From positions 22,630,001 to 22,694,000 of the forward strand of contig NC_047019.1 in the NCBI RefSeq assembly GCF_902652985.1: DNA of 64,000 nt, read 5' to 3'. The first letter of the stretch is position 1, and each line of letters starts with the position of its first letter. The translations under genes were made by a program, and so were the position numbers. Under the pieces are notes generated by a model. The model was not told the DNA's origin. It ran no database searches and worked only from the letters and a program-made list of their open reading frames with translations. This stretch comes from Pecten maximus. Its lineage: Eukaryota. This document shows positions 1-64,000 of this stretch, in pieces.

Positions 1-1638
1 ATGACAAGCTGTATTAACATATGGTATCGTCCACGTAAAACTCTTTGGGACTATCAACATGTAATTATTATTTCAATAACAAAATACAAAGTTACGATGG
101 CCGACAAGAGCCCGGCAAAATGAAATGAAAAAACTGTAACACTTTTTTTCATGGAACAGTTTTCTCACATCTTTTTGTACCTAGACTCTAGTACGGTACA
201 GAAAAATGTGAAAGCAGAGTTGAAATGAGTCAGTCACTTTTATATCTTTATTTTAACCAAAAAGCGGCCGAAAACAGCCACGGTACAGAAACATATCACA
301 AATGACTCCTAGATAAAGCTGTTATCACATAGTCTGCCAATTAATATCCCGGAATGTCTGACTACTGGATAATCCAATCGTCATGTATATTGATGTGGGG
401 CCTGCAAAATAATCAGTTGTCTATTTTAACTTTTAAATGACTTTTCATTTTAAAAATAACGCCTTTCCAGTGACGAATTATCTGTACTTACATTGTCAAT
501 ATCGATATTCTGTCGGATATTCTGTCATACTCGTGAAATATATGTTATATTAAACGGGAAACCATTCTATATATTTCACTAGCAAAAATGCAAAAACTAA
601 TAAAACTTATATACAAAAAGATATGAATAATCTGTGCCATTGAAGAAAACTTAGAGTTAGGCCTACAGTTTTTTCATTTCATTTTGCCAGGCTCTTGTTG
701 GTACAATGTGTCGAGCCGTTTAAATTGTGTTTTCATACCTGTATCTTTCATGTATTTTAATACATTTTGATGAATAAATCTCGAATCGGTGGTCTGGTAC
801 ACCCCTTGTGTTAGGCTACTTTTTGTAACAGGTAGGCTACAGTATAGCCCGTTCGGAGGTCCTGCGTTCGATTCCCGATCCGGTTCAGGTGATTGCATTC
901 AATGCTTGAACCGTCAGAATGAAAATCAGAAATACTTTTGAAATTGATGGTTTGTATTTTAATTTCCTTTTTAAACGAAAATTTAGAAAATTTTAATAAC
1001 AAAATATATATAAATGTTGTATTTTCCGGATGTATGTTTCTCATAATAGTGTTGACTCAATACGACTTGCGCGCCCATCTTCAACTTCCGGCAAACGTCG
1101 TCCAACGTGCGTGCCCAACACCGGTTTTTTGACTGTTTTCTTTTTTGTGCACACAGCACGGCTGCGGTTACGTTCAGGACTTCGCTTTAAACAGGTTTGT
1201 TAATCGGAACTGTTGTGTCATATTGTAAAAACCTGATGATATACTTCTGATAAGATTACAAACATAATAGTCGCCAGCTAAGACAAAGCACCCCCCCCCC
1301 CCCCCCCCCAAACACACATCCTTTTCACATAGGCTAATCACGACGACATGTACATATACTGATATAGACACTTAGTCTATAGCTACATTTTCAGATGGGC
1401 ACTTTTTCTGTAGCTAGCTTATTTTCAACATAGTTAAGTATCCTTCACTAGTACAATTGGCTATAAATAAACGAAGGAGTGGGGGAGCTGCGGCTGGGTT
1501 TCGGGATTTTTAGTAACCTATGACATCATTTAACAACCAAAACACTATAAAATCAAATATTCATATACATTCTGAAACCTTTATAAAAATTGGGATTATC
1601 GATGTAAATCTATTCATAGTGTTGTGGTTGTTAACTGA

Positions 1639-1933
1639 TGTAACATGCTGCTCAAAATCCAGAAATCAGAGACGGGTGATATACACGTCTCTGCCGAAAC
1701 TTACTACTTAGCCCACAGGGGCATGTATAGTCAGTAAGTATTGTATTAAAAAATAACCAAAAATACCTATATGCAACAGAGCGCAGGATTAATTAAATTT
1801 AAATCACTGCCTCCGCTAGGGATCGAACCCGGTACCTCTGGCTTATAATTACTAGTCTTACCCTCAACCGATCGAGCTAAAGAGATCTCTCTAGCCGAGC
1901 GGTTTATTGCGGCAAGTATTTACCAGGGTTACA
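1639..1933 (-). mobile_element. tRNA-derived repeat bounded by TGTAAC...GTTACA (solo-LTR-like or SINE head)
   Basis: Minus strand has an A-box-like TAGCTCGATCGG and a B-box GGTTCGATCC (about 1810-1880), but not an intact tRNA. 6-bp inverted termini TG...CA. No TSD seen. Confidence 0.45.
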
Positions 1934-2138
1934 TATATATATTGACATATATTGGTATTTCTGGCTATTTTTAATATAAGACTAGACATGCCTATGAGAA
2001 CTGCAGCAGTGCCTATGATTACTGTTGCTTATTGCACGTTCAATTATGATATCGATATATCCGTCTATATAACTTGTTCTTATAATGGCAGATTTAGAAT
2101 ATTCTATAAAAAGTTGAGTTTTCAACAAAATGCACATG

Positions 2139-2333
2139 CAGGGCTTTTTCTCACTGGTTTAGGATGGGACTTTTTGTCTCATTTTGGGAAGAAAATTGGT
2201 GAATTGGGAAAGATTTTTCATTGAGTAAACTGCAAATTTTTGGGAATATGGCTTAAATATGAAATGATTTCAATTGGGAATCAATGGGGCCCATAAACGG
2301 CCCCAAATTAAAAAGCCCTCAGAAAAGGCACTG
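2139..2333. mobile_element. Short MITE with 13-bp imperfect TIRs and a 5-bp TSD
   Basis: CAGGGCTTTTTCT ... AGAAAAGGCACTG, flanked on both sides by ACATG (2134-2138, 2334-2338). Confidence 0.6.
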
Positions 2334-2515
2334 ACATGGCATACAATAAACATTTTGATTAGTTAAAATATAAAATATTGTTCAATCAAATCCCTAGTCC
2401 TATTTTGACAGCATAGACTAGTAGTGTACTATATTTGAAAGTTAAAACCATGATCACCAAATTGATCATAGCTATGGATTAATACATTTTGTTTTTTTTA
2501 TTCATTTTAGAGGAA

Positions 2516-5500
2516 ATGGATATCCGGCCAAATCAAACCATTTACATCAACAATCTGAATGAAAAAATCAAGAAAGATGGTAAGTATCAAAAAGGAAGTT
2601 ATGCTGATTGTTTAATTGCCTAGAAATCTGCAGTTCCTTGATAAACAAAGTAAATTATGTTTTGTATACATGTATGATTTTAACTAAAAGTAGTGTATTT
2701 GGTCATTCACTATTTATACTTTATTTTACAATTTTTTCAGACCTGAAGAAATCCCTCTATGCTATTTTCTCCCAGTTTGGACAAATCCTGGATATTGTAG
2801 CCATGAAGACACTGAAGATGCGAGGACAAGCGTTTGTTATATTTAAGGATATAAGCAGTGCCACCAATGCTATAAGATCAATGCAGGGATTCCCTTTCTA
2901 TGACAAACCAATGGTAAAATTTATGATGATATGGTTGTACTGCCCGGTGCTCTGATAGCTTGGTGGTGTCGTTAAGACTGTTCGACGCTTTAAGCTAGGT
3001 GGTATGACAAACAGTGATTACTGTAGCAATGGTACAAAAGTGTTCATTAACTGTGTTATTGGAATTGTTTTGAAAGAAATCTTAAGTTTCTGAAACAACT
3101 AAGAATGCTGGTAAACGGGCACACTTGTTTTTGGTTTGCTACCTAAGATGTATTATGCAAAGTAGAACATCACAAATTAAAAAGCTACTGGATATTTACA
3201 ATATACATAGTACATTTAATTGAATATTGTTTTGATAAGTTACTGCTGGTCTGTATTTAAACATAATCTATTTGCAATGTACGGTTTAAATTTTACACTT
3301 GTTTGTAGAGAAGGAAAAAATCACAAGCTTTCTAAAGAAAACAAATGTCAGACAGTGTGTTAACAGTTGATAAAATATTTATATTTTCTTGCAGAGGATT
3401 CAATATTCTAAGAAGGACTCCGACATCATTGCTAAAATAAAGGGCACGTTTGTTGAGCGCCCCAAAAGAAAGAAGGAAGAAGAAGGTGATGTAGCAAAGA
3501 AATCCAAGAAAAAGAGTGCTGCTCAAAAGTAAGCTTTCATAAATTTGTGGTTTTCCTTTTTTTGTTGAAATCATGTTGATAAAGATTTAAGTTGTAAATT
3601 GACCTTGAATTTTATTTTGCATTTAAAGAGAAAATAATTGATTTTGAAATTTTCTCTTTCATATTTAGTGTTGGTACAATCTGATAACTTTGTAGTAGTT
3701 CTTATTATGATTACTACCTACATTAATGTGTTATTGAATTTCCTTTGCTGAAGACCATTTCCTTAAGATTCATTAGTACTTGTCAACAGAAACTTCAGAG
3801 TTTGTTAGTGTGTATGGTACTGGATTAACATACATGTTTTCTGTGTTTTGATAGACAAGCTGCTGCCCCTGTTATGGCTCAAGTACAACCTGTTGCACAG
3901 ATGGCTCCACAAGTACAACCAGGTAAGAATTTAATGATAGATTTGATTCTGTGTTACCGTAGAATTGGCCAGGTCTCTGCTTACTCTAGGCATAAAAATC
4001 CTTTAGCAAAAGTTGCTAAAATACCTTTTTTCTCTTTAGCAAATAAGAAATGGTTTTAGCAAGACAATGTTATTGCTTAGAATTTAATAACTAAATATAG
4101 CACACGCATATTTGTTTGATATATATATATTAATACAATGTGTTAGACTATTTTATTAGTAAAGGCAGGCATTAAAAGTGTTCATTATTTAAGAATTTAT
4201 AAATTACAAAATACTGCCAAATATTATGTTTTACCTCAGCGTAAACAAAAAATATTCAACCAACTAAAAAAGCATTGTATCATACCAAAACAGTTGTGTT
4301 TTAGCGGCTATTATTTTCATATTGAAAAAGAACACACTTGAGATTACACTGAAATAATGTTATTTTCAAACTTGATTTTCAAACCACAACTGATGTTTTA
4401 ATCTTATCATTCCGGGACTTCTTCTTTTTTTTTTTTTTTTTTTTTTGCGAAAATTGAATCGACTGTTCCTATTCCTTTAGATCATATTGGTGATAATTAT
4501 AAGTAATTGGATTTGGAGAATATCTGCTGCATAACCTATTCGCAGCATTTCAAAACAGATGCATTTCCAAATAGATGCTTCATACATAAATCACCCTGAA
4601 CAAATAATTTTGCAGCCCTGTCGCAACGTGGAGTTTACCGTGAATTGTACCTTATGTAATATGTTCGTGATACAAGACATCGAATGATACATACTTGTTA
4701 AATACTAAATAATATTGTACATACAATTAATGAAAGTTGAAATAACATTGAACAGACAATTGTCATTTTGTTTTTAGAGCAACGTAAGCTTGCGGCACAG
4801 GCAGAACATTCGTCTGCCATGGGGTCACAGCTGCCATGTTTTTGCCCAAGTTATCTAAACGCTTTACAAAGCATTGCCCATCAAACAAACGCTCAAATGA
4901 TTCAGATTTATTTAAGTACTTCCGTTTCCGTAACATACATGACATGTGCTAATCATGTAGTTCGATCATAGGATAAGTTAGATGCAATGACATCGTAATT
5001 AGTGAAAATGTAAGTGGTTGAATTAAAGATTTAAGACAGAGGGATATTTATGCAGTCTATAGTATGTCTTAGGTTAAAAACAGTTTCGCAAAAGTTGCGA
5101 AAATACTTAATTATATTTTCGCAATTAGTGATTACATTTCGTGAAATGCGCCAAATGCGATCGATAGCGTGAGCACAGCAGGTTTATTTGATAAATGTGA
5201 TAAGATTATTAAATGGTTAATATTGGAGACAACACGGCGGAAAACGAGGCATCATAAAGTCTACTCTATCAAGACTCGAATTACATTATTAAATGGTTCA
5301 TCTGATTTTCTTATATACTTTGATTTTCGATATGATTTTCTGTACTTGGACTTTCACTTCACCAAATAAGAATAATTTTGATTAACAAGAAATCAGTCTA
5401 AGTTTTGTTTACGTTTTGTTTGTTTACCGACGGTCTCTCTGTTTACAGCTGCAGCAGCCCCTCCCACAGCTGCCGCCCCAGCTCCCACAGCTATACCAGA

Positions 5501-6191
5501 ACAACCACCCAACCAGATTCTGTTCTTGACAAACCTACCAGAGGAAACAAACGAAATGATGTTGTCTATGTTGTTCAACCAGTAAGTTATTAATACATAG
5601 TTTTCAGGTATCAAACATTAAACTGGAAAGTTTGACTTATACTTTATTTCATGGATTAAAATTTATTATTATGATAAGCTGATATGGTATCACAAAACAA
5701 TAATAAGACAGATGTCCTCTTTATAAAATTAACAGCATATAAAATAAACAAGGTCTTTTTAGACATATAGCATATAAATCATTATGGTAAGGTATACAAT
5801 TAAAAAAAATGTATGTTCACTGACACAGGTAAAGTAAGTTTGAATGTTTACCTGTAAAACTGTTTTTATATATGTTTCCTTAAAATATCATAAATCTCCT
5901 CAGTTCTGTTATAATATTTGTTATTCTTTTAACAACTTGTACCGAAATAAAACAGTCTAGACAAGATAAATCATTATTGATTTTTACTATTAGATTACTA
6001 CCATGCTAAATGATTTCATTCCTCTTTGCAGATTTCCAGGATTCAAGGAAGTGCGTTTGGTGCCCGGTCGACATGACATTGCTTTTGTTGAATTTGAAAA
6101 TGAGGTTCAATCAGCTGCTGCAAAGGATGCACTTCAAGGCTTCAAAATCACACCAAGCAATGCCATGAAAATCTCATTTGCAAAGAAATAG
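2516..6191 (+). CDS. SNRPA: U1 snRNP A / U2 snRNP B'' (SNF-type) protein with two RRMs, 243 aa. Coding exons 2516-2579, 2741-2913, 3395-3528, 3855-3922, 5449-5581, 6032-6191
   Basis: Manual splicing with GT-AG introns and consistent phases gives 732 nt: [56 protein letters not shown]...[15 protein letters not shown]..., a Lys/Ala/Pro-rich linker, then [47 protein letters not shown]...[24 protein letters not shown] resembles Drosophila SNF (the single U1A/U2B'' gene). An acceptor at 2509-2510 implies an upstream non-coding exon. Confidence 0.97.
3970..5182. mobile_element. Probable decayed non-autonomous DNA transposon in an SNRPA intron
   Basis: Degenerate inverted ends (CTCTGCTTACTCTA / TAGCGTGAGCACAG) and subterminal palindromes TTTAGCAAAAGTTGCTAAA and TTTCGCAAAAGTTGCGAAA. 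Confidence 0.35.
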
Positions 6192-6592
6192 ACAATGTTC
6201 AAATTGGTGCAATTGTTTGAATGTTTGTTGTGTGTGCATGAATGTGTTAGATTGTGAGTTGTGAATGTAGTATTAGAAAGATCTGGAGGAAGGAACAAAT
6301 TAAGATAAATCTATAAGATCATGATTTATTTTCTCTGTGAAAAGAAATTTTGATTTTTAACACATTGGTATAAACACATAATATCTTAATACTTTCAACT
6401 ATAGAGTTATTAATATCTATGTACTGGGTAACCTGTGCTTCACATTTGATTAACGGCAAAAACATATTTTTAAGGTTTGTATAAAAAAAAATTCATGAGA
6501 TTAAGTTTAAAACTTAAATACTGTCTGTTATCATCCTTTTTGTACATCTCTCAAATATCATCGTAAATTTATTCATCGATTTTCTCTTCAAT

Positions 6593-6985
6593 CCAGCATT
6601 GCACTTGGCTGGTTGTTTCCAATTGTATTGGATCCAATTTGTTTTCGATAGTGAAACCTGTAAGCTGTTGTCAGACATGTCCATTAATGGGTTTTGGTAT
6701 ATTATGAAAAACTTAATTTAGAAATAATATACTTCACATTAGGGGGCCACAAGACCAGAGAATGCAGTTAACATCATTTGGCTGTATGTTGCCCTACTTC
6801 AATAAGAAGCATTGTGGTTTGGATGTCCCAGCTACACAGGTTTCACTGTCACTTTACAGCATTGCACACAGGCTGTACTTTTTGTTGAATTCCGGCATTG
6901 CACCAAGCTGGTACTATTGTTGTATTTGGTGGTCGCGTTGTTTTGGACATTACCAGATATTCCTGGCCTTGCACTCATGTCGGGG
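6593..6985 (+). promoter_or_regulatory. Four U1 snRNA stem-loop II-like hairpins (predicted U1A/SNF binding sites) in the 3'UTR of the U1A/SNF gene
   Basis: 6593-6612 CCAGC-ATTGCACTTG-GCTGG; 6855-6877 TACAGC-ATTGCACACAG-GCTGTA; 6892-6911 CCGGC-ATTGCACCAA-GCTGG; 6961-6985 TCCTGGC-CTTGCACTCAT-GTCGGGG (with G-U pairs). Confidence 0.85.
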
Positions 6986-7028
6986 CTGTCTTGTAATGTA
7001 CAGACATCTGAGGATCACAAGTCTGCTA

Positions 7029-7068
7029 AATAAATGTAAAACATAAAAGGACTTTGTTGTGTTTCTTT
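7029..7068 (+). terminator. Polyadenylation signal of the U1A/SNF gene
   Basis: First AATAAA after the stop codon (7029-7034), followed by a GU/U-rich element TTTGTTGTGTTTCTTT (7053-7068). Confidence 0.7.
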
Positions 7069-8214
7069 AATAGTCCATCACAGTGAAGAAGTGTGGTTTG
7101 ATTTGTGTTACTTTTTATCAGGTGGCCAATCTTTCAGACTTTATCTACATTATATGTTTCATTGTTGATAACTTTATAGGAGTAGCACTGCAGTAATATA
7201 TGTAGTACTAGTCTTATTTTGGAGGTCTAAGTAAGAATCAATTTGCTTTTGTAAACCATAACTTTCTAACTTTATTACATATACTTCTTAATTTATTCTT
7301 ATGCAAAAAATGTCACAATCTCAAGTTCTCGAGTACAGCATTGACTTAAAATAACGAGATTGTCTCCCTTCATTTACAAAGTTTTAAGATGTCAAACTAG
7401 CTATTGCAGAACAATGCATGTCCACCTACCAGGGTTGACAGTCTATCAAGGTTTTAACTTAAACAATTTCGCTCTATGTCTATTTTAGGCAAAATTGAAA
7501 GCTGTTGTTTGCCATTGATTTATTTCAGAAAGAAATAACCTGACCATTCAATATCTGGGCTGATAAATGTTCCCTTAAGACATTGTACTACACCAAATTA
7601 GAATGGCTCAATTTTAAAGTTTTGCTGTCTATGCAATTCCTTTTGTCTTCATTAAAACCATTCTCTTGCATCGTCATGAGTGTGGCAGGTGTAGTCGTCT
7701 GTTTTGTCCAAATATATTCCAATTGTCTTGATAAGATCTGTATATCCAGAGCAAGGGATAAAGACAAGTATCTGAGGAAGAAATATACATCATTTTTATT
7801 TTTAGTAAAAAAAAATTCATCCTACAAAGATACCCTGGACAAGAACCCAACATTTCTCCTGTTTGAATATGAGGCCATTAAGGTCATATCTGCTTATATC
7901 AGTTTCTTATTGATAGCTGAAAGATAGCAATTGGGCTTTGGCCATGTTCATTTTCACTATGATGCAGTAGTAAGTGCATAAAAGATTTTTTTTTTCAAAT
8001 AAGGGGACCGATTACCACTACATAAAAAACCCTTCGAATTCGGAAAACCTCTAGTTATCCACAAGGGGGCACCGATTAATGGAAATCAATAAATTAATTA
8101 TTGATATTGCAAATTCATTTATTGATATCCAAAAATCAAACTTATTTTCTGATATCATCAGTTAAAATTGTAATTTCAATAAATCATTTATTGATATTAA
8201 CAAATGTGCCTATT

Positions 8215-10032
8215 TATTATTCCCCTATCGGTGAAACCGGGGGGACTAGGTTTTGCCTGCATTCGTCCCTCAGTCTGTCCGTCCGGTTAAAGTTTTGGCA
8301 CACCATTCACTTAATAATGGTATAAGGATGCTGATTCTTTGCATAGAAGTTCTTTGGGTGTGTGGCTTTACTTTTGTACAGTTAAAAATGAAAAAATATT
8401 TTCTTTTTTTTTTGAAATTTTTGGCATATTATGAACTGAACTTTTTTCTCTGTATTCTTCAGGTTACAGTTTTGGTTCAAGTTTTATAATGGCACACTAT
8501 TCATTTAATAATGGTATAAGGGTGCTGATTCTTTGCATAGAGGTTCTTTGTGTGTGTGGCATTATTTTGTACAGTTAAAAATGAATTTTTTTTTTTTTTT
8601 TTTTTTCCATGTTATGGACTTAACTGTTTTCTCTGTATTTTTGAGGTTAAAGTTTTGGAATAAAATCAGTGTACTACTATGCTGTGCTATGCAGAATCAT
8701 GTTTATATTTCAATCCAAGGCTGTTATTATATACAGTCAAACTTCGATGTTTCGAAGTTCAAGGGACTAACAGAAAAACGTCGATACAGCGGGAGTTCGA
8801 ATTATTCATGGTTGACAATAGATCGATGTTTTCTTGATAATGACCATATCTGTTAACGTTACATGTCCTCAGTGTCTTCGTGTTGATCGTCGCCTGTCAG
8901 GCTCACATCGAAAACTTTAGTTAATTTATACCTCAAACACAACAAAATAAAAATTCTTTTCATTAATTATACCTAAGCATTTTATTAATTAAACAAAATA
9001 TGTATCGGTTACAAAACACTTATACAGTTCGCGTTTAACAGATAAAGCAAAAGAAGTACAATGCACACTTACGTAAGTCAGGCTTTTCTGCTAAAGACAC
9101 GTGCGTTTACGTTATGTGCATATAAAATACAGAATGCCGATCGGTTGGAGAATGCATGATTGAATGACAAATAATCGATTTACTTGGATATTTATGCATA
9201 AGTTTGAAACGTGACACTTTGAATATGAGTGAAGCCATCGCTAATTGTTTGTGTTTAAAATTGGTCCGGTTGTTTTACAGTTCCGTAAAATTTACTCACC
9301 GACCGCTGATTTCAATGGCGGCGGAGATTATCAGAGACGACTACCGAAATGTTTTACCGCAGTGATTAAATGTCATGGCTTCTAAATACACTTTTTATCT
9401 ATCAATTTGGTCTGATTATTAAAACCCCATGACCGGGAGTGACAACACACGCTATCGTTATCCCTCTTGTCAGTCAGGGCATTTGGGGGAGAGGTGTGAA
9501 ATCTTGCCGCAGGGGTCACGACAAACACCTGTCCACTGGTCAGTACAGGTAAATTTTTTGTTCGAATCATGAGATGTCAATTACCTATAATATCATAGCT
9601 AACGGGTCATGAAAAAAGTTCGATACATCGAAAACTTCGATTTATAAAAATTCGAATCATACATAGTTTCGTTAGTAGTGTTATATAGTGAGAAAATTCG
9701 GGACCAAGCAAAAAGTTCGATACAGCGAGAAATTCGAATCAACGAAGTTCGAATCATCGAGGTTTTTTCACTTTAAATTCACGTAAAGAGTCTTTTACTC
9801 TGTACAGTAGGCATACCAAAAGAATACCTGAATATCTTTTAGGGACAGGAAACATTGTTTATTCAAACCAAAAGAGTTGAATTTACACATTGTTTGGAAT
9901 GAACTTATTTTCATAAAATGATCATGTTTCAGTTTTGGCTAAACTTGTTTACTTAAATTTGGCTAAACTTTTAACTTGAGGGCGCCGGTAGGGGACTTGT
10001 ATTAGTTTAGCAATACTCACAGAATGCTTGTT
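8215..10032 (+). mobile_element. Helentron-associated non-autonomous element (HINE/DINE-1-like) with about 194-bp core repeats
   Basis: 5' subTIR TCCCCTATCGG followed by GGGGAC and a GTCC/GTCT microsatellite; two core repeats starting near 8297 and 8491; 3' subTIR CCGGTAGGGGA, a short hairpin GTATT..AATAC and a TT end. Confidence 0.65.
8734..9765. mobile_element. Tc1/mariner/pogo-type MITE nested in the HINE
   Basis: Left end TA|CAGTCAAACTTCGATGTTTCGAA. Right end TTCGAATCATCGAGGTTT (terminal bases lost). Repeated TTCGA subterminal motifs at both ends. Confidence 0.6.
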
Positions 10033-10229
10033 GATTTTATAAAATAAGGTATTTATTGATGTCCATGAAACGAATTATGGAATTCCATAATTCATTGATG
10101 GATATCAATAATTATTCATTGATTTCCATAAATGAATTGTGGAAATAAAAATCATAATTATTGATATCCATATGTCAATTTATTGATATCCGTAAATGGA
10201 AAAAAAATTTTCCACTTCCGCTTGCCATA
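10033..10229. repeat. Degenerate ~21-bp repeat element (ATTGATATC units); its other half is at about 8075-8210, split by the HINE insertion
   Basis: The same TTATTGATATCC...AATT periodic motif lies on both sides of 8215-10032. Confidence 0.5.
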
Positions 10230-10331
10230 GCTGAACATCTTTGTTTGTCTTGCAAGAAAACGGAAGGATATTGTTATCGCGTAATTTATATTTAATGATA
10301 TCTGACATTGATTTATAAAATGAAAAAAATG

Positions 10332-10403
10332 AGGGGACACCCGGGTTCGAACCAGGGACCTCTCGATCTGCAGTCGAATGCTCTACCACTGAGCTATATC
10401 CCC
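10332..10403 (-). tRNA. trnC-GCA: tRNA-Cys (anticodon GCA)
   Basis: Reverse complement GGGGATATAGCTCAGTGGTAGAGCATTCGACTGCAGATCGAGAGGTCCCTGGTTCGAACCCGGGTGTCCCCT: 72 nt, full cloverleaf, U discriminator, followed by a T7 Pol III terminator (10323-10329). Confidence 0.97.
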
Positions 10404-13400
10404 TTCAATGATTAGTAGTAGCTGAGATTTGTACAAATATCTTTTAAACTGTTGTATATTTTATATGAAATCCCGGAACAAAAATACAAATATTCTGTAA
10501 CAGTTAATAATACTGTAATACAACTGTATCGTGTAGCTTAGAGATAAACAACAAATCACAGAAGCTGCTGACGTGGCAATATGTAAATAAAATGGGTGTG
10601 ACTACTTCGTTCAATAGGAGTTGTCTCCCTTCGACTGCTAAGTGTGAGGAATAGAGCAGTATACAATCAAATGATAAAGATAAAAATATGCTTTCCTGGG
10701 TTGAAAACCAGAGATTTACTGGTGTTCCAATGGCTTCATGTCATCGTGTGATCTATTCTACACGGGCATAATGTACGTACTTAAACCTATTATCATATAT
10801 GGACATAGAAGATCTTTACCAACATTTTCTGGTCTACTACGAAAGCATTACAAAAGTAAAACCATTGGTTTCCAATTTGAAAACAAACACATTTAATAAG
10901 ATGGAGAATGATACAGATTGCACGATTATTTTGCTTTATTTGTGTTGTCTACTAAACAGTTCAAATTTCCAACAGTAGTTTCCGTTTTTTTTTCTATTAA
11001 AGATATATGGCATGGTAAATATGTGCAGTTGATTGCCCTTTGCCACTAGTTTCAAAATCTATTAACTGATAAAAATGCCGAGCTTTCGATATACAGTCTT
11101 AATTAAAACCACACTGTTCGATCATCGTTAAGGTGTGGGTGTGTCGAATAACTTACAGGAATTTTAGCGAGGCACACTAGTTTCATATGACATTTTGTAG
11201 ATCTGCAAGGAAATGTAAATTTGGTACTTCAATGAAATTGTAATTAACCAACCAGCTCTGTATATTAATTACCCGCATGATACAATACTTTTATAACGTC
11301 CGGAAAGTGTTAATTTTCTATAATAAAAATACCTATTAACGAGCACTTCAGTATCAAGGTAAGACTCGCAGGGTAATCCCCTTACAGCGAAATAGTTTTA
11401 TAACGTCCGGGAATGCTAATTTTGTACGATGGAAATATATGCAATCGAACAGATCAGGATATGATTAATTCAACCAATTAATCACTACTTAGAAGGCACT
11501 GCATAGCTCCTATCATACAAAGGGAACTTCAAAATGCATTTGGATCAACAGAAATTGACAGCTTTGCAACCACACAGCTGCCACCTCTTCCTCCTAACCT
11601 CCTCCTCTTTCTGTTTTGGACTGGAAATTAAAGAAAAATCGTTTTTAAACACACGTTTTACAGTACGAGATGAACACGGTATTTAAATCATATTTACCAC
11701 AAAATTGACTTATCATTTCAGAAAACATTTGTTAAGTATTCTGTGGTTATGTGGCCCGTGACAAGAATATCTTTTGTTCTCCATTTTTTAAATATCTTTC
11801 ACTGTCTTTGTTTAACTGTCCGAGTCAACCTTACCCCTACTAATAATCACTTAACCTTGATATTGATAGCAAATTGTCACAGCAGATCGCATTAAAACAT
11901 TTTCCATACTTTAATCAACTGGCATAAATATCCTGTTATATATCGAACACAACTTATACATGTAGTTCCATTTAATTTTCTGAAATAAAACTAGAATTTG
12001 TGTAAAATGGTCACCATTTCAAATATACCCAAAGATAGTCTAGGAAAGATTGCCTGTGGCAGTTAGCTATCGATAAATAATTATAACTCAGAGTTCCCTT
12101 ATTGGCTTAGAAGGGAAATATTGGTTAATTGTACGTGATTTAGTACTTGTATATTTCCGAGTGGACGTTAACCTAGACATGGCTTCAAAATCAATAACTG
12201 CGTATAATAAACCAAACATTGCAAACGATATTTTAATACATGAAGGTTAGTTGACAAACGTACAGTGGACATGAGCAATGACGAATTGAAGCATGTATGC
12301 AGGTGTGACAAAGTATCTTCTCCAAGGGGAATCTGAATGGGGTAAATATGCCGGCAAGCACTCTACGCCTGAGACCATTTTAAAGACAATATTTGACACC
12401 AGTGTGATGGAAACGCCAAGATTTGACACAAGGACGATGGAAGGGCCAAATTTAAACCAACTAAAATAACACCAACCCATTTTGACTAAAAACCACAAAA
12501 TTTTCACCACGTCAAATATCCCGATTTATGATAGCCAAATTTGTATATTTCAAAATTAAGATTTCTGTCTATCAGCAGTTTCATTATATAGAAAGTAACG
12601 TTCACTTTATGGTCGGAGGCAAACTATTTCCTTTACAATTTAAGTTTATTTCTGCATCTTACCATATGTCTGATAGTATGGAAGCTCAAGTAAAATACAG
12701 TACTTTGATTATACATTATGTACATAAATAACTCCAGACCTGTTCTGAAATAACAGTAACAGATATGCAAGTCAGCCTACACCCAGGTTTTCGGTTTTAA
12801 GTGTTGTCGTATCTTTTGCATTTATTGTCAGCGCATTTCAAATAAATACTGTCTTTAAATGTCATCATATCTACATACATGCATGTACATATTTTTCACA
12901 ACCTACCTCAATAAATCACTGATCCACGTTAGCATTCATCACAACATGTCGTCACTAAAACTCGTCTCAAACCACAAAGAAAAAAGGTTAAAATATTGAA
13001 AAAAAAATACAATAAACAATGATAAAAACACACAGACATGTCTGTGAACAAAACACATTATGTGTATTTTCTTACTTTTTGTATCATTAGGCAAAACCCA
13101 ATCTATCTGTGAAATAAATAATTGTCAGTCTGTTATCCTCTGAACCATACATCACTCATATAGTGTTGTAAATGTCACTTTGACTCAGTAATTGCATAAA
13201 CATTGATGTTTGATTTAAACATATTTTATTTGCAAATTTACCAATGGGATCAGACACAAGTTTAAAACTTATAATAATCCGTCTTCTCCCATAAAACATA
13301 AATGATTAAATATACATCTTTATTCGTTTATGTACCTAAACCGTGTTATATACCTTTATTAGATGTGCAATTATCAATGACAGATTGGTTTTGCATTATC

Positions 13401-16400
13401 TAATATATAGAAGAGATATTTGCACAAATCAACAATTTGATCAATTTGATAAAAGCTGGATAATGGATAAAAGTCATAGCTTCCATTTCAATATTTTTAT
13501 CATTCAAGACGAAAGTTTTTGCTGTGTCGGCCGAGGTTACTACGACGGTGTTGTGGTATAGAAATGTTCGTTACCAGACAAAGACGGTATACTGAACATA
13601 AAAAAAAACACTCTAGGAGACAGTATAAACAAAAACAGACATAGAAATAACACAAAACTATTGTTCTATAAACATATGGCAGACAGTATAGTGATTGTAT
13701 TGACGTTTAAACTGTGTACATTTATGTACGTGGTTTAACGTGCACAATGTAAAAGTGTTATAAATAATTAAATCATTTGTGGACTGGACTAGACATTCAG
13801 AAAATTATACATGAAATATATTCTTCTTAAATTTTCTCATCCGGAAATACCCAATTATTCCATACGGAAAACACCAAATACACGGTTTTCTGCAATAACA
13901 ATATCCGGAATCACAGACTTAACTGTATAGTACAGTGTACTTAACGTTTCACTGACGTATTTGACGGTATTCTTCAATTCAGTATCACAATTATCAACTA
14001 ATTAGTCTATTTTTTGTGAATCTATCACATCCTACATTTGTACGTCATACATAGATAGCCTTACCGATCCTACCTGTGAGATTACGGTATAGAATTACAA
14101 TATCCTTCCTGTCTGAATATGTAATTACAGTGCAATAGATGTCCTTTGGTATTATCCATCTCACGGATAGGTCCACATTGTATATCTAGTCAGGTCATCC
14201 TAATCATTACTGCAATTCATACTTACTGCGAGTACAATTACAATTAAAAATTTACACCTTTGCCTCTTTTCATCTAATTGTGTTCATAAAGTATTTTTTA
14301 GTATATATCATTGGATGATAATTTGACATTGATATTGTTGTACTAAAGTATAACGAATTCAGCAGGATGGATAGGTAAGATGCAGACCGTTCTCATAAGT
14401 ATACCATTCTTTTACTATGGGCATACTGAACTTACTATTCTAATAATCACAAAATGACTTATATATTTAGCTTTCTCTTTTGAATATACTATATGTTGGC
14501 TTTCAATATATTTTGGAAATGTGCCTTTCGAGATCAATGTTTATCTTTGTTTGATATTCATCACTAAACTTTCGTAGTGTCTTCATTTGTTTTGTCATAC
14601 ATGCTGTTTTGATACGGCTTTGTAGACTTCTTAGATATACTAACTGTGATCTGTGTTTGACACTATATTCTAATACTTTGATATTGCATGCGGTGATATT
14701 CCGTGAATTTTAGTTGTTGTTTAATAGGTTAACCTACCCATGTTTGTCACAAAAATAATATTTGCTGTTGCACATATACGACACACATATACAACACATA
14801 TTCTGTATCTTGTTGCAAAACCTTATGAGAAATGCAGATAACGTTATCATTCAATATACTTAATCAATTTATAATTCTGCATTGTTTATGTTTTGCAGGA
14901 TATGTACGTAGACCTGTGCTCTGTATGTAAAGCTGTCAAAACAATACGTGTATACGTACAATTACAACCTCGTTATAAAGTATTTCGTCAATAAGGTTCA
15001 CAGGTAGGAATCGGCAAGGTAAACGGTCCAGGTAACAGTAAGATGTATGTTGAAGGTGAGCGGTGTTTAGTACGATGTTACTATAAAATCATGAGTTACA
15101 GAGATCTTAATTTCAAATACTAAAATAAGTGAGTTGTATATCACAGCCGATATCAGCGTCATACAGAGACAGAGCAATATACCTTACCTTTAACAAGCAT
15201 ATGTAGTAGATACTTTAAAAACTGTGACCAAAATTGAATTAAAAACGGTTTTCACTTTTTATCTACATATCCTAGGCACTCAAAATTAAAGAAAAAAATG
15301 ATTTATAAAAAATGGTATAGGTCATCTGTCTCCGGGGTTTTGAATCTATCGAATATCAAAAGTTAAGAAGTTAGAGAAAAAAAGAAATCAGGAAAATACA
15401 TAACGAATGCAAATAAACAGAAAACAATGTTACTGTAATGATGGATTACAAATACTGATATAAGTTTAATTCGCAGTCATGTCAGGGTGTTGTCTATGCT
15501 GATATCGCTCCTTTTGTAATCTTGTATTGTGTTAATATTTGTGTTCGTTATGTTTTGATGATGATGATGATGGCTTGATTACATTTATCATTCAAAACTT
15601 TATCGCTGAAGATATTGAAAAATGCTAAGTGCATGCATCTAACTCTCTGTATACTGTGTCGCAACCCTCCCCTTTTTGTATTATATTTGCCTTTAACTAA
15701 TTGGTAATTAGATCAAAGGAAATAGAATAATTGAATTTGGAGCAATATATGATTTCAATACCCGTCCTGTCTGATTGTGTCTATAAACAACATATACCGT
15801 TTGGTATTATCTAGTTTCACTGCTTGGAATTGGTCATTGTTTTGGTAGCATAATGCGAACGATGTTTTTATATCTATCTTTGATTTTATTTCCTAAAGAC
15901 ACGTCTTTATTTTTCATTGCTTGTATCAAATATGACACATAGCAACAATGTATGTGTTATCGATGTTGATTGTAAAGATTGCTGCCCTAACTGATAAAAA
16001 TTAAAAGTAAGATGTGGCATCCGTGATTTCTGAAGGATGGGCTGAAATCCAGTATTTTGTGTGCTTGTTTTTTCAAACACAGCTTATATGAAGACGCTAA
16101 AATTAACTATCTTAATGAGGAGTGAATGAATTTTAAACAGATCGGGTATATGGTGTGTAGGGTTAGTCCCCATTGTGATGCATTGTAAAAAGCTAAACAT
16201 GTATTGTTCAACTTCTGTATGATACAGCAAAATAGTTGAACATGCGTTAATGATATTGAAGCAATTTAATCATAATAGAGGAACTATTAGGGAAAAGGAA
16301 ACAATATAAAATATGTTTGTGGTGAGTTAAGTGGTTATGACAGTACAACTATTGTAGTAAACGTCATGACAAGGTAGATTTACATTCCTACACACTGTTA

Positions 16401-19400
16401 CAATGATGGATGTATATCTGACCCACATAACGTATCCATCTAAACCTGGACTAAGTTTCAAAAGTTGATACATCTAATATCGATACTTATGTATTAACTG
16501 TGTCGGAATTTAATCTGATAGACAAAAACCTACTTTATCAATACCGTTTCACTTCAGTAACACCGACTTTGTTTTGTTCCGTTTGTTACAGTTTGATTAG
16601 AGATACAGATGTATTACTCAGCGTTTTATTTTGTATATACACCCTTGATAACAATGATATTTGTCTCTCTGTCAATTATTTGACAAACTGACAGATATAA
16701 ACAGACAATTTATCATAATCAGATGGCTCACATCTGATAGACCACTCAATAATTAATTATCCGGAAAACCAACGAGATATGAATTTATATGTTCTTGAAT
16801 TAGATATCAGAGCTTCTCACGTCCTTCAGCTTCAGCTAATGTGGTCTTCTTGGACTCTTAATGAAAATAGATAAAATATAAGCTGTGACAAGCAAATCAA
16901 TCTCAAATTCAGATAAGAAATGTTGTCTTACTGCTAAACACTGAACTTAATTTGCACCGAGAAAAACGTCTAAAACTTGTACTTGTGTAGGCACGGTTCA
17001 ACCTTATGTACATACGAAATAAATACAGTTGTATATAAATATTGTTCATATAATGTAGAGCATTTTATATTATTTCGAGGCAGATGTTATAAACTAACCA
17101 GCATGTACGTAAATGTACACTTTATTATTTTTTTTATTATTAGGTGTATACTTCTTTTGGTCTCTCTTTTGCCTATATTGATTTCATTGAAAATGTTTCC
17201 TGAGATTGTCTAACAATGGGGGGACACATTAACATGGCCATTCAAAGTCTTCATTATTTGTAGACATTATTGTTATGCTAAATAAAAATAATGATGACGA
17301 TCAAACCAATCAATCTTAAATCTCCATTACAAGTGCATTGTATAACGGGTACGTTTTGTAGCGAGACTATTGCCCTTGCCTGGACAACACTGTAGCTCAC
17401 AAAGTATATCTATTTAAAATAAAAAGTGGATTTATGCTCAGATTAGGTTGACAAAAAACAAATTAACGGAATATACAAATAAGTTCGGGAACCGGCATTT
17501 CGAAATTAAGCAATTCGAAATGTTTTAGGCATGCGTTCATTAAAACACACCGCGCATTTTTTTCTACAAACATATATCCGGAGTACGCTATAAATAAAAT
17601 AACACCTGGATTTTCATAGCGACTCATTCTATTTACGTACTAAAATGTCTCAATTTAGATAATTGTCTATACGGCATTTATCGTGTGCATCCACCTGATC
17701 CAAACCTCAGGCGTCAAACGGGTATAGTATTACCTGCCATGCCCTGTCTAAGTACGAGGCCAATATAGGGTTACATCTAACCCTCCCTTCCTCAGTATGT
17801 TAACATAGTAACAGATGACTATCTCTAGGTTTTTCGTTAATAGCAGTTAATTCATGTTGTTAAATCAATGTATAATATTCGTCATATGTTAGGTTTAATG
17901 TGGTGGCATGTTTTCATTTTGTTCTGTCTATTCGGAACAATTAAAATTGAATGGATTTACATATCATTTTGGTTTTTTTTTTATACTTTTTATCATTGAC
18001 TGTAAGTGATTTAAATCACACAAATAAAATATGTATATATTGATACAAAATGCGTGTACTCAATAAATTATAGTATTTCATTTCTTGATTTATTGTAATC
18101 AGAAACATATATTACATATTTCTGTTGTAATGCTCTAACACTGATCCATCCTTTGTGTATATTAACCGTTCGAGCGATGTACATGCAGGGTATCTGACGT
18201 CATAATGAGATAGAATTACGTCCTTATATATTGTAAAAATGCAGGAGGTACAAGGTCTATATAGGATGTCCATATTAGGTGCCATATAACTCTGGTCGAA
18301 TTTCAACGTTGACTTCATGAGTTTCCAACACAAACAGATCAATTAAAAAACATCATATCTAATCTCCTTGATGGCAATACAGAAGATCGACACCTTTTCA
18401 CCTCATTTACACCGCAGAATTTGTATTATGATGTACCACCTGTGTAGCGATGGTAGGGGATATAAAATATACAGGTGTATTACATAGCGATTTATAAACG
18501 TCAGTATAGCAATGGTAATATAATATGTAGACATTTGTCCTTCATGTCAATAAGGTGACAAAGTAATACATAATGATTTACAAATGAGACAGCACATTTA
18601 AAATTAGATTCATCACATCAGATATGTTTGTTTGCGATTGATCCCTAGTAAGTTTACTCTACAGGCAATGGAATATTTTATAAATTCAAGAATATTGTAT
18701 TTGTTAATCTTCGAATAGTTGTAAAGCCGTTATGATATATGTTATTCGTGTGGTAAGTCCCTACATACATTACAACGAAATATTGGAATTTAGAAAACTG
18801 TTTAGGACACATCGCGAAATATAATTCCAAAATATCACCACCATATCAAAAACTACAAATTTATCGTGAATATAAATAATGTTCCAAAATCAACTATAAA
18901 TATCAGCATACAGATTAACGTCCAAATCGTGTGGAAATTTGAATTGACGTATCATTTGTCTGTTGGATTTTTTTCGTTTATGTTTATAAAAGTACTTCAC
19001 TTTTTGGTCATTTTGATTCTTTGGTATCTGATTTGAAATTAAAAACGAAAAAGGAAAAAAATAGAACAATGTAGATTTTGGCAGCCTGATCATCGATAGA
19101 TTTATAATTCCAGTATATTTGAACATCATTTCATGTACATAATTAATCTACTAAAAACCGTTAATTGCATTATATATTCAACAAATAGATTCATTAAATA
19201 CGAATACCATTCTTTATTTCATTGCTTAACAATCTCAGAATTATTTACTGATTTTTGCTATCTTTACATTTTTACTTTTCTTAATTGAAAGAGTTCTTTC
19301 CTCAAAGAGAGATAGAGTTACCTACCCTGCCCTGTGTATGGATTGAGCCAGTATTGGGTTACACTATATCTGCCCTGTCTGGGTAGGGTTACACTTTAAC

Positions 19401-19583
19401 ATATGGCCATCTACTACAAGCTCACTTATATATCTAGTTTGATCAGGGCGTATTGTAAGTTGAGCACAATGAGATAACAAATGTATAAAGTATAAAGTAT
19501 ATTTCAAATGCCATAGATAGAGTCAACGTCTCGAACTTCGTATTTATTCAGAGTGGACTGACCAGGAGTGACTGATTGCTAGC

Positions 19584-19610
19584 TATATATATATATATAT
19601 ATATATATAT
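19584..19610. repeat. (TA)n microsatellite
   Basis: Direct reading of the sequence. Confidence 0.95.
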
Positions 19611-22600
19611 GTTAACTAGAACATTCTTATCATTATTATTAAAAGTATTATAAGCGAAAAAGAGTCCCGAGATGAGACATGCACGAACAAAATGGAAGTG
19701 ATGTACTGATACTGAATTTAAATATTGTACAAAAGACACAGGAGATCAACACCTTTCAAAATAAATTGAGAGTTAGATCCAGTAAAGCTTAACTGAATTT
19801 AACTGCTTCATGCTGCTGTTTAGTATAGGGCCGAAGGAGGCGACTGAACTCAAAACAGATAAAAAGAAATATCAAAATCTGGATGGAAAGTTATACGTAC
19901 AAAAGACCCAAAACTATAAACTCTATAATTTTTAATAACTGGATTTTCAAAACACCTTAAGTATCTGTGTATATTCTGAACCGTGTCATTATTCATATGT
20001 ATTAAACCATGACAAATAGATGTTACATCGCCGAAAAAGAGTAATTATGTTCTGTGGAGAAATAAGAATAAACAGTTGTTTAATCTTTAAAAAAAAGTTA
20101 CATACTTTACGCCATTACCACCCTCCAAAAGTAAGACTTTTCTTTCTATCTTTCAAATCAAAAATAAATCATTATATATATATAAATAAATCAGAAACTT
20201 GAATTATGTCGTGCTTTTATTTTTGCCTTCCCTGCATTGTGATAAGAAATAATTAACAAACATTAGTGTTCGTTTAAAAACCACTGGCCTAATCCACCTC
20301 AATGCTGTGAAGCTCTGTTTGCGCATGGAATTAAAAACTCAAACACAATTTGTGTAAAATGCTCTTTTTGTCTACGTATAATACATGTGCAGTAGCAGCT
20401 GTAAATAAAACTCGAATCACTACATATAATACACAATACATATTCAGCTGACAAATTCATTGTTAATTTTATTCGCCTGTTTCAATGGAAACTGTTGAAA
20501 ATCTTGTTTACATCTTTAGGTGTAGATATATATCATAAATAAGTGTTTGAATACCATACTACAATGAAACGTTTTGAAGGATTGTACCAAAAACACAGAA
20601 ATGCATGGTAACTTTAATTATTACAAAAAGTGATATATTGTACACAGCATTTGTGAAATCATATTGCATATCAATTTACCTTACTTTGATTTATCTTTTC
20701 TCACCTATTTAGCAAACACTTTGTTATCATCACTTCAAGCATGACAACTTTAATGTGAAAAAGTAATTAAATGCATGCCATAAGGATCCAGCATATGCAA
20801 TCAATATCAAACACGTCAGATTTGTATGCACTTGTATCAATCATTATCGATATATTCGATAAACTGTTTCCGTCTTAATTCATTGCAAATTAGTTTAATG
20901 AGTATATCTTAATTCAGATTGGATTTACGTCAGACGACAACATTATGCTATTCTCATATCTAACTTATTTATACCATACGTTGAACTTTTGATTAACAGT
21001 TCATTATTAATAACTTTGCTAACTATGTGTTATCCATACCACCGAACCCAGTACATGCTTCACCTGCATTTTTGTAAGAAACACGTGTTCGCCTATGAAT
21101 CTTTTGCGGCTTAATCCTTTCATTTTTGACATTAATATAAACTACATGAACAACTATTACTGAAAACGAAATGTTGAACATTCAGCAGGCTAATGCAGCA
21201 TCCATGTTGAAAATATTTACCGCCTGTTGAAATACATGTACTTGTATTTCATGAGTCCTTCATTTTACTTGACAATGCATTAAAACACAACATACCGATG
21301 AATGTACAAACAAAAATGTAATAAAAGAATAATTAGTCTAACTAGGATAAATTCATATATTCAATATATTTGTGCAGAATTTTTTGGTCAATGTAACTAC
21401 AATACTATACTTATGAGGCTAATTATTTACTTGGCATCAGCTGTGGAAATATCAATTAATATATATATATACATTATGCTTGGTGTGTGGCTTCGTTTAT
21501 TCCGTGTTAATGCATAGTAATTAATTATTCAAAACTCCGGGTGGCATATCTACAGCGTCAAACACGCAACCGTGACGTAAGGAAAAACACATTTGCCCTA
21601 ACATGGGAGGTGTGTATAAATGCTAGCAAGAAAATATCAAAAGAAATGCATTGAGCATTGGAAGGTATTATCGTTAAAAGCTTTCTTTGATTAATAGATA
21701 ATTAAGTTCACTGTTAAATATTTCAATCGCTTTAATTATGACAAATTGTACAATGTAGATTATGACGGATATAAGGGGAATGTATGATGGAGTTATGTGT
21801 TGTTCTTTGTTATAAACTTTGCCGGTGGTAAAGACGTTGGTGCATTAGTCATTTGTTATATTTACGGATTACATGTATGAAATTTAAATGTCTTACTCTT
21901 TTGCCTGGTCTATTAAAGTGTCAAGTGGTATTGAATAGATTACTTGTCAGGATAATAACAAATGTGTACAAAGAATATGGAATGCGTCACACTCACAATC
22001 GTACAATAAACCAGTTGTACCCTTGTGTATTTTCACACATATTTATTCTTACTCAAAGACTATGCGATTTTCACAAAGGATTCATTTTCCTTTTGAAATG
22101 AAACAATTCCGTTCAATTTACTCCGTAAAATGTCAGTTTCTATGGCTAATCAGTCTGACATCTGACCATGCCTTCTGTTTAGGTTTTACAAATATTATTT
22201 CATGTACATGTCCTTTCTTACCACATGAATCAAATTATTGTGGATATTTACAGGTAAACACCCATAAATATGTATGTTACAATGTAAGAATGATATAACG
22301 CTAAGTCTTTTATATACCCACGCCTACGATGTAAATGTTGACTCATATAATGTACCTGGTAAGTATGTAAAAATTCTCAGACTGATTCAGACGACGTGAT
22401 TTAAATCTTTTTGCGACTGGTCATTGTTTCAACAAACTGGACCCATGTACCTGGGTAGTTAAGTATATTCTCACCACTTTTATCGTTGTATAATAGGCGA
22501 TTACTCGAGTACCACACCACCAATGTATGTACGGTAGATTATTAGTGAAGTGAAGCTATAATTCTAAAGTAGCCATTTACAACAAGCTTTGTCAGCTTTA

Positions 22601-23923
22601 CAAGAATTCTTATCATCTTCTATATTGATACACTTAGTCTATATATCATTTGCTATAATTGCTTCAACATTGTGACGTAGATTCCTAGCATAATTTATCA
22701 TAAATCAATTAGACGTATATAATACACGATAATAGTTATAAATGAGAAAATGTTTATGTTAATTTATTTCAAAATAATATTAAGCTTACTAATCATTCTA
22801 GGAAGGTGTCAGTTAAGTATTGCCGTTATGATTATATGTCAAGCTGCAGGCTAAATCACTAGTGGGTATGTTGCCCTGGTGGATTCCACATACATTGTTG
22901 TAGCAGAAGTTTCCCATGCCATCAGAAGAATACATTACAAATCGTCTTAAGTGTATAGAACATTGTTCATATATACCGCTAAATTGCCAGGTGTTTCTTT
23001 AATTAATTTGTAATTCTTTAATCCTTTCTTAACTTAGTTTTTCGATTAATTTAGTTGGCGTGCTATCTATCCGTAATATCATGATAATTGATTTAAAACC
23101 CTTTTATCTCCATTGAGTCGTTAGAAACAGTCTTACATGTAACTTCGCGGGCTTATATAAATACAGAACAGTGATTTGAACGAAGACAACAACAGTTTTT
23201 TTTTAGTTTCGTTTTTATTTTCAGTTTAAGAATATATGCACATGTTGAACATTTTATGTATAATAATAGTCAGGTAGTTCATACGCTTACTTACACATTC
23301 GTACCTAGTTTATCGACCACTAATTGGTCGAAAGTCTACATAATTTAGATTTGTAAAAAACTAATACAGTAAAGCCTGTGGAACATTTATCAAAGACATG
23401 AACTGACCATGTCTTGTCGTTAGAATCACACCTAACAAAGAAACACATACACACAGATATTCAATTTCATTTACATTTACACTCTCTATCATACTTTTTC
23501 AAGCGCAGCATATAGCAATTTATAGAAGAACACAATAACAGTTTAGGCAGACTGAGCAAATATTCAATAAGTTCATGAAAGACAAATGTATTTGGTCATT
23601 ATTCAATTCCTACAGGTTCTTTTCACCTTATGTAAAACAGGTTTAAGGTTTCCAAACTCTGGCGTCATTGTCTTTTGTTCAGTAGATATAGCACCCGATG
23701 TGAAATGTCTCTTTCCCATTCTCAAGCCTTTGTACAATGCAACTTGTCAAAAAGTTGACAAATATCGAAAATTCATCACTGGAGATTGGATACTCCTACT
23801 TCTTCACATAGCAAATTTTACTGCTTGTCCATTTTGAGACGTCTGAACACATATAGAAGCACAAAACATGCTGAATGACCGTTTGATTGTTTGCGAAATA
23901 AGAATAATAAATAGACTAGTATA

Positions 23924-24846
23924 TTAATGCTGAGTCCGAGAGAACTTCCACAGCTTGATATTCCTTCTAAGGATTTGCTCGTATGAACAGTACTCCAGGT
24001 CAGACTCCTTAGTAACGTGAGCAGAGGTGTTCGCTACTGACCGTGATCGGGAGGTGGTTGACGAGAACGATTCGCTGAGGTTTTGCTCAGACCCAAATAA
24101 GCTGTCATCACTATCTGAATCAGCAGTGCTGAGATCTTCCATAGAACTGGATGTGTCTGGAATGAGAAGAATAATTTATGATTGAGTATTTTGGAGTGAA
24201 ATATGTTTTTATACATTATCTGTATTGTAATGGAGAAGTAGGAAACTTCGTATTTTATTTCAAAGCTACATTACTATATGATATTTGATTAATATAAAGA
24301 AATAACACGAGTATGTAATCTTTATTTTAAACTGAAATCATGATAAAAGTAGTGTTTTACAATTTACCTTCAATGCTGGAGAGAGATCCACTTTGGCTCC
24401 TGTTCATATTACAGTAGTTTGGTACACTTTGTTGGCGAACAAGAGGCGGCTCTTCAGGAATTGATTCGTTGTTGTTAACAAATGTTCGTCGACCGTTTAC
24501 TATTGCGAATTTCTTCCTAAGTGGACCATATGACCCAGGTCTTTGTTTAGATAGTTTCTGTATCGTGTCATTTATACCAATTAGCTGCTTCATCAGGTGC
24601 ACATCCTGTTGTCGCAAGTCCATCTATGTTGTAAAAATGAAATATATTAATATATACATATATATTTCAAATAGATATGAATTTCATAAGAAAATATTGT
24701 TTCACCGCATCTAAGATATTCAAAAGATGATATAAATTAAAATATCTGTAACCAAGGATTCTAAAACTTACCATTTCCCTTTTAAGAGTTGCTAATGCGT
24801 CATTGATTCTGTCTGTGCCGGATGCTGATATCATAACAGATGCCAT
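23924..24846 (-). CDS. LURAP1/FAM89-like adaptor protein, copy 1, 187 aa. Exons 24846-24772, 24623-24368, 24156-23924
   Basis: MASVMISASGTDRINDALATLKREM|MDLRQQDVHLMKQLIGINDTIQKL resembles the LURAP/FAM89 helix (ALxxLRxEMxxLRxxDxxLxxQLxxxxExI). GT-AG introns in phase 0 and 1; TATA at 24941-24948. Confidence 0.85.
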
Positions 24847-25188
24847 TGTAGATTGATAGCAATCCAAAGTATATAACGTCTTGTCCAAGTATACAGGTAG
24901 CTGTCTCAAAAATAGCTAGTCTAACTGGTGTTTTCACTCCTATTTATACGCTATTACCATGAATGGCTTCCTTAACGCCATTGTGTGTGTATAAATTTGT
25001 CGGTTGAGTACACATTTCTTTACAAAACACCTGGTGTAGAAAATATGTACCATCGGAGTGGGATCCGTTACACCTGTAACAGGTAAAGTCTGTGTCAGGT
25101 AATTGTGCGGGAGGTGTGTTTTAGCATTAAGATTAGATGTGATACGGTATTCATCATATTCCATTGGTCCCCTCCTGCATGGCATAGT

Positions 25189-25215
25189 CCCCCCCCCCCC
25201 CCCCCCCCCCCCCCC
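25189..25215. repeat. Poly-C tract upstream of copy 1 (another at about 1291-1308)
   Basis: Direct reading of the sequence. Confidence 0.9.
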
Positions 25216-28200
25216 TCATACCTCGTTGGTGTAAGATATATAACTCCATCAGGTAACAAATGGATACTTTGTAGTGGTGATCTATATCTTCTGTTTTAAA
25301 TCTTTATTTCCATATATTTTACACAATCATCAATGAAGTATATTAAACGATTATTATTGCAATGTTACACCCCTTCGCGTAAAACGAACCTGGTGGCCAT
25401 AGTTATCATTTTACATCTTATTGTTTCAAATACATGTATATATATAACCTGGTGACTGTAAGAACTCAACTATTGTATTTATAGCCAATTCCTTTTTTCC
25501 CATTGGGGGTCCTATTATGTGTCACTCAAATTGCTATCTGAGTGTGTTTGACATGAGTATCAACCATTGATATCATTAAGGATTTTAACTAAATACACCA
25601 TTTCAAATACAATGAACGGAATCCATCTTAAAAGGTCAAGGATTCTTAGTAATACCCAACCACTTTATAGGCTTAGAAGTCATACTGTCAACTGTCAACC
25701 GCTAAGATCATTGGCTGGAGATAAGACTAACAACATCACGCCACTTTTACCTAGGGTTTTAAGATGTTAATAAAAAGGAATGTTTAACTACCTGTTGTGT
25801 CAGAAATAATAGCTATCTGAACTGCACGCTACAAATGAATGCGATACTAATTGCATTGAAATAAATGGAGTTAAGAATCTTAAGTAATAAAAAAAAGCTA
25901 TGTACCACAATTTAATGTTGATATATTTTATAGCATTCGCAATATAACGAAAATAAATACTTAATTCAAATGTCATAAATGTTAACACTAATCTACACAT
26001 TTAAACTGATGTTGAGCAACTACAGTACTCGCATATAGGCATTGAACATATATCGAAAATAATGTTTCTGTAATGACATTTGGTAAAATTGGTGTATTAC
26101 TTTACACAAGTGTATGGATTCTACTATTGTATTTTAATTTTCTTCAGTGTAATAATTATGGGATGACAACTTATCCATTGCAGTAGACGTGTAGTGCAAG
26201 GGATATGAAGAGATTTTTTTTTCAGCATTATCCTAAAGATATATTTACACATAAGGTTGGGATTAATTTTGACTAAAGGAGTAGGTAATATTTTCTATGT
26301 TTTCCTAATGATAGGAAATCTCCATGAAAAGAGTATGTCTTTATGATGAATCATTTTCTTCAGGATGTTGAAGATGAAGGTGACGGAGTTAACTCATTTA
26401 AACCAAAATTCTAAAGCTCCGGCTTGTAATTTCTATTAAAAATGTTATGTCTTTGTTTGTAAGTTGTCACACAAAGATTTCCTATACATCAAACAGGTGC
26501 CTTGTTGTTGACATCGAGTGATACTGAAGGCAGGAAAAACAATGCTGCGTTGATATGTTATCTTAACGAACTTGTACTTTTAATGTGGTAAATCCCTATG
26601 TGAAGATATACACGGATAACAACCTTAGCATCTATGTTTGGAATGTTGATGCATTTATATTTTGTCCAGTAACAGAACATTTTGCCAACTTATGCCACTG
26701 GAATTTCCGATTACAATCAACAAACTTCCCTGTCCCCGCATTCAAATTTTGTGTTTTATCGAATGCATGTTTGGTTGTCTTTGGTAATGGTCAGAATATT
26801 GCACTTTTTGTTTTTTGATTTTTAATTTCAATGTCGACCTTTTGTTTTCACAAGTACATGGGAAAATTAATATTCCTTGCTTCTAGTAAGTCTTGGTTTT
26901 ATTAGCCCCAGACTTTCTATCTCATATCGTCTCTACCCTAGCGGTATAACCTTGACATATAAAACTATGCTGATTTTCTAGTGTTCCTAATTAGGTCTAA
27001 TTAGGCCTTAATTAACTACAAATATAGTCACATCATTCCTGTGTCAACGAGTATCAAAATACTAAATTGGCGTTCGGCCGACCTACTGGTAGTATAATAT
27101 TTCACTGACTAATGGTCCTCCTACAGACGTGTACAGCTCACGTGTTCTTCTGACCATGTTTTATAGAGCATTCCTCTATACAGATAATTAATGAACTTAT
27201 ATAGAAAAACAATTTTACTGGTGTCACAATAGCACCCATTTGAAATCGTTTAGGTAAATTATTTTAAGCTCTTATGTGTTTAAAATACCAGCCCGTGTTA
27301 TTAATTTCATAACGATAAATTACATGCATTTACCTGTCATGATTTTATTATGGATATCTGTTTGCAAAAAGTGGCATATGGTCATGTTGAAAATTGTAAA
27401 ACAACGTCAAGAACTTAAAAAAAATCATTTTATCACCCAAGCACATGAACATGATTTTATAACATTCATGTATTTAATTAAAACCATATTATAAAGCAAT
27501 ACCATTTTGCGGTTTATCATATATTTATTAAATATGGGTATATCGAATTTGATACACTGACACCTGTTCCTGGTCACTACGGCGAGACTGGTCCAGTAAT
27601 ATTGCGTTTTGAATTTATCCGAAAATGTTCAGTATTTTATATTAGGAAGAATAACATTATTTTGATGAATAACTTCAATAGATTAAACTAATCGTTAATA
27701 TTGTCTTTGGAACATATATAATCAGTTGAGAGGTTAATATTGGCTCTAGAACTTATTACATCAGTTAAATGTATGTATTTTCGTATCAGAGATACATATC
27801 TTATTACATTAGATAACCATATGCGGTTGGTTTATCAAGAAGTATATTCTTATTTATTATTTTGGATATGATCAACCCGTTACTTAAATCATATTTATAT
27901 ACTCTTTGCATGTATGTCTGTTGTACATTTTTCAAGGTATAAAACTAACAAGAAACATACCAACTTGACATGTCGTTTGTTCCAAGTAGGTAGAAATACA
28001 ATACTCAGCAGGTACATGTAATATACTGGCAGTGTAAAGTTAGACATGCATTATCCTACTGTTTGACCGTCTAGGGGATATGTATTCTGTTGTACTGGTG
28101 TGGCTTCCTGGCGGGACGATCCCGCTGCTGGGGAGTAGGCAAACACTTAGTACGACTTCTACACTGACTCGTGTTATATTTAAACGGTACTGCCATATCA

Positions 28201-31200
28201 ACTCTTTATCGATTCCTGAAGTGGTGCAGACGAATCTTGACATAAAAGTCACGATTTCAGTTTTTATAATAGATACGTTAAAATAATAATATCGGATTTG
28301 ATCGCCGATTCCTGTTTGCAAATTACAGGCGAGCTATATTTGATGAAGTTCTTTCCTTGGGGTTGTTTAAACAATCGACTCAATCATCAAAAATAAAGAT
28401 TTCCAATATAATATCACCGAAGCTGATGTTTTAAAACGAGTTATGTACGCATGCATGAATAAACATTAATCAGTGATCGACAAATGTATATTAGTAAAAG
28501 TGTTGAAATAGATAGTGATTCTATTTGGTATGGATGGGTATTGCAAGATACACCTTTGTCGATATGTCTTGTTTGTATTGTAGAATTTCTGTTATGTAAT
28601 GCTGAGCTCTTAAGACAGGTCAGGAAAATGTCACTCGAACTCCAAATATAACAGGACAAATATACACCATAAATACATAAAAAAGTCGTAATTTGTTTTA
28701 AAACCCACAAATTATTATCCCTGATGTGACTCATTGTAGCTAAGTATGCTTTTAAACTACGAGGAGTTTATATTTAACTAGCGTATCTGTTAGATAGAAT
28801 TTGAGGAAAGAAAGCACTGTTTATCTATTATGTTTTAAATGCTTCTATCGATATTGCAAGACACGACTTTCCAAAATAAAAATTAGAAAAACAAAAACAA
28901 GACTTCAATTTCTTCAGCGTTCAACCGTTTCTATGGACGACTTTTACCATATCAATTTACTTCAGAAATATAGCCTTGTTTAAGTACAGACTAACTTCCC
29001 CCGGTGTTTCGATGGCTAATAAGCAAACATTTGGATTAGTGAGTGAACTTCCGGTTGCTATCAGTTTGGTGTATAAATGCGCGTTGATGTTCCCTTTCTG
29101 ACTAGAGGGCGTGTAGATACGTGATGCCCTCGGTATCAACAGTGTATTATCTAGCTGGGTTTTCCCTACACCTCGGGTGATGACCAGACGACCTCGCACG
29201 TTGTCGGGTATGCGTCTAGTACAGACGAAAACAGGGATGGCGTGATCATAGTCTTGTTCAAGTCCACATGATTTAGAAACAAAAAGCATAGCACTAAACT
29301 ATAAGTTTAATTATTGAATGTGTACAAAATCAACATGTCTCACTGGCCTTCTTCTGCGATAAAACTTTCGGTGACTACGGAATTTCAAAAGGCTACATTT
29401 CGAAGTAGCTTTGCAAAATGATATTATTATTGTTTGTAAATATACACTGTTTACATTAGAAAATGATAACACAACCCAAGACAGATTTTTAACTGAAAAG
29501 TTGACTATGAAACACTTTCTACGTAATGAAGTAAACGGAAATATTAAGATATATTTTCACTTTATTAGGCCAATTAGAATTATTGGAGACGGAAACAAGT
29601 TAGATATAAAGCGTTCATTGGAGACATTAAAAACGATTAGCTTGGTTAATATCTCATGGCGATACGGAAACAGGGATAGAAAAAGTGGACTGGCAGATGT
29701 GATTAATGTGACTTAATGAATATAATGCATGTATATATTCATACTGAGTATGCATATCAATGATCGATTGCTCATGTTACTTTTATTTGCTGTATTGCCA
29801 AAGCTGTTTGACATAATATTATATAATTGATATATCTGTCAATATTTTAAGTGGCTTGTTAAACTCTGTATATTGATATACTCGGTAGACGTAGTCGATG
29901 CAATATAACAGTTTTTCTTACGATAGAACAGGCTATTTGTGATGTACTTGACGACCCCTTCTCGGTCGTATTTTCTGTCTAGTCTTTGTTATATTTGTGA
30001 CATCAACAATATTATCTTTCATGAAACATACAAATAACCCACTCAAGTGCTATATTGTGTAGTTACGTACTAGGGAATAGGGCACACGACAAAACCGCAA
30101 TCCCGGACGTATAACGGTTCACCTGGTGAGAAAATGAAGAAATCTCTACAAAGAGCTCTTGAGGCGAGAACACTTCCAGTTATCTAATTGAAATGTAAAT
30201 ATATAAAAGTGACAGTTGAGGTCATCTGCTGATACACTGAATACACATTAACCCGGGGCCAAGGCGATATGTATTGGTTTAAAGTCAACAATTTAAAGTA
30301 AGAATCAAGATCAGTATCAGAGCTATAGGGGTCAGGTCGGTGTGGACATGCGCTGCAGGCTAATCCAGTTATCAGACTGACGCTGTTAGGAAAACTAATG
30401 GAACATCCAAGGAGTGTAGCATTTCCCATTGTTTCATTAAGGTTTTTATTCCATCATATCATATTGAAACAGGTTTAAAGTATCCAACATTGCATATCTG
30501 TCAAAATGCGTTCCTTTCATTTATCATGGTGTTTTATGCCTTTTTATCATATTAAAACAGGTTTGAAATATGAAGCATTATTTAATTTTATTGTGCGTTA
30601 TTGCACATTATTCTTCAGAAGCCATCAAATAAATTAACTTTTCTAGATAGGATGAGCTAAATTATAACTATACACAAAAAGAGGAACAGTGTTCGTTCTA
30701 CCTATCAATTACAACAGACATTTATTACAACATATAAACATTTTGTGGCTTGTTCATATCTCAACTAGCGTGTCCATAGGACATAAAACTAAAACCAACC
30801 AGCCATTCAATTTATTTTTCAATACCGTGTTATTAATATAAAAAATAAACCCTCAAATAATATATGTAGCTTATTTAAATCAAATTGATATGTCACGAGA
30901 TAAGAGACATTTTAAAATTTTCTTTGAATAAAAATCCCCAAATTGCAATGATTTTTTTATGTTTTACTGTTGATATGAAACACAACTCTATGGTTCGTGT
31001 TTCATGACGAACGTTGTACAGCATATATGAATATATTATACATGTGAATGTACAAAACTGTCTATTACCTTCCGATAAAAGTAAAGGATGAGCCACACGT
31101 GTTACCGTGGGCACTGTCAATCCTCGAAATCTAATCAAACGCTTTCTGATTCGAGCTAAAAACCAATTATCGCAAATCACATCTTCTTTGTATGACGCAC

Positions 31201-34200
31201 ATATCAGTTCCTTATAGCAATACATAGCTTATACATTTCCCACGAGATAAGAGTTAACAAGCATTATAATATCGCTAAGATTCTGAAATATAGTTTTATT
31301 TTGATATCAACCTCTCACTCAAAATTTTGAAATAACTTGCATGATTGTTTTATTGATATCATTCATCAGAAAGACTAGTACCCCCTGTTACAAAACTAAT
31401 ATTTCCTACAACAAACAAAATAAAGCAACAACAGTAATGCTAAGAATAGACATATTCTATCTACAAAAGACAAACAATATTAGTAATATTAGCACATTTT
31501 CAGTACATGTTGAGAGTAAGATACAAATGTACAATTAAGTTGAAATAAATTAGCTGCATTATACGGTTGTTTTGTCTTTCCGGGGCCTATGGTGATAGTA
31601 AAAAATGATTTGTACAACCTAATTGACGTTGTTGCCTAATTAGGTTGATATTTCCATTTATATCTAAACAAATCTGACCACATCCTGCACTGGTTATAAT
31701 TATTTTGTGTGTGTGTAGGTGTTGATTCAATTGTACAATACAATCGTTAATTCATCCGCAAACGAGACATTTACATAACCGAGAATTAATATGTGTCACT
31801 TTTTGTGTATTCTAATGGCGGTTTGCAAATTAGCATATGCACAAATGTAAATATTGACACTGTTGATACCTCATACAAACCCTGTTTTGTTTATAACAAT
31901 ACATATTGCTATTACAGGATTATCTCACCAGTCTATACATGGGAAAGAAGGTACATTTTTAATAGTCTCTGGGAAACTGTAGATCGATATTGCGACACCT
32001 GAAGTATTTTTTTATAATATATTGTATTTAATTGGACTACATAGCAAGAACATCTTAAAGAGGAATAGAACAAAATTTACTTTTCTTCGTAATTATATGA
32101 AATAGTCTTGTTTACCATGTCCTTTCTAAATAAAGAGATACAAAACCGACCACATGCTTTCCTGCAAGCAAGATTAAGATGTTAAGAGTACTTTCAAAAT
32201 AGAACCTATAAACGTCATTCTTTAATATTTTGGAGTAATTCAATTCAGAATTTGCATTTACATGATATTGATAATAACGGAAATCATAATCAAAACGTCC
32301 ATTGTATTATTTGGTAACCAGTGTGATCATTATGATAGAGGAACAAAACGAAACTTTCCAAAATATGTTTTCTTTGTTGTAAAGAACTACATGACCGAAA
32401 TCTGAAATGCATGTTTTATTTAACCAAACTCAACACCGGAAATGTCAGCAAGCGTTTTAATACTTTGTCTATTTGTTAGTTGATTAGTTCCAAATTAATA
32501 ATAGCAGCAGTTAGCAGCCTGTCGGGAAAATGTCAGTGATCTTCCTGTAAAGATGTCATTATTTGTAATAAAAAGCATTGTCGAACCCAATTCTTTTCAG
32601 AAAGTAAAATAAATCAAATATGTACTACAGTAACATTATTTCAGAACATACGTATTGCGTAATATAAACTCATCAATCACAATGTCCTTCTATAATATAC
32701 AGCTGACTACGCATAATGATCGTCATTGTTAGCATGCAATGGTGTAATACATATGAAAACTGTATGACTGACAGCTTACCGCAGCAGGGGAGAGTTTCAT
32801 TGAATTGTTTGCACCAAATACACCGACTATTTTTTTTACAATTTGACATATCTATGATTAAAAAGCTACCTCCACTTTCGTAAGCGTGTATTTAACAATG
32901 AATCATTGTGTGCCCTTAATTGTACACATACAAAAATCCATTAAAATGAAATATATAATGTGCGTTTTAATTAGCCCGATTGCATGGGGACGAAAAGTGA
33001 TTATATTTTTTTCTGTAATCGATTCACAAGCAACAAGTCTCTTCATCATCAAATGGTGTAATTCCTTATAAGGGGTGGTCAGCTATTGATATAAAACAAT
33101 GAAATGACCTAATTAAATTTCGTCAAAATATCGTATGCCTTTACCAAAGCCGCCAAGAAAGCAAATAATCTTTTCACAAAATGCATTTAGTCAATTCAGA
33201 TACTTGAAATATACTGCGGCATTTGACAGTTGATTCCATTAATGACCAATCATTGATAATCAATCAGCTTCGTTGAAAGAATATGTTTGTACGCTGTATT
33301 TCAACAAGGAAATAATTACTTAAAATGCAAAACTTGGAAATAAATATATATATGAATATACAATTTTTGAAACATACAATATATTTTTCTGTAATAAGTA
33401 AATCAATAACACCGGTGAAAAGCTACAGGTAACTTCACGGACTCATAAAATACCAGAAGCACACCTAGCATTACGTTGTTCGGTTAATCTCGAAATATTC
33501 CAGGTGTACTTTACATATGGGGTGGCGAGAGATGATTGATAGTCCACACAAAGTGTCAAATAAGATAATGTCATCAGGCTTCGTCGTGAGACTGATTATG
33601 TTGACGTCAAATGATTCCGCATTGTTTTAGCAAAGCCAACCTGTCTCCGTCAAAAGACGTAGAGATCAACATCAAATACGAAGTACACATCGTGTTGTAA
33701 AAAAAAACGCAGAAAAGATATCATTTCTTTGTGTTTAAAGTACATGTACGATATACTCGTGATCTATTGTTCTGATGTAAGAACAGTACTCATAGTCCGT
33801 AATGCCATTGATAATTTGCACAACACTTGATATCGTTAATCAGAAATTTGGATTGTTTTAAAGTTTTGTTAACCTTAGTCACCAAGATATACTACTTAAT
33901 TCAATGCGAATACATTTTATTCACACTTCTATTAGTCGAATGATATCATATTGATCGAAAACTACTTTATATGCAATACATTACAAAAAGTCAATGCGTA
34001 TCTCCTGATTGCCCATTGACAGCATATTTACCATATCGTGTCTTTTATCAGGACACCCAAAGACTTTCCGAATAACTCTGAACACCGACCATCTGTAAAC
34101 ATATCGAGCGGCAGAAGAGTTAACTCAGGACAAATTTGATTGCTATTGTTATATTGCTACTGTTCAACTCCAGTGACGGTAATCTTTTGTTACTATAGTT

Positions 34201-35966
34201 TGAACAATGATGACTTTCATTATGGAGACAAGTTGCTAAATAATGCCAATATAATCTATCACAGTGATAGTATACATTACAATACGAAATGTCCCTTTGC
34301 TCTTATGACTATTTTGTTATGCGATGCTTTGCATTACAGCCAAACTAATGTTTTCATTTTAAAGCCATGCGTTATTCACGTGAAAAAAAAATATATATCA
34401 TGGATACGAACCAAATCAATTAAGTGAACATTTGTGTTTTTTTCACTGTTATAATCGTAATTAATAAGATAGTAATAGTTGTTTTCCACCAACATATTAT
34501 TATAATTACCTTCCGATTTTAACCATACAAATCTCATAATTATCGCGTGGTATGCAGGACAAAAGAAAGTTTTATACGTTTTTTCATTAAATATTATAAA
34601 GTTATGTTAAAACAGACAATGTTTTGATGAAGAAATATCGTAGCTACTATGCGTTTAATATACTGTGTATTAAAATCATCATTAAGGCTTAGTGTGGATA
34701 CTAAGTCCATGGATGTATATCGTATAAATATTAGATTATTATCAGATATCAATCATATATGGATTGGAATAGTATTTATAATTGAGATGAACATTATGCA
34801 AATGTGCATGTAGATACATGTATATATATCGTAATTTCATATTGTCATTTCATATTGTATCAGATAACAGTCAAATTTTGATTATATTTATGAGAGCATG
34901 GATATATTTTACCGTGAATTATCAAGGCAATATTTAACGTTTCTCTGCAGTCTCATTAGCACAATTGCCATTCAGCTTGTTTCTTACTTAGTCAAATTGT
35001 CTTATTAGATGCAGATGTTTAAGTCAAACCCTTAATTCAATTTTGCCCTTAGAATTTAAACCAAATTAGAAGCAGACATGTGTATGCATGTCTAGTTGAA
35101 TTTTCTATTGGTTAATTTACACTTAAATGATTTACTATAAGTGTAAATGGCTACTTAGTGAATAAAGGTTACGAGGACGAATACTTCCTCAGGATTTACA
35201 GTGTGTGGTCAAGGAGAAAGGAAAGTCCATTCTGATCCAAACTAGTTTTAAAAAGTCATTGTTAGCTCTATTTCATATATCAGAAAAGGAAAATATACAT
35301 TTTTCAGTATCTTTTATTATCTTCGTAACAAATATAACAAGTAACAATATTCTTTCAGTCGCGAGGACTGTTGTCTATAACAAGTACATATAAAAAGTCC
35401 AATATGTATACATTAATATACTTAACCATTCCCATGTGTTTTACCACATATGTCAGATTCACAATAGTTAATGTATTCATACACTATGTATCATCTTTAG
35501 CGTCAACAATGTGAAATCGAATGTCAAAACGTACATTCCCTGTTTCGCTACCCTCATGTACCGTGTTTGCTAACGCCAACACTTGTCTTCAACTTGGTAT
35601 CAACTAAATGAATATGATAATATAATGTCATTTTCTCTGAGAGCGCATTCATGCACATATATTCACCATGGAACACAAGTAAACTTTTGGCAGAGTTCGG
35701 CAAAATGTTGTCCTCACCAGGCAGTTTTTGGACAATCATAATTTACATAGCATCTTTTGTTACAAGATGAACTGCGAATTGTTCATTGTGTAGATTGTAT
35801 ATCGCAGGAAGCTTCACAGAAGATGTCTGTGTTGAATAATTTGACTTCATCCTGTTCATTCCGGTAGACACATCTATACATTTTGGGAACAAATAAGTTC
35901 AGTGTTACACGTTGTTCCATTTTCGAGCATTGGTGTTGTGGGTCCAATCTTTGATAAGAGCCATTA

Positions 35967-36813
35967 TCAATGGTTATGCGTATTTCCAAACAAACTGTCA
36001 TCACTGTCGGAGTCCAGCGAACTCAAATCCTCTGTTGAGCTTGATGATCCTGCAAAATTAACAATAGCAAAAATAATTATTGATACCATAGTGTATTTGT
36101 ATTTGATCAAGAAATAATCAATCAACATGTATTCAATTTTGTCACATATTTATAAGTTAATTTGATTGATGCGTTTATGGAGTAGATATGTCATTCTAGA
36201 TGATAATATTTTAAGTAAATTGATATAACTCTTAATAAACAGTTACACAAATTACCTTCAATGCTGGAGAAGGATCCACTGAGGTGTCTAGATATGCTAA
36301 ACTGATTCTTTCGTTTGGAGATGGACTCATCAATATTCACAAAACTCATGCGCCCGTTGACCAGAGCCAGTTTCTTCCTGAGAGGTTTTTCAGAATTCTT
36401 GTGCCGTTTGGTCAGTGTTTGGATGTTGTTGTTAATGTTCATAAGCTGCTTCATCAACTGGACATCTTGTTGTCTCAGGTCAAGCTTCAATTGATAAAAT
36501 ATTGAAATGATAATTGAGTACATTCTGATCACGATCTCTCGTCCATAATCGCATGCTTAATATACAACTTGACTATATTTACTCCCCATCCCCTGTTAAC
36601 ATTTCAAACAAATATTTTGCTGTAGACATCAGTCATTATTTTATGCTGAAGACAAAGAATTAGAAACATTTTAATGATGCAACTACAAATAAAATACTTT
36701 TATTTCATGAATATATGAAAAAAAATAATTACCATTTCGCTTCTGAGTGTTGCAAGAGCGCTGGTGATTCTGTCGGTAGTGGCGATGTTAAAGGCTGTCT
36801 GTGCAGATTCCAT
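35967..36813 (-). CDS. LURAP1/FAM89-like protein, copy 2, 130 aa. Exons 36813-36733, 36484-36256, 36049-35967
   Basis: MESAQTAFNIATTDRITSALATLRSEM|LDLRQQDVQLMKQLMNINNNIQ...SIE|GSSSSTEDLSSLDSDSDDSLFGNTHNH*. Same intron positions as copy 1; TATA at 36899-36906. Confidence 0.85.
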
Positions 36814-38292
36814 GATAATATCCTGACTGTTTGAAAACTATCTGATTCGTATTCTGTGATGTCTAGGCGAGAACTGATCAGACTGGGATTGTCATTCATT
36901 TATATACCAGCTCCTCGTGTCTGTATGGGGTAGTAGAATCACTGCGGACGAATGAATACCAAACCACAGAGCACCTGGACCGAGGACACACGCCACCGGA
37001 GAGATATCATTTACCCGTATGACGTATAAGGCATGTGTTAAGTGATTCAAATTCAGGCCATGAGATGGTGTTTGATATATTTACTATAAACCGCTGGTTC
37101 TACCACATACAAATCTAGCGAGGTATGAGGCATATGAGATTAAACCGCCCTCCTATCGACGTTTGACAATGTACGTTTTTTAGTAGTTTCATTAATGAAG
37201 CAGAAACTCCTATTTAAAGTCTCAAAGATATACATTTTTCAGAACGAAAAGACTTTTCACAAAAGTAATAATAACGAAAAAAACTATTTGCATTATAATG
37301 ATCATTAACCTAAATTCGAGTTTAATAATTCATTTCTCATAATGAAAATTCGAAATTGCACTACTCGATACGGACAGTTGACACATCTGCTTTGCAACTC
37401 TTTAGAAGTGTCGCTTCGGATATCTTATGATATTCGTATTAATACGATATTCGTAACCATGAAAAAGCAGACATGAAAAGGGAGGGGGGGATATCGAGTT
37501 TTAGTGCAGAGATCATAAGAATATTTTTCTTTGGTAGTTTTAGTGAACATTTATATTTTATACAAAGGAAATGTGTGAGGTTTGTAGGATTACAGTAAGT
37601 ATATTGAATATACATGTACTGGTATCTTTATCTTTTTCGGTGTGAATATGTAATGTACTTAACAAGCCCTGACTGTTTCACACCACCACGCACTATATAA
37701 TACCAATTCATATGAGAAGACAAAAAGTCAAATCGTCACAATGTTCCGTTAGAATGAAATCTATGTATTTATTTTGTAGAACGAAGACGTTCGTGTGTAT
37801 AGTGTACCATTGTTTAACAAAGTTGTATAGATAGAACTCTGTTGATAAGTAATAGTACATACATCACAATACACTTAAGCTTATCTGCAATAAACACGAT
37901 AACTTCTACGATGTTCAAATTGAATGTAATTGTGTTTTAAAGTACAAGAGTCGAGCACATCCCTGTGTCAAAATTCTTGTATATGTACCCTTAGACGGTG
38001 ATACATCTGAATGAATGCGTAAGTTTTGTTAGATTTACATAGCATAACATATCCTGGAATAAATCTGAGATGAAATTGTGTTTCATAAATAAAAAAGAAA
38101 AAAAATGAAACTTTAGGAATTCCATCAGTGTTTATCGTACTTAATTCCTTAGATCAACATCAATAAATGAAACTTAATTCTATAAGTAAAGGAATATTTT
38201 TTAATTCTTTTATATGAAAATTACAAACCGAAGCCGGTAATTATCAATGCATATATACAAATGCCATGAGTTACAATGTAGATAACTCGATG

Positions 38293-38865
38293 ATAAATAG
38301 AGGATATTGAATGGTTTCCCGTTTAATATAACATATATTTCATACGAGTGAAATATATGTTATATTTAATGGGAAACCATTCAATTTTCTTTTTATTGCA
38401 TTGCATATACTCAAAAACAAAATTAAAAACATCGAAAAATTACTAGTGTCAAAAATTGCGGGAATCTGTAATGACGTCATCTCTTTGTGACGTTACTCCA
38501 CCTCAACTTGACGGCGCCATTTTGAAAGGACTGATCAACGCAATGTAAGCGTTTATGCTGTTATCGAAGAATCTGTGCATGAAAAGCTAACGTCAAGTGA
38601 GTGTTTTGTCAGAAATACACAAATCTAAAACATGTCTATTTATCTCCGCTTCCCTGAAAACGCAAGTTTCCAACGAGTGAATCCAAAGGGCCCGCTCTGA
38701 GTGGTAAAAAAATGGAAACTTATATTTTATGCCAAATATATTTTCACTACAAAATTATGATTTTACTGACAATCTTTTTCTTTTTCACTGCTCATCACTG
38801 CAGTGAAAATATAAGTTTTATTAGTCTAATAAATTTCTATATTTCACTGGCAAAAATGCAATAAA
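38293..38865 (+). mobile_element. Non-autonomous element with a long 5' palindrome (Crypton-like)
   Basis: 37-bp inverted arms (38306-38342 / 38349-38385, 2 mismatches, 6-nt loop); ATAAA directly repeated at both ends. Related fragments at about 525-600, 57823-57845 and 57953-57987. Confidence 0.55.
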
Positions 38866-41800
38866 GCTTGTTATAAATAATAAATTGTCATCATGAGTGA
38901 TGGATGATTATAACAAATAGAAAAACGATGCATCATCAATATTGATAGTAAATGCTGTCATGAGGGAATATTAGTTATTTATTAATCACGAGTTGCATGT
39001 TGTGTGTCACTTTTTGTGTAGCTGCCGCCCTTAAAAGTATTGTATGGAAATTCCATCGAATGACACATTGATATTTTTCAAGGTTGCATTGACATGTATA
39101 TAAGATATGCCGATTATTTTTATCTGAATTGCTCATAAGGCGAATTTTTCTATACGAAATTAGTAAAATGACAAAAACTTTCCTATTAAGCACGTTATAA
39201 TGGACCGAACAACATTATGTTTCATTTGACAGGAATGAGTTTGCACTATTTTCTCCTCACTTTAGAGCGATAGTAAAGAGCAATTCATATGCATCACTTA
39301 CACATCTGGAACGCCTTTTATTATTGTATAATGTAATATACATCTCTCTTTCTCTAAAATTCATATTTCATGCTGACAGATTGTTTGAGTATTATCTTCT
39401 CTCATCTCTATCAAAGATTCGTAGAATAATTATTGATAATTAAGTTTTAATATCAAGCTTTATGACTATTGGAAGTGACTGCAATTGCAATAATATAGCA
39501 TAATTAAACTGAGATAAAATACTATTTACTTAAAAGTTGAAAATATAAAATGATTGATTAAAAAATTGTATCATCAAAACAGAAAGCAAAGGAGTTTTGT
39601 AGCGTATGTACATATTTGTATATACCACCTGTCTGCTTGTCTATTAGAGGTATTCTATTTATTCGAAATTAAACAATATCAAATATTTTATATGTTGTGA
39701 TGAGGTACGTGAGATTCCACATCGAATTGAAATACATATCTCTAAATAACACAATTGTATTTACGTTGCTTTACCTTAAATCCACAGTATACTTTGTACT
39801 TTACATTTGTATACTGTTTGTGTTAAATAAAGTGTTGGATCATAACTTGTCATCACACAAAGACAGCTGAACAAAGAAGACGTGGGGCAATTGTTCTCAA
39901 TCAAGTCAGTGCTGTACATCTTACTGAACATTACTATCAACATCAGATAATCCTTGTAGGTACTGAAGAACATTGTTATTATTGATCTTTATTGTTATTA
40001 AAGTACACGTTTTGATCGGCATAGTTTGATTACGTTAGTTCACAGTCGTTCGTCTGTCAACACCAATGCTACTGTGTACTTTACGGTGCGGGTTCAAAAT
40101 TGTAGTTGATAATTTGGTAAAAACTGAGGCAAAAGATTTAAAGGTAGTGCATTGTAGGTTGTTTGATTTAGCTTTTCTCAAATGTTTGACAACTTATGCT
40201 GATCAATATTTATTGTATTCATACATTTGAAATAATACTTAAACTTTCACTTTATCTAAAATCTTTTGTGAACAATAATTTTCGATTTACGTGGACAAAA
40301 TGATAAAACTTACTTTCTTTATCAAAACATTAGTAAAAAATCAAAAGTGCTCACTCAAATCTTATATTTCAACACCATGTTATGTATTTGGAATTAGTTC
40401 TTTAAACTACCCATGCAGCACATGCCAATTCGTTATAAAACGTATGTTTCGACATTATCCCATATCAAACACCGTTATACCACATGAATCACTGCTATAC
40501 ATATAATTTGAAACGTGTATAGTTTTTTACTTACTGTTACTGCTTATGTGTACAAAAACACTGCTGGTAGACCATAAAGATTTAAATAAACACCTAAATA
40601 TTGATTTTAATAAGTGATTATCCCAGTTAAATCCACTTTATCGCACACCTACATAAGTGTTAAGTAGCAATTTGCTTTTGATTGCTCTTTGAATTATAGA
40701 TATATACATTTATATATATTGATCATAATGTAAATGACTATTTATGAAAATATTAGGATTATAATAAGCCATCAAGGACATGCTGGAATACAATGATAAA
40801 ATTTCTTTTCATAGAACTTATGATAGGACGAACAATGCTCTATTACAATGTGTGATTACAATGTCTAGCGTGTCATCATCACATTGTATATATTTACCTA
40901 GAGAGAGTTATTCAATAAAATGCTTCAAATATTACATCATAGATGTAAACATTTGAATATTCTTTACATACCTGTACCTATTTCATGCGGTAAAGATATT
41001 TATTTATATCGATATCTAGTATTTGCTTTAAGCGAAAATTTTATAGAAAGCTCATCAATAATTATCGAATTTCATATTATAAGGTATATATATACAAATG
41101 ACACATTCTTATCATCAGTGTTTGCTAATACAGGGATTTTTCAAATTGTATAACATAATTGATAGATTGTATTTTGTATCACCATTATGTATGTAATGGT
41201 TGAATACGTTCGCGAATAAACGCACGAGTTTGAAGACGAGAAAAAACAACTATTGAAATATCTCTATATTTGTTGAGATTGTCTTGTTTTTAAATATCCG
41301 CATACTTTGTTCCTTTTTATACACAAAGCTACGCATGCCGATTACTATCTGACACAAGTGTTGGATCATCGGTTGTCATCGAACATTGTCTCTCGGATAA
41401 TAGAGACATAAGTCCATTGTTCCAAAACAGACCCCGTGATGTTCATCTCTCATGTGAACATACTTAACAGCATCAGATAACCTTAATAGGTAAAACAGAT
41501 CATTGTCAGCATTTTTTCTCATTGTGATCAAAGTACCTGTACGCTTATATCATTGTATACTGAGTTACAATTGCTTAAAACATTCGAATATAATCTTTAT
41601 AACACTTGCTTCCATGTAGTTTACTTAACGAATGCTGTTAGAACCACCAACATTTTTGAGTTCTATTAAGACAAAGAGTAGCTTGCAAGCAGTTTTGTAT
41701 AATTCAATTAAACCATACATGTAAACGTAATATGAAATAAAACAAGTTAATAATTTGGATTTATTAAACCAACAGGAAATACAATAAGTCTTCTAATCCA

Positions 41801-43107
41801 ATAAAACCGGGAATAATGCGTCATCTTTCACCTGCAATATACGATACGTTTGTTATTAATCCTATTAATTATGAATTCTCTGTTTAGTATGCAATGCAGG
41901 TTTTTACGTTGCCTTGCACATCTATAACCCAGATGTTAAACAATCTTGTGAAATGGTTGTCAATCTGAATATGCATACAATCAAGAGATTAAAAACACTA
42001 TAACACTCGAGTATTCGATATTGCGTATTGCGTTGAATTAAATTACTTAATAGTGTATCATTTCTTATGTTGTATCCGATGATTTTAATCGAACAATTTA
42101 CAATATTTCTTCTGCAGTGTTGATAATCAACTCCATATATATATAGTAGTGAATAATTCAGGTTTAAGAGCTCGTCACTGAGGATTACATAACTTTGTAA
42201 ATTAAGTTTTTCCATATACTGTAACTTCACATTTTTTCGCACGATTAAAATTTATCGGATAATGACATTTGGTCAGATAATCCCCCTAATTAATAGAAAT
42301 ATATATACATTTATAATACACAAATGTACAGAAAACGCAATAGGCACAGTCATACTTTAATGCAAAGCTTTAAGCACCAGAGAACTTTATGGCTTGAATA
42401 TATGATCGGTAAAACACTACAACTTGTTGCAAAAATAATAAAATCCTTGTCTTAGTTGAGATTTATTTTTATTATCCCAATAACATTTAAAAAATAATTA
42501 ACAGCTTTACGCCAGTCAGTTCGACTGTTGTCAATAACAATAATATAATGATTCAATACATTACACACTCACATACTTTTCAACCTTCGTGCGAATCTAC
42601 ACACCTGTGTCGTGATATGTACAATTAAACTCATTCATACTGTGTATATTAAATCCATAATCGATTGCGGCTAATCGATAGTCTGAAATTTAAAATAAAT
42701 CATGTAAAACTTATTGCAATTATAAATCATCTCTTCATATACCTTTGCGTCATGTTTTCTATGGGCAAGGCCCTTCGTCAATTGTTATTAGCGGAATATA
42801 TAAATATATACTCATTTGTCTTGTTCGGAATGTTCATAAACACTTGTGGAACACAGTCATTTGGCAGAGTTCAACTATCTCTTTTTTCAATAGAGACATA
42901 GGTCATTCATCACGTCACATCATGGATTGTTCGTTAATACGTTGAAGCTTAGTCCATCTCCTCCATATTTATCGTAATTTCAACATCATCTAACACATTA
43001 ATATTTCTTTGTAGCTTTCATACGTTTTAAGTTTTTGTTGTTGTTATTTCGGTCAGTATCAATTCGTGTTTCCTGATCTTGGATACGGATTAAAGCACGA
43101 TTCCCTC

Positions 43108-43959
43108 CTAATGGCTATGTATGGTTCCACATAAGCTCTCGTCACTGTCAGAATCAATTGAACTCAAGTCTTCCGTGGAGCTGGATGTATCTGAAACAAT
43201 ATTAATTAATGTACAATTAGTTAAATTCGCAACTGATAGCAATAATTGGAATTCGAAAAAAAAATCGTATTATTTTTACATTATATTTACATGTGATTTT
43301 TGGTGCATATTTTGGAAGATTTCTATTGCTATTTCATCATTTGAAATAAAAACATAATTACCTTCAATGCTAGAGAGAGATCCGGTTCTACCTCTGGACA
43401 TAAAGCTTTGAGTTTGTCTGTTAGAGATGGGCTCGTCAATATTCACGAATGTCATTCGGCCGTTGATCAGGGCGAGTTTCTTTCTTAATGGTGTACTAGA
43501 GCTTCGTTTCCGTTTGGACAGCGTTTTGATGTTGTCATTGATTGACAGTAACTGTTTCATCAACTGCACATCTTGTTGTCTAAGATCTAGCTGTAATTAT
43601 CAAAACAATACTGTTTAACTATTGATGAAAAGTCATAGTATGTTAATACTATTTTGGGCTATAGAAATAAGAATATCATGCCATGTAAAACCTTTTAAAT
43701 AGATATTTCAATATCGAAAATCATGAATATCAGTAAGCGTATTGATAAACATATAGCGATTATTGTATATCAGAATATAGTTTACTTATGATAGAAACTT
43801 TTTTGAACAAACCTTTATTGCTAATTAAAAAAATAAAATCAATGTAATCTAGCTGTACAAATAAGACGCCTTACGTACCATTTCACTCCTGAGAGTTGCT
43901 AGAGCGCTGTTTATCCTGTCGGATGCGGCGGTGTTGGAAGTTGTCTGGGCGGATTCCAT
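43108..43959 (-). CDS. LURAP1/FAM89-like protein, copy 3, 130 aa. Exons 43959-43879, 43590-43362, 43190-43108
   Basis: MESAQTTSNTAASDRINSALATLRSEM|LDLRQQDVQLMKQLLSINDNIK...SIE|DTSSSTEDLSSIDSDSDESLCGTIHSH*. Exon lengths identical to copy 2; TATA at 44044-44051. Confidence 0.85.
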
Positions 43960-46900
43960 GGTGATTAGTTTAGTGTTATAGAACAAGTTGTTCCGTGTAT
44001 TTAGTGTCTAGGCGAGAAGTGATATGGCTAGCGTTATTAAGTCTTTATATACTACCCCTTTGTCACGGGTAACTGACGGACTGACCACGTGATCCTATGC
44101 CACTGGAGACCGATCGGTTACACCTTGTGTGTGTCGGTGTAGCTGCTAATCGGGTGCGGGATTATATTCCGTAGATGGTGTTTGATATGGTTCTCATACT
44201 TCAGACATTTTACTACATATGTTCTCCCGCATAGCAAACAGGCAACAGGAATACCTGGACTGAGAACAGGAATGACATTTTCTTGATATGAGGTGTGGCA
44301 GATGTCAAGCAAATTGATACTACATACATATATTGCTTTTTGACATTTTTAAGATCACAAACTTACTTAGAGATAGAAAGTCCTGATGTTTCAGAAATAT
44401 TTGTTTGAAATCAGCTGAGTTCAATAGGCTTCTATTATTAGCACATTTTCTGAATATCGCTTGGGTATTGTTTCTTGTATTTATTCTTTCTTTCCGTTAG
44501 TTAATCCATTGAAATTGTGTTCATCCGTATACATATTAGAGATATCTTTGCATTAACATTCTACTGGATACGTTCAATGAATTCAAATTAGTATTGATAT
44601 TGTGTTAAAAAAATAAAAACAAAACAAAAATAACAAAAAACAAAAAACTGAATGGCGATGAAAGGATATTTGGTTCTACCTTCGTGCGACTGTATTTTGA
44701 GGTTTATATAAATATACAGTAGCTTTTTAGTTAGGGAATTATGCGGACCATATATACTATGTACCCGGCTTTTAACAATGCAGCTCGGGATTTGAGTAGA
44801 TATGTATAAGTAATATAGCACGAAAGATAGTCTTTTTGCGGCAGGACTATTTCCGATTTCATCTTAAAATCAATTGTGTTTACAAAGTAAATAATTTCAT
44901 TTTGGCTAACACACGACCCATTATGGTAAAGAGAAAAAGAGTCGCATATTTCATACGTTTTGTATGGCGGACAGATACAAGCCTGAGTCTTTGTGTAAAA
45001 GCATTTCGTACGTGACCTTATAAACGTTGTGTATAATCAATGTATTTTGTAGCTAGATATACCGTTACCTTATCGAAACCAATACCGCTAAAATATCAAC
45101 GTTATTTAGATCGGCTCACACACCCTGTACCACTATAACATTTCCACCTTTGACAAGTTAAACTGTTCTATCGCAATGGTACAAGCTGGGGGTAAACTAC
45201 TATGTACATAAGTCAGGTTTCACCATAGCTAGGCCAAGTTGCTTAGCCTAGATTTTTGTTCAACAATTGACACATTTCATGATATTATTTGTAAGGGATA
45301 TGTTGAAAATTTTGAAATGATTCTGCATGATGTTGTTGATTTTCCCCCCCGTTGTATGTCAATCTTAAGCATATTCCTTTGCAGTTCAGCAAGGATATAC
45401 ATGTATACATGTATGTGTATATGTGTGTGTTACACTGTTGAAATGGTATAGGATGGCGTACATGGTCCCAAATTCAGTGTCTTTATTTTTATTGGAATTT
45501 TAGAAACATTTACTCATATATCTAAATATACCCTGCAACACATCATAGATAATAATTAATGTTAAGAACGCCAATTGAATAAAAATCATCACATGTCAAC
45601 TACAATATCATTTGTGGCATATTATATCACTCATTCGTCCTAGAAATGTAAATATACTATTGTACCTAAAAATGTTAGAAGTATTAAATGTTATTGTGTT
45701 TATCCCGTTGGTAATTTAAGATGGAATTTTATTCAATATGTTTAACCTTTTCGTAATATCCAGTACGTGTATTTATCTAGTGTACCGGATTTTGTGGAAA
45801 CTTAACAAAATATACGCGAAATTCACATTGAAATCATCTTAACCATACGATGATGATGTCTAATTCCGCTGTCCTTTGGTTTATTTATTTGTCTAGGATA
45901 ACATATATTTATACTTCAATACAAAACAGAAATGTTTAAGAATGTAAGATAGTGTGTAGCAGTTTCGATACTTAAATCGATATATGGATTCTTGACATAT
46001 TTAAAGCACACATTTCATGAACAAATGTAGATACCTAGTCAAACACTATCCTAACAATGTATACATAAACAATAGCCATATATTGTCAATGTGCCAGATG
46101 TAACTGATCTCTCTACTTAGGCATGTGGATCATACAATATCGTATTTTACGCAGGCTTGCTTATGGATAGAGGGTTGTAATAAATAGGAATGAAAACAAA
46201 AGCCTGCTCATTTATTACAAAAGAGTGTTTATAAGATTGATCAGCCAAAAAACATTGAGTATGCATCTATGTTATCAAACAAGGCAACCACTGACAGGAT
46301 ACTGTTATTAGACAAATTCAAATACAAAACAATATGTAATGTATTGTATCTAACAATATCTTGACTATTTTGTTTTATTTTGACACCATTGTGGTTAAAG
46401 TTAAACTGTAATACTCTTTTAAGTATGTAATGCAAAGCTCGATACGCAGACAGAGAGGATGGTAACCATGAAGAGATACTTTGATTTTAGTTGATCCGAT
46501 GTAATTGGTGCCGTTTCACTTAATATCTATGATGTGTTTGATGAAACATGCTGATTTACAAACAATTCAAGAGATATCCATAGCAAATAGAAAACAAGAA
46601 CATTAACGTTTTTCTGGTAACATTTTTCTTTATTTTAATGATATCCTTAACATGGTAATAAATATTGCAACTATCCCAATCACCGCACTCAATACACATG
46701 CGTTAACAATACACATTCATGTCAACTGGACATAGGATCATACACATCTCTATTCATTTATTATTTCACATTTACATCAATGCAAGCTTTTAGTAACTCA
46801 ATCCCATACCTTTTGATCTGATTTCAAATTTCATAAAACACATACGCTCTTTTTGGGAAAACGACAATTGACATGGGTAAAATAGCCTGTGTGGAAAATC

Positions 46901-47213
46901 TTATCTGCCGGAGTTAGGTTTTCGTTTTGTCATTGTCTTGATGTTGTCGTTGATACAAATAAGCTGCTGCATCAACTGGGCATCTTGTTGTCCCAGGTCA
47001 AGCTGCAATGATAAAAGTGAACGTTATATTACAGTTGAACAACATTGGTTATGCTATTTTAGTAGACCACGTAGATGGTACATAATATATACAATAACAT
47101 ATCGTTAAGCGTATGAATTAGATGAAATTTACCATATCACTCCTGAGTGTAGCAAGAGCACCATTTATCCTTTCAGCTGCGGTAGTGCTTGATATCATTC
47201 GTTCGGATGCCAT
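46901..47213 (-). pseudogene. LURAP1/FAM89-like copy 4, truncated (60 aa); pseudogene or helix-only form. Exons 47213-47133, 47002-46901
   Basis: MASERMISSTTAAERINGALATLRSDM|LDLGQQDAQLMQQLICINDNIKTMTKRKPNSGR*. TAA stands where copies 5-7 have CAA; R>G and V>A changes in LRQQDV; the downstream coding part is absent. Confidence 0.7.
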
Positions 47214-48339
47214 GGCTGGTGAATTCTAGACGGTTTTGTAACAACCTGGTCAATGTCTGTGAATAAAATGATCAGATATATTTTCTCTTTTCTTTATATG
47301 CCAACTCCACCATTACGTTTGGCTACGAAAAATCCACGGGTGGTGTAGCATTTTAACACACAGAACACCTATCGTAGAAGCCAAGTATATCAATTACATT
47401 TTGACTATATAACATATAGCCACAGAGCATGTATTTGGTGCTTAATTGTTTGGATGGTGTTTGATAAGGTCACAATTAATGCATTCCTACAGTAAATGAT
47501 ATGCTCCCCACGCAGTATACGTTCACAATACGTGTTTAGGGGAAGTACCGGCAACATTTCTGTATTCACCTGCAGAATATGCAGGGTCAATATACCAACA
47601 TACAATAAGTTAGGCTTTTGATCAATATTGTCAACAACTTGTTTTTAATATACATATATTCATAGATTCAATTCATATATACATGAATGTAAACCAACAA
47701 AATGAAGCAAACTATATCATATTACAAGTTCTATTTTGACAACGTTTTTGAAGTATAAATACGACATGGTTTTACCTGCAAAATGAATGGTCAGTAGGTT
47801 GTCTATCTGGTATTTTACTTTACTGTTCAGGGTATATAGTTATTATATCAAAAACATGTTCCGTCTTAATCCTTTAAACACAGACCAAACCGTGAACAGT
47901 TTTGAAACTGTCTTTTGTTGAAGCATTATATTAGTATATTTGGCGCACTAAGGACATATAGGGAAAAGACTGTATCACATGAACATTTTCATATATGTGT
48001 CCCAATTCGCTGGTCTTTTTTTCTTTCAACCTAACTACCTTTAAAAAAGAACCAGATTTTTAAGTTGTTGATCTTAAGCAGATTAACTGTGACGAAGTTT
48101 TGCATCACACGTACAATAAGGATAGATACCTTTTAATTTTGCATGACAAATAGAGAAACGACATTTTTGCTGTTGCCTCCTTTAAATTGTTTCTTATCGA
48201 ATTGATGAATTCTGCTTAATGTATGAACCGAGAACAATTCAATGAACATTCGTCATCAATAGAAAACAAAAACAACAATATTCTGATCACTTTTGTTTAT
48301 TTCAATATATAACGTTGTAAAACATATTGCAACTTCCCA

Positions 48340-48342
<3 letters not shown>

Positions 48343-48378
<36 letters not shown>
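48343..48378. repeat. (CT)n microsatellite in the copy 5 3'UTR
   Basis: Direct reading of the sequence. Confidence 0.95.
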
Positions 48379-48379
<1 letters not shown>

Positions 48380-49071
48380 AGAAAAATTGAACATTCATAA
48401 ATTTACATATGCAAAAAGCTAGGCTTACAACAACTCACTGACATACGATCATTTATTCAATCGCTTGTCTAGACTCAAACTCATATTTTCAAAACAGACA
48501 CTTGATCTGCCTAATTTGTCTTATGTGGAATACCAACACACTCGTCAACATGGGATATATTAATGCCTCATTTACAACCTTCAAATTTTCTTTTAATTTC
48601 GAGTTACACTAATATTCGAAAACCACATGCATATATTCATATTATTTGAACACATTAATACAAAATGGCAGTTTTGAGCTAATCAATGAAAGAATTGTTA
48701 AAACTTTGTTTTTCCTTCTTGAGTTAAGTATCAGGGTACGAATCAGTATACACGTTCTCTTTGGATTAACGAAAGTAAAGCAATGTCCTTATTATTGGAT
48801 TGACATATGAAGTCTTTGAATATCTTCGTATAAACTCGGGTTTCTTCACACGTATCTATAGATTGACAAAAATGTCTGTCCAAATTTAGATCACAGTTCA
48901 GTTCATCTGGCTCCGCAGTATAAAAAGGAACGTTGTAGGATTGACGTTGTTGATACATGGAATAAGATCTAATAATGTTTCTTATCGTCATCATTGCTTG
49001 TTTTTAGCACAAGTTTTCCTATTTGTTTAAAGTTCAATAACTCGGAAACAGTTTTGTAAACACTGTATGGA

Positions 49072-49515
49072 TTAATTTTCAATACCAGACAAACTTTCGT
49101 CACTGTCCGAATCTGCAGAACTAGAATCTTCTTCTGGAATCGATTCATTCTGATTAATAAACTTCCGTCGCCCGTTGAGCAAGGATTGTTTCGTTATGCG
49201 TTGTCTGCCTGAATTAGGTCTTCGTTTGGTCAGTGCCTTGATGTTGTCGTTAATACAAATAAGCTGCTGCATCAACTGGACATCTTGTTGTCTCAGGTCA
49301 AGCTGTAATGATAAAAGTGAACAATTTATTAGATTTTTTGATCATTCAAAAAGGTACAGGACTGAAATATACCTCACTTATAGAGCATAACATAGTCATT
49401 GATAGTAATCAATAATTGTATACAGTTTTTTATTACTTACCATATCACTCTTAAGTGTTGCAAGCGCACTATTTATCCTGTCTGTGGCGGTACTGTTGGA
49501 TGGTACAGATTCCAT
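49072..49515 (-). CDS. LURAP1/FAM89-like protein, copy 5, 101 aa. Exons 49515-49441, 49302-49072
   Basis: MESVPSNSTATDRINSALATLKSDM|LDLRQQDVQLMQQLICINDNIKALTKRR...EEDSSSADSDSDESLSGIEN*. An in-frame ATG also lies 2 codons upstream; TATA at 49589-49596. Confidence 0.85.
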
Positions 49516-51596
49516 GTTCATTCCTGTGTTTGTTGTAACAAGTTAGTCAGTGTCTGAGTAAAAAATGATCAAAGCCTTGATTCATTCCTATATATACTAG
49601 TCCTCCAACCTCACGTGAAGCTACGTGAATCCGCGGGTGTCTTCTTTTAGAAACACACAAAGCTTCTGTTAGTTTAGCCAAGTACCTATGTGGAGAGATC
49701 GGTTACATTTGGCACATGTACACAATGTTTTCTACAGTGCCAAGGCATAGATATTTTTGGGCATTAATTGTTTAGATGGTGATAGATAACCTATCTATAT
49801 TATTTCATTCTTATGGTAATTGATATGTTCCCCGCAATGATAAATAATATGTTTACGTTGGTGGTATGCTTTTAAACCTTGTGACAGCAAGTGCTTTTAA
49901 GTTTTATACTTACAAGGAGAAGAATTCAAGGCCGATGTATTGACACATATTTTCACTGATTACATACTTAACGTTGTCCATCAGAGTAATACGTTTTGCT
50001 CTTTATAAATACCTAGAGATTGCAAAGATGCACATGGTGAATATATTTCCCAGTGATACCAGACATAGAATAAAATATTTTTGACGTGAACCATCGACGT
50101 GTCTGGAAACAGTATATCATTTTCTGATTTAAATAGAATTAACAATGATAAACTATTTCTATATTTATATGTAATGCTGTCTGTAAGTGTATATATGACC
50201 GTATTATCAAATGTGATGTATGCACCAGATCTAACTAATTTACGAATGATAAACACAATGAATAACGTGAAAGATTCTGCGAGTTCTTTCTTTGATAAAT
50301 TACATGCTACTTTTTGGACGAATCTGAGATTAGATAACCAAACATACTCGTTAATAACTGACAGTGTCATAACTGATTATCTGTTTTTTGTGTCATAACG
50401 TATAAAACGTATCGCATTTCTAATCCAACCTGTACAACATTTAAATTGGAAATATAAATAGATAGTACATTCATACATCTAGGATAGGTACCGAGATATA
50501 TTTGAAATCAACAGGATCAAATCATCAATCGAATTCGCTTGATGTCATTACAGTAAGTTTGTTTATGATACAATCGATAAAGTGTGTTTGGCTTCTGGTC
50601 ACCAAACAAATTCATTGTTCATCCAATCAGAATTGATAACACGAGCAATAATATCTCATTCAATTTTTATTTTCAAATTCTTTAACATAATAATAAATAT
50701 TGCAAGTTTCCCAACTCAAAACGACACTTAACAGTAAACAAACCAGACAATTGAACACATTTATCCATCTGACTACCAACGTGATAATGTTACATACACA
50801 CCAATATAGTATACAGTCACACAATTACGTCAGCCATTTAATCTTATATGACTTAACAACAACTAAAACATCCATGTACAGTAGCTGTAAACAACCAGAA
50901 ACGCACGTGTCTACATGTATTTTGCTACCAACGTAATAAGTTGAAATACACATCAATATAAGTATGGGGTTACTCATTTACATTAACCATTGAATCAAGT
51001 ATGACTACAGAATAACTTCGACCTTTTGGTGACAGTAAACATTTTTTTCTAGAATTGTCAAGGATATAATCTCTTTCTTAAAACCACACATTTAAATTGA
51101 CAGCTTTTCACGCAATTGGTCTACATTCACACTCATCAGTATAAACATATACTTCTTTTTTACGTATCAGTTGATTCATTCATACTATTGAACACAGTAA
51201 TATAAAGTATGGCAGGCATGAGCAAATGTCCCTTTTAAAGAAACGTCATTTTCACTATTGAATGTACAGGAAACTTTAAGCGTTTGATGCTGGGCATTTT
51301 AGATCCACTGATTTCAAGTAATGTCCACATTCTCTTTAAAGCATTTGATGTCTTCGAATCTCTTCTTGTAAAATTTATGTTTTTTCTATAGTAAAAGAAT
51401 GTCCAAAAGTATATGTCCATATTTAGATCGCATTTAATTGTCAGTGTAGCGAGACAAAATGCATGGAACCGGCAATATCAGCCTATGCGATATGTGTCCA
51501 ACAATATTTCTTCCCCAATACTCGCACCAATGGTTCTATATTTAGGTCCTGTCTGTTAAGTCTTCAGTTTATCTGTAACTGTTATCTAACATAAGA

Positions 51597-52044
51597 TTAA
51601 TTTTCTATACCAGAGATACTTTCATCACTATCGGAATCTGCAGAACTCAAATCTTCTTCTGGAATCGATTCATTCTGATTAATAAACTTCCGTCGCCCGT
51701 TGAGCGAAGAGTATTTAGTCCTCCGTTGCCTGCCGGAGTTAGGTCTTCGTTTGGTCAGTGCCTTGATGTTGTCGTTAATACAAATAAGCTGCTGCATCAA
51801 CTGGACATCTTGTTGTCTCAGGTCAAGCTGTAATGATAAAAGTGAACAATTTATTAGATTTTTTTATCATTCACAAAGGTACAGGACTGAAATATACCTC
51901 ACTTATAGAGCATACCATAGTCATTGATTAGTAATCAATAATTGTATACATTTTTTTTTTATTACGTACCATATCACTCTTAAGTGTTGCAAGCGCACTA
52001 TTTATCCTGTCTGTGGCGGTACTGTTGGATGGTACAGATTCCAT
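51597..52044 (-). CDS. LURAP1/FAM89-like protein, copy 6, 101 aa (chimera of copies 5 and 7). Exons 52044-51970, 51827-51597
   Basis: Exon 1, intron and promoter are nearly identical to copy 5; the C-terminal part and 3'UTR match copy 7. Confidence 0.85.
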
Positions 52045-52551
52045 GTTCATTCCCGTGTTTGTTGTAACAAGTTAGTCAGTGTCTGAGTAAGAAATGATCA
52101 AAGCCTTGATTCATTCCTATATATACTAGTCCTCCAACCTCACGTGGAGCTACGTGAATCCGCGGGTGTCTTCTTTTAGAAACACACAAAGCTTCTGTTA
52201 GTTTAGCCAAGTACCTATGTGGAGAGATCGGTTACATTTGGCACATGTACACAATGTTTTCTACAGTGCCAAGGCATAGATATTTTTGGGCATTAATTGT
52301 TTAGATGGTGATTGATAACGTATCTATATTATTACATTCGTACGGTAATTGATATGTTCCCCGCAATGATGAATAATATTTTACGTTGGTGGTATTCTTT
52401 TAAACCTTGGGACAGCAAACGCTTTTAAGTTTATACTTACAAGTAGAAGAATTCAAGGCCGATGTATTGACACATATTTTCACTGATTACATACTTAACA
52501 TTGTTCATCAGAGTAATACGTTTGGCTCTTATATAAATACCTAGAGGTTGC

Positions 52552-52791
52552 TTGTTTGTTTGTTTGTTTCTTTGTTTCTTTTTGTTTAACGTCCTATTAA
52601 CAGCCAGGGTCATTTAAGGACGTGCCAGGTTTTGGAGGTGGAGGAAAGCCGGAGAACCCGGAAAAAAACCCCACCGGCCTATGGTCAGCACCTGGCAACT
52701 GCCCCACGTAGGTTTCGAAATCGTAACCCAGAGGTGGAGGGCTAGTGTTAAAGTGTCGGGACACCTTAACCACTCGGCCACCGCGGCCCCT
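52552..52791 (-). mobile_element. tRNA-derived SINE with an (AAAC)n tail and a 12-bp TSD
   Basis: Head GGGGCCGCGGTGGCCGAGTGGTTAAGG; central TTTCCGGGTTCTCCGGCTTTCCTCC motif (as in V/Meta-type SINEs); TSD CCTAGAGGTTGC (52540-52551) / CCTAGAAGTTGC (52792-52803); empty site in the paralogous unit at 50012-50023. Confidence 0.92.
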
Positions 52792-54295
52792 CCTAGAAGT
52801 TGCAAAGATGTACATGGCGAGTATACTTTCTAGTGATACCAGACATAGATTAAAAGATTTTTGACGTGAACCATCGACGTGTCTGATTTAAATAGAATTA
52901 ACAATGATAAACTATTTGTATATTTATATGTAATGCTGTCTGAAAGTGTATATATGACCGTATTATCAAATGTGATGTATGCACCAGATCCAACTAATTT
53001 ACGAATGATAAACACAACGAATAACATGACAGATTCTGCGAGTTTTTTCTCTGATAAATAACATGCTTAATACTTTTTGGACGAATCTGAGATTAGATAA
53101 CCAAACATACTCGTTAATAGCTGACAGTGTCATATCTGATTATCTGTTTGTGTGTCATAACGTATAAAACGTATCGCATTTCTAATACAACCTGCAGAAC
53201 ATCTAAATTTGAAATATAAATAGATAGTACATTCAAACATCTAGGATAGGTACCGAGATATATTTGAAATCAACAGGATCAAATCATCAATCGAATTCGC
53301 TTGATGTCACTACAGTTAGTTTGTTTATGATACAGTCGATAAAGTGTGCTTGGCTTTTTGTCACCGAACAAATTCATTGTTCATCCAATCAGAATTAATA
53401 ACAAGAGCAATAATATTTCATTCAATTTTTATTTTTCAAATTCTATAACATAGTAATAAATATTGCAATTTCCCTAACTCAAATCGGCGCTTAACAGTAA
53501 ACATCCAGACAATTGAACACATGTATCCATCTGACTGCCAACGTGATAATGTTACATACACACCAATGTAAGCATACAGCCACACAATTACATCAGCCAT
53601 TTAATCGTATATGACTTAACAACAACTCAAACATCCATGTAGCTGTAAACAACCAGAAACGCACGTAATAAGTTGAGATACACATCAATATAGGTATGGA
53701 GTTACTCATTTACATTGACCATTGAATCAAGCATGACTACAGAATAAGTTCGACAATCTGGTGACAGTAAACTTTTTTTTTCTTAAATTTTTCCAGGATA
53801 TGATCTCATTCTTAAAAGCACACATTTAAATTGACAGCTTTTCGCGCAACTGGTCTACATTCACATTCATCAGTATAAGCATATACTTCTTTCTTACATA
53901 TCAGTTGATTCATTCATACTATTGAACACAGTAATATAAAGTATGGCAGGCATGAGCAAAGGTCCTTTTGAAAGAAACGTCATTTTCACTATTGAATGTA
54001 CAGGAAACTGCAAGCGTTTGATGCTGGGCATTTTAGATCCAATGATTTCAAGTAATGCCCACATTCTCTTTAAAGCATTCGATGTCTTCGAATCTCTTCT
54101 TGTTAATTTTATGTTTTTCTATAGTAAAAGAATGTCCAGAAGTATATGTCCATATTTGGATCGCATTTGATTGTCAGTGTAGCGAGACAAAATGCATGGT
54201 TTTAGAACCGGCAATATTAGCCTATGCGATATGTGTCCAACCATATTTCTTCTCCAGTACTCGCACCAATGGTTCTATTTTTGGGTCCTGTTAGA

Positions 54296-54756
54296 TTAAT
54301 TTTCTATACCAGAGAGACTTTCATCACTATCGGAATCTGCAGAACTCAAATCTTCTTCTGGAATCGATTCATTCTGATTGATAAACTGCCGTCGCCCGTT
54401 GAGCGAAGAGTATTTCGTTTTGCGTTGCCTGCCGGAGTTAGGTCTTCGTTTGGTCAGGGCCTTGATGTTGTCGTTAATACAAATGAGCTGCTGCATCAAC
54501 TGGACATCTTGTTGTCTCAGGTCAAGCTGCAATAAAACAAATTAACATTCAATCAGATTTTATTTAAAGTTCGTATTTGAAACTAAAAACAAATTATCAG
54601 AGATAATCGTTGAAAATTGCTAATTTAAGACAATGCGGAAAAGAAATTAGTGATTAAGCTTATGCATTATATAATCCTTACCATATCACTTCTGAGTGCA
54701 GCAAGAGCACTATTTATCCTTTCAGTGGCGGTACTGTTAGATGCTACAGATTCCAT
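54296..54756 (-). CDS. LURAP1/FAM89-like protein, copy 7, 101 aa. Exons 54756-54682, 54526-54296
   Basis: MESVASNSTATERINSALAALRSDM|LDLRQQDVQLMQQLICINDNIK...GIEN*; TATA at 54861-54868. Confidence 0.85.
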
Positions 54757-56109
54757 GTCTAATCTTTGTTGATACTACTTTTCAATAGTTCTTGCTACCC
54801 TTAATTGTTACACACTAATCAGCGTTTGAAGAAGAAATGAGCAGGTTCTATTTTCACTCCTATTTATACTTGTGTACCACCCTTAGGTGGGTCTACGAAA
54901 GACCGCGGGTGGTTCAGTATTGAACACACAAAGCACCTGTTGTATTAGCCAATTACCACCAGGGACATATCATTTACACCTGGCACAGTGTTTCAAACAG
55001 TGACAAAACCTCTATAGTATTGTTTTATTAATTATGTAGATGGCGAATGATAAGGTTTTTATTCCTGGTCATTCTATATTAAGGTTTCCTACGAGGGTTG
55101 AAATATACGTGTGAGGAATACTGAAATTAATAACTAAGTGGGTCGGATACTGACATGGAGTATTCGTTTCTATCCAGAGGTCCTGGCAGCAATTGTTCAT
55201 AGCGAAGAATACGGTAGTAAAGTACCCTCTCACACAGACCACCAATATCAATACTTCACTAATTTGCTATGATTATTCTATTGATAGATATATAATAAGG
55301 TTTTATTAGGAACATTCTTATTTGGACCATTGTCCAACGGAATGTGTAAGCTTTCATACTCATTAAAGTATTCATTGTGGAACAACTCGGTGATGCGGAA
55401 AATCGAAATGTCATCCAAACTGACGCTAAATTGAATTACTATATTATCAATGTAATTGCTTACAGCCTTGATGACATTTTTATTAGCTTAAAGCATGTGT
55501 CAGTTCATTTATTTGCTGGCATTTCATTATGCTATCAGGAGGAGTTTACAGATATTGCAGTTTCTGAAAAAAATGAAATATTAAAAAAAAAAAAAAAAAA
55601 AACCCATTAAAAACAATCATCCAAAATAACCAACTATAACCGTTTTTAATGACATCTGTACTTACTGAATCTATACCACTTTTACTACCTGTTACGCTAA
55701 AGTTGAATATAAGGCAAAAGATGAAAATGTTAATATGAGAAAGTACATATAAACCAGTTTTGGAATGCCAAGAATGTACGAAGGATTATTATGAGACTGC
55801 CTTTATCACTTTTATTCCCGTTACATATTAAAGTTAGTGTCACCAAGAGCAAAACATATGCGAATCCAGAAGAAAGAAGTTTGGTTAGGAAAATTATCAT
55901 CCTGACAAACCGATAATCTAGTTTTCAATACTTCATTATTTTAGTTTTTAATTTAGTGATTCAAGGTTGTATCTGGAATAATAGATTGTTGATGAACTTC
56001 CATAAGTAAAATCAGAAAAGGCGGAGTGCAAGGCTTTATAACGGTATTGTACTTTTTACTATCGAAAAGTCGAAATTTTGTATAATGATTTGCTTTTCAC
56101 TTTGATTAT

Positions 56110-56525
56110 GTAATGACGTTGTTTCGGTATGATTTGCACTACCAACATGGAATAATTTATCGTTTCTTGATTAGCTCAGCAGGGTGTCTTCCACATGGAA
56201 ATGTGATACTTCTTAATATATCAATTATTAAGCATATTGGTTAATAATGACGCATACCTCTGGCTGACAGCCGACCCCTTCGTCGTATACTAAAGTATCG
56301 TAATCATAAATAGCTATATTAAGAATAATTAACGCGGGACCAAATACATGTTTCGATGTATCCCGCGTAGATCTCAATATTGTAAAATATTGCTTAGGTT
56401 ATTGAAATAATCCGAAAGTTTTTTTTATGTATTGCAATAATGCTAGTAATGAAGCTGTCTTACTTTCATTAGTCCTTCACCTAGTTATAAATAAAAGCAT
56501 ATGTAATAACGTGTATATCAAAATA
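56110..56525 (+). repeat. About 400-bp direct repeat; second copy at about 63445-63852
   Basis: Shared core ...ATTATTAAGCATATTGGTT(A/G)ATAATGACGCAT(A/T)CCTCTGGCTGACAGCCGACC...GTCGTATACTAAAGTATCG. Confidence 0.85.
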
Positions 56526-56670
56526 GCTAACATAAGTTTTCTTACTGTCACTTACATTCAGTAATCCTTCAATAAGCAATATATATATATAAACAGTTGA
56601 ATATATAATAAATATGCTCTTAGTTTTGCAAAATGCTTCATTCTCCATTAGCGTTATAGTGGTATATATA

Positions 56671-57345
56671 CGGAAGAGCATTAGGGCCATTAAGCAAACT
56701 TACTAAATTTCGACTTAATAACTCGAAATTTCGAGTTATTATCTCGAAATTTCGACTTAATAACTCGAAATTTCGAGATAATAATTTTAGTTATGGAGAT
56801 CGGTAATGCACTAGATTTAGTGTCTTTATTCATCATTTGTGTTTCTATGTTAATCATAAGTATATTCAACACAATCTATCATATTCACTTAAAGGGGGAT
56901 CTCACGAAAGCAAACTAATTTTACTTTTGGTTATTAAGTCGAAATTTCGAGTTATTATCTCGAAATTTCGAGTTATTATCACGAAATTTCGAGTTATTAT
57001 GTCGAAATTTCGAGTTAGTAAGTCGAAATTTCGAGTTATTAAGTCGAAATTTCGAGTTATTATCTCGAAATTTCGAGTTACTAAGTCGAAATTTCGAGTT
57101 ATTAAGTCGAAATTTCGAGTTATTAAGTCGAAATTTCGAGTTATTATCTCGAAATTTCGAGTTACTAAGTCGAAATTTCGAGTTAGTAAGTCGAAATTTC
57201 GAGTTATTATCTCGAAATTTCGAGTTATTAAGTCGAAATTTCGAGTTATTATCTCGAAATTTCGAGTTAGTAAGTCGAAATTTCGAGTTATTAACACGAA
57301 AAGATGAATTTATTTTTTTTGCTTCATGGCCCTAATGCTCTTCCG
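56671..57345. mobile_element. MITE with about 30-bp TIRs, TA TSD and inverted arrays of a 21-bp unit
   Basis: TA|CGGAAGAGCATTAGGGCCAT ... ATGGCCCTAATGCTCTTCCG|TA. Unit GTTATTAAGTCGAAATTTCGA, about 17 copies at 56930-57300 and about 3.5 inverted copies at 56705-56780. Confidence 0.9.
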
Positions 57346-57350
57346 TAGAT

Positions 57351-59534
57351 AGCGGCCGCCAAATAACAACTTCAGAGTAATAGATTTGTGTACATGTACA
57401 TTTTCTACACGTACAGTACAACTACTTAATATTGCAAAATGCGTACATGTACATTTTGCAACTTGTCATGTACAGTACAACTACTCAATATTGCATAATG
57501 CGTACATGTACATTTTGCAACTTGTCATGTACAGTACAACTACCTAATATCCATTAATATTCCTAACATTCGAATCCAACATTCCACGATTTGACAGTAT
57601 GAAATTGAGGTTACTTGGTGTAGGAGGATACGTGTTACATAGGGTAGAGCACGTGGTGACAAACTTATATTCCGAATGCCTTTTAGTCCAAAGGCACAAC
57701 AGTCCGAAGGCTCGATAATCCGAAGGCCCATCGGTCATAAGGCCCAATTGTCCGAAGGTCCGATAGTCCGAAAATATGTAATATTGTAATGTGGATAAAT
57801 GGTTATATACATGTACATGTATGAATGGTTTCCCATTCAATATAAAAAAAAACAACAAAAAACAAAACAAAAACAAAACATTTTTGCCAAAAAGCATGGG
57901 GATCAGTAGCATAATCTTTGACGTCGTGTCCTTGCAACGTTACGCTTCACAATACGACGCCATTTTGAATGGACTGGTCAATGCAATTTTAGTGTTTTCT
58001 GCTAAAAAAAGACCTCCAAATGAGCACTTCGTGAATATATGAACATTGATATTTAAGCAAAATAACCACATTTTCTATCATCTTTTAGATTTTGTATATT
58101 CAATGTCTACCAAGAGTTGTCATTCCTTGTATTCACATGTTGATGATGGTGGTCAGTTATAGGGCCATTTTTTTGTTAAGATGCGGTGAATTAATTAGTG
58201 ATGCTGATGTTGTGTTGTTCCTTAAATTCTAGTTGCACACATGTATTAGTGGAAATCCAAGATGCTCACTCACGTTCTCCGCATTTATATTTATCGCGAG
58301 ATTTGTCACGGAGCCGAGAACGAGGCTTTACCAACGTGTTCTGAACATAAACTACATACATGGTCGTTGTTTACATGTCGAGCATACGTGAACCATGTGA
58401 CCGGTAAAGTTGACAATGTTCAAAAGCTAATCAGCAATCCAATAGACGTCCGGCAAAATTGGAATTCGAGTCTATTCCCTTTTTCTTTTCTCGCTAAGTT
58501 CCAACGAATCATTTCCTTTTCTAAGGAAGTACTCGGGTTTTGCCGATTCCACTCACTTTTGGCAGAAATCTGTCTGCGTTTTCCCAGGTCCACGCTTTCG
58601 GTGTTCCGCCATTTTGTATGGACTGTAAAATCCGCCGTTGCATTCAGGGACTAATTTTCAGAGAAACTTGGCCCGGCAGCCACAGTTATTATTTTTGGGA
58701 ATTCCCCGTATACTCTCATCAATACACATTTTCTTTCAGTTTCTGATTCACGATAGTTTGTTAGGTATGTAGAAATCTATCAAGTCCGAGAACTGTAAAA
58801 AGCTCAAAATATTTGTGTTTACGCTCCAAGAACTTTTTCTGTGCATGCCACGCATGTTCTTTCATTGTTTATTTCTGTTGATTTTTTCGCTCCAAATCTT
58901 TATCTGTGAAAGTTTCTTTTGAACCATTTGATTTTGAATCTGTCTTTACCTTTAATTTCTTATTTTTCACAATAGGGTTAAAAAAAGATTTAGTAAAAAT
59001 TTTGAGTAATGCTAATATAAAACTAAATATCAACATTACTGCACAACGTGTATTAGTATATTTACCTATTACGGACTAGCGGGCCTTCGGACTATCGAGC
59101 CTTTGGACTGTTGGGTCTTCGAACTATTGAGTCTTCGGACTAAAAGGCATTCGGAATATAAGTTTGTCACCACGTGCTCTACCCTATGTAACACGTATCC
59201 TCCTACACCAAGTAACCTCAATTTCATACCGTCAAATCGTGGAATGTTGGATTCGAATGTTAGGAATGTTAATGGATATTAGGTAGTTGTACTGTACATG
59301 ACAAGTTGCAAAATGTACATGTACGCATTATGCAATATTGAGTAGTTGTACTGTACATGACAAGTTGCAAAATGTACATGCACGCATTATGCAATATTGA
59401 GTAGTTGTACTGTACATGACAAGTTGCAAAATGTACATGTACGCATTTTGCAATATTGAGTAGTTGTACTGTACGTGTAGAAAATGTACATGTACACAAA
59501 CCTATTACTCTGTTGTTGGTATTTGGCGGCCGCT
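57351..59534. mobile_element. Foldback/Mutator-like non-autonomous element with about 400-bp inverted arms
   Basis: About 57351-57770 is the reverse complement of about 59070-59534 (ends AGCGGCCGCCAAATA / TATTTGGCGGCCGCT). The arms hold 59-bp tandem repeats and TCCGAA short repeats. No transposase; TSD not resolved. Confidence 0.8.
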
Positions 59535-60303
59535 GTCGGCCATCGTACATAATGTCTTTGATTGTCATCTATTTCTTTTACTTAAAATTATATATATATG
59601 TTTCTTACGAGTGTCATTCAATCATTCCTTCGATATACGTGTATCTAATAATAAAAGCTAAGGTGGGGTAAGCAGGTAGAATTCAAACCTATTTACAAGT
59701 TATACTGTGATGGCCAAATATTGTCAATTGTACATGCAATAAAGGTAGGTATTTGAGCTAATTAAATGTCACGGATGAAAACTGATTTTTCAAATAATGT
59801 TCCTCGTGGTGTTAATATTAACCACATCGATAACAAAGGCGGGTTTACAAATCACATTGTGTGTATTATAGGATTGATGTCAAGAATAGGAGGTGTGAAA
59901 ACAGCTCCCAGACGTGTGGTACAAACATTTGCTTGGTTTTATATTTCAACGGCTTCAAGAATTTGCCACACGGGAGAACCTCCACGCCCCTTTTCCGATC
60001 GCACAAAATTTATCAAACACCATCTAGTCAATTAGCATGTAACATTACACCTGTATTGCGTTTACTTGATATACAGGTAACCTGTGAGACAGGTGTAACC
60101 GATACCTCCCTGGTGGTACCACAGCGTGTTCACCAGGTGCTGTTACCTGTCATTAACCCCACACAAACGTATAGCTTCCCCACGTAGGAATATGTAGAGG
60201 GTATATAAGGGATTCAAGACAGGAATATGATTAGTTCTTATACTGATACTGTACGATACTCTGTCTGGATATTGACAACATAATTACACTAAATCAAGTA
60301 GAA

Positions 60304-60803
60304 ATGGAAGCCGTTATAACCGGAAATACGCCAACAGATAGGATTAACAATGCGCTGGCAACATTGAGGAGCGAAATGGTAAATATAATGTCTACATTTT
60401 GTATATATATATATATATATATATCTATATGCATAAATTAGAAATTGTCAAGCATTTTAATGATCCAAACTAATCTAATATGATTTAAAAGGTACCTACA
60501 TGACCTCCTATAAAATATGTTTTCTAGTTGAAAATTTTTGATAATAATACATGTTTATCTTTCCAGCTTGACCTCCGACAACAAGATGTCCAGTTAATGA
60601 ATCAACTCATATGTATCAATGATAATATCAAGACGCTGGTTAAACGGAGGACGAACCAAGGGAGACCAATGAGAAAGAAAGTTTCTTTGGTTAAAGGAAG
60701 ACGGAAATTCGTCAATCTGAACGAATCCATTCCAGAGGAGGATTCTAGCTCTGCAGATTCCGATAGCGACGCCAGCATTTCTAGTAACGACAATGACTTG
60801 TAA
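60304..60803 (+). CDS. LURAP1/FAM89-like protein, copy 8 (inverted), 103 aa. Exons 60304-60378, 60567-60803
   Basis: MEAVITGNTPTDRINNALATLRSEM|LDLRQQDVQLMNQLICINDNIK...SSADSDSDASISSNDNDL*; TATA at 60202-60208; AATAAA at 61833-61838. Confidence 0.87.
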
Positions 60804-63800
60804 TAGGAAACTGGGATAGAGGAACAGCATTTCAAATGAATCCATCAACTGGAATATTGATTCTGCACTCTAGAAAGAGGGATCACTACCGCCATGTAGA
60901 CAGAAACAAAAGTTTAGCAATTTAAGGTAAATATTTAAAATAACATTCCGAAAAAAATGACTAAATGGTTATTAAATAACGCTCGGTTGTTTAGATTGAT
61001 TTCAGAATATATAGAAATTGTTTTTCTGTATCGAGTAGATAATCATATAACATTCAAATGTTCACATACGTAATGTTCGAATGTATTTGTCTTTTCAGAT
61101 AGCCCCAAGTTTTACTGATCTGCCCACTACGGAGACTAACCCATGACGATGTAAAGGTGTCTGTTCGAGCACGTACCATAGGGTGTTTTTTTGCTGAGAA
61201 CTTGAACACGTATGTGACATAAGGAAATTACGAAATCGCGTGATTCAGTGACGCTCAAAACACTTTCTGGACCCAGATACTTTGATCAGCAGCATGTTTT
61301 TATTTCGAAACTTAACTGGCACAATAACACAATCCGAAAGACGTTTTAATGAAAAAACAGACTTTCCTTTGAATGGTGCTTATTGGATAATTTAAGAGTT
61401 TCCAAACTTCCTAAAAAGATTCCTATATGTGTGCTTAAGAGTATCTGGTACTAATTTGAAGAAGATGTATCAGTGACATTGATATTTTACTAGGGAATAG
61501 CGTCGGAATGGCAAAACAAGCCGCATATACAACTTTGTTCCTTAACGCTCTGTCACTTATTTTGCCAGAGTGTTATTATGTGTTCAACGGGTGCAATATA
61601 TCAACCATAAACAGAAGTATGATATAATGTGAGGTTTTACCTTGAATGTTAATTGATGTCAATATTATGACAAATGCATGAGTTATTATATGTATGAGTG
61701 TGTATGTCAGACTTAAGTATGTCAGACTGAGTGTGAATGTCCGACTGAATGAGTATGTCTGAATGTCTGTGTATATATAGTTGTAAATTCCATGTGCAAT
61801 AGGAAATGTTGCAATTATTTTAAAATCTGGAAAATAAAAACTTACTAATTACTGATGAGTGATATTTGATTTACTTCATGCATCGTCTTTTGTACATGTA
61901 GTGAGTAGGTCATAGTTAAATAAAGAAGCATTTAAAGTTCAGTGAAATATTTCTATCAGGATCCAGAATAATATCATGCAAACTGGTATGTGTACTACTG
62001 TACATTTTGCATATAAAAGTACAGTTTATGTTTATATATACGAACATACAGCACCACACAGGCTAGTGGTACTGATAGTTGTGATAATAGTTTAGGTTTC
62101 AAAATGTTACAAACTATTTTATCAGTTCATGGAATACTAAGTCGAAGTAGACAAACATATATTGCCAACAAAAAATGATGGTACAGAGGTAGTTCAAAAC
62201 TGACCTTGTACTTTAGGAAGATCTAAAAAGTTATAGAATAATAAAATAACTCATTCAATTATAGCTATTTCAGCACACACACAAATGTTACGGTATATGA
62301 ATTTGTTAGTAATGTAACAGTGCTACTATATACGCAAAAGTGATATGGACGCGGTCGTATTGGTAAACTGTTAACATTTGAACCACACAAAACGGTATTT
62401 CACGGATTTGGTATTAACATGTGAACTTTAAATATTGAAGGTATCTTTTACGATATATTGAAGGGCATATACTCGAGATAAATAAAAACAATCAATTACA
62501 TGTTATAACTTTGAGATTTGATTATAACAATGGCATAACAATAAGCTGACAGGAAAAGTAGAAAACGAAAAACGGCAGCCATAGAAATCACAATAATTCC
62601 ATAGAGTCAGTTGTGTTATCTTGTTTCAATATGCTTATCATGCAAACAGTTTAATTCTTGATTTTCAACTGATTACAACACCACAAAGCGACCACTATTA
62701 GTAATGGGTTTTTTGTAGGCAGTAACACCAACATGCATTTTCTACTCGACCATTTATTCCAACATTTTACTCATCTTGGCAATTCCTATGAGTAGGACTA
62801 TAAAACGAATGTTATTTTAAGATATTTACATAGAAACAAGACTTAACTTTTGCGTACTAGCTTCATGCCGTTTTGGCATGTTATAATTCAACAACATCAC
62901 GTTCCGACCTGCAATATCGCAATATGAATAGGTGACCTTAGGTCAATTGAACTACAGATATGATCAGGTATGATTCATTAGGAATACTCTTTTGTAAATG
63001 AACATTTGAGCAACGTTATGCGTAAGGTTTTCATCTCACATTTTTTAATTACTCGTTATGGTAGAAAATCAAAATCACATCCCAACTGACGCCAAGTAGA
63101 AATCTTCTTTGATTTTTGCAGCCTGAATGATATTAATCATATGTAAATATTATCTGTTTGTGTCTCATGTTATCAGGGAGAATTTCGCTCTATTGCACAC
63201 TTTTCCTGTAAAAAAAGTAAATGTTATTTTGACAATCATCGACATATATTTTTTCCGGAGTTTCTTACTTATGCTATTTTGACTGTTTTGGTATTATTGA
63301 AAGAAACCTGTGATTACTGATCCTATATCTATTTCCTCCTGTTATGGCTATTTTTTTTCCTTCCTATTTTGATTATTCAAATTACAATTAATATCAATCA
63401 CGTATAACAGACCAGATGAAAAACAATGATTGAGTAACGTCGATATTGACATTGTTTCGGTCTAATTATCAATGCAAACACGTAATAATCTTATTCAATT
63501 GAATTAACTCAGCGGGGTGTCTTCCATGTAGAAATATGATACTTCTAAAAATATTAATTATTAAGCATATTGGTTGATAATGACGCATTCCTCTGGCTGA
63601 CAGCCGACCTCTTTGTCGTATACTAAAGTATCGCAATCTTAGATGGCTATATTAAAAGTAAAGAACCCCGGGATCAAATAACACACATATTAACATACTA
63701 CGTGAAGATTTTGATATCGTCAAAGTTCTAATGTAATTCAAGTAATCCAAAAATATATTTTGAGTATATAAATAACGCTAGTTAAGAAGTGATCTTACTT

Positions 63801-64000
63801 CAGCAGTTCTGCAACAAGCAATGAATAAAAGTATATATAGTTACGTGTTCAATGTCATAATGGTTCGGTCCGTTTTATGTCTGCCATTAAAAGAACAATA
63901 TTAAGATCAGATACACAAATATTGTTTCTAACCAGTTTATATATGCACATAGATCATAACATCTATGCAAATGGAACGTGCAAGGTGAGTGTGTGGCGTA

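What the first reader, a model, noticed from the sequence alone, without database searches (positions are those of the whole stretch)
6593..7068. U1A/SNF mRNA carries four U1 stem-loop II mimics before its poly(A) signal: candidate non-PIE autoregulation system
Seen: three exact ATTGCAC heptamers within 310 nt of the 3'UTR (6598, 6861, 6897) plus CTTGCAC (6968). Each starts a 10-11 nt loop closed by C-G on a 5-7 bp stem: CCAGC/GCTGG, TACAGC/GCTGTA, CCGGC/GCTGG, TCCTGGC/GTCGGGG. The stems differ in sequence but keep pairing. The last ends 43 nt before the first AATAAA (7029), which has a GU-rich element downstream. I noticed only about five other plus-strand ATTGCAC in the remaining 63 kb, none in such a stem. 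Established: U1A RRM1 binds the U1 snRNA SLII loop AUUGCACUCC closed by C-G. Vertebrate U1A blocks polyadenylation of its own mRNA through the PIE, which uses two asymmetric internal loops (AUUGCAC/AUUGUAC). Inference: this invertebrate single-copy SNF-type gene senses free protein through an array of independent terminal hairpins instead. That would make the feedback either older than the vertebrate U1A/U2B'' split or convergent. I know no description of this architecture but cannot search the literature.
Basis: partly seen in the sequence, partly recalled or inferred. Interest (0 to 1): 0.92.

Follow-up and report, generated by a model that had tools for sequence, protein, structure and literature searches.

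The report
U1-mimic hairpins in SNF/U1A 3'UTR
The mRNA for the scallop's single U1A/SNF splicing protein carries four conserved copies of the RNA hairpin that this protein binds in U1 snRNA, and the same motif is the most over-represented word in SNF/U1A 3'UTRs of many invertebrates. This points to an old self-regulating loop that the papers I could search describe only for vertebrates.

Summary
Window 6593-6985 holds four hairpins with C-G-closed 10-11 nt loops: three start AUUGCAC and one starts CUUGCAC. They lie in the 3'UTR of the only SNF/U1A gene of this genome, whose protein is identical to 'U1 snRNP A-like [Pecten maximus]'. Shuffles expect 0.15 such hairpins per window, and none of 1000 shuffles had three within 500 nt.

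The species' own U1 stem-loop II loop is AUUGCACUCC closed by C-G. Its U2 stem-loop IV has AUUGCAG closed by U-U, so the UTR hairpins are U1-type.

Mizuhopecten and Argopecten keep the hairpins and the AATAAA as conserved islands in an otherwise diverged UTR. A spliced Argopecten transcript runs through them.

In 51 non-redundant SNF/U1A 3'UTRs, ATTGCAC is the top 7-mer: 81 seen against 4.7 expected, sense strand only. These UTRs come from molluscs, Lingula, Capitella, Aedes and environmental eukaryotes. C precedes 79 of the 81 motifs, and 58% sit in U1-like terminal hairpins.

Four independent relatives, including Sinanodonta and Dreissena, instead have two-box, PIE-like stems.

Best reading: these are binding sites for free SNF that give feedback, probably at 3'-end formation. 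Binding and effect are untested. I found no prior description for invertebrates. This is a new variant of a known kind.

The parts
2516..6191 (+). SNF/U1A/U2B''-type gene, coding part. Exons are 2516-2579, 2741-2913, 3395-3528, 3855-3922, 5449-5581 and 6032-6191 (TAG at 6189-6191).
   Evidence: A GT-AG exon chain reproduces database protein P0325 ('U1 snRNP A-like [Pecten maximus]', 243 aa) exactly. Exon 2 is 50/58 identical to Drosophila SNF in PDB 6f4g. Exon 2 is single copy in the genome.
6192..7050 (+). 3'UTR, from the stop codon to roughly the expected cleavage site after AATAAA.
   Evidence: It aligns with the 3' flanks of the Mizuhopecten and Argopecten orthologues. A spliced Argopecten Logan transcript (L006) covers the homologous stretch into hairpin 4. 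Nineteen runs of the species hold 0.40-0.45 of the words of 5400-7400 (four are on record as RNA; the library type of the rest is guessed or unknown). That is more than the 0.355 an mRNA ending before 6590 could give.
6593..6612 (+). Hairpin 1: stem CCAGC/GCTGG, loop ATTGCACTTG (10 nt).
   Evidence: The stem is invariant in three scallop genera. In Mizuhopecten the loop reads ATTGCAT plus a 4-nt tail. Partial Rfam PIE hit over 6589-6634, 22.8 bits.
6855..6877 (+). Hairpin 2: stem TACAGC/GCTGTA, loop ATTGCACACAG (11 nt).
   Evidence: The heptamer is invariant. One A-U to G-U change keeps a pair and the outermost pair is lost in Mizuhopecten. Recovered by RNAalifold.
6892..6911 (+). Hairpin 3: stem CCGGC/GCTGG, loop ATTGCACCAA (10 nt). 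It lies 14 nt after hairpin 2.
   Evidence: The G-U pair becomes G-C in Mizuhopecten. The loop tail varies (CAA, CAG, CGA) while the heptamer is fixed. Recovered by RNAalifold.
6947..6999 (+). Hairpin 4 on an extended stem. Inner stem TCCTGGC/GTCGGGG (6961-6967 / 6979-6985), loop CTTGCACTCAT (11 nt). It is extended by AGATA/TGTCT (6955-6959 / 6987-6991) and ACATTAC/GTAATGT (6947-6953 / 6993-6999).
   Evidence: CTTGCAC is invariant in three genera. Four one-sided changes keep pairs and two changes break a pair. The first loop base is C rather than A, so weaker binding is expected (A1 to G costs 5 kcal/mol in PMC2203988).
7029..7034 (+). AATAAA poly(A) signal, the first canonical hexamer in the UTR.
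   Evidence: Invariant in the three-scallop alignment.
7054..7069 (+). T/GT-rich run, a candidate downstream element of the poly(A) site.
   Evidence: Read. Partly conserved. Function inferred.
6650..6660 (+). 5' arm of a possible long-range helix with 6837-6847. It would loop out the poorly conserved 6661-6836 and bring hairpin 1 next to hairpins 2-4.
   Evidence: The two arms are reverse complements. Both are conserved in scallops, but there is no covariation and 1-2 central pairs are lost in the other genera. Tentative.
6837..6847 (+). 3' arm of the possible long-range helix.

Best explanation
The four hairpins are conserved cis-elements of the scallop SNF/U1A mRNA that copy the protein's own high-affinity target, the U1 snRNA stem-loop II loop with its C:G closing pair. 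When SNF protein exceeds what U1 and U2 snRNPs absorb, free SNF binds these hairpins through RRM1 and lowers output of its own mRNA. Hairpins 1-3 would be strong sites and hairpin 4 a weaker one. The step most likely affected is 3'-end cleavage or polyadenylation at the conserved AATAAA just downstream. Shown here: the motif, its structure, its rarity by chance, its conservation, its presence in mRNA, and its wide recurrence in SNF/U1A 3'UTRs of other invertebrates. Inferred: that SNF binds, that the effect is negative, and which step is hit. I put about 0.8 on SNF binding with a regulatory role and about 0.45 on 3'-end processing as the controlled step.
For: Four strict U1-SLII-type hairpins against 0.148 expected per window, all within 393 nt. 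The species' own U1 SLII loop is AUUGCACUCC closed by C-G, whereas U2 SLIV is AUUGCAG closed by U-U. RRM1 is 50/58 identical to Drosophila SNF, whose complex with U1 SLII is solved (PMC5992148). U1A contacts AUUGCAC and the closing CG pair; A1 to G costs 5 kcal/mol and pyrimidine substitutions cost 1.6-4 kcal/mol (PMC2203988). In scallops the heptamers are fixed, the loop tails vary and the stems keep pairing through six one-sided changes. The hairpin regions are 73-80% invariant against 0-30% for most of the rest of the UTR. A spliced Argopecten transcript contains hairpins 1-3 and the start of hairpin 4. Across 51 non-redundant SNF/U1A 3'UTRs, ATTGCAC is the top 7-mer: 81 against 4.7 expected, z = 35, present in 38 UTRs, antisense count 7. 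Its density is 2.36 per kb in the first 600 nt after the stop, against 0.10 per kb upstream and 0.12 per kb far downstream. C precedes 79 of 81 motifs, and 47 of 81 sit in C-G-closed 10-13 nt terminal loops against 6% of control positions. In Aedes a hairpin with the exact U1 loop sits between AATAAA and a GU-rich run. In vertebrates the same protein family is known to autoregulate through AUUGCAC boxes in its own 3'UTR (PMC6884704, PMC2874999).
Against: No binding, reporter or 3'-end data exist for any invertebrate. Across loci the motifs are no closer to AATAAA/ATTAAA than random placement. In three poly(A)-ended contigs the last motif lies 112-240 nt before the tail. The last 20 residues of poly(A) polymerase, needed for the vertebrate mechanism, are reported as not conserved in flies (PMC9136276). 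The stretch aligned to human U1A 103-112 is only partly similar ([10 protein letters not shown] against ERDRKREKRK). Scallop stems show no double compensatory change. Ixodes has no ATTGCAC within 1.5 kb of the stop, and 13 of 51 UTRs have none, some of them truncated. U1A can also raise expression of bound mRNAs (PMC9136276).
Confidence: 0.7

Rival explanations
1. SNF binds the hairpins, but the effect is not negative feedback on 3'-end formation. The sites might stabilise or retain the mRNA, raise its expression, or act as a nuclear store or assembly platform for free SNF.
For: Tethered or bound U1A more often raises than lowers expression in human cells (PMC9136276). Motifs are not closer to poly(A) hexamers than chance and lie 112-240 nt from the tail in three poly(A)-ended contigs. 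The PAP C-terminus used in vertebrates is not conserved in flies (PMC9136276).
Against: Homeostatic logic and the vertebrate precedent favour negative feedback. In scallops hairpin 4 and AATAAA are conserved together 43 nt apart. In Aedes the hairpin occupies the cleavage zone between AATAAA and the GU-rich run. In L026 and L034 the hexamer starts 4 nt after the hairpin.
Confidence: 0.17
2. The conserved AUUGCAC hairpins are recognised by another factor, or act as pure RNA structure, and their likeness to U1 stem-loop II is incidental.
For: No binding data exist. Hairpin 4 has C at loop position 1 yet is as conserved as the others, so something beyond canonical RRM1 contacts may be selected. 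AUUGCAC is also the seed sequence of the miR-92 family (my own knowledge).
Against: The motif is enriched in the 3'UTR of the one gene whose product binds it, in many lineages. It comes with the C before the box in 79 of 81 cases and mostly a 10-nt loop, as in U1. miR-92 targets would be the reverse complement, which is at background (7 against 81). The stems are too short for miRNA precursors.
Confidence: 0.08
3. The hairpins are neutral relics, such as fragments of retroposed U1 snRNA, or chance matches.
For: U1 genes are abundant in this genome (at least 42 matches).
Against: The stems differ from the U1 SLII stem and from each other. Shuffles never give such a cluster. The hairpins are conserved islands across three scallop genera. 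The motif recurs with unrelated stems in dozens of other SNF UTRs.
Confidence: 0.02

Closest known systems
Vertebrate U1A polyadenylation inhibition element (PIE, Rfam RF00460)
   Same: It lies in the 3'UTR of the gene for the protein that binds it, upstream of the poly(A) signal. It uses several AUUGCAC-type boxes, each preceded by a C that pairs with G. The box context AGC-AUUG(C/U)AC with a GCUG partner is shared with hairpins 1 and 2, which is the basis of the 22.8-bit partial hit.
   Different: The PIE has two boxes in asymmetric internal loops of one stem, binds a U1A dimer, and acts through U1A residues 103-119 and the vertebrate PAP C-terminus. The scallop has four separate terminal hairpins spread over 393 nt, one of them 430 nt from the hexamer. 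It scores below the Rfam cut-off. The protein stretch aligned to human 103-112 is only partly similar.
U1 snRNA stem-loop II, the snRNP binding site of U1A/SNF RRM1
   Same: The loop starts AUUGCAC, the closing pair is C:G, the loop is 10 nt in hairpins 1 and 3, and there is a free 3-nt tail. The scallop's own U1 has AUUGCACUCC.
   Different: The hairpins lie in an mRNA, not an snRNA. The stems are unrelated in sequence. The loops of hairpins 2 and 4 are 11 nt. Hairpin 4 starts with C.
U1A sites at the IgM secretory poly(A) site
   Same: Multiple dispersed U1A sites near a poly(A) signal, acting as separate units rather than one PIE stem (PMC2874999).
   Different: Those sites are relaxed, non-consensus motifs in a heterologous mRNA and serve developmental regulation, not feedback on the binding protein's own gene.
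PIE-type two-box modules found here in other invertebrates (Sinanodonta L008, Dreissena L007, L039/L053, L064)
   Same: The same gene, the same UTR position and the same box with a preceding C. They sit shortly before a hexamer in Sinanodonta (+48) and Dreissena (+61).
   Different: Box 1 is on the 5' strand and box 2 on the 3' strand of one stem, separated by a 3-5 bp helix, as in the vertebrate PIE. The scallop lacks this arrangement. The Rfam PIE model does not hit any of these loci.

Membership tests
Rfam RF00460 U1A_PIE | Covariance-model score at or above the gathering cut-off (50 bits) | tested here: not met
   Best hit is 6589-6634 at 22.8 bits, E = 0.11. It aligns only stem 1, box 1 and the 3' flank and skips 31 model positions. 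Relatives give no hit.
Rfam RF00460 U1A_PIE | Two AUUGCAC/AUUGUAC boxes in asymmetric internal loops of a single stem, separated by a short helix | tested here: not met
   All four scallop boxes open terminal loops of separate hairpins. The two-box detector finds no module in the window UTR, though it does in L007, L008, L039/L053 and L064.
Rfam RF00460 U1A_PIE | Located in the 3'UTR of the U1A-family gene, upstream of its poly(A) signal | tested here: met
   Stop codon at 6189-6191, hairpins at 6593-6985, AATAAA at 7029.
Rfam RF00460 U1A_PIE | Binds two U1A molecules cooperatively and inhibits poly(A) polymerase | not testable with these tools
   Needs EMSA and in vitro polyadenylation assays. 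The protein region aligned to human 103-112 is only partly similar.
U1 stem-loop II-type U1A/SNF RRM1 site | Loop begins with AUUGCAC | tested here: met
   Hairpins 1-3 are exact and hairpin 4 is CUUGCAC. The heptamers are invariant in three scallops, except hairpin 1 of Mizuhopecten, which reads AUUGCAU.
U1 stem-loop II-type U1A/SNF RRM1 site | Watson-Crick C:G loop-closing pair, which distinguishes U1 SLII from U2 SLIV | tested here: met
   All four are closed by C-G. Own U1 SLII is C-G closed and own U2 SLIV is U-U closed with G at position 7. For the relevance of the pair see PMC5992148.
U1 stem-loop II-type U1A/SNF RRM1 site | Loop of about 10 nt with a sequence-free 3' tail | tested here: met
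   Loop lengths are 10, 11, 10 and 11 nt. The tails vary among scallops while the heptamers stay fixed. Across 47 hairpins elsewhere the loop is 10 nt in 28.
U1 stem-loop II-type U1A/SNF RRM1 site | High-affinity binding by RRM1 | not testable with these tools
   Inferred from 50/58 identity of exon 2 to Drosophila SNF RRM1.
[quoted passage not shown] | Two RRMs of the U1A type, with an N-terminal RRM1 close to solved U1A/SNF structures | tested here: met
   The exon chain equals P0325, which carries RRM_1 Pfam hits. PDB best hits are SNF and U1A at E = 3e-30.
[quoted passage not shown] | SNF-type means one gene serves both U1 and U2 snRNPs, with no separate U2B'' paralogue | tested here: met
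   Exon 2 matches one place only in the 918-Mb genome. This is consistent with a duplication only in jawed vertebrates (PMC4114683).

The most novel reading that the evidence does not exclude
Self-binding of SNF/U1A to U1 stem-loop II mimics in its own 3'UTR is an ancestral bilaterian feedback loop that predates the U1A/U2B'' duplication. Terminal-hairpin arrays (scallops, Lingula, annelid-like loci), single hairpins at the cleavage zone (Aedes) and two-box stems (Sinanodonta, Dreissena, vertebrate PIE) would then be interchangeable architectures that arise by duplication and turnover of one hairpin unit. The vertebrate PIE would be a derived special case.
Probability: 0.5. Interest if true: 0.88.

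Novelty: new variant of a known kind. Interest (0 to 1): 0.8.

Why it matters
U1A autoregulation through the PIE is a textbook case of an RNA-binding protein controlling its own mRNA, but it is described as a vertebrate or mammalian feature (PMC5071671, PMC3157836, PMC6884704). The U1A/U2B'' duplication itself is placed in the jawed-vertebrate ancestor (PMC4114683). If single-gene SNF animals already carry U1-mimic sites in their own 3'UTRs, the feedback is much older than the PIE.

It would then have to work without the vertebrate PAP C-terminus. It would also have to balance one protein between two snRNPs.

The varied architectures are natural experiments on how the number, spacing and affinity of sites set a feedback threshold. 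The Aedes and dipteran-like cases make the idea testable in insect cell lines.

Tried and rejected
Protein searches used database proteins restricted to residues 1-160, or window exons 2 and 3. A local BLAST used a masked copy of the window.

Exons were joined only inside a local script to check identity with P0325.

3. The Rfam PIE model gives a sub-threshold partial hit in the window and nothing in Sinanodonta, Dreissena or 16 other loci.

4. Proximity of motifs to AATAAA/ATTAAA across 33 UTRs is not better than random placement (P = 0.16 to 0.69), so it is not used as support.

5. The genome-wide double-box pattern gave 23 hits. Apart from the SNF UTR and one single hit on C17, they are tandem repeats or a repeat family, and the reversed-pattern control gave more hits, so this is uninformative.

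6. miR-92 target sites are rejected because the antisense word is not enriched.

7. A coding reading of the 94-aa ORF at 6762-7046 is rejected because the scallop alignment has 1-nt indels there.

8. U1 pseudogene relics are rejected because the stems are unrelated to U1.

9. The Ylistrum protein is not on record, so no locus was obtained.

10. Four older papers that might mention invertebrate UTRs are not held: PMC2080603, PMC1369347, PMC1369865 and PMC153202.

11. Seven literature searches found no description of such elements in invertebrates.

12. The first homologue search with a copepod-like query listed no molluscs. The second, with Capitella, did.

Full report
THE OBSERVATION. Reading 6000-7400 shows the end of a coding exon (…FAKK, TAG at 6189-6191). 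In the 3' flank, ATTGCAC occurs at 6598, 6861 and 6897 and CTTGCAC at 6968. Each opens a 10- or 11-nt loop closed by C-G on a stem of 5, 6, 5 and 7 bp. ViennaRNA recovers all four stems when each is folded alone. The first AATAAA is at 7029, 43 nt after the last stem, followed by a T/GT-rich run.

ATTGCAC as a word is not over-represented in the window: 14 on both strands against 11.9 expected. The structured form is. A scan for a C-G-closed stem of at least 4 bp with a 9-12 nt loop starting [AC]TTGCAC finds exactly these four on both strands of the 64 kb. Dinucleotide-preserving shuffles give 0.148 per window, never three within 500 nt in 1000 trials, and 0.0012 for UTR-only shuffles. The only correction is that there are six, not about five, other plus-strand heptamers.

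THE GENE. Six exons with GT-AG introns reproduce exactly the 243-aa database protein named 'U1 small nuclear ribonucleoprotein A-like [Pecten maximus]'. The exons are 2516-2579, 2741-2913, 3395-3528, 3855-3922, 5449-5581 and 6032-6191. They were joined only inside a local script for this check.

Exon 2, the core of RRM1, is 50/58 identical to Drosophila SNF, whose complex with U1 stem-loop II is solved (PMC5992148). It matches a single place in the 918-Mb genome. This is therefore a single-gene SNF-type animal, as expected if the U1A/U2B'' duplication happened in the jawed-vertebrate ancestor (PMC4114683).

The genome's own U1 snRNA has the stem-loop II loop AUUGCACUCC closed by C-G. Its U2 stem-loop IV has AUUGCAGUACC closed by U-U. 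U1A contacts the AUUGCAC bases and the closing CG pair (PMC2203988). In SNF the C:G closing pair and the C at loop position 7 are what make U1 SLII the stronger, U2A'-independent target (PMC5992148). Hairpins 1-3 therefore carry every known determinant of the U1-type site. Hairpin 4 has C at position 1, where A to G costs 5 kcal/mol (PMC2203988; the effect of A to C is not given), so it should be weaker.

IS IT IN THE mRNA? I then worked beside them and sent none of those letters to any search tool. Indirect evidence remains. Nineteen runs of the species (four on record as RNA; the library type of the rest is guessed or unknown) hold 0.40-0.45 of the sampled words of 5400-7400. Exon 5 plus exon 6 up to 6590 could give at most 0.355, and up to the AATAAA about 0.59. 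In Argopecten a spliced Logan contig (L006, uninterrupted CDS) runs 720 nt past the stop, through hairpins 1-3 and into hairpin 4.

CONSERVATION IN SCALLOPS. I fetched the orthologous loci of Mizuhopecten yessoensis (L004) and Argopecten irradians (L005). In the three-way UTR alignment the hairpins and the AATAAA are islands. In 30-nt bins, 73-80% of columns are invariant over 6582-6641 and 6852-7001. Most of the rest of the UTR shows 0-30%.

Argopecten keeps all four hairpins. Mizuhopecten keeps hairpins 2 and 3, has AUUGCAU in hairpin 1, and has one A-C mismatch in hairpin 4. The heptamers stay fixed while the loop tails vary freely (UUG/UUA; ACAG/ACG; CAA/CAG/CGA; UCAU/CCUA/ACCU). That is the signature expected for a site read through its first seven loop bases. 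Six one-sided substitutions keep pairing, two break a pair, and there is no double compensatory change. RNAalifold on the three species recovers hairpins 2 and 3 and a long irregular hairpin 4 spanning 6947-6999.

BEYOND SCALLOPS. Further loci came from named genomes: Dreissena, Sinanodonta, Haliotis, Octopus, Lingula, Capitella, Ixodes and Aedes. Eighty environmental contigs encoding SNF relatives were added. I located the stop codon in each by local tblastn.

Pooling 51 non-redundant 3'UTRs (49 kb), an unbiased count of all 7-mers puts ATTGCAC first: 81 against 4.7 expected, z = 35, present in 38 UTRs. The overlapping words CATTGCA and GCATTGC come next, and the reverse complement is at background with 7. 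Density on the sense strand is 2.36 per kb in the first 600 nt after the stop. It is 0.10 per kb upstream, 0.12 per kb beyond 1.5 kb, and 0.15 per kb antisense.

C precedes 79 of the 81 motifs. Forty-seven lie in C-G-closed terminal loops of 10-13 nt (28 of them exactly 10 nt), against 6% of control positions. Stems differ between lineages but are alike within an array, for example five GTCATC-type hairpins in annelid-like L024 and five GACAAC-type in L038. This suggests growth by duplication of a hairpin unit. Lingula has three such hairpins, Capitella one and Octopus one.

Four independent loci carry two-box stems of the PIE type: Sinanodonta, Dreissena, L039/L053 (which share one module) and L064. 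In these, box 1 is on the 5' strand and box 2 on the 3' strand, separated by a 3-5 bp helix. That is five of 48 close box pairs against 0.26 in flank shuffles. In Aedes a hairpin with the exact U1 loop AUUGCACUCC sits directly between AATAAA and a GU-rich run, where cleavage should occur. Ixodes has none within 1.5 kb, and 13 of 51 UTRs have none, several of them truncated. Taxon labels of the environmental loci are only nearest-hit guesses. None looked vertebrate or human.

MECHANISM. The simplest reading is the vertebrate logic transferred: free SNF binds mimics of its snRNA site in its own message and reduces output. The controlled step is open.

For 3'-end formation: the conserved hairpin 4 and AATAAA pairing in scallops, the Aedes arrangement, hexamers starting 4 nt after the hairpin in L026 and L034, and short distances to the hexamer in Sinanodonta, Haliotis and Dreissena.

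Against: pooled over 33 UTRs the motifs are no closer to hexamers than random placement. Three poly(A)-ended contigs have the last motif 112-240 nt before the tail. The PAP C-terminus used in vertebrates is reported as not conserved in flies (PMC9136276). The stretch aligned to human U1A 103-112 is only partly similar. U1A can also enhance expression of bound mRNAs (PMC9136276).

COMPARISON WITH THE KNOWN. The element works like the PIE in logic and in the box it uses, but it is not a member of Rfam RF00460. It scores 22.8 bits against a cut-off of 50, and its boxes are in terminal loops, not internal loops. It is a member, by sequence and structure, of the U1 stem-loop II type of RRM1 site; binding itself is untested.

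Reviews and primary papers in the searchable library describe the PIE as conserved in vertebrates or mammals (PMC5071671, PMC3157836, PMC6884704, PMC2874999). Seven searches found no account of invertebrate equivalents. Four older papers that might comment on the Drosophila gene are not held, so an earlier mention cannot be excluded.

VERDICT. The feature is real, non-random, conserved and transcribed. It is a new architectural variant of U1A-family autoregulatory elements, and the first sign in this analysis that such elements are widespread in protostomes. Function is inferred, not shown.

Noticed in passing
window 6222-6251: A block about 30-60 nt after the stop codon is about 90% invariant in three scallop genera. 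It holds UGCAUG and GU repeats and may be another conserved UTR element unrelated to the hairpins.
   Followed up: no
window 6650-6660 and 6837-6847: Two conserved 11-nt arms are reverse complements. Pairing them would loop out the poorly conserved middle of the UTR and bring hairpin 1 next to hairpins 2-4. There is no covariation, and the central pairs break in the other scallops.
   Followed up: partly
L008 15245-15570 (Sinanodonta woodiana): Five ATTGCAC boxes are arranged as one single-box and two two-box stems that share a GCTTGGC/GCCAAGC outer helix, followed by AATAAA 48 nt after the last box. This is a PIE-like architecture in a freshwater mussel.
   Followed up: partly
L095 3735-3790 (Aedes aegypti): A 9-bp hairpin with the exact U1 loop AUUGCACUCC sits immediately after AATAAA and before a GU-rich run. 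A second locus in the older assembly (L096) has the same CDS, but its 3' flank diverges about 50 nt after the stop and lacks the hairpin.
   Followed up: partly
L009, L010, L011, L013: A Vps26 gene lies head-to-head upstream of the SNF/U1A gene in Haliotis, Octopus, Lingula and Ixodes, which suggests old microsynteny. I did not check whether the window's upstream flank holds it.
   Followed up: no
G000 C6:28765717-28766649, C10:27671668-27672670, C6:19377891-19377993: Tandem repeat arrays whose units each carry GCATTGCAC. They account for most genome-wide double-box hits.
   Followed up: no
G000 C18:22103706-22193663 and C10:23655185-23735266: Large tandem clusters of U1 genes (C18) and U2 genes (C10).
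   Followed up: no
L024 (4296+178 to +363) and L038 (1408+77 to +352): Environmental annelid-like and unidentified contigs each carry five tandem U1-type hairpins about 40-85 nt apart with near-identical stems. This suggests that arrays grow by local duplication.
   Followed up: partly
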